Origin: Asterias rubens
Taxonomy: Eukaryota
Length of the DNA: 64,000 bases
Direction of reading: 5' to 3'
Assembly: GCF_902459465.1 (NCBI RefSeq)
Contig: NC_047074.1
Coordinates: 1,240,001 to 1,304,000 of the forward strand
The position numbers were made by a program, and so were the translations under genes. The notes under the pieces were generated by a model. The model was not told the DNA's origin. It did no database searches and was given only the letters and a program-made list of their open reading frames with translations. The stretch's first letter is position 1, and each line of letters begins with the position of its first letter. Shown in pieces: positions 1-64,000 of the stretch.

Positions 1-402
1 GAGCAAATTTGCTCAGCTTAGGGGCGAGGGGGTGTTAGGGACAATGGTGCTTGTTCAATGTTTCAGCATGCCACTACACGGTTGTTAAACTATTTCTGTG
101 ACGTCACTCTAGCGATGTAAGTGTAGATTATCTGCTTACGAATCTACACGCAACTGCAGTTACGAATCCACACTTTAACTGTCGATTTGTTATACACGTC
201 AAACGTAAGTTTGTAAATAGTTCGGCTTGGAAATTAACGTTATTTCCAAACTGAAAGATAACATGATGTGCAACAAAACACAGACGGAAACATGTTATCT
301 TTCAATTTACAGTAACATTTACCAGTTAAAAAAAATTCATGCCTGTTTAATTTGCAAAATAGTTATGTGGAAGTAAATGAATGCAATATAGGCATAAAGC
401 CA

Positions 403-769
403 TTAAAGCTATTGGACACTTTCGGTAAACAGTATTGTCCAAAGGCCCACACTTCGTGTATCACAATTACTTATATATAAAATAACGAACCTGTGAAAAT
501 TTAGGCTCAGTCCGTCATCGGAGTCGGGAGGAAATAACGGGAAAACCCACCCTTGTTTCCGCACGTTTCGCCGTGTCATGACATTTTGTTTACTATAAAT
601 CCATAGTTCTCAATGTCGAGAATTGATAATTGTTTTTATGTTTTCTCAAAAAGTAAAGCATTTCATGGAATAATATTTCAAGAGAAGTCTTTTACCAATA
701 CCTTCTGTAAACCCCGTAAGTTATTTGTAAACTTTTTTCCTGTTCCCAAAGTGTATAATATGGCTATAA
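403..769. mobile_element. Kolobok-type MITE, divergent subfamily
   Basis: TTAA-AGCTATTGGACACTTTCGG left end, internal aaataacgaacctgtgaaaattt block shared with the main family, degenerate right end. Confidence 0.55.
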
Positions 770-1120
770 AACCATGTGAAGAGGATAACCTTGCGTTGAA
801 GTGTTACATTTCAGATTGATTTTCACAAAGTGCCACATCTAATCGGTACATTTTATCTGGTACAAGCTGTCTCGTACCTCAAAACTAGGTTTCATCAAAA
901 TGTAGTCTACAGGAACAAATGTTTTTATTGCGGAATATTGCAGGAGCAGTGCAACTACATCGAGGTCAAGGTAATATAGAGGGAAGTGTATCCAATTGCT
1001 TAGACAATATTTAGAACCGTGTTACACCAAGTACAAATGAAACCAAACAGTGTCGATGCATTGTTTGTGTGGATCGTTGCTTTTTAGAGATATTCCATCA
1101 TCTATATATAGCCGGCTTGT

Positions 1121-1330
1121 GAAGTCAATTTTTTGACTCCCCAAAATGGCCGACCGTGCTCGTTCGAAAAGTTAAAGGGAAACCACGAAACTTCGAGGCA
1201 TTGTGGGGATAATTAAGTTCTACTTTTAAAACATCTTTCTAAAACCATATGCACTTCATAACAAACGATTTCAAACGATTTTCATAGACCAACTCGGCCG
1301 CCGATCCAAGGCAACGTGTCCCAGCCTTAG
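1121..1330. mobile_element. Right half of the fold-back MITE seen complete at 24228-24611
   Basis: Matches 24400-24610 (tttgactcccc...ccaactcg.c.gatccaaggcaacg). Confidence 0.7.
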
Positions 1331-1450
1331 AATCCTGAAGACGAACAGAGACACTGTTCGAAACGTCGAGACACAGAGCCAACACTCCCATAAAGTGATT
1401 AACAAATTGTTGTACCCGCAAATTTTCTATTTATATATAGTTTCTTCCTA
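1331..1450 (+). ncRNA. Minimal type-I hammerhead ribozyme motif in a Penelope-type short repeat
   Basis: CTGAAGA 1335-1341, stem II GAACAG/CTGTTC, GAAA 1360-1363, C-GTC (palindromic ACGT helix III). Helix I is only 2 bp. The tail is homologous to 62533-62620. Confidence 0.7.
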
Positions 1451-2797
1451 TTATTTTATTATAATAGTTGAATTTCAATGCAGCAAAATTGGCATTTCTA
1501 CTTACGGGTCCATTATAGGGAGCAATGCGTGTGAGTGATTTCAGATTCTAGTCACATGGGCGGACAGCAAACAATGCCCCCGTGCGGAAGCGCGTTTTTC
1601 CACCACTGTCCGATCGATCGATCACGGTTGGCTGCTTGCATGCGAGCTGGCAACATCTAACGGAAACAGTAGTTTTAGCAAAGGCACTTAAAAGCATAGG
1701 CGGTAACCCAACCGGGAGACTCATCGGGAACCTTGGACGTATCGTGACGCCAACCGCCCTACAAACGCAATCCACTTCTTGTCATGATAAATCATAATAT
1801 GAAAAGAAAATGATAATCACCAAAGTCATAAAAAAACCTAATAATAATAACAATTAATCTGGATAACTGTCTTTCTATATTCTACTACCGCAGAGTAGAT
1901 GTGTAGGATGGTTCGGTAGATACACACATGGTGTTACCTCAAACTAAATCTATTTATTAATACCTCATCATGCAATGCCTCAAATCCTATAATTACTCTG
2001 GTGGAGTTGTCAAAGCAAAGACTTATTAAACATCTAGTTGAATTCTAGTGTTTTTGTCCTCAGTAAAACTGTTGTTACTTAATTATTATTTATTTGGGCA
2101 TTGATACAAACAACATCATACAGATAATAGGCCTAAGATATGAATAAAAGCTACCCCAAGCGGTAACAAAATACAGGCAATTGGCAAGCCTTGCAAAACA
2201 ACCCATAAAATAAACCAAAAACGTTTACGTATTTTGTTGCAAAACGTAAGTTTGGAAAAAACGTATCAAGCATCTGGAAAGCCCCAAAAATATGCTGAAT
2301 TACACATTACCAATCTGAAAAAATACTTATATTGTTTGCACATTTATATGGTTCGAACAGACTACGCGGGGTTAACGGTGATATGGCTTCTGACTGACAC
2401 CTCGTTCGAAGATATTAGGGAGCTTTCGACTCGGGACAGTATGGCGTACATGCCGGAAAGTAACCGGACGCGGCGGTCCTGGCGCTCACGCTCACGTCTT
2501 GATGTGTAAGCTGTTTCGCTTTCTAGCTAGGACGGTGAAACGGCCACAGGATCACGGTTCAGTGCAGTGCATATCAACCATAACAACGCGGACATACATG
2601 TATGTGACACCACTCTTTCGTGCTTATATAGACTGGACGTTATTTCACCCTAAGACCATCCTCAAACTCTGTAGGACGGATACGTGTTCAGTTCCGCGCA
2701 TGCGCAGATCGACTATTTCGCTCCCTTACCCTTCCTCATCCCGTCCCGAATCGAAAAACCCCTATTGGCTAATTTTAATGGGAAGACCGGCGACATA

Positions 2798-2884
2798 GGG
2801 CTAGATAGCTCAGTTGGTGAGTTAGTCCGGAGGGCGTTGGTTGAAGTCCCGCTCTGGGTAAGTTATCCTTCGTTCAAACCCTAA
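2798..2884 (+). mobile_element. Short tRNA-derived SINE
   Basis: A-box tagctcagttggt and degenerate B-box ggttgaagtccc; no complete cloverleaf or acceptor stem. Confidence 0.55.
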
Positions 2885-3477
2885 TTTAAAAGAAAAACAA
2901 AAAATAATACCCAGGCAGTTTCCCTTGTAGTTTATTCCATTTATTTTCAAAGAGAGAAGAAAGCTTGAAACGGCAGTGTCACTAAGGATCCGAGCCGAAT
3001 GCCTGACGAGCGTTGGGGGCGCTGAAAAAAATATTTAGCGATAGCATGGACAAAACATAGCTACTGGAACTTTGTTCAAAGAGTGTTCAAAGAGTGTACA
3101 AATTGTTCATGTACAGAAGTTTCAAGCGACGCTTCCGATGGTGTCCGTCACTGAGAGTAGAACGCCAGCAATAAATACAAACAAAAGCAGACAAATAGAA
3201 GAAAGATAGAAAACTTATGCAGGAGTAAGATTAATGTTGGAATGAAATACAACACCACTTTTGTCTTTGCCTGTTGAGGGCTTCATTGCTACGTTTGTGT
3301 GCTCGACACTAAAGTTTATTTATCATGCCCCCTCATGAACATATCTCAGTTACCAGCAGATAGCTTTAAGTGTTACAAATGATGTCTGAGTGGGTTTTAT
3401 TATCAAGTATATAAAAGCAAAAATGTTGACTGAGATGTTATCCAACCGTCTTGGCCTACATACACCGATATGACTTT

Positions 3478-3841
3478 TTAAAGGCACTGGACACTATTGG
3501 TAATTGTCAAAGACCAGTTTTCTCACTTGGTGTATCTCAACATATGCATAAAATAACAAACCTGTGGAAATCTGGGCTCAATTGGTCATTGCAGTTGCAA
3601 GACAATAATGAAAGAAAAATCACCCTTGCTGCATTAAGTTTTCTTTTTTAGTCGCTTTATAAAAGGCTTCAGCTGAATTGAGTGAGAAATTACCTCTTTC
3701 TCAAGTATCTACGTTACTTCAGAGGAACGTTTCTCACGATATTGTTTACTAATCACGAAAACAGGTCTCCATTGCTCATTACCCAAGACGTTTTGTGCTA
3801 AAATTATTTTGAGTATTACCAATAGTGTCCAATGCCTTTAA
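3478..3841. mobile_element. Kolobok-type MITE, main family (ggcttcagctgaa variant)
   Basis: TTAA-AGGCACTGGACACTATTGGTAAT ... ATTACCAATAGTGTCCAATGCCT-TTAA terminal inverted repeats. TTAA flanks with RR..YY ends fit Kolobok rather than piggyBac. Confidence 0.8.
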
Positions 3842-4209
3842 AGACAGTGGACACTATTGGTAACTGTCAAAGACCAGTCTTCTCACTTGGTGTATACATA
3901 AAATAACCAATATGTGAAAATTTCAGCTCAATTTGGTCGTCGAAATTGCGAGATAACTATGAAAGAAAAAAACACCATTGCCACACGAAGTTGTGTGCTT
4001 TCAGATCAGATGCTTGATTTCGAGACCTCAAGTTCTATCTGAGGTCTCGAAATCAAATTCGTGGAAAATTTTCGAAAACTAAGTCACTTCAGAGGGAGCA
4101 GTTTCTCACAATATTTTATACTATCATCCTCTCCCCATTACCTGCTACCAAGTAAGGTTTTATGCTAATATAATTTTGAGTAATTACCAATAGTGTCCAA
4201 TGCCCTTAA
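3838..4209. mobile_element. Kolobok-type MITE, main family, tandem to the previous copy
   Basis: Shares the TTAA at 3838-3841; same TIRs; internal gatttcgagacctca hairpin. Confidence 0.8.
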
Positions 4210-4328
4210 GACAAGATGACAGCATTCGGTTTAGGTTAATTGGCTAGCATGTTACCAAAAAATGATGGATTATATTCGAGGAGAGTCAAAGACATACTCA
4301 AAGAGCAATCATACTTTTAAGGTTATGT

Positions 4329-4731
4329 TTAAAGGCACTGGACACTATTGGTAATTACCCCCCAAAAATGCTTAGCATAAAAACTTACTTGGTAACAAGC
4401 AATGGGGAGCTGTTGATAGTATAAAACATTGGGAGAAACGGCTCCCTCTGAAGTAACGTAGTTTTCGAAAGAAGTAATTTTCCACTAAAATATTTGAATT
4501 TGATTTCGAGACCTCAAAGTTATAGATTTTAAGGTCCCGAAATCAAGCATCTGAAAGCACACAACTTAGTGTGACAAGGGTGCTTTTTCTTCCCTTATTA
4601 TCTCGCAACTTCGATGACCAATTAAGTTCAAATTTTCACAGGTTTTTTATTTTTTGGGCATATGTTGAGATACACCAAGCGAGCAGACTGGTCTTTGACA
4701 ATTATTACCAAAGGTGTCCAGTGTATCTTAA
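4329..4731. mobile_element. Kolobok-type MITE, main family, opposite orientation
   Basis: TTAA-AGGCACTGGACACTATTGG ... ggtgtccagtgtatc-TTAA. Confidence 0.8.
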
Positions 4732-5574
4732 GTCTTCTGTGCTATACTGGATGGGATGTTCTGGTCGCCATGTTATGCTTGCTGTAATTCGAATAAAAAT
4801 GTTAACAAGACAGTTCGTATTTTGCCTGTAAGGAGGACACGTCTATGCTATTCCAGGCACAAACTACTTTAGAGAGAAACCACTGAGCCCCCCGTCTGCC
4901 CAAAGACAGGAGACTGTTAGTGGCGTCCCAGCAAGTTATAGGTTGGCTTAAAGGGGGGGGGGGGTGCCTATACGGTGATGTTTCGCATCACTGGATTTAT
5001 GGTTATGGATATCATTATGTTAAGAACCAAAAAAATAGTCGTTATTAGACTAAAAACACTCTAGCAGAAAACTCCCTTGTGACGCCAGTTATTAAGGTAG
5101 CATCTAAAAGTATACTAATCTGTAATCAATGAGGCTGCTATAAATTGTGATGTTTTCTTGCTATTATAACGTCTCCATCAAGTTGTCATTAGTCTACAGA
5201 GAATTCAAATACATGTTCACGTTACAACTATATCTTCATGTAAAAGGAACGTAGACAATGCGGAGGGACGCACAGTGTTTTATTGACATATATTAAAAAC
5301 CCGAAAACGACTATTGCCGCGTAAACTGGTGACTACTGGTCTATATTTGACAAACCTTAGGGACTCAGTCTAAACGTAGTTGCTGCCACGATGGAGCTCC
5401 CGCCTTGCGGATTCTCATCTGAATTCCCATCTGAATTAAAATTTATGTCCCGTTTGAAGCATCCAGTCATCCATGGTATCTGAACTACAATTTATGTCCC
5501 GTTTGAAGCATCTATAGTCATGTTAAGGCAGGGCTTGCCATAGGGGAACAGCATAACTTTACTAAAAAATACGT

Positions 5575-5615
5575 GGTCTAAAGAGAAAGATCTGCTATGA
5601 GTCGAAACGTCGACC
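5575..5615 (+). mobile_element. Decayed hammerhead-like Penelope repeat remnant
   Basis: GGTC...GAGTC-GAAA-C-GTC-GACC gives a 4-bp helix I and the 3' core, but no intact CTGANGA. Confidence 0.35.
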
Positions 5616-8600
5616 CTTGACAATTTTTCAAACTATTTATTGCAACAGCTATGTTAAAAATATTGTTTTACACAGGTCGCTTATGTTAGAGGCTACACCT
5701 TTTCTCAGCCCCCCCCCAAAAAAAAAATAAATAAATCGTGTGTTATCACACATCAAATAAAAGCAAAAACTTGATCCACAAAAGGTATCAAGAAACCCTT
5801 TAAGTCATGATATAAACATTTTGAGGGTTATAGTCCGGGCTTAACTATACTCAATTCTCTAATCAGTTCTGGATTCAGTGTAAATCCACGTCAGAGAGTT
5901 GATTAAAAACCATATAATTCTGTTGCAACCTATATGCTGCACGTGAAACTGTAGAATGATTGGCTACAGAGAAAGAAATATGCTGATATCCAGATCTGCC
6001 AAGTTTCACAATTCCAAAGTAATTACCAGCGGATCCGTCTGGAATCTATCTCAAAATCCCCCAGTTCCTGCTCGACTGGGAATGAAGGGATTTGGTTGCC
6101 TCGGGTGTAACTGCCATCCTTCCCAGTAGGTTGGTTCTACTGCGAGAGAGGCAACGAGTTGATTACTCGATTAAACCGGATGAATATTCTCTCAATTGAA
6201 TTCCAACAAGTCCATTTCAGGGGGACAAACCTTTAGCAATTTATGCTGCCTTCTTAAGCTTAAGTGTCATCAATGTTTTAATAATGGAGGCGTCAATACA
6301 CGACGTTTCGATACGTATAACATGGTCTTCATCTGAAGCATTTGGACGTATAGCTATAATCATGATTTGGCTGAGGTTTATCATTTTTTGTTCACAAAGA
6401 AAACCTCCGTTTTTTGTTTTAATTATCAAATCCGGTTATTTTAATGTTGTTTTATGATATTCAGTATTCCTTTTTTCTTCTTTAAACTTCATTTCTTATA
6501 TTCGTTGTTTATAAATTGTTTATGTTAAAAGCGCAGATTTGAGTCAGAACATAGTAAAATAGTTACACATCACTAAATAATAGTAAATTGTAATTTCAAG
6601 CGAAAACTAAAACCCACTTGTTTAAAGAACAAGTGAGATGTCTTCCATGTCAAATGAGCTTTAAAGTTATTCACGCATCTTCAAGAATTGTTACCAAAGC
6701 CCAATTTGGCATAATGCTGTAAGTGTTTATTGATTTATCGATGAATTGGTCTGTGAAACATCTTGAAGAATTTGATCAAACACCTTGTGCCAGCTCCATC
6801 CTTTGATGCAGCGGCCCGCCAGGCAGGAGTTCAAAGAGGTGTTTGCGGTAGGATAACAACTTTCATGGACAAGCTGAATTGAGTTTAGCCCGACCATGGA
6901 CTTGTGTATGTTGCGATGAGAAGCCAGGCGTGTGTAAGTGGGAGTCAACTTTGACATAGCTGTGGAGGAGGGTAAGATGCTGTGAGAAAAAGGTTTAATA
7001 CTATAATAATAAAACAACAAAGTGAATACTAAAATGTCTAGCTTTTCTAAATATATATTTATACATAAAAGCGAAGAGCGAAACAAAATCACACTATGTG
7101 AGAACTGAATGTCTAATTTAAGGAGTTTTATAACACACACGAAATACATCTGTTAAGGAATAAGTCAAAACTATGACATTTGCCTGCGAGCAAAACTTAT
7201 GTTAGCTTTATTTATCGATTTAAAACCACAATGAAAAAAAATGCCCACACGTTCAGCAAACTCTTGTGTTATTTTTTTTTCAGTTTATGTTAGCTCTCAA
7301 CTGACCTCTTATTAGTTACAGACATAATTTTTTTTTATCGGTTAACCTATAATCTGTGCGGAACAATTGACGACAGAAGATATATGATCAAACAACCCGG
7401 GTGACATTTAATTGCCCCAACACTAACTTTCTAAGCTTTATTTGCGGTCGGAAAGGGTCGGTATATGGCTCACCGCTTTAAAGTTCAATCCACAAACATC
7501 ATTCTTGTCTCTAAAAGAACATAACAAGTATACCTTGAATAATCTCCACTTTGACAATTGAAGGAGCAAAAGGTTACCGTGATTATTATTTGGGACTTTT
7601 CAAACAACATTTGTCCAGCGGTGTTATTCCCAAATGCCCGTATTCAATTTCCCTGCCTTTTTAGAATGAGTCCCCCCGAGGCGAAGCAATGATCCATTTT
7701 TGTCTTCATCTCTTGTTTTGTGAAAACTAAACCCGAGTCTTTCGAGACCTGTATATAATAACTACTCCCCTTTTCGTTTTGTCTATCCCCCATCGATAAT
7801 GCTAACGGATGCTATTATGGCACTATACCACATGTAAAATGCTATCAATCTTTGATCAATGCGTGGGAAGAAACACATTGCGATCGCCAACCCGTTATGT
7901 ACGTCACACTATACCTAGTTACTTATTCACAATAAACCAGTCAAAAGGAAGCTTTCAATAGAGTCTAAGTGTAACTAAATAGTGCGTTCGTACGCATCAA
8001 GTGTCATATTAACATTATAATGTGCCTCCCTCGGGGAACATGCAACATTGGTTGGGACATAATAATGGAACAAAGCTCCACTGAAATGAAATCAACTATT
8101 TATCACAATTCTGCAATTAGTTTTTGCAACAAGACTATTTGGGGAGAAGTTACATTCAATATAATTTCCTTTACAATAATCTAGCCAAGGGAATCACCTT
8201 AAGGGGATGCGACTTTTTGTTTCAGATATCAATATAAACCACAAGGGAAACTGATTGGGTATATTTAATTGTAAGCGGTAACTTGTGACTAAGCAAGTCA
8301 TTGTACCAGACAATATTATTCAAATCTAACTTGCAAATTGCTTGTTAGGGGTCTGTTTAGTGTGGGTGTCACGTACACTTGCCTATAATAACAGATTCTT
8401 TCACCCAGTTCTGTAAACGTCAAGAACGTACCAAGTGCAACAATTTAAAACTGACTTTGACTCCTCTGTTTTAAGTCCCTTGAAGAGCAAAGTGCCGAGT
8501 CCTATTTCGTGTTGAGTGGTAACAAGTTAAGTCTTCAATGGGGAATGCTTGGTCTTCTAAGGCTCGGGGAGATTTTGACTTATTGTTTAAGACAACACAT

Positions 8601-9535
8601 AGAGTGAGCGATCAAACATGAACTACTCGTTCTGTTTGCACAAGCATCAATGTTGATTAGCTTCAGTTCTCCTTCGTGGGCCATTTGTGGGGGGAAAAGT
8701 GCCGAGGCTGGATCCAGACAAACTGCCTTAGAGCGTTAAATTAATTCGTGGCTGTGGTAAAACCCTTACTTAAGGTATAACTGCACTCGAGAGGATCTGA
8801 TAAAAAATGGAAGGGGTTTTCTAAAAAGCTGCGGCTTGCTTTGGGGAAATTATCTTTATGACATTTGACTCGCGGGGGGATGTCTGCATCGTTGTGTTTG
8901 ACAATTGGAAAGGCGAACTTCATATACATGGAATGATTGAATTTTGGTTTTGTTTTCACCGGGAATATTTGTGTTGCTGTGAAAAAGTTTTGAAGAAACA
9001 CGGTACTCATATGGCAAATTAAACAAAAGAAAACATACATTAAAAGGATATAAAATTTTACTGCCCATATGTTGAACATGTAGTCAATGAAAGCACTCGC
9101 TATGTCACGAAAAACGACAACAAAAAACAACATCAAAATTATGACTTAATTTGTTCCGATTGAATATGGAAAATGGCCTAGATTCCACCAACCCTTGGAA
9201 TTGTCTTCGAATTATTTGATTGCTAATAATAAACCAGACAAAGTTCATTCTTTTTAATTAAACTCAAAATTGTGAACCTTAAAAGATAAAACCTTTGACA
9301 AAGAAATTAAAGTCTACCAACTTAGTAGCAACAATAAGAACAAAACAAAATCAATGCAACTTTAAGATTTATTTTCTGCTACTTAAGTCCCGGAAACAGC
9401 GCTTTTGTTACTCATCATTATTTCTGGACTATTTTTAATATCATTACTGTTCTTCTGAAAGAACAATGGTGGATATACTGCAGTGTATGAGAGCAGACAA
9501 TAGACCTTATGCAATGACGTCAACACGCCGTTATC

Positions 9536-9827
9536 TTAAAGGCACTTGACACCATTGGAAATTACTCAAAATAATTGTTAGCATAAAAACTTCATTAGTA
9601 ATGAGTAGTGGAGAGCTTTTGATACTATAAAACGTTGTGAAAAACGGCTCCCTCTAAAGTAACGTATTTTGGAGAAAACAAATAATTTTCCACTAAAATA
9701 GTTGAATTTGATTTTGAGTCCTCAGAATTAGATTTTGAGGTATCGAATTCAAGCATCTAAAAGCACACAACTTGTGAGACAAGGTTTTTTTTTTCTTCCA
9801 TTGTTCTCTCGCAACTTCGACGACCAA
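9536..9827. mobile_element. Kolobok-type MITE, truncated
   Basis: Left TIR and internal consensus present; ends at cgaccaatg. Confidence 0.7.
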
Positions 9828-10757
9828 TGCCCCGCTAGCGCGCGCCCCGCTATATGACGTCACTACGTCTGGCCTGATTTTACACTGGTTTGCTCTAAAT
9901 CTGATTCACACAGCTGGTACGTTACCAGGGAGCCAAGGAAATAGCGCAGCCAACGGCGGAAATCATCAATAACACAAAATGGTAACGTGTTTGTTCGCAG
10001 GGGATAACAACAACATTAGTTTAATGGGTCAAGTTCATCATTATAAATAATTTATGACGGAGAATACTGAATTATTAAATATTAATAAATCTCTGCCGCA
10101 GGGGGAAAAAACACAACAACCAAAAATGACTACGTAGAACATCGTGTTTACTTTTTTATTGAAAATAAATAAAACAGAGATTTGGGAATAAGGTGCACTG
10201 AGTAAACAAACCAAAGAAACAAAACAAAACCAACAAAACGAAAATTAGCTCCGAATGATGCGTAACTAATTCCGGACACAAACCAATTGAAGCACGAGTT
10301 TAATTCCATGTCTATTTTTCTTGTATTACAATTTGTTTCGTCGCAGTGAGTTCCAAGTGTTCATTTTGATGGTTGTCAAAGGCGGATCCAATCTGGTATT
10401 TTCTAATTGTGTTATTGTCTCATGAGCGAGATATTTAGCAGATCTATAGGGGGAATTTCACAAAGTGATCGTTCGGTAAATCAAGTTGTTTTTAAGATAT
10501 AACTACAATGAATGGATTAACCCCCTCCCCCCAAAAAAAAAAAAAAAAAAAAAACTGAAAAAGAAAAGAAAAGAAAAACTGTGAGGTATCATCAATTTGG
10601 TTTGTTGTCACACAGTGTGTGTATCTTTTTCGAGGAAAATTTGTGTTCTTTTGAGAACCTGTCTTGATTTATATTCTACTACCGCGAGTAGGTCTTTTTG
10701 AGACTTACAATTTGTTTTCTTTTCTTGTTTGAAATACGCGCTGTGGTGTCCACACAA

Positions 10758-10957
10758 CTGGGTCTAATTTCATAGAGCTGCTAAGCACACAAACTGCTTA
10801 GTATGACATGTCTTCCTTGATAAAAACAGGATTACCTGCCAAATTTACATTCGTTGCATATTGCTTATTGTTACTGGTATTCAGCTGTTTTTATCAAGGC
10901 AAAAATGTCATGCTAAGTAAATGTCTGTGCTTAGCAGCTCTATGAAATTGGACCCTG
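10758..10957. mobile_element. PIF/Harbinger-type MITE, second family
   Basis: CTG-ggtctaatttcatagagctgctaagcac ... gtgcttagcagctctatgaaattggacc-CTG. Confidence 0.75.
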
Positions 10958-11859
10958 GTCTGACGGTTGGAACTGATATCGCAATCCTGACGATTGGAAT
11001 TGACGACAATAAGTCAAGTTTATCAAACTATGAAATGGCTTGTTTCCAGTCCCCACAAATTAGAGAAAACCATATTAAGACCATATCACAATAACTGTAC
11101 GACTACCACGAGCATGCTAATAACACAATCCTTACAACACTTCATGGTGTGCTACTCAAATCCGTCTACAAATCAATTAGGAGAGTGCGTAACAATAGCT
11201 CGCCATTATCAAAATACGCTGAAATTGGTCATATATTTACTCACATTTTGTCCATCTTCCCCATAATAGCTCCATTGAACACAGAATCATTTGCTAAAAG
11301 CCATTTTGTATACGGGGAGATTGGGATTGATTTTTGGAAGGTATTTTGTTGAGGATGGCTACGTCATGAGGGATGTACGGAACTGCAAAAGAGTGGTATT
11401 TTTAGGATTTATCTTTAAAGTAGTTTTCATGGTGTTATATTTATCTACGCAGTACATATACACCAGTTGAACAAGAGACATGAAAGTAATTAAATTAATA
11501 TTGTATTGTGTCTCCTAATGCGATGACATAAATCACATCTATAATTAACGGCAATGTGTTGTTCTATCAGGTCAGTACTCTAAACAATAAATTAATTGCA
11601 CGAAAACAAAAATGCTACCACCGGTACGGCACACACATTATCAAAAATGCATCCGCATGGAGCCGTCTTTTGTTCTTTCCTTTGTCCATTCACTTAACGG
11701 TTTCCCGTAGACTTTGTAGACAATTTTCCTTGTAGATTTCCACAGACAGTCATTAAGAATTCTCCTAATGGAGACCGTTTGTTTTTGCCTATTTTGTTTT
11801 TGTACAGACAATGAGCACGCCTCATTCAATCTCACGACACTTTCTAACATTATCCTTTT

Positions 11860-12401
11860 TTAAAGGCACTTTTTACTAGACACATTTTGGTCATTGTCAA
11901 TGACCAGGGGTGGATTTCACGAACGTCGTCCTAACTTAGGACTAGTCCTAGGCAATGCTAAGAGATAGGACCAGTCCTAAGTTAGGATGAGTTACTGATC
12001 CTAACTAAGGACCAGTCATATCTCTTAGCATTGCTTAGGACTAGTCCTAAGTCAGGACTACCTTTGTGAAATCGACCCCAGTATTCTCACTTGGTGTATC
12101 TCAAGAAAATGCATAAAATAACAAGTCTGTGGAAATTTGGACTCAACTGGTCATCGAAATTGCAAGGGGATTGGAAGAAAAACACCTTTGTTGCACTTAT
12201 TTGCGTGCTTTCAGATGCAAAATAAAGGGCTGCAGCTGAAGTATTGTTTTATTTGAGTAAGAAAATACCTCTTTTTCAAAAGCAATGTTACTTTGGATAT
12301 AACCTTTTTTCGCAGTGTTTTATGCTATCAACAGCTCTCCATTGTTACTAAGTACGTATGCTATCATTTATTTTGAGGATTAGCAGTAGTGTCAAGTGCC
12401 T
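11860..12401. mobile_element. Kolobok-type MITE interrupted by a Harbinger-type MITE
   Basis: Consensus gac-cag-tattctcacttgg is split at 11905-12081. Confidence 0.7.
11908..12078. mobile_element. PIF/Harbinger-type MITE (taggactagtccta family)
   Basis: CAG-GGGTGGATTTCAC...GTGAAATCGACCC-CAG: 3-bp CAG target-site duplication; interior built of TTAGGACTAGTCCTAA palindromes. Confidence 0.75.
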
Positions 12402-12671
12402 CCGATAATGTTTTGCTGTTGTATGTGGACATGTATTTAACATATGGACCTCATTTGTATTTTTGGCATCTATATTGCTGCGTTTTATATTGACCAATCT
12501 CTCATCTCATCTCTATACCTTAGGCGTTTTCTATTAGCTTTCGGATCCTCTAGATTTCTAGCTCAATACTGTCCCACATCCCCGCAATTTCTTATATAAA
12601 AAAAAAACTCATAACAATGTCCCTTATGGGTTCTACTTGAACAGACATTCATTCATTTAACATTACATGTC

Positions 12672-13207
12672 TTAAAGGCCCTGTACACTATTGAAAATTC
12701 ATTTAAAAAATAATAAGCATAAAAGACTTAAAGACACTAGACACTATTGGTAATTGTCAAAGACCAGTCTTCTCACTCGGTGTTTCTCAGCAACTGCATA
12801 AAATAACAAACCTGTGAAAATTTGAGCTAGATGGGCGTCGAAGTTGCGAGATAATATTGAAAGAAAAAATATCCTTGTCACACAAAGTTGTGTGCTTTCA
12901 GAATGCTTGATTTCGAGACCTCAAATTCTAAACTTGAGGTCTCGAAATCAAATTCGTGGAAAATTACTTCTTTCTCGAAAACTACGTTACTTCAGAGGGA
13001 GCCGTTTCTCACAATGTTGTATACTATCAACCTATCCCCATTACTCGTTACCAATAGAGGTTTTATGCTGATAATTATTTTGAGTAATTACAAACACTAG
13101 TGTCCACTGCCTTTACAAGCAAAAAAGAGCTGTTGATGATAATTATAAAACATTCTGTGAAACGGCTTCCTCTGGAGAACGTAATTATTGAGAAAGAGAG
13201 CAAATTC
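12672..13207. mobile_element. Nested Kolobok-type MITEs (inner copy 12728-13115 in opposite orientation)
   Basis: The outer consensus agcataaaa...caagcaa.ggagagctgttga resumes after the inner complete copy. Confidence 0.7.
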
Positions 13208-13249
13208 TCGTTCAAAGCAATCATAAATCAACAGCGTTAGCGAAACCGG

Positions 13250-13430
13250 TGTCTCCACTGAGTATCGCAAGCAGTATACCTAAACGCGTCTGCAAATTTA
13301 AACAGATTCAACACCGATACAACACCGGCTCTTTACACTACAAAAGAGATTTACAAATGGTTGTACTCGCACAGGTTTGCTTTTTTACTTTTTTTTACCA
13401 CACCATGCAAAGCTTCAAACAATACTAAAC
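13250..13430 (+). mobile_element. Degenerate member of the hammerhead/stem-loop repeat family
   Basis: Decayed core CTGAGTA...AAACGCGTC (13258-13290), ACCGGCTCTTT-ACACT-A-CAAAAGAGA (13324-13349), shared tail atggttgtactcgca and cacaccatgcaaagcttcaaac. Confidence 0.55.
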
Positions 13431-13639
13431 ACAGATTCGACTGGCTTTGGTGGTTCTTGGCGTTGAATGAAACACAGCCTGTATAATTTAGTTATCAAGT
13501 ATCATTTGTACGGTTGTGGTTAGATTGCAACATGGTCTTAAGCCAAACCCTCCCGCCGTCCACGCGAGACATTTCCCTCACATGGGATTCATAAGGCGAT
13601 CCGGTTGTTTCGGATACCACGTGCGAGGAGGAAAAGCCT

Positions 13640-13740
13640 CAAGTGACGTCAGACTACCCGTGACCAATGGGGATTGGCCATCGGCGCGGCACGCGTTGAG
13701 CAGTGGCGAGTGGGTGTAAGATTTGATTCGATAAAACAGT
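13640..13740 (+). promoter_or_regulatory. Probable proximal promoter: CRE, paired CCAAT boxes, TATA-like GATAAAA
   Basis: TGACGTCA 13644-13651, CCAAT 13664-13668, ATTGG 13673-13677, GATAAAA 13730-13736, in a CpG-rich patch about 250-340 nt upstream of the ATG. Confidence 0.6.
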
Positions 13741-13982
13741 GTGAGCAGTATGTAATATACCACTTACTCGAGAGTAGCTACTTGACACATACACACTGCG
13801 TAACACTCGGGTCGCAAGCTACTTCTTTGCTCGCTGGCCGTAGACAACTCTTTGATATCTCTCGACCACCATCAAAAACGCAGACACAACACAATTTCGC
13901 GTGGTTTATTTAAACGCACACGAGGGGCCTACCTGCCTTGGGTTTTTTCCGGGTGTTTAATTTTGTGTACTCACCGTCCCAA

Positions 13983-14165
13983 ATGAAGGGCCAACACCTT
14001 CTAGCCGTAGCAGTGGTTGTCGTCGCCGGTTCGTTTGGAATCATCGAGGCGTACTCTCCATTTGGGGGCTATAACCGAGCACCTTTTGACAATGTTTGGG
14101 TGCGAGCGGACAGCATGGCTCGTGGAGGCTCGACGGGGGAGGACGAAGCCAACGAACAGCGAATG
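13983..14165 (+). CDS. SALMFamide (L-type/S1 precursor): L-type SALMFamide (S1) precursor, coding exon 1: signal peptide MKGQHLLAVAVVVVAGSFGIIEA plus N-terminal spacer (61 codons)
   Basis: ATG at 13983, hydrophobic signal peptide, ends ATG|GTAAGT (perfect donor at 14166, phase 0). Joins in frame to exon 2 to give 210 aa matching my recollection of the Asterias S1 precursor. Confidence 0.96.
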
Positions 14166-15483
14166 GTAAGTTAACTCTGTTTGGTTAATCAAAAAAACAA
14201 GAAATTGATATTCAAGTTGTGTTAACAATTGTTTCTGTAAAGTTTGGCCGCCATTCTGTACAGATCGTGTCTGAGTAAAATAGGAAGCCACTGGCGACAA
14301 TTTAAGCGGAATAGAACAGAACGGAATTTGATTTAAAGTTATTTGCTTGTTCTGTTGCAAGCATGGTGATTGCGCTTTGGTCGTAATTTGAAGGGATGCA
14401 TCATGCGTTTGTCTCAAGTCTGACTGATATAAAGCTATACAAATCTTTTCTGAGTAAAGTGAAACCCCAAACGACGACATATTTTAAACAGGACACAGGA
14501 CGGGATTTTATTCAATCTGATTTCGTTAGAACCGTAATCACATTAGGAAGTCACTGGAGTTTCTGCAATCTATGAAGGCTTAAGATGAAAGAAACATTTT
14601 GGTGTTTACAAATAATATTTCAGTATTATTATTAAATTCTCCGACTTTTTTTTCCTTGCGCAAGCATGTTGCTTGCGCTTTGGTTGTCACATTCATAGGG
14701 GTGCGTTTGCTTTACCATCGTTACCAATACGCATGTTTGGCAAATTGTATTCATATTGGGCAGTCATAAAATGTTGAGCTTTTACAACCTAGAGTTTAAG
14801 GATGAAAGTCATATATGGGTGTCCACATCAGTACTTTTGTATTATTGTTGCAATTCCCAGACGTGCCTTTCCTGTGGCAAGGTTGTTGCTTGCGCTTTAG
14901 TCGTCATTTTTGTTAGGGATTCATTTGTTTTACCGTTACGCCTGTGCAAATTGTTATCACATTGGACAAACATAGAATTTGAAGATTTTGCAATCCAAGG
15001 CTTAGGGTGTAAGGTATTCATGGGTGTTAAAAACAAAATGCAGTGTGAGTTTGTTATGAACCAATACGGGTGTTGTTCGCTCGATTTAAAACACCCAAGA
15101 CACAAATCAAAATTACTGTCCGTTCATGATTTACTGGCACGGGTAGAACAAATGATCAACTGGTTATTTAAGATAAGATAAGATAAGATAAGAACTTTAT
15201 TATCCCACACATATGTCTTTATAAATAAATAAATCAATAAATAAATGTTTGAAGGCTCTTTGAAATTGATATAAAACATTATTTTGGTGAACATTTTAAA
15301 ATTGGGTAAGCTTGGCGAATCTCGGAGAAAGTTTTCTATAAATTATTTTGCAAAAATATACACATTTTTTGCAACAAAGATATTTAGGTATAGATATCGT
15401 CCAACCATATTTATATTTATTTTTACAAGAGGAACAAAACTCAGGTCTGCGATGGCATCATTTTTAAATCCCGAAAATCCGCG

Positions 15484-15844
15484 AGACTACTCGTCTTTGA
15501 CAAGACCAGTATTCTCACTTGGTTTATCCCAACATAATACAAAACATAACAAATTGGTCATCGAAAATGCAACAAAATAATGAAAGAAAAACAACACTGT
15601 TGCACAATTAATGTGTGTGCTTTCAGACGCATCATAAAGGCTTCAGGCCTGAAGCCTTTTAATAATTGAGTGAGAAACTACCTCTTTCCCATAAAAAAAA
15701 AACTACGTCACTTCAGAGGGAGCCGATTCTCACAAATTGTTTATCCTATCAACAGCTCTCGAATGCTCGTTACCAAGTTATTTTTTGTTAATTATTTTTA
15801 AGCAAGCACTTACTTTGAATAATTACAGCGTCCAGTGCCTTTAA
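15484..15844. mobile_element. Kolobok-type MITE (palindrome variant), left end decayed
   Basis: Internal consensus with AAAGGCTTCAGGCCTGAAGCCTTT at 15636-15659; right end tccagtgcct-TTAA. Confidence 0.75.
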
Positions 15845-17907
15845 GTAAACAATTTCATTACAACAGTTACGTGGTTTTTAAACCTGCAACTTCCACACCG
15901 TTCCATTAATATTAAAGGAGCAAGCTAAAGCTTCGCGTGGCGCAGCGAGCTCACATTTTTGTTAAGGCAGCTATACGGTCACGGCTTCAGGCGATCCTTC
16001 TTACTCACTCAGTTGTATCTTGTGTCAGTCCAACATTCTGCCGCAGAAAATTTTCAAGGATTACCGAGCAAGCCTGATTTCAAAAGAGAGCACATGTAAT
16101 TTTCCAGGAAGCTAACGATACAGAATGAGTACATAAATAATAAAACATGATATACGCAAATTGTGTGTTAACGGTGTTACAGGTTTGCACCAATGTATTC
16201 CAAAAGGGTTTAAAGGCATTGGTTTGAATTCGACCAGCTTCGACTTGACCAAATTACCTTAAATCTGCCTTTTTCGACCAGCAGCAGCCGAGGAAACAAA
16301 CATTCACATGACTCGAGAAAGTACTGAATAAACATTTCCACAACACATCGGTGTGTATGGGCAAAACCCAAATTAACTATATTTACCCTCGATGCAAATT
16401 GATCAGAATATACTAAAACATTTTGTTATTAAATAGACGCGTTCGAAAACCAATCCTTTCTTCCCACATATTTCCAAATTGGTAATACAAGTTTTCATCC
16501 ATTTGTTTGTTAATGTTTTCTTCCAAAACTGTTGTCAATCTTTTTTCTTCTTATCGTGTTTACTCTTAAGCCAAATACAGTTGTTACTGTCCAATATGCA
16601 GATAACCATTTAAAAACTCGTACGTAGTCGCCTCCAATCAACAAAGATTGGAAAGTCAGAGAAAAACGATATTGTTTAACAAAATGTCACAAAAGTAAAA
16701 CATGAATAGGAACATTATAAATCCGTGTCACGATTTTAAAAGCACTAATAATCCGCCCCTTTCTTATTAACCTTATTTTCCCCAATGTCCTTGACTTTCT
16801 TAGTCTACCGACTGCAAAAAATGGCTGTCATTCACAATAATTGATTACATTATTATCACCGTGAGTTCATAAATCAAGTCACCATAGACAGATGTGTCGT
16901 GCAGTCTGGAATCTCCTGTTTAATTACGCAAACCCCAACACAACCGTTTAGTGGAAACAGGAATATACATAAAATAAAATATAAACAAAAAACTGAATGA
17001 AGAACTGTAATAATGGAATCGACTAATAATTTTTCATGTTTTAGAACCTTACAAGTATTTCTTGTCCGTAATCCATGACGCCATTCGAAGTCAGACAAGA
17101 GTAATTTATTTCATGTCTTTATTTTTCTGTCGGTGAAGCGTGCCTTTATTGTATTAATGAGACAACGAACATTTATATTTTGTTCACAATTTAAGGTGAC
17201 ACAATGTATAAAGCTAAAGCTGAGGTTCACGATTTTTTTGCGGTTATTTCAAACCTAATTTGCAACTAAGAGCAAACTTTCAAAGATACACCTATTGATT
17301 ATTAAACTATTAGGTCCTCCAATCGCTGGTATTTTACCAACTAGTGAATGTGTAGTTTGAACCACAAACTCTGATACATAAAGCATACCAGATGCCATAG
17401 TCTGCCAACGTTAGTATTTTGTGTACCTTTGATTGATTCAAAGCCACTGTTAGTTTTTTCTTTTCTTATGAAACTGTCTCAAGGCATTGTATTGATGATT
17501 ACTTTTTACTTAAAAACACCAGGTTGTTTTCTTTATTGTATAATAAATTGGCTCTTGTCATGAAATGCATTGAACGTTATTTCAAAAAAAAAAAAAAGAT
17601 GCACCGTCAACAAAGTGGAGCTGTATTTATTGAAGTTTTCATCTTCATGTTTTCTTTACAAATTTTCTTCATGGTTATCTTTTGAATAATATTATTCTTC
17701 CTTGGTGTGACCTTTCAGTTCATAAAACCGATTTGGGTCTAATGTTCACAGGTACGCGTAATTTCGACAATTGGGTGCTGCTTTATTGAACAATTTTATT
17801 TGATTTTCTTCTTTTTTTCCCCTCTTTCATTCTAGTCTATTTCACTCCACTGCAGGAGGAAAGCCTCTTCACCAATTCTTAATTTCACTCCATCCTAAGC
17901 TGTCTGT

Positions 17908-17909
17908 TA

Positions 17910-17946
<37 letters not shown>

Positions 17947-17958
17947 TATTTATTTATT
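17908..17958. repeat. (ATT)n then (ATTT)n microsatellite
   Basis: Directly visible. Confidence 0.9.
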
Positions 17959-17961
17959 CGG

Positions 17962-18392
17962 TTAAAGGCAGTGGACACTATTGGTAATTACTGAAATTAA
18001 CTGTTAGCATAAAAACTTACTTGGTAACAAGCAATGGAGAGCTGTTGATGGTATAAAACATTGTGAGAAACGGTTCTATCCGAAGTTACGTTGCTTTCTG
18101 AGGTAAAGTAGTTTTTGAGAAAAAAGTAATTTCTCGCCAAAAAATTTGAATTGAATAATTTAAGAGACCTCAATTAAGGCATCTCAATGCACGCAACTTG
18201 TAGTGGCATAGGTATTTTTGTCTTCCGAAATTATTTTGGAACTTCGATGACCGATTAAGCTCAAATTTCCACAGGCTTGTTATTATATGCATATGTTGAG
18301 AAACACCAAGTGAGAAGACTGGTCGGTGTATAGGTAAAAACCAAAATTAAGACTGGTCTCGGACAATTACCAAAGGTACCGAATGTCTTTAA
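17962..18392. mobile_element. Kolobok-type MITE with a small internal insertion
   Basis: TTAA-AGGCAGTGGACACTATTGG ... gaatgtct-TTAA. Confidence 0.75.
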
Positions 18393-20413
18393 AGGTCGTA
18401 ATTTATACTTTTAGTATCTCGCTGATCTCTTTGTAATCAAATCTATTATTTTATCAAGTGTTTAGTTAATTGATCATGATTACTGTAGTTAAGTTGAATT
18501 CCAATCGAATCAACTCACACCACGACTGATACACCTTACGTAGATGCAACTGTTAGCGAAACCTCCACCAGAAAACAAAACACGGTTTTCAATTGGCAAT
18601 CTGAAGTATTTGAAACGCACGAACGCTTGTAATTGTAGGGGATTATACAGCGATTTAAAAGTCAAATGTTAAAACAATACCTTTGCAACATGCAAAACAT
18701 ACTTTGAAATTGTTCGACAAAAGTCTGGGACATGTGTTGAAAATTTAAAGTAGGAATCGATACATCGCAATGGGGGTCAAATGACGACCTCTTTAAGCAA
18801 AACTGACGATTTGGAGGAAAACAAAACCCCGACCAGAACCAAAACACCTTATCTTAAATTGGTACAGAAAAATTCCAGGCATGGTTTGGGAACTTCTTAG
18901 CGGTTGATTTCTCACATCTTAAAAGGAATTGAAGAAAGACTTTCAGATGTCTATTCCTTCAACGTATTCAGCCACCCAGTCTACTAAGGTTATAGTGTTT
19001 GTGCACGCGTGCGTGGCAATGCCAAAATAGGATTACATCCCAATAAATGAAGATCACTTAAAAGTGAATTGTGAGTTTTTCATGGGCCGCGTAATTCCCT
19101 TTGAATGGGGGAAAAATCAATTATGGCTAGATCTTACCGAGACAGAAAAAGAGCGTCAATACCATGGCAACCAGATGGTATCGCCAAACCATCTTTTGAT
19201 GGGACAATAAAGAGTTAAAGAAGCCAATTTTGCAAGAGGATTTTTTTTATATTTTTTTTTTTATAATACTCCGTACAAGGTGAAGCTATACGGCTCGGAT
19301 TTGGAACAGCGTTCTATTGTTTGGATCACGGCCATTGTTAAGGTTATTGTTCTAAACCCCATTGTTAAAGGTCAATCTATTGTTACCAGCAAGTCACCTT
19401 GATAATTAATCCGATCCTTTTAACGTTTTTTCAACAACAAGAAACAAATGTCAACCATAATACAAACTAACACGTAATACAACTTGGAAACAAACATACA
19501 CATCACGTTAAAAAAGAACGGTTAAAATTTCCATTTTTACTTATTTATTTTGTTTTATTTATTAACTTGTTCTATATATATGTGTATGTCATTTTTATTT
19601 TTATTTTTATTTTTATTTATTTATTTATTTATTTTTTTTTTTTTTTTGAGGGGGGAGATAAGAAAACATCTGCTACTGGCATTAACCTAACCGTCACCCT
19701 AATTGTCACTCTCGCTCTTCGTTTTAAATGGCAATGTATTCAAAGTAGCTTGGGGCACGGAACAATTGGTATTTGATGTGAAGAAAACAAATCGTCTCCG
19801 AATTCAAGTCATGTGTGATATAAATGCCCCTTCAATCTCGTCCGTGTTATAACACATTAAACAGACACGAACTCGACTATAGCCACGAACAAAAATGAGA
19901 GCAACAATTAAAAATATTTGTATAATACAGACGAAAATAGATACATCAAAAAATCTACCTTTTCTTGCGAAGCCGCCCTTTTCTTCATATAATGACTTCC
20001 TTAAAAGACACTCAGTGTAAAGACGGAAAGGAAAATGAATCCTTTTGGCCAACGATCCTTTTGGTCAAGACGCGTCTAGCATTGTATGGCACGAAGGGAT
20101 TGAGTCAGAGAGAAGATAACACACAAGGGGTGGCGGATAGTGAAGCACCCTCTCGCAACCCGATCCCTCACCGAGGCAGTGGCGACTGTATCGCCCGGTA
20201 CCCTTCGGATGATGTTACGAGAGCGTTAACAGCACGGACGATCGTGTTCCCACAGTTCACCATCAATGAACAACCTCGCTCAATAATTCAACCCCGTCGT
20301 CTCAATCATTGAATAAAATACTGAAAAAAGAGCGCTTTACCGTAAGGGAAATCTCCTTCAGCATATGTTTCTTTTGACTTCGGAAATCAGACGATTCTTT
20401 TGAGGGTTTGAAC

Positions 20414-20952
20414 TTAAAGGCACTGCCGTCGATTTCACCAAACTGTTCCTATAATCCTAACTTCGGATTAATCTTATGACTTAGGACAATTCTTGCATTG
20501 TAACATGTAAAACTTAAGATTAGTCATAAGTTAGGAGTAGTTACTCGTTCTAACTTGAGATAAGATAGCCTTTCGTGAAATCGGCCGCAGGAAACATTTG
20601 GTGAGTGTCAAAGACCAATATTCTTACTTGGTGTAATACAACAGTAATGCATAAATTAACAAGCCTGTGAAAATTTGAACTCAATAGGTCATCGAAGTTG
20701 CGAGAAAACAGTAAAAGAAAAAAACGCGCTTGTTGCACAATCCTATTAGTAATTGTGCAATGAAAGGCTTCAGCTGAAGTATTTAATTATTTGAGTGAGA
20801 AACTACCTCTTTCTTAAAAACTACGTTACCTCAGAGGGAGACGTTTTTCGCAATGGTTTTATTATCAATAGCTCTCCATTGCTGGTTTACATGTAAGTTT
20901 TTATGCTAACAATTATTTTGAGTAAATACCTAGACGTGTCCAGTGCCTTTAA
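20414..20952. mobile_element. Kolobok-type MITE with a Harbinger-type MITE inside its left TIR
   Basis: ttaaaggcactg[20426-20587]gaaacatttgg...ccagtgcct-TTAA. Confidence 0.7.
20426..20587. mobile_element. PIF/Harbinger-type MITE, same family, decayed
   Basis: gtcgatttcac...gtgaaatcgg ends; ctg/cag flanks. Confidence 0.65.
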
Positions 20953-21744
20953 AGATGTTGTACCTGGATTCTATCCCTTTTTACAGGGGTTGTTAAGTTT
21001 GTGAGAAGACTGTCCTAGCAATAAATCACATGATACAGTCGCCATTGTCCATGCTTTGAACTAGCCCCACAATAGAATAAGGAGATAAATCCAATTCCTC
21101 ATCTCACACACAACGGTTTCCCAACAAAGTGACTCAAGATTGCCGGATAAAATTGCAAACAAAGATTCACATTAAACTGTTAGGCTTTGTAGAAAAGAAA
21201 ATATGTTCATGTTGTAATTTGGTTTATTCATTGAACTGTCGGTCAGGGATTGCTCTGCGCTCACAATATCCCAATATATACTTTATTGATCTGTACAAAT
21301 AAATAAATCAGTGTTTCACACTTTAATCATATTATTTCATTCACGCTTCCCCGAGGTTGCAGCTTGCCAGCTTGGCAGGCAGGAACTCGGAGTTTACGCA
21401 AGTAATAAAACAACTCACCTCGAATTAATCACAGGGTACAGTTTTATTGAAAACAAAAACAACAACAAGTGTACGAAGATAAACGCTGAATCAAACACAG
21501 GCAGGTGGCAATGTGATTATGCTGGTCATCCCTATTTAAATATTAAAGTAATTCCGGCAGTCGGTCTCACCAATTCCGAACTCGTCGCAATTTCAAGATT
21601 CTGGTGACATTCATGCATTAATTGTTACTTTTTAAATCTGAAGATACATTTCATTGTCTGTTAATATTGAAACGGAAAACCTGCATAACGCGTGACTTAA
21701 TCCACATTTTATTTCAATTCTTTACAAAAGTTGGTTGTGTATAA

Positions 21745-22000
21745 TGATTTGAGGCATTGCATGGTAAGGTATCAATATATATTTGGTTTGCGGTAACACC
21801 ATGTGTGTACTCTTGCCAGGTAGAGTTTGTTCCTTAAATAACTGTCTTGCTATGTATTCTAGTACACCGTAGTAGGTTATCCGCTTTTTTCGGGAGACCT
21901 ATCAGTTCTGAAAAAAACCTGTCCTGCTTGTTACCTACTACCTGGGCGGAAGGTAATAAATCGGCTGGGACTACTACTTTCGCTTTAGGATCGTTAATAA
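21745..22000 (-). mobile_element. Dispersed repeat sharing the catggtgttaccgcaaacc tail; partial copies at ~1860-1990 and ~10590-10695
   Basis: Shared blocks ggtttgcggtaacaccatgtgtg and aactgtcttgc...ttctactacc occur at three loci. Confidence 0.55.
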
Positions 22001-23167
22001 CTGCGCTACCGCGCAGTTGGTCGAGTGTACTACGTCACACTCGCATCTCGTTTCGGTATAATTAAATCGGTGATAGTTATAAAAAACAATTAAAAAAAAT
22101 AAAAATAAAAAACTTCGAAGTGTCCAATAATTATCAATATTGAACTCCAAAACTAGGGAGCGTCGCGAAAGTATACATGCAAGTAAAACAGAATGACACA
22201 TCCACTCCAGTTGCACTAATCAACTGACAAAGATCTGTGCCATAAAAGAACATGCCTTTGATTTTTTACAAAACGTCAAAATATTCTCGTATTAAATTGT
22301 GGCATACGATCATGGCTATAGTGCACAAATCAAAACTCGATGAGGCAAAAATGAACCAAATCAATATATTCCACGCGTCTCTCTTTAACTTCCATTGTCC
22401 CATGACGTAAATAATTACGCACGTGATTGTTGTTGCGGTAATGCCAATTGTAGGTTTATTATAAGCCGATAGACGTTGTTGTTTTCAAGCAGCAACATAA
22501 AAAAAAACAAGAGTCACGGGCAAAATAAGATAAGGTCGGATACAATTAGTTCCGTACTTCATTACTTGTATTATTTTTAGGCCTCCGTGAAAAAAAGAAG
22601 ACACAAACTGGCTGAAGATACCTGACTGTCCCCAGTGCCATGACCGAATCCAATTACAGTCTTAAATTAACACTTCCTGATACCCCGAGTCAAACTCTGA
22701 CGAGAGCCCAGAAGGAGAACCTATCTCAAATCTCGCGAGAATTCAATACGATCCTCCTCATAATGACCAGCCGTGAGTAATTGACGATTTCGCGCCAAAG
22801 ATTCTCTGAATAGAGCCGTTGAAGTCATTAGTGAATGAACGCTTAGGCCACCAGGCAAAAAAGATGGAAATCCCCACCGATTGCATGCAGTGTTAAAAGA
22901 GATAAACGGCAGTCACGAACTTGGGACTGAGTATTTTACTTCTGTTCTTACCGGGGGAGTTATAATGTTTTTGTCCCCTTGTTCATCAGAATCTGAGGTA
23001 TAATCAACTTGACGAAGGGAATGATTAATGTAAACAGCAGTATATGCAATATGATACGTATACTTTAAAGTTGTTGTTGTGGAGTGTCGTAGTCGAGAGT
23101 AGAGTGGTCTAGTTCATCGGATCCAAGCTCCGGTGATGTCGGCAGCATCGTGTCGGTGCGAGTCATG

Positions 23168-23306
23168 GGGTCGATTTCACAAGGAGTTAGTCCTATAGAG
23201 ACTAGTCCTAAGAGATATCAAAAACGTACAGCTAGTCCTAAGTTAGGACGAGTAACTCGTCCTAACTCGAGATAAGACTAGTCCTAACTCTGTGTAAAAT
23301 CCACCC
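23168..23306. mobile_element. PIF/Harbinger-type MITE, same family, inserted in a SINE
   Basis: gggtcgatttcacaagg ... aaatccaccc-CTG. Confidence 0.7.
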
Positions 23307-23408
23307 CTGGTTTTGACACTTGTTCCCGCGAGCAAGGAAATTTACTTAGAAATAATCGCTTCTTAAAAGGGCACTTAACCATAATATTGCTCTGTGAGAA
23401 GTTGAGAT

Positions 23409-23687
23409 GGTAGTGCATTCTGCTCCACCAGCCAGGCTCCGAGTGGATGACACCCATACCTACATCCTTACAGACTTGTGCTGCTGAGCAAGGATTGCTT
23501 CGAAAAAACTTAGGAAGGTAGTGCATTCTGCTCCACCAGCCAGGCTCCTAGCGGATGATACCCATACCTACATCCTTACAGACTTGTGCTGCTGAGCAAG
23601 GATTGCTTCAAAAAAACTTAGGAAGGTAGTGCATTCTGCTCCACCAGCCAGGCTCCTAGCGGATGATACCCATACCTATCCTTGCGG
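23409..23687. repeat. 108-bp tandem repeat, about 2.6 copies
   Basis: Unit starts ggtagtgcattctgctcc at 23409, 23517 and 23625; copies nearly identical. Confidence 0.92.
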
Positions 23688-24227
23688 ACTGTGAAAGGGG
23701 GTAACCCTGTTTCAGCCCAAGGAGTTGGTGGTAATGCGCCTCTTGGTGGCAGTATTTTGTCGACAGCCCAAATCAGTTTAAAGTATAGCCCCCTCACCTT
23801 GAAGTGGGCGTCCGGCCTTGTTGTGTTGGGTGATATCGCATAAAAGAATCACGAATATATTCAATTCAATTCAATTCATTAAGGTTTATTAAAAATATCA
23901 CAAAATACACGACAGAAGTTAAAAAGCCTTAAATTGGTGTGTTTTACATTCACTATTGTAAAAAAATACAAAAAACAACAAGCTCTGACTTAAAAAAGAA
24001 GGAAGAAAAGCTCCAGGCATGAATGCACAAAAAATGATAAAAATTTGATATAATCTTTATAAATGCCTTAAAATTGAGTTTAAAATTATGAAACAGGCAA
24101 TGATAAGCACTGCTGGATTAGAAGCTATTCAAGTTTATTGTTTTAGGTGTCGGTTTATTCCGCAATGTTCGATAAAAACAAATGTATTGATGACCGACAG
24201 TGTCAAATGTTGTTTGGCAAAAAACCC

Positions 24228-24611
24228 TGAAAGGATCACGTTCCCTGGGATCGGACGAGTTGGCTTTTGAAAAGCGTCTGTAATCGTTTTTATAAAATGC
24301 ATATGGTTAGAAATATGTTGTAACAGTAGAATACAATGATCCACACAGGTATTATTTGAAATTGCACCTTTTACGTCGCGAACTAACACGGTCGGCCATT
24401 TATGGGAGTCCAAAATTTAACTCACATATTAATGGTCGAACGTGTTAGTTGAAGAGGTAAAAGGAAAACCACGCAATTTCGAGTGATACTTGTGTGGATC
24501 AATGTATTCTACTTTTAAAACATCTTTCTAACCATATGCATTTTATAACAAACGGTTCAAAACGCTTTGTTAAAGACCAACTCGTCCGATCCAAGGCAAC
24601 GGGTTCCTTAA
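24228..24611. mobile_element. Fold-back (whole-length inverted repeat) MITE, Kolobok-like ends
   Basis: The arms are reverse complements along their length, e.g. ggatcggacgagttgg / ccaactcgtccgatcc and aaatgcatatggttaga / tctaaccatatgcattt. Confidence 0.78.
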
Positions 24612-26844
24612 AGCTTCCACAGCAATCAACTTAAGACACAGTTTCAAATTTCTCTCATACTTCACCGGTATTCTTATTTCATTTTCTGGTAGTATTATTA
24701 TGATTTTATTGTTTTCCCTGAGGCTAGCCCAGTCTTCTCCTCATATTCGTGGCCATATGTATTTGTTGTATTGTACAACATTTGAAACTATAGCTAACTG
24801 CCGGCGAGTGTTAAAGCATTGTCAAAGTTCTAATTCGCTTTAAAAAAATGTGTCAATACAATTTGTGGGTGGGGGTAAATGTATGGTGTGCTTTTCATGC
24901 ATGCACGGACCTCATTACTGTTAAACACAAAAACTAAAAACCCCGGGACCGATATGAAATGAAGATGACTTTAATCCCAGTGGTGGAGAGGCAAGCACGA
25001 AACTGTCTCTTACGCATGTTATTGGCAAACGTGTTCTCGTTTCGACTTCATTCATCGCTCGACGAGACTATGTTTTCAACTGTCGTGATTTAAACCAGTG
25101 TAGCGCTATTTTATGAAGTTGTGCCCCAGATTTTTTGCAACTTGACTTTTAAAGGGACGACAAGGTGTTGCTTGGGTGAACTCTTGTTTAAATTTTGTTA
25201 CACATAAAGCCCAGTGTAGTTTTGGTTTGCGGGTATGTAAAATATTAATGGCATCACCAAAACAATGTTCAGTACAATAGAAAAATCGAAGTAGTTAATT
25301 TCAATATCAAACATGCACGGTTTTAGTCAACCAGTTCCAGCAGTTGTGGAGGGTGGGTGATAGAGGGTTCCCCCTTTCGCCCCCCACGCCCAAATTTGTC
25401 TCCTCTCCATTCTCAACTAATTTTTAACCGGAAAGCCGAAATCTAATTCAACCCAAACAACTCTGGTGTACGTCCGTCATTGTTTCCAGCATTACAAAAT
25501 TGCTTTAAATATCAGGTTCTTGTCCCCTCCCACTCCACACCACCCCGCCCAGATTATTAAACAGGTCTGGTGCCACGGCTGCTGGCACTAGAGACCAATG
25601 TTAAGTAGCAAGCCAATACTGTCACTAGCTTTTGAAATGACTAAAGTTATGGCATTAACCTTTGCCGCGTCAGTGTCGACAAATACAATTAAGAGAGTTT
25701 TTTTCTTTCAATGTAGCTCTTAGGAGTATATCAATTTGAAGACTTTCGTCGAAGCTTTTCTTTCCTTTTAAAAAAGAAAGAACCCACATAAAACATAGAT
25801 AACTCTCAATCAAATTGAATTGTAAATTCATTCTCTCTTAATTTCTGGCTATAAGTTTTCTTTGGCACTAATGAGAAAGTTATGTAACAGTAGCTGTAAG
25901 TTTTCTTATTCAATGATCACTAAGTTCTCAAGGGGAACACGTGTCACGTTGTTACAATAATGAAAGTCAATGTCAGTGATAAAACAACTAAATCAATTTA
26001 TTCATTGGATGTATTTACTCCAGTTGAACCCGGTGCCCGTATCTGAGCCGTCACAAACGTGAACAAACTTCACTACAGCTCTCGAGTAAATTTATTTATG
26101 GTCTAACGAAGATTGCAGCACTTAGCGGCTGAGATTTTGGGTGATAAATCCCGCAATGGACAACCGCGCCAAAGAATAAGAAGACATTTGATGACGACGA
26201 ATCTAAATCGATCGCTTGATTGTATCGCAAGAAGTCTTGACAACCATGTACTCAGAGTCGATTTGTAAGAGAGGGAGAGGTTGAAAGAGAAAGGGGTTGT
26301 AAGAGGGTCCGATAAACGCCTCCAGGTATGACTAGAAGACATTGATAAGTCTTTTGGGTAAATGGAGTTGGAACTTACAGAGGGCCACTTTGATCTTCAC
26401 CGTTGATTAGTTCGGAGTGATCGACATTGATACCGCGACTCGGTACGTGATAGAAAAAGATCAACCGTTGGTATCATTTGCGCCAAGTTCAAAGGCACAA
26501 TTTGACGTCGAATAATAATCTGTATTAAGCTAAGTTTAATACATCCATACATCATAATTATTAGTATAACAATAACAGCTAACAAGCAGTGAACCAAGGG
26601 ACGAGATTACTAGGAAAGTAGTCAGTCAAGAAGTGTCATCGAGAATCTAGTTATATAGTTATGTAAAAGCCACACTGATACTGTTCGGTTAAACTAATGG
26701 GGAAACTGAGTAGGCCTAACCAGTCAGGGTTACACGTAAACTGTTACTAGCTAGTTGAAACAAACAGAAATAACCTAGATTGTCGAATGAGTACGGGTGT
26801 ATTGTACGTGAATAACAAATACTTGAATGATAAACAAGGCCTGG

Positions 26845-26991
26845 GGGTCGATTTCACAAAGAGTTAGAACTAATACTAACAAAGGACTAGTCTTAAAAGA
26901 TGTTAAAACCATACGGTTAGTCCCAAGTAAGGACGAATAACTAGTCCTAACTCCAGATAAGACTAGTCTTAACTCTTTGTGAAATCCACCC
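26845..26991. mobile_element. PIF/Harbinger-type MITE, same family
   Basis: gggtcgatttcacaaagag ... ctctttgtgaaatccaccc. Confidence 0.75.
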
Positions 26992-27313
26992 CAGCTCATT
27001 AAAGAACATGAAAAGGGAATTACTGAACATAAATACACAGTCTAACTAAAGACAATTATTTGAAGATTGAACAAACTAACTTATTGAAAAGTAATGCAGC
27101 TCTATTTAGTAGTTACAAATTGAAGAGAAGCGCTATAAACCGATGATCCCAATGCTGAGTTGACATTATCATTAGTTAGCATAACGTGAATAATTTTGTT
27201 CGTGTTGATTGCTTTCAGTTTTAAGACACTCAGGCTGTCATCAACAATTCATATCGTTGTTTTTTGATCGACAATAGAACTGCAAATAAAACAAACTGCG
27301 AACAAAACTGCTC

Positions 27314-27699
27314 TTAAAGGCAGTGGACACTATTGGTAATTGTCAAAGACTAGCCTTCGCAGTTGGTGTATCTCAAAATATGCATAAAATAACTAACCTG
27401 TGAAAATTTGAGCTCAATCGGTCATCGAAGTTGCGAGATAATAAAGAAAGAAAAAACACCCTTGTCACACGAAGTTGTGTGCGTTTAGATGGTTGATTTC
27501 GAGACCTCAAGTTCTAAACTTGAGGTCTCGAAATCAAATTCGTGGAAAATTACATCTATCTCGAAAACTACTCCACTTCAGAGGGAGCCGTTTCTCACAA
27601 TGTTTTATACTGCCAACCTCTCCCCATTACTCTTTACCAAGTGAGGTTTAATGCTAATAATTATTTTGAGTAATTACCAATAGTGTCCACTGCCTTTAA
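27314..27699. mobile_element. Kolobok-type MITE, complete near-consensus copy
   Basis: TTAA-AGGCAGTGGACACTATTGGTAATT ... AATTACCAATAGTGTCCACTGCCT-TTAA, perfect long TIRs. Confidence 0.88.
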
Positions 27700-28139
27700 G
27701 ACAGGCTTTCATCAACAATTCATATCGTTGTTTTTTGAGTAACAATAAAACTGCAAACAAAACTGCCCTTAAATATTTTAAAGATATTTATAAACACATG
27801 TTATTAAAGGATGATAATAATTGCAATGTTGTTTTCTTAGCAGATATGCCACCATTGTAATACCTCAAACCGATCGATCACTCAACACAGCCATTTTGTA
27901 GAAGAAAATGAAAATGACCTTCGCTTCCAAAATCGATGAGGCTTGTTTGTTGTAAAATTTAAAAATTACAAAAAGATACATAATAATAACCTTCGATTTT
28001 CAATGAAGGGGGCAAGTGATTTTGACAATCGTTCCGGAAGCAAAGGTCAAGGGCGTACGGTTGTATTATTATTGTTCAATAATAATAAAATATATAGGAA
28101 CAAGGGAATTTGTTATTCACAGATCTTGAGAAAGAATGA

Positions 28140-28700
28140 AGTATAATATCGGTGTTAGGTTGAACACCGCCACATAGGCCTAATATTCTTTATTCCCGAT
28201 GCAAATTTAACATAAAAAACCGTTGCGGTTCCCGCAGCTAAAATATAGGATTCCAACTACCTATAGCTACCGAGTAACATCAGTTGTTTAGTTCGTAAGA
28301 CATCTGCTAAAAATGTGTACGATTTGCAAAGTTAAATGTCTGTGTCTTTTTTCCCCCTGCATAACTCGGGACAGTACTGAGTATACAGTGCTTACACACA
28401 TCGGTGTAAGGTTTAAACCAAATAGTACTATGGATCCCTAATTAAATCCATTAAATTATTGCGGTACCCGCGGCTATTGCATAGGTTTTGGGCTGCCTCT
28501 AGCTACCGGTCAATCTCGGTGGTCTTATAGTACATAAAACATCTGCTGTAGAACTGACCGCAGAGTTCGTGGGTTCGAATCCCACCCGAGTACAATGCCT
28601 ATGAGTTTGTCACAAAATCGTATTCAGTATACAATGCTTACACACGTGTAAGTGTAAAAATGAAAGTGATATTCTATCCACGATGCAAATTTGACATCAA
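28140..28700 (+). mobile_element. Tandem run of about 3 tRNA-derived SINE units; solo tails at ~16310-16415 and ~46165-46272; head at ~36590-36640 (minus)
   Basis: B-box ggttcgaatccc at ~28582; repeated tail gtactgagtatacagtgc..acacatcggtgta...cgatgcaaattt. Confidence 0.6.
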
Positions 28701-29592
28701 TTTTAAAGGCAGATTCTAAAATGACGCATCTATATACGCCTCCTGATCGGTGGCTGACCCCATGAATGCTGTCTGAGAGTTTATTCCAATTAGTTTGAAG
28801 TACATTATCTTTAGTGAATGTGTCAACAACTACTACACCCAAGAACAATATAATTATGGGTCGGATAACAGCACCAAATGAAGATCACGTTTAACGTATG
28901 TGATAGTGAAGTCCACGGTAAGTGGTGCTGATGACATGTTCACGACAGTGGAATTGAGAGGGAGGGGGGGGGGGGTAACAGAAAGAGCAAAGCATTACAG
29001 AAACGTAAATAATAACAACAAATCAATGATATGTGATCAATAAGAATGTCATTAGCTAAATGGGTAGTTCTCACACAAATGTTCAGTCACGGTACACACT
29101 GATGTCAATTAGTGAGTTAATAAGAAAATAACAACAGTGACGCGTTAGTAATTTACACATTTTGAGGATGATGTTTCGGCAGAAATTAAGTTTTAGAGGG
29201 TGTTCGACCCTTACAAGAAACCGCAGCCTTAGATTGAACCTTAATTGGTTTAAAAACCAGCACTTAGTTCATGCTGAAGCCCCCTTTGTAGTGTTTACAA
29301 TGTAATTTCTGCAAAGTCTGCTACGACATTGAAATTAATTGAAATAACTGTTATCAAATGTTTCTTTTAATAATAAGATATACAAGGGAACATACGTGTG
29401 TGCACCCCCCCCCCCCCTCAACACCAGCAACCATTGGTTATATAATGAGATAACTTGATCATGTTGTGCTCTCTAAATGCAAAAGAGTTAAAGCACTCTT
29501 TGAAGAGCCATAATTATGAGGGACAACTCTTTTTCGAGTGGTATTCCAATCTTTTGGATTGAAGTTTGCATCTTTTGGAGTGATTTGTTCAC

Positions 29593-29964
29593 TAATTACT
29601 CAAAATAATTATGAGCATATAACCTTACTTGGAAACGAGTAATGAGGAGCTGTTGATAGTATAAAACATTGTGAAAAACAGCTCCCTAGCCCTCTGAAGT
29701 AACATAGTGTTCGAGAAAGAAGTAATTTCCACGAATGAGATTTCGAGACCTCAGATTTATAATTTGAGGTCTCGAAATCAAGCATCTGAAAGCACACAAC
29801 TTCGTCTGACAAGGGTGTTTTTTCTTTCATTATTATCTCACAACTTCGACGACCAATTGAGCTCAAATTTTCACAGGTTTGTTATTTTTTTGCGCATATG
29901 TTGAGATACCCCAAGTGAGAAGACCGGTCTTTGACAATTACCAATAGTGTCCAGTGTATTTTAA
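29593..29964. mobile_element. Kolobok-type MITE
   Basis: Internal consensus and right TIR present; left TIR decayed. Confidence 0.75.
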
Positions 29965-31693
29965 AGACTATAACTAACTACATAAAAAGAATCTACGAGC
30001 ATTCCATCAGATGCATTCAGATTACAGGTATAGTAACAGTTACAAATCATACTAAATATAACAAAGAAAAACATGATAGTAAAATTTGACAATGTACTCT
30101 GTGTGTAATACGGGAAATTGATTTTTATACACAAAATATTAAATCATCTGATATGAAGCGAATGGCTATCGACGTCAACAAAAGGTAATACAACAAATAA
30201 AAACATCAATACATAAAAATGTCAAAACGAAAATGAATGTGCTCTTTGAAAGGTCGCGCTTTTTAGATCTTTATGCGGCAATGATACTGAACTACAGCTT
30301 TGGTCAGAGTACAGCGTATGCACTTTGCGTTCGACAGGGTGTGTTTTATCATCATGGCACTTTAAACAAAAATGACAGTTCCGTGGCAAATGATCAAAAT
30401 AAACAGCGATTTTTTCGATTGAAATACTAGCTTAGGGAAATCAAATGGCGAATATTAATAGTGGAGCGCTGTGTGTGATCGTGTTGTGTGCAAAGTAAGA
30501 TTGGATTTGTGAGAATTTGAAATGATTTCTTTCTTGACATTTGGTTGTATGATTGTGTGATTTAAGGAGGTCTTTGTTGATTGGCTGCATGTGCTTTCCA
30601 TACAGAGAGACAGCGCATAGGCTAATACTCGGACGCCAACGGGAAAAAAAAATCATGAAATATTTTGTTGTTTTTTATCTTCTTCTTCTTGTTCGTCTTC
30701 TTCTTACACACGCATGAAGCCTTTTCACAGTTTGGTGGCAGCAGTGTGATTTATTTCAACGCAGCAACAAACACAAGTTTACCATATGACTCTTTAGTGT
30801 ATTGCACCTTTATTGTGATGTATTTATTCGAAACAGCGAACACTGCGGCATATAATTTTGACTAAGATGCATCAATTTCTTTAAAAATTAAATCTAGTCA
30901 TAAAAAGCACAACAGCCGAGTGACAAACAAACAAACAAACACCTCAACAGCCCATACATCTGCAGATCATCTGCAGATGTCACTGATTGTTTTCGCATAA
31001 AAAAAATCGTTTACCAGTAAATGCATATTCCCATAAACTTAAAAACTTGAAGTGTGTTTACAAATCAAACTTATAACTCGATTTCACAAAGCACACAGAT
31101 CTATATAAGGGTGAGTTGTCAGTTTCACTATAGCGATTCGAATGGCGACATTACACTTTGATTAGCAATTAAAATTGATGTAAAACATAAGATCGATTTC
31201 AGCTCTTCTTGAAGTCGAGCCCGGGGATAGGCAACGGAAGCAGTGATTGGCATTCCAACACCGTCATGAAAAGGGGGAGTATTAAACTGATTCCACTGAC
31301 ATGCAACGTTGGTTGATATTGTGAATATATACCTTGGAGAGCCTAAGCCCTTTTCGTTCTGAACTCTTGGGTAATTTTCCTCAATCATTCCGCGAGCGTT
31401 CAGCTTGCCTCTGTGCCTTGCCGAAATCATTTACACCGGCTAACTAATTAGGAATACCGTCCCCAGGTGTTGGCAAAATGGGTTAAGTACAGTGTGCCTC
31501 CAGACTAGATTCAACAGAACGAGGTTACGTTTACGCCAATCTAAAGGAATTCTATAATATTTCAAAACCGCTCGTCCGTTAAATGATACCTGTGATCAAA
31601 AAATATATAGTTGTTAAACCTTGGAAACAATTGTTTTTTTAACTAGAGAATGATATTGTTAAAGTTGTTCTGAAAAGGTGAACAAATTTAACC

Positions 31694-32057
31694 AAAGGCA
31701 CTGGATACCTTCGGTATTGTCAAATATGAGTATTCTCACCTGGTGTTATGCCAACGAAACAGAACATGCCTGTGCAAAGTTAAACTCAATTGGGCATCAA
31801 AGTTGCGAGAGAATAAAATGAAAGAAAAAACACTATTGTTGCACAAATTTGTGTGCTTTCAGTTGCTAAGAAAGGCTTTAGGCCTGAAGTATTTTTTAAG
31901 CGACAAAATTATCTCTTTCTCAAAACTATGTTTCTTCAGAGGGAGCCGTTTCTCACACCGTGTTATACTAGTATCAGCAGCTCTCTATTGCTTGTTACAA
32001 AGTAAGTTATAATGCTAACAATTATTTTGAGTAGTTCATAGTGTCACGTGCCTTTAA
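31694..32057. mobile_element. Kolobok-type MITE (palindrome variant)
   Basis: aaaggcactggatacc ... aaaggctttaggcctgaag ... gtgcct-TTAA. Confidence 0.7.
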
Positions 32058-32680
32058 CTAATACCTGATACACTGAAGGTACAATAATTTCACGGGCGGT
32101 ATCTGGGTTGGCTCTAAACAGCAACCAACCATAAATAATCATGTATCAATTAAGGAGGATAACACTCTGATAAAAAAACAAGATAAACCGTTTTTACTTG
32201 AGGGAGGTTCGATTGCTAGCAATCTTGTTACTGCCTTATGTGGGACCGCTACGATGATGCTTAATGGGTTTGCCCTACGGGCATCAGAATTAAAGGAAGG
32301 GGAAATATATTTCTACGGTTGACTGTCTTTACCTGACATCGCTGAGAAGTGTCACTTAGTGCAATAACGATTACCCCGCCCGTGATACGTTTACTTAAAA
32401 TTACAAACCGTCAGATAGAAATTATGAAATAATTATTGTTAGTGAAGATTGTATTTCCTAACAATTGTTACATCGAAGCTTTGTCTATGTGGTGTTATGT
32501 TTATATATTAACATGATATTATCAAACTCTATTCTTCATTATTTTTAAAGTTATTGTTACTTTTGATTGTTTGTATTATTTATTTACTTATCTTTCTTTC
32601 ATTGAAGTTTTCTGGCTTGTAAACAGTGCACTGGTGGGGGCCAATTGATAAAAACCACATCCCAGTTTGTAGATAATGCT

Positions 32681-33067
32681 AGGCAGTGGACACTATTGGT
32701 AATTACTCAAAATAATTATTAGCATAAAACCTTACTTGGTAACGAGTAATGAGGAGAGGTTGATAGTATAAAATATTGTGAGAAACGGCTCTCTCTGTAG
32801 TGACGTAGTTTTCAAGAAAGAAGTAATTTTCCACGAATTTCATTTCGATACCTCAGATTTAGAACTTGAGGTCTCGAAATCAACCATCTAAACACACACA
32901 CCTTCGTGTGACAAGGGTGTTTTTTTTTTTCTTTCATTCATATCTCGCAAGTTCGATGACCGATTGAGCTTAAATTTTCACAGGTTCATTACTTTATGCA
33001 TATGTTGAGATACACCAACTGTGTAGGCTAGTCTTTGACAATTGCCAATAGTGTCCACGGCCTTTAA
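32681..33067. mobile_element. Kolobok-type MITE
   Basis: AGGCAGTGGACACTATTGGTAATT ... aatagtgtccacggcct-TTAA. Confidence 0.8.
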
Positions 33068-33411
33068 GCGGATTGTCCTCTTTACTTGATAACAAATTTA
33101 CGTATATCGTGAGATGTGATTGTAACTAATCCTGCAAGATGCTGTTACACAAACAGTCACTCATAATTACACAAGATCCTCACCACGCTTACACTTCCAC
33201 AGACTAACTCAAGTGAACACAAACAACAAGGAAGAGTCATACGTTGTCATCACAGTTCCTTACCAAATGATTAATAATGTTTAGGAACAAGTGCCGCTGT
33301 ACAAGGCTGTTTGACAATTGTTTATATGTATTTCATATTCAGAACCAAAACCAACAACCTGAAATCCGAAATACATGCACACTTTTGCAAGATGATGTTT
33401 ATTCTTAGTGA

Positions 33412-33808
33412 TTAAAGGGGTTGTATACTTTTGGTAATTGGAACTCAATAATGGTTTTACTCATAAAGTGTTTTAGACAATAGTATACCATAAAACTAAC
33501 CTGTGGACATTTTATGTCAAAGGGTGGTAGCGGTTTTGAGATATTGCCGTAAATCTGGACCTCAACGCAGGAATAGTTCTCGATAATAAGTATACACTAT
33601 CTGAGAAGCATAACCGCGGTAACGCTTCTTACATTCAAATGTTAGGGGATAAAACTGATACATGTGGTCCAATACTGCAATAGGCCTATTTTGAAGTAAA
33701 GTTTTGTTAAAAAACGCATGAAAATATCCAAAGCTCGAACTTCATACAACCTAAGTTTCTTTTGGCCTTAATTTTCAGAGTAATTTCCAAACGAAACAGA
33801 CCCTTTAA
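33412..33808. mobile_element. Kolobok-type MITE, another family
   Basis: TTAA-AGGGG ... CCCT-TTAA ends; internal aacctgtggacatttt block similar to the main family. Confidence 0.5.
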
Positions 33809-35648
33809 CAACTTATAAAATGCTTTTTAACAAATTTAAACCAAACCATCGAAGCGTAATAGACAATCTTGTTAATTTGTTCATCTTCTTCTACCCGGAT
33901 CTTCCGTGTCGCTCCGGGTAGGTCCTTCAATCAAGCACGGCGTAATTTCTCAGAGGGGAACGGCGGAACGTTTAACGGGGACGGATATTTGTGGTTTAGG
34001 CCGCTATTTGGCTATTGGGCACGACCCCTCCGACACCTCCCTGGACCCTTGGGTTAACATTTTGTAGTTTGTTATAAATATGAATATAGAGAATTATTTC
34101 AATAATACGTTACTCACAAGTGGTTCTACATGAAATATCAACGTACATATTAAAACCTGTGTGAAAAGCTGTCGTTGCGAACAATAACTGAAGTCATGTA
34201 TACTAACATGACTAACAAATAAATTATTGTTGCATCAAGTGTGTTAATACATTAGCTAAAGCTTAAAAAAATTGCTGTTGATGTATTTGATTTAAGAGAG
34301 TTATAGCAGCTTCAATATTGCTTTAAAATATCATTTATGTTGATCTTATGTTAGGTATACACTTCACACAAACTGTGTTGAAATTGACACCAATAATGAT
34401 GTATCTAAGTGATGAAATACCTAAGTGAGAGAATCAAAAGTAAAAACATATGGTGTTAAAATAACCCAAGTATATCTTTGGCGGATTTATAAAACCAGCA
34501 ACTGCATCATTATGGTGTCATTTAGCCTTTAAACGCTTTCGGGTCTCATTGTCAATTGCATTCTTAAGTAAACCAATGCATATTTATGTTACCTACACTC
34601 AAACCAACATGCATACAGTGAAATGTAATCACATTATTCAAGTTTCTAATCGCAACTCGAATCGAGCTCCCTAACGCTGACCAGTCAAGTTGATCTTTTA
34701 ATTCTGATTTATGTGTGGACCAGAACCTGCCACTTACAGACGGCATCGATATCAATAGCTCCAAGGAAAACAACAAAAACACAAATGAATAAACATTGAG
34801 TCAACTGATCTTACGATTCTAAAAGACCGTGGGTGAAATTTCAAGAAGCGCAATCTCAGCTTTTGAGAAAACACAGTTGGCAAGAAAGTAGGCAGATTCG
34901 TTTCGAATCAAGTCATTCGGTCTCTGTCAACCGTGTAAGATTAAAAGCATGCAGATTGAATCGGGACCACGTTGCTATTCTCTCGTATTTCACATTAGTT
35001 CTTCGTTAAAACATGATAAATCTAGTGGAAGACGTGTTACTCTATATAAAGCACTGCTTTTTTTCTCTCTCTCTTGTTTTCTCTTTTGTTTTCTCTTTTT
35101 TTTCAAAGCAGCGATAGCCATGAATAAAATGTCTGTCCGTGTAAATTCATCCAGTGTCACAGAGTGAGACCGACTCCACTCAAATCGCTTCACGCGCTGT
35201 CTGGCTAAGCAAACGCCGCGGGGCAAATTTATAGCTTTTAAAAATAAGAGTAAAAATACATTGTACTTAACGATTTCTTTATTATTATTTAAAAAAGAAA
35301 TCCTGTTTTTGTTGTTATTACCTTGATGTGTGTATGCGTATGCAACTCGTGTGAAAATAAATGAGGGTAACTATTAAGTCCTCACACGTGACTGGTTTAA
35401 GTGATCACGTGATTGGATACGTTGTTGACATAATAAAAAAAGGTCGTCGAATTTATGCATAACTGTTTCTTGGTCTCAAGTTGAAAGGGTAAATACGGTT
35501 CGGCGGCCTCATCAGACTTCAGGTTTTTTGTGAAGTTTCTAAAGACACCGACACACATGCAGATTGAGCAGTATATCTCATCTATCAAAATGAACTAACT
35601 GTATAAGAATATTATGTTTCAAGTGTATAAAACCTAGTAATGGAGATG

Positions 35649-35687
35649 GCCATAGCTTTCGATCCGAACCGGACCTTCGTCGGCGGC
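35649..35687 (-). ncRNA. Degenerate minimal hammerhead (AGCT helix-III subfamily)
   Basis: Minus strand: GCCG-CCGACGA-A-GGTCC-ggttc-GGATC-GAAA-GC-TA-TGGC; one core change (U4 to C). Confidence 0.55.
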
Positions 35688-36757
35688 ATAACAACAAATT
35701 GATTTGGTATCAGTTATTTTGGCTGAAGTATTAATGACCGAGTATGAACGGAAGACAAAATTGCAATATTAATAATGACAAAAAATAAGCAAGTAATAGA
35801 ACAAATTAGGAATCAAAAGATACAAGTGCACCAGGTAAAACTCAATCCCCTCTATTTTCGGCACTGCCTCGATTCTTGGTCAAGGTATATGAAGATAACA
35901 CAAAATAAACTTTAGGAAATATAATTAGCAATTTTACACTGCTATCTTACAAAAAGGACCTACGGTATAAGTGAAAACAAAATGGTTGACGTCTCAACCT
36001 TTCTATATCATCTCAAACATTACGAAAACATGTATAATTCGTAGTGATATGAAGGTATGCCTCGTCCTAATTCTGCACTCAAAACAATCCCTGACAGTCT
36101 TAATTAAATAATTGATAATTTCCGATGAGCATCACGGTTTATTGCTTTAAGTTGTCAATTAGTAGACAATCGCCAGCTCAATCATTCATGTTTTCATATC
36201 AACTGTTTAGGGTATAACAAGTAGATTGATTGCAAGCTTGACTTCGATATTTGTTCATCACTGTCAAATTCTCTGGAGAAATTCAGAAGGAATTGACATT
36301 CTTTGACGTCTTGTCAGACGGTAATGATTTCGCTCTCTGATTTAATCTCTGCCCACAGTGATTTAATTAATTAAGCTGATGGCTGCAATGCTCGGGTAAA
36401 TTTAACGATTTTGGGGATGTTAATGTCAATTTTGGAAGGGCTGTCAGTTCCAGTTGAATGAAAGGCTTTATTAATTGCATCAGAGACAAAGAATGTTTGG
36501 TTTTAACATTAAACTAATATCTATCAATAACACTGTATACAACAAGCTTGTCAGTATAAAGTCATGTTGTTATGACTAAAGAACGGTGTAATTGATTGGG
36601 ATTCGAACCCGCGACATTTGCGGATTTTGTGCTCGAAGCTGACAGTAACAAATCTTCGGTTTTGCATTGATGCGCGACAACAATGCTACTGTCCTGTTAT
36701 TTGCAGTGGTGTCAAAATAGTAGGCCCATAATTAATATTTAAATTAGTAGGGGGATA

Positions 36758-36796
36758 GCCCTAGCTTTCGTTCCAAACTGGACCTTCGCCAGAGGC
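36758..36796 (-). ncRNA. Degenerate minimal hammerhead (AGCT helix-III subfamily)
   Basis: Minus strand: GCCT-CTGGCGA-A-GGTCC-agttt-GGAAC-GAAA-GC-TA-GGGC; one core change (A6 to G) and one stem II mismatch. Confidence 0.55.
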
Positions 36797-38146
36797 ATAA
36801 ACAAGTACAAGCAAACACATATCCATAGTACGAAGATAAAAAGGCTCTGCCGTACAATGATTATATTTTATGATATTTTTGTGCTCAATGTATGTTTCGT
36901 CTAAATGTAGACAAAATATGGAAATCAAGTTTCAAACAACCTGACGCGAGGTTAAACAAACTAGAGCTATTATGTTTAATTGAACAAACTGTATACGAGT
37001 TTTAGTTGTTGTGGTTCAGAAGCAGTTACCTAAAGTGCCCATTCCATTTTGAAAGTCCAGTCCTACAAAACCTTTTTTTTTAGCAATGTGTGCCAAACCA
37101 ACGCAAAGCGCAACCGGTACTGGTCGTCGGTCACTAAATTGTTCTTTGCAATGCTTGACGCATATAGTGCCAGCAACACCAAGCTTTATATCGGGTGATT
37201 AATGATGTTTAATTGCGATGCCATGATTGCCCCAGATACACAAATGGCGCAAACACAGAATAAAAAAAAAACTCTTCCGCAAACATTTTAGGACATACGA
37301 GGCTGACACGTATACTCAAAGCCCCCCCCCCCCTCTCCGGGTCGTCTCAACAAGTAGCCATTACAGGAGTTTATGGTTGAAGTTTGTTCCCTTCCCGTCC
37401 AGTAAAGAGGGATCCTGTTGTCATACACACGTTTCGTCATCAAGGGGGGTAGTATGTCTTCATACGGGCGCAAAGACGTAGCACAGCGGGCCTCGTCGCA
37501 CGTTACAAGTGGTGTCCTCCGACTGTTTGCTCTTTCACCGACCCTCGCCTCGACGGCAGTGCATTTTAGCTGTTAGCGCGTCAAGAGCAGACACTACAAA
37601 AGGCTTTTAAAGAAATTGATAAGAAACAAAATGAGACAGAGGAGGAAAACAAGGACAGGGAGACATCTCGGTTAGCTCTGGCCATTTCGATAAATTAGAA
37701 CCCAGGTAGTCCGTATTTGGTGAAGAATTCGTCTGACGCAGCCGTTCAATTACGACAGGCACGTCAGATGCTGTCGCCAGGGTTTGGTTATAAACCAAAA
37801 CCAAACGTGGTCGTTCGTGTTTCTGCTACACCTTTGCGTTCACCAGAAGGGGGGTGAACGGTTTTGAATTTCATGGAAGCCTATTTCTTTCTTCTTTATG
37901 TTGGTGATAGATTTAGTTATCAAACCAGCGGTTGCGCTTGAGGCGTCCATCATCACCACAGCCAATTCATGGTACAGATTGAGGGCATGGCACCTGTCTA
38001 ATCACAGTTAGTCCATACACGGAAAATCGTGTTTGGTGCCTAATGATAAATATCACTCCACCAGAGTGCTCACCAAGAGCAATAGCTTCCCTCGATTGTA
38101 AGTGATGACAAATCATAATCTTCCATAACTCAATTATTGGTCTGTG

Positions 38147-38528
38147 TTAAAGACACTGGACCCCAATAGTAATTGTTCAAATTATTTATTAGAATAAAAA
38201 AACATATGTGGAAACGAGCAATGGGGAGTTATTCATAGTTAGAGCACTGTGAGAAACGGCTACCTCTGAAGTAGTGTAGTTTTTGAGAAAGAGGTAATTA
38301 CTACTCCCATTTCAATATGATAAGACTTCAGCCCCTTTTAAGGCACCTGTAAGCACACAAACTGTGCAGCGAGTTTGGTTTTTCTTTCATTATTATCTTG
38401 CAACTTCGATAACCAATTGATTCAAAACTGTAACAGATTTGTTAGTTGTATCATAATTATGTTGGGTAACATCAAGTGAGGATACTGGTAGTTGACAATT
38501 TTTTTCCTAAGCTGTCCCGTGCCTTTAA
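38147..38528. mobile_element. Kolobok-type MITE, old copy
   Basis: TTAA-AGACACTGGAC ... gtcccgtgcct-TTAA with decayed internal consensus. Confidence 0.7.
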
Positions 38529-39801
38529 AGTAATAAATATAAATGGACGGTCATTGCGAGTGATGACATATCATAACCGCACCATGTTTTAATTATTGAA
38601 ACTGTTTAGTAGTAATAAATATAAGTGGACGGTCATCGAGCCACTGTTTTTTGAAGGATTAGATGTATCTATTATTTATTTTCTTCATTTGTTATTTAAT
38701 CTGTATAGACCTTGAGTTTAATTGAAGTTTGCCTTTTCACTGAACGCAGAGAAACGCACGTTTATAAAAAACAAATTTAATCCACGCTCAATGACGCATT
38801 GGCTTTTTAATTTTGAATAGTAGTTTTTCTCTATTTTCAAATTCATTTAATAGTTTATAACAAAAATTGATTGATTCAGTTTTACATTTTTAGAGTAGTA
38901 AGGAATGTCGTTTTTCTCCGATTAGTGACTGATTGTCTTGCGGTTAGCGGAGAGGTAACTTTAACATTGTTTTCTTTTAAAAATACTATACAACTGTTAT
39001 TCAATACTTTACTTGACTACTTAATGCAAATCACTTATCTGAAACAAAAACAATTTCATTTCTCCTACGCATCTTAACGTCAGGCCTATGCATCAATTTA
39101 ATAACGAAGTAAAAGATGATGCTTTTTTGTTAAAAAAAAAGATATTTTTATAAAATCCTCGAACAATAATCCGCACACAATAATAATAATAATAATAAGA
39201 CATTTGTAAAGCGCCTAATGCAAAAGCCTCTACGCACAATGGTGGGACGCGATGTACATCAATGAATACTTAATTTATTTCCGTTACCACGGTTACCAAA
39301 CTGTTTCGCTAAAAATAAAAAAATAAAATAATGCATTATCTAAATTTGGGAATCGTGAAATCCTTATCCTCCGCTCGTGGGCTTGAAATTGAAAACCTTA
39401 AACCTCGTTGGGAATTCGAACTAAATACTTGACGCGTGACGTAGGTTTTAGGAGTTTGTAGTTTAGTCGGTTGAATTTTATTTGGTAACTTAAACTAGTT
39501 GCGACCTAGGGGTACTTGGAAGAGCACCACGATTACGAAAGCTGTAGGGGGACAACATTATAGATAAGAATGTAAGTCATTAATGTTTCATTTGTGTGTA
39601 TCATCCCCAATCTAGTGGCATGTGGGCGTTCTTAATACAGTATGTTGAACCTGGAGGAAACCGCAAAGCTTTGGTAGCAACTCGATACGCCCGAATGGGG
39701 AACAATCAACTAATGAGTAATGTGAAACCACAAAGCACTTCATCATCCCCGACCTAATAAACAACAAATCCATGTCAAACTAAGTAAAATATTACAGAGT
39801 A

Positions 39802-40195
39802 TTAAAGACACATGGACACCTACGGTAACTGTAATAGACCAGTCTTCCCACTTGGTGTATCTCAACATATGCACAAAATAAAAAACCTGTGAAAATTTGA
39901 ACATAATTGGACGTCGAAGTTGTAGGATAGTAATGGAAGAAAAACCTACCTTGTTACACGAAGTTGTGTTTCAGATGCTTGAATTCAAGACATCAAAATC
40001 AAATTCTGAGGGCTCGAAATCAAATTTAAATATTTTAGAGAGAAATTACTTCTTTCTCTAAAACGACGTTACTTCAGAGGGAGACGTTTTTCACAATGTT
40101 GTATGATATCAACATCTCTACATTGATCGCTAACAAGTAAGTTTTTATGTTAACAATTATTTTGAGCGATTACCAATAGTATTTAGTGCCTTTAA
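39802..40195. mobile_element. Kolobok-type MITE
   Basis: TTAA-AGACACATGGACAC ... tagtgcct-TTAA. Confidence 0.75.
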
Positions 40196-41169
40196 AGAGA
40201 CGCAGACTCTCAAAAAACAAAAATTTAAATTGAGTTTAAAATAATGTTGAAGCCATCATCAGTTCGCTAATAATACAGTAGTGCTCATGTTGAACTAGAT
40301 GTGAACAATGCGAGGCTTGTGTAGCAATTTGATATGCCCCGATGACATCCATCACATGAGTAATGTGAAACCACAAACCACTTCAATCTCTGACCTAATT
40401 AATAACAGATAAAAATCAACAAAACCATAAAAATAACACTTAATATTAAGGCGTCATTACCGAACCGTTGAGAGTTGTTTCTCGTTAACTCTAAAAACCC
40501 ACAAATTAAAATTAAAATAATGTTCAGGCCATAATCATTTTCATTGCTAATTAATCAGCGGATCCCTTTGTTCCTCGCCACAGCAGAAACTCCGGTACAA
40601 ATTTAGGGGGAACCAAGAGATATCAGAATTAGTCTAGGGTCAACTTCATGCAAACAACACTGTAAGTTGAGTTTGCATTTCTTCTAAAAGAACTCATTTC
40701 AGCTCTCTTTTTATAGCATTCCATATGTTTTGTAAGACGATCTGACTTAAGCGTAAAAACTACATTGTCTGCATGGAAATCGAGAGATAAAAAAAAAAAA
40801 AAACGTTGACGAAATCAAATTAAAGCTTATAATAATTTACATTTTCTCTGCTGAGTTTTGTAAAAAGTCTTATTTGAAATTGGGGCAACCGATAGGGCAC
40901 GGTCAGTGGGGTAGGGGCACGTGCTCCCAACCCGCTAGTTTACGCCACTAATGATATAGCCATCACAGATAATACACCCTCACATAACGGCAGTCGTTCC
41001 ATAAACTCAGACGTCCAAATCACCAGAGTTTCTTTTGTAGCTTCATTTAATCAAATCTAGGTATGAAACCGACGGGGATCTTTCAAAGTGATCGGTGCTG
41101 TACCCCGCGGCCTGGACTTCATGTCTAAAGTCAAAGACGAAGACGGCAAAATGAAATCAGGAAGGAAGG

Positions 41170-41313
41170 AAAATCCTTAACAGGGATAAAGCCACGTAAT
41201 CAGGGAGTAGAGACTGAAAGCTTCAATCCAAGCGGGAAGTCTTTGATCTGACAAGGGATTCGAACCGGGGTTCACAGAGGTGAGAGGCAGGTCATTACAC
41301 CATGAAGCCAACC
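41170..41313 (-). mobile_element. tRNA-derived SINE
   Basis: Minus strand: A-box tggtgtaatga, B-box ggttcgaatccc. Confidence 0.55.
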
Positions 41314-41407
41314 TCTTGAAGTGGAATAAACTGCTGCGTGAACATTTCACGATGCATTTTGTTTTTGAATAAGAGTACTGTCCGAAAACGAAGACAGTCA
41401 TGCATAC

Positions 41408-41480
41408 ATTAATTAATAATTACGGCTTCTTATATAGTGCTCATATTCGCCACTCAGTGAAACTCAAGGCGCTTTAATAT
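41408..41480 (-). repeat. L2/CR1-like 3' tail; similar tails at ~39180-39236 and ~52838-52900
   Basis: aaagcgccttgag...gagcactatataagaa stem-loop followed by (ATT/AAT)-type repeat, as in L2-mobilised tails. Confidence 0.45.
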
Positions 41481-41539
41481 TCAGTATTTTCATAAACAAG
41501 TTTTGTGGAAATACGCTATTGAAGTTTGAACCCTATTAT

Positions 41540-41785
41540 TTTACTCAGCACCATGTTTTACAAGGTGCTGTGGTGCTGCCGATCGAACCAGGAACACCTG
41601 GGCGAACCAGGAACACCTGGGCGAACCAGGAACACCTGGGCGAACCTCTTCTCTTATCTTATCAATGTAAGTGCACGGTTTGTGTTTACCTGCATAACAA
41701 AACACACGGGACCAACGGCTTTACGTCCCACGCGAAGGACGCAGCAGTATTGAATATGTGTCTTGCTCAAAGACACAAGTGTCCA
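41540..41785 (-). mobile_element. SINE body and tail with a 19-bp tandem triplication
   Basis: Minus strand gacacttgtgtctttgagcaagacac...cgtccttcgcgtgggacgtaaagccgttggtccc. Confidence 0.55.
41584..41646. repeat. 19-bp tandem repeat x3.3 (CGAACCAGGAACACCTGGG)
   Basis: Units at 41584, 41603 and 41622, partial at 41641. Confidence 0.92.
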
Positions 41786-43440
41786 ATTGAAATTAGACGA
41801 TGTTCCTTTTGTTTACCATACTCATGTTGAATGAATGAGGTGGGTAGAGTAACACGTTGAAGTGATACGGCCCTCACGATGTAACATGTTCCCTGTCAAA
41901 CACATTTCATTCATGATCTTACATGCATGTATATTCATGACCCTGAACAGCACCAGAGACTGTAACTGATACGCATACGCTCATCACCATCTGAATTACA
42001 CTTAAAGGGGCACGTCGTCGTTAATATGCCAGCTATCTCACATTGGCGTACTTTCCTTTGCCTATAGTTGTATATATTAATGTAGTTTAAGTAGTTTTCT
42101 TTGTATGGTTGTTATCATGCCTGTACAGCGTATTGGGGTCTGTCTTTGACGGAATACGCTCTACAAGAGTGATTTATTATTGTTATTATGTCTGTATGTG
42201 GCTGGGCATTGAAAACGTGACCCCTGACCTACTTAATTCACGCGCACGCACTGACCATCACTTCAGAAACATAAGCTGTTATTAAGGGCGCCTTCATTAT
42301 TATCGTGCGCAAACGAGCGTTGGACGATCAGTTTGGAAACGACCCTATGGTGGGACCAGTAACTATTTCGGACTCTTACTATGAATTTGTGGAGCGACGC
42401 GACGCGTACAATTAGTAAAGATAATTATGGTCAAATAACGGACGGCACGTGACGCGTGTAACAATCAAATAACAAGGTTTTGTGTATGGGGTAGAGAGAT
42501 TAGGTCACCCACCCTGTGACAATCGTCTTTTAGTTTTATGTTGATTACTGAAATATTTGAAATTATTCCTCAATGTCCAGGCATTTTGTTCCTCAAGCCC
42601 TTTTGGTCTCTGCTCAAAACATTTAACCTCCAGTTCTGGTAAACCCACAGTTTGCAACATTTTCAATCCTGAATATGCCAAACTTGTAACTGCATATGGT
42701 TACCTTTTTCTTCTGAATGAATTGTACTTTTGTACATTGTTTTGACTAGCAACAACGAATTATTCTTTCATATTGTTAACTCTCCTCTATACAAGTGTCT
42801 CCAGGCAAATAATTTGACACCAGAAATAGAGAAACTTAAGGGAAAAGAATCTAGCGTATCTTTAATTTAATGATCGCCAGCATTGAGCTCCAAAATGTCA
42901 TCACATCCGCAGGGAATAAAAACGGGTAAATCGCCACAGTCAACACTAATATCAGACAATTTCATGCATTATGCGCAAGGCTTAATCAGACAAAAAGACC
43001 TGACATGAACAGGGAGAGTGGTGTAGTTTGCTTAACCACCTTAAGTCCACAACGTTCAATTCTCCTCGACAAATATGCGTGTCGTATTCTTGTCGCTCAG
43101 GTTGCTTGAGAGTCTTCGCAGACGGTATCGTTCCTGCATCTTGTGTTTCCCGCGCGGAATACCAATCTGTTTTCTGACCCCCCCCCCCCCTGTGTGTCCC
43201 CTTTTCTTCGTTTTTGTTCGCGTCGGGATATCGATTGCATGAGAAACACATGGGCACTAATATACGGCTAGGGTTTTTGCTACACACCTAGGCAGGGTGT
43301 CCCCAATTGTAGCCAACGGTTTGTTTGCATAAGGACATTCATAGAACGGATCCACCGTAGGGTGAAAACTATTAGCAAAAGGGAAATGACCGGATATTCT
43401 GAACATTATGTCTCAGTGTGACTAAGGCTCAAAAATCAGC

Positions 43441-43983
43441 AGAAGCAGCAGCAGCTTGAACAGTACAGAAACNNNNNNNNNNNNNNNNNNNNNNNNNNNN
43501 NNNNNNNNNNNNNNNNNNNNNNNNNNNNNNNNNNNNNNNNNNNNNNNNNNNNNNNNNNNNNNNNNNNNNNNNNNNNNNNNNNNNNNNNNNNNNNNNNNNN
43601 NNNNNNNNNNNNNNNNNNNNNNNNNNNNNNNNNNNNNNNNNNNNNNNNNNNNNNNNNNNNNNNNNNNNNNNNNNNNNNNNNNNNNNNNNNNNNNNNNNNN
43701 NNNNNNNNNNNNNNNNNNNNNNNNNNNNNNNNNNNNNNNNNNNNNNGACGACGACGACGAAGACGACGACAACAACAACAACAACAACAGCAGCAACAGC
43801 AACCACAACAAAAAACAACATNNNNNNNNNNNNNNNNNNNNNNNNNNNNNNNNNNNNNNNNNNNNNNNNNNNNNNNNNNNNNNNNNNNNNNNNNNNNNNN
43901 NNNNNNNNNNNNNNNNNNNNNNNNNNNNNNNNNNNNNNNNNNNNNNNNNNNNNNNNNNNNNNNNNNNNNNNNNNNNNNNNNNN
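43441..43983. repeat. Compound trinucleotide microsatellite (AGC/GAC/AAC) with N-runs 43473-43746 and 43822-43983
   Basis: Visible GAC/AAC/AGC tracts abut the N-runs. Confidence 0.8.
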
Positions 43984-44840
43984 AGGGTGAGAATCATATG
44001 GGTGGAGATTTACTTTACATCCCAAACATCCTGGCGAAATGATCCTGCTGATAATGATGCACAACACGTATTATTACGCAAACTACTAAAACGCCTGAAC
44101 GTTTACATTGGGGGCGTGACTGCAGCTGCAGACAAATGCAAAACACTGCTTTAAACAATCTTTGAAAAAATTGTAATTTGAAATACAAAAAACTAAAACT
44201 TAGCGATCAATCAAAGATGTAAATACAGTCTATCTGCCAGCACTCTTTCCGTAATGTTTTTTCGGTTAATTCGTTTTTCCAAAAGTAGTGTTTCTGGTGA
44301 CAATTTTGCTCTAAAACCGTTGATCAAACACTTATAGCCAAGTGCTTTCTGTTTCCACCGTTCATTTCAACCATTACTTTCAATTTTCACAGAGAGAGAA
44401 TATTCCCTGAAACCTTGTATAGTCCGTTATTCCCAATTCCTTTAGGATACCCTTGTGATTTATTACACACCACGATAAAAGATGATATCTCAAAAGGAAG
44501 ATTATGAAAACTGATTGGAGACAAGGGTTTATATGTCTTGGGATAAAAACAACAGCACTAGCTGCCCTTCATGTCCGTCTTATATAGTTGCTAACCACCC
44601 CCTAGCTAGCAGAGCAAAGTCATTATCCATCTTCCCTAGCTACACGGTGAAACAAATTGAGTAAGTGTGAAGAAAGAAAATGAGAAAAAACACCGTAGGC
44701 GCTATGAGGATTAGATATCCACAAGAAATCATTTCTGATTCCTCTTTCATCAACACTGGTATTATGCTAACCACGAGGGGACGTTGAAAAACAAATGAAT
44801 GGCTACATATAGAGAGAGTAGATTCAAAGGGCTACATTTG

Positions 44841-45087
44841 CTGGGCCCAATTTCATAGAGCTGCTTAGCACAAAAATTCGCTTAGCATAAAATGTATTCC
44901 TTGACGAAAACAGGATTACCAACCAAATTTCCATTTGTTGTATATTGCTTGTTGCTGGTACTCAGCTGTTGTTTGCGTACCGGGAAAACCACGTGGAGGT
45001 TTGTTTGGTATCCTGTTTTTATCTCAGCAAACATTTCATGCTTAGCAAAACAAATTGTGCTTAGCAGCTCCATGAAATTGAGTCCTG
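44841..45087. mobile_element. PIF/Harbinger-type MITE, second family
   Basis: CTG-ggcccaatttcatagagctgc ... gcagctccatgaaattgagtc-CTG. Confidence 0.75.
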
Positions 45088-45334
45088 GTCTGATAAACGA
45101 CTATTTACATAGGTCGTTGATCAAGGTACATTGATTGGGTGAAGTGTAGTTAGAATTGGGTGAGGAGTAGGTATGGCTACACACACTACACCCTGCACGT
45201 AAGATGCGTGGGTGTGTTGAGATCAATATGAGGTCTTGTTCAGAAAATGGCGGTCTTGGGTTTCGATGTGGCAGGGACACAAGATGGGACTCATTACAAC
45301 TGACATTACGACGTATTTGGTACAATGAATAGCC

Positions 45335-45605
45335 TTAAAGGCACTGGACACTATTAGTAATTACTCAAAATAGTTGTGAGCATACAAACTTGTTGGTAAA
45401 CGAGCGATGGGGGGGGAGGCATAAATGAATACGAGCAAGCATCTGAAAGCACTCAACTTCGTGCGACATGGGTGGTTTTTCTTCCATTATTCTCTCGCAA
45501 CTTCGACGACCAACTGAGTTCAAATTTTAACAGGTTTGTTATTTTGAGACACACCAAGTGAGGAGACTGGTCTTTGACAATTGCCAAAAGTGACCAGTGC
45601 CTTTA
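45335..45605. mobile_element. Kolobok-type MITE, internal deletion derivative
   Basis: Both TIRs present; about 120 bp of the middle is missing. Confidence 0.7.
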
Positions 45606-46335
45606 CGACAGTAAATTATTCATCGGGCTCATGACTTTGTAATAGCAAGACGATCCACCGTAAAGAAGAGGGTATACCCTACAAATTAAGTCATTTCTAG
45701 TGGGTAAAAAGTAAATTGAAATGGACTCGCTGACGCATTCTGAGCGGGCGCTGATCAGCGATCGTACCGGGTGATCTGATCAAATATCCGGGCGTGATTT
45801 GGGGCAACGCACGTGAGCAGGCATTTTTAACGTGGTGCAAATTTGGGCAATTTATCACAGCAATTTGAAGAAAATAAGGGCTTACAATGCTTGTGGAGGT
45901 CATGATTAAATCGGGTGGACTAACTCGGCTTTGGGTACTACGTGGGTTTGTTTTGCAGCAAGTCGCTTGAAATTGCTTCTGTATATATTGGAAAATAGGT
46001 ACAACGAAATTATTTATATTTGAATCAAGGGGTATCGCGATGACGCTCGATGTGGGGGTCGGGAAGGTTGTTATACTATTTTGTTTACGATGTTTATTTT
46101 AACTGATCGAGAATAAAACACAAGGCCGATAAACATTATAAATCAGTTCACTTAAAAGGCAGCTCAAATAAATAATAGTTCACAGAACTCCAGAAAGTAC
46201 TGAGCATACTGTTCTGAAAGCACATCGGTGTAACTAATATTCTTGATCCAGAATGCAAAAGTAACATCTATTAAACATTTTAGTAGCCCACAAATTAGCT
46301 AGGGACTGGTATAAATGCAAAAGAAAATAGTTATT

Positions 46336-46404
46336 GGTCTGACGTTCAAACCCTGACAGAGTCTTCATTTAACACAGACTCTACTAGGGTCGAGACATCA
46401 GGCC
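46336..46404. mobile_element. Inverted pair of hammerhead 3' halves (Penelope-type inverted junction)
   Basis: ggtctgacgttcaaaccctgacagagtct (46336-46364) is an imperfect reverse complement of agactctactagggtcgagacatcaggcc (46376-46404). Confidence 0.5.
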
Positions 46405-46475
46405 ATCTATAGTGTGTTTTATGGTATTAACAGCAGCGTTGTTATAGTATTTGACTTTTTAAAGACATTTCTTAG

Positions 46476-46684
46476 AATAACACAACTCCACGACAATTCC
46501 CGGTGTCACCTTGTATCCAAAAGACTGCGAGGTGTACTCCTACATCCTCGATGGACACAAATAATTATTGTTCTATAGCTACTTGCCCTTTGAAGAAGCC
46601 CAGCAGTTTGAATGCCCTGTATGCTAATTTGGGATCCTATGGCCACTACAGAACATGGAAGGACCTCAGGCGAATTCTAACGAG
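46476..46684 (+). pseudogene. Possible decayed C-type lectin domain exon fragment
   Basis: Conceptual translation ...DCEVYSYILDGHK*LLFYSYLPFEEAQQF/NALYANLGSYGHYRTWKDLRRIL with a stop at 46562 and a frameshift at ~46610. Bounded by ttcttag| and ag|gtagac. Confidence 0.3.
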
Positions 46685-49584
46685 GTAGACTATTGGCCTT
46701 TTTCTACCGTATTTAGAAAAGGTTCGGGGCCGTTGATGAGTGTACGATTCCCCGGTGGATAATTTTACTCGAAGTCAGTTTTGGCGAGATACCAAAGTCA
46801 TCAACGCCCGTCTGTTGGGAAAACAACGATCGACTGTACAGTGTATAGTTACGTGGGTTCTCGCGTCAGGGGAACGCAGATAGTTTCCGTTTTTAAAATA
46901 ACGCCGTGTAGCAGGGACCATTGCCTGTGCCCACTCGTCCACCCTCCCACCATGATTGCCACTACTAGGGTCCGTGTTTTTGTTGTTCTAGAAAGAAGAA
47001 TTCAAAATGTGGAGCGATATCTATAGATCAGAACTTGAAACTGTTTTAACCTCAAGGGAAACTAAGAAAATTACTACGCCATGAATTTATAATGTGATGA
47101 TTTAGCACGTGTTTGTAGTTAGCAGAGATTAAATTACTTGGTTGAATTAAGAGCATGAACGAGAAGAACATGGTCATATCATTATCTTTCAAATGAGCAG
47201 TGATTTACACTAGTTGAACAGTGATTAATAACTGTTTAACATGGTCAAGGTCTCACAGTACAACCAAAATGAACAAGACTCATCTGGTTTGTACTTTTTT
47301 TTCAACACCTTTCGTTACAGTGAAAAAAAGTAAAATTACTGGGACCTTTTAATTTGTTATTTTCTTATATATTTTTGTACGTCACCTGTTTCAGTCGTGT
47401 ATACCTTCACATGACAGCTTTACCCTTGGACTGGGCTTATAATAATATTAAGAGCTTATCGTGACGTACCCATGTGATCAAAATGAAATAAGATCTCCCC
47501 CAAAAACAGAATCTTAATACCGAGGATAATTACCCAAGGTTGGGAGGGGTTTTCGGTTACATTGGTAACGCAAAGTTCTTCTGCCGAAGAATGCACGTGT
47601 TGTATTCAATATGTTCGTTTGAAAATTTCTTTGCACAAACATTCGTTTAAGTCAGAGAAATGGCTATTCAAAAGTAGCTCTGAAGAACACAATCATGTTG
47701 ATGGACCCAAGACAAAATTATAAAGGCTGGAGACCAGTCATTCTCATGCACTGCTCCTACACTCTGGAACTCAATACCTCGTTCTATGGCCAATGTGACA
47801 TGCACTTACCAATTCGAAAAGCATCGTTTATGAAGAGATGCGTGTTTTTGTGTGTGTTTTTTTTCTATCGCTTTGCAACCGCTGGAAAAGGTGCTTTACT
47901 ACTAAATACGGCCAATGACAATAATTATTTTGTTTGCTGATTCAGTTCTAGGTCACCGTCGTTTGTGGTTGACACGTTGTAATTCATAATAAATAAGTCA
48001 CCATAAATAAATACATTATAAATTTACATGATTAGGACTAAAATTACATAAACGAAATAGACATGCCTCGAACTCCTATACGCATGGGTTTTTGATTAGT
48101 AGGGGGCTTGTACACGAAAATCACCGCGCCTCGCAAACCATGTCTTTATATCTTTGCCACCATTTTGTTCTCGGACATTTATTTTTGTTCTCTTTCAATG
48201 AAAATAAGATTTATTTCCATTGAAATTGTTTGGCTTCAATTGTGTCGTGTTGTGAAACAATTGATTGATTGATTTTTGTTACATTTTCCCCAGTAAACCA
48301 AATCCCTCATTTACCCAACTATTGCAATCATGCATCGGAGTGGCCCATTACTCTGGTATCAACTTTGTTGGATTGTATTATGGCCCAGCTTTAGGTACCA
48401 CCAAGTGGTAATGCTATAAGTCCAATCCGATGCATGTTCAAAAGTGAGTTCGACACTCATCCGTTTGCTTAAATCCACGCTTCATGTTTGATTCAACGGG
48501 TTGGTTCAGTTAGGGTGTTCCCTGGGGTGACATCGGCCTTGCGTTCACACGAGCAAGTCCACAGTGAAATTCACCTGTGTGTGTTTTCACGGCAGTTATG
48601 TTATCCTTGCTCCTAGTTGTTTACTATTATATTAGTTACCACGGGCTGGTAAACAAAAACGTACTGTGAATTACGTGGTGTGTCACATTTTGCTTTTATC
48701 TGACCGACCGGGGGCAGGACTGTGGGTTAGGAGTCTATGAATGATGTGTGAAAGGAAAATAGATGTGGCACATTTTGAATTGGAAATTAAGCTTGTGATG
48801 TTATGGAAATCGATGGGCGAATGAATGGGGGTGGGTGAGATGGGTTGAGATTTGCTTCGACCGTCAATCTATTAAACATTGACGCCATGGTTTTACTGCG
48901 TTGAGCCACTATGATTGATCGATGTCTTGTAACCTCGAGGGACCCACCATATCAAATCAGTAACAGAAAAACAGGTGTCAATGTAACAGTTATATATGTA
49001 TCTGTAATAATTGGGTTTTATGAGTTCACCGGAAAAGACTGTTTGAATCTTACCATAAGATAGCCCAGGGAGATTTAAGAGGTGACAGCGATTTTTATTT
49101 ACCAATCTTTATTAAATCCTGACAAGACTAAAAATGGTGGATAAAAAAGTTGGACTTACGTCACTTTGGTGTACACATCACGCATGTCGTCATTTGTGAC
49201 GTCATCGCTCGACTCGTCCGTCGCGTTTGTGTGAAGTCCAGACCGGGTGCAGTGGATACAATATTACGAGAGTGTAAAACCTGCAGTAGTGTCAAAAAAA
49301 AAATCAATTTGAAATGGTGAAACAATTTTTTAGCTCTGAAATAAATCGAAATTTCATACAGGCCTGTTTTATTTAGAGAACACCAACCTACACGTCTTAT
49401 TTGATAAACATCAAAGCCACATATGTGTCATCGACGATTGGGGGCGAGTGGCAAAGTAAAAATCCAATCAACTCATTTTGCCCCAAACTTAATTCACCAA
49501 AGGATACAAGAATGTTACCTTATATTATGGGATCGACGCGTGGCTTGTCGTGGGCGAGCGTTCAAGCGTATACGTACTCAAGAT

Positions 49585-50092
49585 CAGGCCCAATTTCTTA
49601 GAGCTGCTTTTAAAAGCAACAATTTTGCTTAACAACTCTCTCTGTTAAGTAGAAATAAACACGGATAACAATCAGAAATAATACATGTGACATGATAGTT
49701 TGGCTGGTAACCTTATTCTGGTAACCTTATTTTTGTTGTGCTTAGCATATTTTTAAAATTTGGCCATTGTGTTTCTGATCAGTAGAGTGTGGGTTCGAGT
49801 CCCAACCTTTGTGCCTAAGTAAATTTAAACACCTTACCATCACTGCAACTTCCATAAGGGCCCATTTTCATAAAGCTTGTTAGCACAACGGTTTGCTTAG
49901 CATGAAACAAAAGAACAGGATTACCAACCAAATTTCCACGTGATCTTCAGGATAAGCAAACAACAGCTGAATGCCAGTAACAAGCAATATGCAAGCATTT
50001 AAAATTTGGTTGGTAATCTTGTTTTCATCGAGGGAGAAATTTCATTCTAAGCAAATTTTGGGGCTTTCAGGTTTTTTTTAAATTGGGCCCAG
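49585..50092. mobile_element. Two adjacent Harbinger-type MITEs (49585-49765 and 49858-50092) with a SINE fragment between them
   Basis: ggcccaattt/ggcccatttt left ends and aaattgggcc right ends; B-box ggttcgagtccc at ~49792. Confidence 0.6.
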
Positions 50093-51229
50093 ATTGGACG
50101 TGAAGTCGTCCAGTGTAAACCAACTATTCTTAGAGTGCTATAAGTTCGCCCTTGGGTGTTCCCTCGTATTGGCTGCTTTAAGTTGGCGCTGAAGCAACTT
50201 TATATAATTTTACATGGTGATGAAAATCTTATAACTTTATTATTCTTATAACTTTCAAACATCGCTCCATTTACCTGTATAATTGAACTATCACTTAGGC
50301 GCGCCGCGCCCTCTGGGTTTGAACACAGGGGTATATGATTCGAGTATTATTAATATTGTGTAAAACGATGTTAGACACCAACAAGTAAAACCAGTAAAAG
50401 TGGTAAAAAGAGTTAAAAACCGAGTTTTATTTTCATGTTGCGTAATGTTACACATCACCAACAAGTAAAGATAGTAAAAGTGGTAGAAAGAAACATGATT
50501 TGTGAAGTTTACTTTTGATGCAATCGCAAACACCTCATTGCAATGGTTTATTAATGAGCGTATGTTCAACCAGGGAACGTTCCACGGTGTTTAGACGTCG
50601 CTCAAGCCGTTCACGTTCTCATTATTTGACAACCTTTTCTCCCGCGTCATTAGACGTGTCACAAAGTCGTGGTGCGTGACATAAAGGTTGTCTAGAGACT
50701 GAACAAGTGTTTGTTTTAAGACTAATTCCGTGTCGGGGGAATGTCACCGATCCATGTGTTCGTTTTTGAGTTCATGGCGAACGTTGGTCCCTCGCCGTGA
50801 CCACCACCAAGTCGAGACAGTGTGTCTAAGGGCTTCTTTTACTGCCATGATAGTTAGAGCTTAATCACAGGCAGAACTTGTCAAACTGAGTATGACGGCG
50901 CTAAGATCAAATCGAGAGAAAAGAAGGTCTTAAAGGAATCATACCTTTATTTAAAAGTAATCATCCAATATTGAAATTGCACCCCGTGTGTTGAGCCCAT
51001 GATCCTGCCTCCATTTGATCCAGTATTAGATTGTGGGAATCGGCTGCTCGGGCAGACGGCTATTTTGTGTATGGCTGTTGAGGTAGTTTTGCAAGGCAGC
51101 AGTGTGTCTCTTCTAGTGTAAATTAATCATTGAATGGTTCAATTAAACATTCTGTGAGCTTGAACTAAAGTTGTGAGCACTTATCACTAGTCAGCAATGA
51201 GGTGTTAATTGTAAGAGTTGAAACGTTGC

Positions 51230-51365
51230 AAGGTGGGAGTATTTGTTGGTGGTTTGCGGTAGCACCGTGTGTATACTCTCCTTTGAGTAGTGTTAGTAAG
51301 GTGAGACAAGCTAGTGTTCGACAACTCGACGTTTCGATCAGTATGCTCTAATCGTCTTCAGGAGA
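51230..51365 (-). ncRNA. Minimal hammerhead ribozyme motif (intact core) in a Penelope-type repeat, antisense in the intron
   Basis: Minus strand reads TCTC-CTGAAGA-C-GATTAG-agcata-CTGATC-GAAA-C-GTC-GAG (51365-51325), then tail ...cacacggtgctaccgcaaacc. Confidence 0.72.
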
Positions 51366-51716
51366 ATGATACTCGATTGATTGCATTATTGACATGCGTA
51401 TCTCGTCTGTATTGAAACTATTTGATTTTTTTTTAATTATGCAAATTACTTGGTACTATGTGATCGACAGACGAGTGGATACTTTTGGTTTTGCTGTTCC
51501 TGTTAAATACCTCCTGGACAAACAAAAATCGTGATCCAGAATATGGGATCCATGTTCGGTCAGTGACATTTCACAACCCGGACATTAAACAAGGGATCAA
51601 CGTGAACAAAAAGTTGTAAACTCTGTGTATTTTTCGACAGGATTTCTGTCCCATCGGGTATCCTCAATACGTGGGTAAATTTTGATTGAAATTGGAGGTT
51701 ATACCCCCCTCTCCAG

Positions 51717-51854
51717 GGGTGGATTTCACGAACAGTTGAGACTATTCTTATCTCGAGTTTCCTAATATAGGACTAGACTTAACTTTGTAATAACTCCTAA
51801 AGAGTATAGGGCTAGGACTAAGCCTAAGTTAGGACTGTCTTTGTGAAATCGACT
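51717..51854. mobile_element. PIF/Harbinger-type MITE, same family
   Basis: CAG-gggtggatttcac ... gtgaaatcgact-CAG. Confidence 0.7.
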
Positions 51855-52879
51855 CAGGATACGTCTATACCCCTGGGTCTAGGATTCACGTAGGGATCTG
51901 TGGGGATCGTTTTCCTTGGAGCCCTAGGGAAATATTAAATTCATTTTTCAATTTAGTTTAACGTTTATTCCAAACTCTTCTTTTTGGGGGAAAATAGATC
52001 AAAATGAGAATTAATCAGTACACAGAAGGGTAAATCAAAAGCGCATTATAAGTATATATACAATTGATATTGTTAAAGCAAATAATAAATGAATAACTAG
52101 GAATTAAGTTTGTAGGCCTATATACAAGAGGGGAACGGGAGCATGGGGATTTTAAAGTAAACCGAGGCTTGTAGAAAACATTCTGTTCACAGACAGACAA
52201 ACAGAGAATCACAAAACAAGGACAAGTTCGAACAATGACATAATAATACATACAACTAAATAAAACAGTGAGATAAAACAGTCGTCGGATCTGAAGGGCA
52301 GCATAGACACTCACAGGTACACTGTAATTCAACAGGTAGCTGGATTAGGACGGGGAAAGCCATCCACGAGAAGAAGCAGTCAAACTGTAACATGCCATTA
52401 ACTGTTTACCATCCAATGTTCCCAAATTTGATCAAGAGTGGGATGTGGATCGCTCAGCTTGCGGCAATGTGGATTCAAGATGCTTTTTTCTGACAGAAGA
52501 TGACACAATTTGATTGTTTCTTACACCTCTGCCTCCCTCCTCCTCCATCATTCTTCTTTGCATAGGTCTATTAACTGATGTTATGTGCCAAGGATGTCCA
52601 ATGACACCGATTGCTCTAAGCGAGAGCGGGAAGTTTGCCTCTTCTTAGGAACTGTGGGGAGGTCTTTGAACTTGGTCCGAACAATTATGATACATTGAGA
52701 CTGGGGACATAAAGTCAAATGTTAACAACAAACTTAAATTGAAAACCGGTTAATTTTACTTTATTGATTTATGGAGATTCTTTGGTTATTGGTCTCTTGG
52801 AAGGAAGCAACCATCATTATGACTGTGACTCACTAACAAAGCGCCGTGCGTCCCTTTTTCGGGCAGCGCTTACAATACA

Positions 52880-53410
52880 CTATAACAACGTCATAAACAA
52901 CAAAAACNNNNNNNNNNNNNNNNNNNNNNNNNNNNNNNNNNNNNNNNNNNNNNNNNNNNNNNNNNNNNNNNNNNNNNNNNNNNNNNNNNNNNNNNNNNNN
53001 NNNNNNNNNNNNNNNNNNNNNNNNNNNNNNNNNNNNNNNNNNNNNNNNNNNNNNNNNNNNNNNNNNNNNNNNNNNNNNNNNNNNNNNNNNNNNNNNNNNN
53101 NNNNNNNNNNNNNNNNNNNNNNNNNNNNNNNNNNNNNNNNNNNNNNNNNNNNNNNNNNNNNNNNNNNNNNNNNNNNNNNNNNNNNNNNNNNNNNNNNNNN
53201 NNNNNNNNNNNNNNNNAAAAACAACAACGACAATAACGACATCGACATCAGCAGCAAAAACAACGAAGACAAAAAACAACAACAACATTAACAACAGCAG
53301 CATCATCAGCAGTAACAGCAACAACAAGAGACAACAACAAAAACAACAACAACGCCAACATCGACAACAATCAAGACAACGACAAACAGACAACCAATCC
53401 AACAATACAA
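52880..53410. repeat. Degenerate (AAC)n microsatellite with an N-run at ~52908-53216
   Basis: AAC/GAC/AGC tracts on both sides of the N-run. Confidence 0.8.
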
Positions 53411-56400
53411 ACACACAATAATCACCCTTTACCGTTCAACTACACCGTGAAACATTCGGGTTACCAAAGCACAGAGTCAAACCTTTACAGCATTACTACA
53501 ATAATTATATTATAGTTCACTCATACGCAGTTTGCATTCACAACGAGCAGTTGATGTTCCATTAAGAGATGTAAATCTACCGTGTTTCGCACAAACTTTC
53601 CCTCCGAGGCAAGATTGAGACTTCCTGTCAGAGAATATAAACGCCCCGTGAGGAGAAATGAAAGTGAGAAGGGCTGGTGTGTGGACGGCGTGGAAGGGCA
53701 TTCCGGATAGATATCATTCACTACTTAATCTAATTCTCCCATGGTATTATCGGTGTGAAAGATCACTCCGTGTCACTGCTTAAAGATGCGATATAAGTAA
53801 TTTTTATCTTATAAAATCCTAATATTAATAATAGATAAGTTCAGTTCAAAAATTAGTTAATGAATTAAATACACAACCAAAAATTGTTCGACCCTAGTGG
53901 AGTATTTCTCGAAGGCTAAATAAATGACAACACAACAAACATGAACAGGTAACTATTAGTAACATAGCGAATGCAAGGGCTCAACATAAATCATGCTCTC
54001 ATGAACAAATAAGAATAAGTTACAGGAAGTTACCCCCCAAAAAACTACATTGATTTCGTTTTGGTGTGTGGCGTAACTTTGCCTCCCCTAATATTCTCAG
54101 TGACATGGATTCAAATAGTCGAATACCAGAACAACTTTCTAAAACAACCATGATATATTGATTTGAGGTAAAAAAAATTAAAAAGAAAAAACATACACCG
54201 TACACCATACATAAGGTTTATAATATTAATTAGGATTTCATATTTTGTTATATACCGGTAGATCTTGCAGATTCAACACACAAAAAAAAAATGGTATCCT
54301 CTTAACTCAACATTTAAACCAACTTTTTAAAACCCTTCCTTAACTTGGCCGAAACTTCAAATATATAAGGAGTCCGAAATGTACTTCTTTCACGTGCGCT
54401 TAATACGAAGATGACTGATCACTTGTCTAATTTAATATTTTCACAACCGCTCCATGCTCACATAGCGAACAAACAACGGATGAATGACTGGGATTTTTTA
54501 GTGGTGCTTTCTTTAGACTTTTGATACAACAACAATCTCTCAATGGATGCCGTGGTTTGAATTAACTTCTCTCTTCTTCCGTCAACATTCGAAAGCACCA
54601 CAATCCTATTCCCATCCCAATTGACGTCACCATGACGTCATTATTGTTTTGAGAAGATATACTGTTACTTAACAAGGCTATATTATGTGTAAGCTTTGTT
54701 TTCGGAGCCTATTGTCAGAAAAGCAAACAACTGTCGTGTCTGTAATTTCAGTGCGCCCCTTATAGACTGACTTGTAATCACCAATTCCTGCATGCGCATG
54801 TTTTTTTTTTCTTTCTTACAAGCCCTGCGGGAAAAATACAATGAGGGAATTCGAAACGCAAACCCACTTCATTATGGAACAGTTGTAATGACCAAGGCAA
54901 GTGCCGCAGTGGTCTTAAGTGACGTATGGTATACCCGTAAATTGACTTGAAACAGGCGGCATGTTTATTTATTTATTGTATTTTTAGATTAACCTTACAC
55001 AGTTTGAAGATAATGATATTAGAAGACCTTATTTGAAATATTACTTGCCGAGGCTGCAGTTTTTAGAAACTTTTTTTTTCAAGGGCCCATTTTCAATAAT
55101 GTCCGGTGGAGTATAATGTAAATTGATGTCCACAATCAAATGTTTTTTTGTGTAACACATCGGGGAAAATTAGTCGAGTGACTGACCGTTTCTGTTATTG
55201 GATTTAGTGTCCAAAAAGTCTAAAAACCACTCGTATGGATTCCCGTGAGCAGCGGTGTGGCGTTTGAATATAAATTGAAACTGCGAATTTATTTTCTCAG
55301 AACAAATTATGTTCTGAATAAATACCCCAAAGTGACATTTATTGGTGGCTTGGATATTTTAGGTTAAGCAAACTTTAGGAAATCTCGGACAATTTACACT
55401 GGAAAAAAAAATGACAGTTTTAATAAATCTGTAAGTGCTGTATGACTATTGGATTCGATGATATTTAATATTGCATGACTCCGTACGTTTTAAGGGAAGG
55501 GAAAACAGTTTTGTCATCAAGGACGATGAACCAGTGTTTCATTTTCACAAACTGCACTTTCGAACTGCACTCATTTCCAATACCGAGAGTAACCGTTTTC
55601 TCAGGTTTTTTTTTTTTTTTATCAACTGAGCTGGTGATGGTGTCTCGACACGGCGTGATCGAAAAGATGGTAGGAGCCCTAAACAAAATTAACTATGTTA
55701 ATGTTTAATAACTTGCATCTCACCGCATGAGAACAAACCAAAAGCCTAACATTGAGTGTGAAAAACATTTGGTTTATACAGTATGCCCAGTGAAGTATTG
55801 AAATTACTTGTCGCTTGTAGTTAAACTACCCTGACGCGGTGAACGACTTGCGATGGCTCTGTGCCATTTTCAAATGCCGTTGAATTTTACAAAAATATGA
55901 CTGACTACCAAAAAGGTAGCTAGCGAATAGAACAATGCTTTTGTCTGACGTGTGTGATGTGATATCATGCACTATTAGCAAGCCATAAAACTGACAGTAT
56001 AAGTCACTACCCATACAAACAATGCAGCAACACTTAGCCATCTGTGTAGGGCGTTGATGTATTATTATGTCTTTTAACATCTCGAATGAAGCGCCAAAAC
56101 TGTACGCAGCGTTACAAAGCAAGAACCGTAATTTGATCAAGATGAGACGTTGTTGTTGCTGCTTTCAAGCTCAGAAACGCAGTCAAACGAGCCTTCCGCA
56201 GGGATACCGTTTCTGAATCGATTATTTTTGTTATTCTGATTTTTGTTTTCATCATTAAAAAGAGCGTTGGTCCCATACAATTCTTCCCGACACAAACGTG
56301 TTTTTCCCACAGGAAACAACAGGCAATGAGCAGTCAAAATGACTCCTAAGAAAATAATATGATACTCCTGTAACATTTGTGTTGCTATAGAATTACGTTT

Positions 56401-56504
56401 TCAAATTCCCTTGAATTCAATCTTTATATAAGGACTTGTGATAAGCAGAAAACTGATCATACTTTTCAGCTCAGTTCTATCAAATGAAATTGCCACATTA
56501 GGTA

Positions 56505-56670
56505 AGGCACTAATTGCTTCTCTTCACCCAGGAGTACAAATGGGTACATGTAAGGGTAAAGACGGTTTATGTGAATGATTAGCAACATGCGAACCAATGT
56601 GGCTACCGGTGCAGCATACTCCAAAGGAGTTGATATGTATCAGAAAATATTAAGGCCGAATAAACAGGGA
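56505..56670 (+). mobile_element. SINE fragment (CORE-like central block)
   Basis: aattgcttctcttcacccaggagtacaaatgggtac is shared with 62212-62250. Confidence 0.5.
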
Positions 56671-56681
56671 TGGTAATAGTA

Positions 56682-56850
56682 TAAAGCCCGGTTCATACTT
56701 CCTGCGAGTGCAGATGCGACACGAATTTTGACGTCATTAATTTGCATGAATAATTGACTTGTACCGATCTCCTGCGAAACATTCGCTTCGAAAACAGCTC
56801 TGTGAAGTCAAACTCGCTTCACATTTGTAAGAAGTATGAACTGGGCTTTA
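56682..56850. mobile_element. Small MITE with ~18-bp TIRs and TA flanks
   Basis: TA-AAGCCCGGTTCATACTTC ... GAAGTATGAACTGGGCTT-TA. Confidence 0.7.
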
Positions 56851-57388
56851 GGCACTTCGATAATGTTTCAAAGCGCCTAATAATAATTTATTACTATTAA
56901 CATTCACCCATGGTAATACAATAATAATCCACAGAAATTCATGAGGCATAACAAAACCCCGTGAGACACAATTCGTTCTTTCATTTTCGTGCTCACCCTC
57001 AACCCTTCGTTTGTAATTCGGTAAAAGATCTCATGAAAGTAGGTCTTAAAAGTCACTCTAAATTCGGTCATTTTTAAAGTCGTTGGCAATGTGTAGTCAT
57101 GCTTAGTTTTCCCTAGGGACTAAGAAAGTACGAAATCCACATGACTGGGGTTCCCATGTGTAGTTCCACGAGGAGCATTCGGAATTAAGTCAGCTTTAAA
57201 AAATAATGAACGAAACAATCGTGATTTCACGAAGCATCGCTTTTAAAACAAAACACTACTCCTTGTGTCCTTTGAGAGTGGAAATATGAACCAGTCGTTG
57301 CAGATTCATAACACTGCAGAACATATCCGGAACATTTTCAATTCTGACTTCGCAGCGAGAAGCTTTGTCTGTGGTATACCGAGAGAGA

Positions 57389-57647
57389 TAAAAGGCACTG
57401 GACACTATTGGTAGTAACTGAAAATAATTGTTAGCATAAAAACTTCAACTTGGTAACGAGCAATGGAGAGCTGTTGATAGTGTGAAACATTTTTTTTCTG
57501 GCATTATTCCCCTGGAACCAATGACCAATTGACCGATGACAAATTGAGTCAAAATTTTCACAGGCTTGTAAATGTATGCATAGGTTGGGATACACCAAGT
57601 GAAATTACTGGTCTTTGACACGTACCAAAGGTGTTAAGCGCCTTTAA
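57389..57647. mobile_element. Kolobok-type MITE, internal deletion derivative
   Basis: aaaggcactggacactattgg ... gcgcct-TTAA. Confidence 0.7.
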
Positions 57648-58265
57648 GCACAAATTTAATCTGTTTGACTTACACGATTGGCCGATGCCTTTCCATTCAG
57701 CAAAACAAAAGAGGGAAAACTGAGGAGGCGTGTTGTGGCTTGTCTGAGGAGGGGGGGCATCGGCAAATCTTTTAAATTCAATAATATTGTGTGTTTTTGA
57801 GCGACGTGTACTCCAATGAGCGTATCTTTGATTTATATTATTTACACGTTTTATTTATTAGATACTTTCCGTCTCTCGATTTATCCAAAATCATTAATTG
57901 TGTTCTTACGTACATATACCTAAGGCTTATCATGTACAGTAAATAAATGGAGGATTTAAACTTTAATTGGACAACTTAAATTGCAACGTCCGGAAGGTGA
58001 ACTGTGGAATGGCTTGGGTCACAAGATCTGGAGTATTGAAGTGACAATCATTTGGCCGTAAAGACAGGCTTCTCAAAGTGACGAATATTGTTTCGAAGTT
58101 ACATCATTACAGAATCAGGAACGTGGCCGACCTATATAGCTATGCGTGTTAATAACCATGCATAGGCGACAACATTGTGGCAGGTTTACGAGCAAGAGTG
58201 TTGGTTGTAGAAAAAAAAAAGACCTATGTAACAAATGTTCTATAATAATGACCAATTGGAGATAT

Positions 58266-58420
58266 CACGTTGGCGTAGTGGTATCTTTCCTTTTTTTCCA
58301 CTTCTATAACCCCGGTTCAAATCCCACCGAGGGCACTAGGTGAATTGGGTTTTCAATCCGTACATAATTGCGTGGACTTGTCTTTGTATAATTCACGGGG
58401 GGTTACCTCCAACATCTTAA
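58266..58420 (+). mobile_element. tRNA-derived SINE
   Basis: A-box tggcgtagtggta, B-box ggttcaaatccc. Confidence 0.55.
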
Positions 58421-58721
58421 ATGGGAACTTCCTTAAGTTCATTGTCTTCTCTCCATTTGGGTTACAGTGATTTTCGCTCTTCAGAGAGTCCTTGTCTTCA
58501 CAACCAGAAGTAATAAATGCAATGAAACTACCAGATGCAAAAACAGCAATTGTTCGAGTAAAAACCAACATCCATACAGAAAGAATCGTACAAGATTACA
58601 AGTGAAACAACACTCTTGTACTTTTGACACATAATATTCCTAGAAGGAGAGAGAAGGGCATCAGTATTCAGTTACCTTCAGAATTCTAAAAGGTTTGTTT
58701 CGTGTTTTGTTCCTGTTTCAG

Positions 58722-59171
58722 ACGGGAGCCAAGCGACCGGCTGGTGCCCCAGCGTTCCACTCCGCTCTGTCGTACGGCAAACGAGGCGACGATGACAGCG
58801 CCGAAGTAGAGCGCCGAGCCTACCACTCGGCCCTGCCCTTCGGCAAGAGAACACCCATCGAGAAACGCGCCTACCACACAGGTCTCCCCTTCGGAAAGAG
58901 GGACGACGAAGCCGCCGAACAAGACGCCATGATGGAGAGGCGTGGCTTCAACTCGGCCCTGATGTTCGGTAAACGACTACACAGTGCTCTACCGTTCGGT
59001 AAGCGCGGCTACCACAGTGCTCTGCCGTTCGGGAAGAGATTGGATACCACTGATGAAGGAGATATCATCGAGAGAAGAGGTTACCATAGCGGGCTACCGT
59101 TCGGCAAGCGCGCTACTGACGATGAAGCCGTTAATGACATACTAGACCAATTAAGAAGCGAAGAGAATTGA
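58722..59171 (+). CDS. SALMFamide (L-type/S1 precursor): L-type SALMFamide precursor, coding exon 2: PAGAPAFHSALSYa, AYHSALPFa, AYHTGLPFa, GFNSALMFa (S1), LHSALPFa, GYHSALPFa, GYHSGLPFa
   Basis: Pyrimidine-rich acceptor ...cctgtttcag|ACG at 58722. Seven SxLxF/Y-type units, each ending G-K-R and preceded by KR/RR, with acidic spacers. S1 is encoded at 58944-58967; TGA at 59169-59171. Confidence 0.98.
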   Translation, partial: TGAKRPAGAPAFHSALSYGKRGDDDSAEVERRAYHSALPFGKRTPIEKRAYHTGLPFGKRDDEAAEQDAMMERRGFNSALMFGKRLHSALPFGKRGYHSALPFGKRLDTTDEGDIIERRGYHSGLPFGKRATDDEAVNDILDQLRSEEN

Positions 59172-59886
59172 CTTTTATAAAGAACTGTAATCCTTAAAAA
59201 TCAGCTTATATACTAATCTAACAGTGCTTAGGATACGACAATATCGGTTGGTGATCAGTTTAGTTACCTTACAAAACCCTCTCTCAACTAGTCATATCAA
59301 CCTTAGCGAGGACAACGCGGGTTACACAATGTTTCGCATACTTAAAAAAAGTTATTAAATACCTAATTTACCATTAACAGTACTGTCATAGTGTTAACAC
59401 TGCTTTAATTTGAGTGTAATTACTTATTTTCTAAAATGCTTCTAAAACGGCCAACTTGTACGTCACAGGACAAAACATTAAAGGTATTAGGTTAAATAAA
59501 GTTCGTAGCCGTAGCAAGTTTATCTATTTCAACAGTTGGGCGAAATCGACACTATCGAGTAACTGCTTTTAAGTTTGATATGAAAACAAAATATTCGTGT
59601 AGTCACATTTTGTTTAAGGCACTTTTAGGCAAAATCTGCTTTGGATTAAAACTCAAATGTATAGCTGGAATGATGGCTAGGGTTAAAATGGTTGCAAAGT
59701 GTTCATAACCAACCACTATCTGGTTTCAAGCCAATAAATTCAAAAAGAGGAAGTGTTCATAATCCCTCTTTAGAGCATTTAAACACAGAGGAATGGTGTT
59801 TGTTTTCGTGGTAAAAAAACAACGAGAAAACCAACCTACGCAAGTTTTTTTTTAAACATCCCAGTAAACTAAACACAGGCAATAAA
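59172..59886 (+). terminator. 3' UTR with candidate polyadenylation signals
   Basis: AATAAA at 59495, 59733 and 59881 downstream of the stop codon; the site actually used is unknown. Confidence 0.45.
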
Positions 59887-60305
59887 GAACCCTCTTAAAA
59901 ACAGAGTTTCCTGGCCTAGTCCTTGTTTCTATAAATAACAGAAGAACTGGAGTCGGGGCCCGTCATAATATTTGTTCCTAAAAATTGTGGTTGGGTATTA
60001 GCTCTGCTCAGAAACATGGTAAAAGCAAACTCTACCATGGTGTTAAAACTCCGATCAATCCCAAGGGATTAGAGATTTCAAACTATTATTGCCAGGTTTG
60101 GTCGGATGGAGAGTGTTCTTAGCATGTATCATTACCTCTGGAGACAGTCTAATGTGTGAACAGTCAGACACAGCCATAAGGCATTCCCGATTAAAACACA
60201 CTGTACCTCATTTTCCCATTCCGATGGGGTTTCACTTCAAATCCTATTGGCTAATTTATCATTAAAGTGCTGAGAGTGAAAAAAACACCCTGGAACCCAC
60301 TTCCC

Positions 60306-60657
60306 TTAAAGGATTTGGGAACTTTTTCAAAATGTCCATAGATTTACATTAAACTTACAGGGTTTGAAGATAATGATAGTGGAAAGCTTCCCTTCAAATC
60401 TTACTTACTGAGGTGCTGTAGTTTTTGAGAAATGAGTAAAACAATGTCATGAAAATACGTTTGTAAATGCTTAAAATAATTTTCGTCTCATGAGACGAAA
60501 ATTATTTTCATGTCATTGTTTTACTCACCTCCCAACAATTACACCACCTCAGCACGTAGTATTTACAGGGAAGCTTTCTACTATCATTATCTTCAAACTG
60601 TGTAAGTTTAGAGTAAATCTGTGCACATTGTGTTTTCTGTGCTACAAAAGTTATATA
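60306..60657. mobile_element. Fold-back Kolobok-type MITE with a central 36-bp perfect palindrome; partial relative at ~54990-55070
   Basis: TTAA-AGG start; arms tttgaagataatgatagt.gaaagcttccc / gggaagctttc.actatcattatcttcaaa; AAAATAATTTTCGTCTCATGAGACGAAAATTATTTT at 60473-60508. Confidence 0.75.
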
Positions 60658-62100
60658 AGGAAGGTGATCGTCATGAAAGCAAAGTTTGATCCTAATGCTG
60701 TGCTAGCTTGACCAGTAACGTTATTTGATCATAACTGTTTATCAGGTTGACCAGTTTCGTTATGGTTTCCCTTCTTGACATGGTCAGACTGCAGCCTTTT
60801 CGAGATTATGGCGGACACTATAGGAATGCATTGTTTGGTTTGGGTGTATAATACAGACAAATTTACCCAAACCTTACGTGTCGTATCGTGTCCACCATAC
60901 CTCACAAAGGCTTAAATACTATATACACCTTTATCATGGTGCAGCAATCTTCGGAATTTATTCCTTTGATATCAACATCACCTAACTGAGGTTGGCAGAA
61001 CAAAATAGTCTGGTTCCCATTTGCAAAATGATATTAGCATCCATTAGTGTTATTCGATACAAGGAACATGACCAAGATGGAGTTAAACATGATAAAGGTC
61101 TACTGCTCAAACAGACCCCAACACCTCGAAAACTGACCCGGTTTCCATTCATACAAGCTAGATCCGTTAAGGTCACCAGCATACTGCCACTCTCCAGCTC
61201 AGATATGACGGGGGATTTTTAGAGTGTGGACCGTGGGCTACTCTGTACGATCGATCCTCCATCTGCCACTTAACCCGTAAAACTAACCATTACTCAAACA
61301 CATTTTGGCCTGGCTACGCAAACACATTGAATCCTATCTACTTGGAAATGAATGCGTACGAACTACTCTGGAAAGTTCTAAATAATTTACAGGTTTTTTC
61401 TCTAGACGCTAAGTGGGTGTGGTGAAGACGACATCATCCAAAATTTAAGTTGCTTTTAAGTCAGTTTTTCGTAGAAGCATATTGTAAATAATTATCCGCA
61501 AATTAAAATAACATATATATATGTTTATTTCGATAATGTAGGCATTGCACCCTAATTACACGGTCCTATTTATAAATGCACTGCGCCCTAAGAAAACCCT
61601 CTAAAACTTATAAGTTCGGTCAAGACGTTGGAATTATTTCCATAAGTTTAAAATAAGTCTCTTTTTATTGAGACATTTGTGCAGATTGCACATTACAGAT
61701 AAAGTTATGAAACCAGAAAACATTCCAGTGAATTAAGTATAGGTTTAATAGTGTAATTAGAAATTAAATGTTTTGCTTCAATTTCAAGACAATGGGTTTG
61801 TATTAATTAACAGCGGATAGAAACAATTGAATATTTCAATAAACATATATAAAATAATCAAATGCTTAAACTTAATTATATATTTTGTTTAGAAGCAACA
61901 ACGGGCAAACGAACGTCTAAACATTGGAAACAATTAGTTTATGGATGCGTACAAACTATCTATGATTTTGAAGAAAATATTAAATTTGGTTAATAAAATA
62001 AAACATTGTTATGAATGGTCTATGGTAATTTTAGCCACTGTTTTCGATTGTTTAGTTTGTGGATTTCATTTTTTTTTTTTTTTTTTTTCTTAAACTGTCG

Positions 62101-62355
62101 CGGGGGTGTCGTGGCCGAATGGTCTAGGGTGGTGGACTCAAAATCTATAATTTCTAGAATGAGAGTTCGAATCATGGCCTGCTCAGTGGCGACACTTGTG
62201 TTCTTGAGCATAATTGCTTCTCTCCGCTCAGGAGTGCAAACGGGTACCGGTGAGAGCTTAGGAGTAACCTGCAACGGACTGACATCCTGACCATGGAGAA
62301 TACTGACAAGGAAACCGGATATAAACGCAGGCTTGGTGAGCTATAATGGCTCGGG
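62101..62355 (+). mobile_element. tRNA-derived SINE with a CORE-like block
   Basis: gtcgtggccgaatggtctag A-box, gttcgaatc B-box, gacacttgtgttcttgagc...ctctccgctcaggagtgcaaacgggtacc. Confidence 0.65.
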
Positions 62356-62483
62356 ACGGACTTTGTTCTACTGTTCGAAAATTATGGCGAATGCACTCGT
62401 TATCGATTACATAACTTCTTCCTAATCAAATGCTAGTAATGTTTGAAGTTTTGCATGGTGTGCAGGAGAGTTAGGGAAAAACC

Positions 62484-62620
62484 TCTGCTCGTCTTCTCCT
62501 GAAGACGAGCAGAATATACTGTTCGAAGCGTCGAGACCAAACCGGTTCTTCTCGGAGCCAACACTCACAAGAGACTAACTCATGGTTGTACCCGCTAAGT
62601 TTACTATTTATTTATAGTTT
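62484..62620 (+). ncRNA. Hammerhead motif (GAAA changed to GAAG) plus histone-type stem-loop in a Penelope-type repeat
   Basis: TCTC-CTGAAGA(62499-62505)-C-GAGCAG-aatata-CTGTTC-GAAG-C-GTC-GAGA, then GGTTCT-TCTC-GGAGCC at 62544-62559 and AACAC. Confidence 0.7.
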
Positions 62621-63096
62621 CTCCCTGGTCAAACGTTGTTTAGTTACAGCTGAGTTTGAGAGGGGGAGACCCACGTGGTGTTGTCTTGTAATTCTTGTTT
62701 CAAAATTGCTGTCATTAATTTGCCACAAAAATTACCACCAGCAACTCCACACCAAAGAAATAAATTGCATATTTATTGCAATCTGTTTATGTTGGTATTT
62801 TGGGGGTGGGAAAGAAAGTTGAAACAAACCTCAAAAACAACAAACAAAATGGAATGAGTGGATGTTTTTATGGTTTGAAAACCAGCGCCGTTGGCAATTA
62901 CTCCAAAACGAACAGCTGTTTTTAAACTGCGAGAAAAATTCAGACAACCCAGCAATCGCGAAAAGAAAAAAAAAAAAAAACCACGGATAGCTGTCAGGAG
63001 CAACAAGAGGCAGTTTGCGAAGTGAAAGGAAGAAGACGCTGGATAAAAAGTAAAAACAACAGCGTCTCTGTGACAGCATTAAAGTCTTACCAATCT

Positions 63097-63161
63097 CTGA
63101 TTAGGTTCACAGTGAGATGCAAAATGACTGATTAGGTTCACAGTGAGAAGCAAAATGACTG
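63097..63161. repeat. 31-bp tandem duplication
   Basis: ctgattaggttcacagtgaga.gcaaaatga at 63097 and 63128. Confidence 0.9.
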
Positions 63162-63940
63162 ACGTGTGTCTGGATTGCTGGTGTTGATCACATCTTTCTC
63201 GTTCGTGGATGAATTGGTCTCAAGTCCTATATCCGCAAAGGCAAACCACTGATCCGATCGTCTGCTAGAAGAAAAATAAAAGAGACGAAATAAACGTGAA
63301 AAACAAAACAACACAATTACAGACAGCTGTGTTAGGGGGGATAAAAGATAGATATGTGTTTACGCCTAAAATCCTAAAGATACCAACTTAATACATTCCA
63401 GTTATATACTCCGTCAGTGACTAGGTTTTGTTTTCAAATTGGAAAGCTGGAGTTGGATTGGTTGTATAATTGCAATCTCTGGCGTCATTGCTAGATGGGA
63501 ATACAGATATACTCAAAACCTTTGGGCAAAATTCCAATGCTCGACTTGATTAAAACGAGAAGAAGTGAAAGTAGTTGTAAATAAATATCCCACCCTGTTC
63601 GGTTTTTAGAGACAAGGAGGTTTTCAAAGCAAAGAACATCCACCTCGGCACTCCATACCTCGCCGAACATTCAGACTTAATTTCAAGAGAAAATATATCC
63701 CCATCGTTTTTGGAACCAATTGTTTTCGTAGGTTCGACCCCAACGCTAAGAAATAGGTCATGCTTCATGTTATTTCAGTCACAAGCTGTCTCGACTATAT
63801 TATCATACACATCATCGGGTCATTTATTCCAATTTTGTTGCAGTCTTTCATAACTGGTACGTGCTCCGCGCACCCCTCATAGAGATATAATTGATAATTC
63901 GCAATTTCAATTGTTGAATGACCATAGGCTTCCAAACTCT

Positions 63941-64000
63941 TTAAAGGGAAGCTGTACGTTAGGTAATCACTCTTACAAATAATACCAATAACAGTCATGG
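63941..64000. mobile_element. Probable left end of another TTAA-AGG MITE running off the window
   Basis: TTAAAGGGAAG...ggtaat start resembles the other families. Confidence 0.3.

Follow-up and report, generated by a model that had tools for sequence, protein, structure and literature searches.

A minimal hammerhead and a histone-type stem-loop side by side in Penelope-like repeats of echinoderms

Hammerhead ribozymes are known constituents of the pLTRs of Penelope-like retrotransposons (PLEs). In endonuclease-positive (EN+) PLEs, these minimal hammerheads carry an extra base between positions 9 and 10.1, a G10.1-C11.1 pair and a long helix II, together with a helix I of 4 bp, palindromic positions 15.2/16.2 and no loop 3; as monomers, they show hardly any activity (Cervera & de la Pena 2014, PMC4209133). 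An optional tail of 30-40 bp has been described as well (Craig et al. 2021, PMC8557442). The ribozyme of the family studied here shows all the traits listed in PMC4209133, and the family shares with these elements the optional tail extension and the head-to-head inverted copies. A histone stem-loop or a U7-type element beside the ribozyme is mentioned in neither paper; the word 'histone' is absent from PMC4209133 and the word 'stem-loop' from PMC8557442. In the sea-star and sea-urchin lineages described below, by contrast, a histone module is fixed 10-11 nt past the cleavage site.

For the Poseidon PLE of Anolis (PAc), it was reported that reverse transcription starts internally near the ORF start, that both DNA strands are primed and that the ribozyme is protein-assisted (PMC11167929); a histone stem-loop is not mentioned there either. 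The echinoderm family has in common with PAc a hammerhead near the pLTR-ORF junction, copies that end shortly inside the ORF, two end forms differing by the 30-40 bp tail, and the use of both strands, which leads to inverted pairs. The PAc ORF, however, begins inside the ribozyme and the stem-loop near its reverse transcription start is merely AC-rich, whereas in the echinoderm family an untranslated region of about 100 nt, including the histone-type signal, separates the ribozyme from the ORF start. Animal non-LTR retrozymes (bioRxiv 10.64898/2026.07.22.740005) are tandem hammerhead repeats and likewise non-autonomous derivatives of PLE pLTRs; in the present family, head-to-tail joints with periods of 48, 71 and 73 nt occur in some contigs. 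The copy described here differs from them in being a single dispersed unit and not an array.

To our knowledge, the histone stem-loop has been treated in animals as a private mark of replication-dependent histone mRNAs. With the 3' end of these mRNAs (RF00032), the family shares a 6-bp stem of the form GG...U-A, a UUUC or UUUU loop, A/C-rich flanks and a purine-rich element 9-11 nt downstream. It differs in that the signal lies in a retrotransposon tail and not after a histone ORF, in its very many dispersed copies, in a 3' flank that reads mostly AACAC and not ACCA or ACCCA, and in Rfam scores of 23-33 bits for most copies, set against a threshold of 34. Histone genes were found neither in the window nor in the loci fetched for comparison. 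Full-text literature searches retrieved no report joining a PLE hammerhead with a histone stem-loop, or SLBP with a retrotransposon or transposable element, and no paper on CAAGAAAGA with U7 snRNA and histone. The initial annotation likewise pointed to no earlier description of the combination. What appears to be new, in so far as no paper was found, is the histone signal adjoining the ribozyme. Added here are the family pile-up, the finding that sea urchins have the module too, with compensatory stems and their exact downstream element, its presence in both UTRs and the match of the copy ends to the internal-initiation model.

The focal copy and its Penelope-like origin

The window, i.e. the whole 64-kb stretch of DNA that was analyzed, contains the focal copy of the repeat at 62494-62622 (Table 1). 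The strings quoted in the initial annotation are present at 62499-62574, from 13324 onwards and at 1374-1389. The limits of the copy were evident from contigs of four public runs aligned to 62400-62720 at 80% likeness or more. These runs were X1 (DNA, probable source organism), two close relatives and one (doubtful) RNA library of a relative; three related organisms stand behind the four runs. Contigs stacked on 62494-62622 only (1655, 1439, 1165 and 236 in the four runs), with the flanks at single-copy depth. The summed contig depth rose from about 150-175 in the flanks up to 700,000 at 62488-62630 and came back down after 62630, and loose contig ends were stacked at 62494/5 and at 62622. In a self-comparison of the window, the copy was 74% identical to 1333-1449.

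The focal locus is an ordinary dead copy, and the interest lies in the family. Judged from its letters, the copy is dead: core position 15.1 of the hammerhead is a G, the top pair of the stem-loop is U.G and the downstream element has diverged. It is an old 5'-truncated insertion made by target-primed reverse transcription, with an inverted partner at 62434-62462. This partner lies 32 nt upstream of the focal copy, is 93% identical to the reverse complement of 13399-13427 and coincides with raised contig depth at 62433-62465. Together with the 13-nt inverted duplicate at the 5' junction, it looks like the scar of two-strand priming or snap-back in one insertion event. The predicted fold of 62480-62575 pairs both 13-nt arms (minimum free energy of the whole 96-nt stretch −35.8 kcal/mol, z-score −4.7), and the duplicate would, in this fold, trap the 5' half of the hammerhead in a hairpin. 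Since a contig from a relative, with 7 differences, extends from the left flank through the repeat, the insertion is older than the split of these species.

As far as sequence features can tell, the repeat is almost certainly the pLTR/tail of an EN+ PLE, and the dispersed retro-repeat of Penelope-like origin proposed in the initial annotation is borne out by homologues with reverse transcriptase (RT) and GIY-YIG domains and by hammerhead-bearing pLTRs. A pattern scan of metagenome contigs for a hammerhead plus a perfect stem-loop gave nine loci (L001-L009) with a common layout and a common longer upstream sequence; because they were selected for the perfect stem-loop, they are left uncounted as evidence of its conservation. 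In L001, an open frame of 325 residues ends 31 nt before the hammerhead and matches GIY-YIG at 1.5e-6. Homologues of this frame carry RVT_1, HTH_animal and GIY-YIG domains and come from Asterias rubens, A. amurensis, Patiria, Acanthaster, Lytechinus, Diadema and the crinoid Anneissia. A nearly full element was found in Patiria (L011). It has an identical 250-nt pLTR on either side of the ORF (4200-4450 and 7120-7370), each with CTGAAGA...GAACGTC and a hairpin with an A.C pair at the stem foot. The ORF begins at CACCATGCAAAGC, whose ATG opens a frame of 396 amino acids; after a frameshift, 5518-7008 forms one frame with RVT_1 (1.2e-9) and GIY-YIG (2.9e-5). The stem of this full-length copy is weakened and its downstream element degenerate.

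The order of the module is ORF stop, minimal hammerhead, 10-11 nt, stem-loop, 9-11 nt, purine-rich downstream element, CATGGTKGTACC, AT-rich spacer and ORF start. It is present in both the 5' and the 3' pLTR and lies, in the full-length Patiria copy, 70-130 nt upstream of the ORF start. Genomic copies extend 60-95 nt past the stem-loop. Some stop short of the ATG (window 62622), others some 20 nt past it (MQSFKHH..; window 13405, L001, L006, L010, L015); the difference is the PLE tail of PMC8557442, which PMC11167929 accounts for by internal initiation of reverse transcription close to the ORF start. Head-to-head inverted pairs were observed in L011, L015, L017 and L019, and in the window as 62434-62462 (−) beside 62494-62622 (+); the two-strand priming described in PMC11167929 fits both the pairs in these loci and the fragment in the window. 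The family thus has the traits of EN+ PLEs, namely a single ORF with RT and C-terminal GIY-YIG, hammerhead-bearing pLTRs, an optional tail and head-to-head insertions.

Table 1. Coordinates of the focal copy, of its relatives in the window and of positions at which the family majority differs from the focal copy (shares from X1)
Feature	Position	Strand	Description
Whole repeat copy	62494..62622	+	5'-truncated short-form pLTR/tail of a Penelope-like element (almost certain), without ORF
Helix I, 5' strand UCUC	62495..62498	+	pairs with GAGA 62533-62536
Minimal type-I hammerhead	62499..62532	+	CUGAAGA, extra C, helix II GAGCAG/CUGUUC, GAAG, palindromic CG and UC; CTGAAGA 62499-62505, helix II 62506-62512/62519-62525, then GAAG-C-GTC with GTC at 62530-62532
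Decayed histone-type stem-loop GGUUCU-UCUC-GGAGCC	62544..62559	+	two G.U pairs (top pair and pair 3); spacer of 11 nt from GTC
A/C-rich 3' flank AACAC	62560..62564	+	presumed zone of histone-type cut; elsewhere in the family AACAC, ACCAC or ACACA
Diverged purine-rich downstream element CAAGAGA	62568..62574	+	CAAAAGAGA in most copies
Conserved tail motif CATGGTTGTACCCGC	62581..62595	+	kept even in lineages without the stem-loop
AT-rich end of short-form tail	62596..62622	+	ends ahead of the ORF start codon, from loose ends behind 62622 and comparison with longer copies
Inverted tail-extension fragment with ORF start motif CACCATGCAAAAC	62434..62462	-	head-to-head partner of 62494-62622
13-nt inverted duplicate of 62501-62513	62484..62496	.	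5' junction; self match, opposite strand
Second family copy	1333..1449	+	hammerhead 1335-1367, intact core; 5' half of stem-loop deleted
Third family copy, long tail form	13321..13427	+	reaches the ORF start, ATG at 13405
Related-subfamily hammerhead	51328..51361	-	intact core; helix II CGATTAG/CTGATCG, a compensatory variant; no stem-loop after it
Focal A, majority G (96%)	62514		helix II loop
Focal G, majority A (96%)	62528		hammerhead core position 15.1
Focal T, majority C (96%)	62546		stem-loop
Focal C, majority T (79%)	62551		loop position 2
Focal G, majority A (96%)	62554		stem-loop

Ribozyme, stem-loop and downstream element in the family

The core GAAG of the focal hammerhead departs from the consensus CUGANGA...GAAA...UH, whereas 96% of the family and the copies at 1335 and 51361 read GAAA. 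In aligned family units, helix II was paired to 93.5%, with three pairs changed on both sides, and helix I to 91.7% across 16 copies. The window contains three instances of CTGANGA..GAARCGTC (1335+, 51361−, 62499+), against 0.00 expected from shuffles, and helix II differs among the three copies by compensatory changes. Rfam hammerhead models gave no match at gathering score, either in the window or in five of the 20 fetched loci; laxer limits, E up to 10 for 62300-62800 and E up to 1 or 10 for the other 15 loci, brought none either. These models expect a closed helix III, which is absent in minimal hammerheads (PMC4209133); for loop-less hammerheads of this kind, the misses are uninformative.

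The stem-loop of the focal copy differs from the features of RF00032 in having U.G at the top pair and at pair 3 and a UCUC loop. A scan of the 64-kb window with Rfam at gathering score gave zero matches; in a lax scan, the Histone3 model scored the focal hairpin at 15.0 bits (E 0.48; gathering score 34), and its fold was no better than that of shuffled sequence (z-score −1.0). The picture changes with the family. Majority shares quoted here are those of X1, with which the other three runs agree. The majority letters at 62546, 62551 and 62554 restore the canonical GGCTCT-TTTC-AGAGCC (GGCTCTTTTCAGAGCC; as RNA GGCUCUUUUCAGAGCC), so that the typical member has both the canonical ribozyme core GAAA and a canonical histone stem-loop. 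The initial annotation had rebuilt this 16-mer by overlaying the half-hairpins of two other copies, ACCGGCTCTTT from 13324 and CAGAGCCAACACTCCC at 1374-1389, and the majority in four runs reads exactly that. The majority also keeps the U-A top pair and a UUUC loop, on which the same reading had been staked. Its order of hammerhead, histone stem-loop and U7-type element holds for the family; in the focal copy, from which it was drawn, the three parts are decayed, as seen from the core G, the U.G top pair and the diverged element. The chief variation left in the hairpin is T/C at loop position 2. Histone stem-loops tolerate variation at this position. Overall, variation of the stem-loop in the pile-up is not above that of the ribozyme core. 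One RNA contig of 3102 nt carries the entire unit internally, i.e. as read-through.

Our initial reading, then considered quite probable, took the hairpin at 62544-62559 for a chance resemblance found in this copy alone; it was rejected by the family majority in the four runs. The low Rfam score, the unremarkable fold and the lack of a complete hairpin in the other window copies had spoken for it; against the canonical majority and independent copies in seven other species or samples, its probability is now practically negligible.

Loci from other echinoderms were fetched by protein identity alone, and the stem-loop had no part in their choice. They contain nine strict stem-loops in 143,697 bases, against 0.055 in shuffles, and all nine lie in PLE tails. 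The module was found in elements of Asterias, Patiria, Acanthaster, Lytechinus and Diadema. The conservation argument is built on the family pile-up and these protein-fetched loci, whereas the pair counts come from 16 aligned units. In the latter, the six stem pairs are paired to 100%, and pairs 3 and 4 change on both sides: the stem reads GGCTCT/AGAGCC in Asterias and the window genome, GGTTCT/AGAACC in Patiria and Acanthaster, and GGTCCT/AGGACC in Lytechinus. A further stem, GGCCCT/AGGGCC, was found in Diadema setosum. Pairs G1-C, G2-C, C5-G and U6-A are invariant in the aligned units outside the decayed window copy. Loop positions U1 and U3 were demanded by the motif search, and their constancy is not independent evidence. 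All stem and loop features of RF00032 are found in the family majority and in at least 20 other copies. Scoring with the Rfam models, which the initial annotation had suggested, gave a divided result. Four copies from Patiria and Asterias amurensis loci reached 35.6-39.6 bits with Histone3 and passed the gathering score of 34; the others stayed below it, at 23.4-33 bits in sea stars and 24-29 bits in sea urchins, as did the focal copy, and the hammerhead models were without a match.

The distance from the cleavage site to the stem is 10-11 nt and that from the stem to the downstream element 9-11 nt, while the spacer sequences differ between the classes. As downstream element, Lytechinus and Diadema have the exact CAAGAAAGA and sea stars CAAAAGAGA or CAGAAAAGA; the contrast between sea stars and urchins comes down to AAAAGAG versus AAGAAAGA. 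We take CAAGAAAGA to be the classical sea-urchin histone downstream element, to which the initial annotation also refers. That CAAAAGAGA is the usual form in the family of the window was seen from the consensus of loose ends behind 62566 and from the majority letters at 62575, 62577 and 62580. The stem-loop is kept in sea stars and sea urchins alike, in elements with protein identities of no more than about 50%. It is absent after the hammerhead at window 51328-51361, from L014 (crinoid) and from L016 (Lytechinus, another PLE family). The tail motif CATGGTTGTACCCGC is likely a recognition region for the protein of the element.

Some loci showed other arrangements. In the crinoid Anneissia japonica (L018, 6773-6900, +), a PLE tail with a hammerhead and the motif CACATGGTGTACCG has a 9-bp A/U-rich hairpin (GGTTTTTAT/ATAAAAACC) in the slot of the stem-loop. 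A different PLE family forms a head-to-head pair in Diadema antillarum (L019, 7812-8068, −, and 11316-11572, +), with a perfect GGTCCTTTTCAGGACC 209 nt past the hammerhead, no clear downstream element and a Histone3 score of 29.1 bits. In Lytechinus pictus (L020, 15344-15400, +), a perfect GGTCCTTTTCAGGACC precedes CAAAAGAAT and ATGTGGTGTACC, and no hammerhead could be recognised upstream of it; this unit is either a truncated copy or another subfamily.

A possible role in histone-type 3'-end formation

The stem-loop and the downstream element may form a working histone-type 3'-processing signal, a proposition drawn from their sequence for which we consider the case evenly balanced. SLBP and the U7 snRNP would then cut the element transcript 4-5 nt past the stem in the 3' pLTR, and the product would be an mRNA that lacks a poly(A) tail and is bound by SLBP, in cells well supplied with this machinery such as those of eggs and early embryos or cells in S phase. 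Uncut RNA reading on into the tail would be the template, because PLE reverse transcription starts internally near the ORF start. Copies keep 60-95 nt past the stem-loop, which likewise implies that the template must be RNA not cut at the histone site. The signal would in this way split transcripts into message and template. The hammerhead would not normally remove the stem-loop from the RNA, because the minimal hammerhead is nearly inactive as a monomer. A self-cleaved form as template, which the initial annotation had envisaged, is not indicated, given the length that copies keep past the stem-loop and the presence of the module in the 5' UTR too. The downstream element, at a fixed distance and specific for each class, argues for U7-dependent cleavage over SLBP binding alone.

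Several points speak against such a 3'-end role. A working signal in the 5' pLTR would sever the ORF unless transcription starts downstream of it, and an active hammerhead, being upstream of the stem-loop, would detach the latter from the mRNA. Some related PLE lineages are without the stem-loop, and most copies score under the Rfam threshold. Taken as a whole, the insertion of a dead PLE tail combined with histone-type 3' processing of the element RNA is the best explanation we can offer, and we regard it as somewhat probable. The wider proposal that an echinoderm PLE lineage took over the complete histone pre-mRNA signal is more tentative, and we lean slightly against it. According to this proposal, the lineage would use SLBP and U7 for a tail-less mRNA stable in eggs and S phase and uncut RNA as template, and its copies would constitute a pool of end signals for host genes or compete for SLBP and U7.

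The position of the module in the upstream pLTR, 70-130 nt before the ORF start in the full-length Patiria copy, could also point to a role at the 5' end. Hammerhead cleavage there would yield an uncapped RNA whose 5'-OH end lies 10-11 nt ahead of the stem-loop and some 100 nt ahead of the start codon; SLBP bound to it would shield the RNA and stand in for the cap in recruiting translation factors. A cleavage-to-stem distance held at 10-11 nt while the spacer sequence varies by class would be in line with this, as would the report that a PLE ribozyme is protein-assisted (PMC11167929). SLBP binding alone, however, needs no downstream element, yet the element is kept, at a fixed distance and in class-specific form. 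PLE hammerheads moreover cleave poorly, no RNA ends were seen at the cleavage site in Anolis (PMC11167929), and SLBP acting from a 5' position has no established mechanism. We consider this role unlikely. The stem-loop might otherwise serve the PLE protein itself, as an element-specific hairpin for RNA recognition or for positioning the internal RT start; its likeness to histone signals would then be a relic of capture or a convergence, without a role for SLBP or U7. Reverse transcription in Anolis does start in an AC-rich stem-loop downstream of the hammerhead (PMC11167929), the crinoid tail of L018 has a different hairpin in the same slot, and in L019 the stem-loop is 209 nt from the hammerhead and has no clear downstream element. 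Copies end, however, 60-95 nt past the stem-loop and not inside it. The GG base, the U-A top and loop U1/U3 (the latter required by the search), which are critical for SLBP, are invariant while the stem interior covaries, and an RT-binding site would not be expected to match CAAGAAAGA exactly, with the correct spacing, in two genera of urchins. On balance, this second possibility is quite unlikely.

A histone signal acquired from a histone transcript in a single template switch and retained as a functionless passenger would be compatible with reports that PLEs retrotranspose host sequences in trans, and with the several lineages that lost the stem-loop or are without it. Such a passenger would not be expected to be kept across sea stars and urchins at about 50% protein identity, to be accompanied by compensatory changes in the stem, by spacings that stay fixed and by a downstream element particular to each class, or to vary in the pile-up no more than the ribozyme core. 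We regard this as decidedly improbable and retain histone-type 3' processing as the preferred reading.

With the full signal in very many dispersed copies, the family would be the first known case of a mobile element that uses the histone 3'-end pathway or at least spreads it. It offers a concrete answer to the question of how PLE transcripts, whose copies lack a poly(A) tail, could get their 3' end. It also suggests a route by which a transposon may link its expression to S phase, to eggs or to cleavage-stage embryos, and host genes are predicted to be able to acquire new histone-type ends from it.

Arrays and further repeats in the window

Head-to-tail arrays, with periods of 48, 71 and 73 nt, make up some contigs of the family. 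Where the period is 71 or 73 nt, position 62562 or 62564 is joined to 62492, and the unit starts just ahead of the hammerhead. The unit edge of these two forms is 3-5 nt past the stem, where histone pre-mRNA is cut.

As for the other copies within the window, that at 1333-1449 retains the half-hairpin CAGAGCC at 1374-1380, and that at 13321-13427 has lost the 3' half of the stem-loop and has no recognisable hammerhead. The hammerhead at 51328-51361 belongs to a longer stretch, 51250-51361 (−), in which it is followed by a tail (..CACGGTGCTACCGCAAACC) without stem-loop; this represents a stem-loop-less subfamily in the same genome. Another PLE tail type, ACACACATGGTGTTACC..CATGCAATGCCTCAAATC, is present in two copies that are 88% identical (1921-1986, +, and 21746-21809, −); both are truncated, without hammerhead and without stem-loop.

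The DNA just upstream of the 1335 hammerhead copy (1118-1322) is part of another repeat, which recurs with 74-78% identity as an inverted pair at 24237-24426 and 24431-24607. The commonest repeat of the window is an interspersed one of about 390 bp, with 69-88% identity and in both orientations, found at 12727-13115 and in at least 15 other places (e.g. 27313-27698, 29593-29961, 32681-33068, 4330-4743 and 39802-40194).
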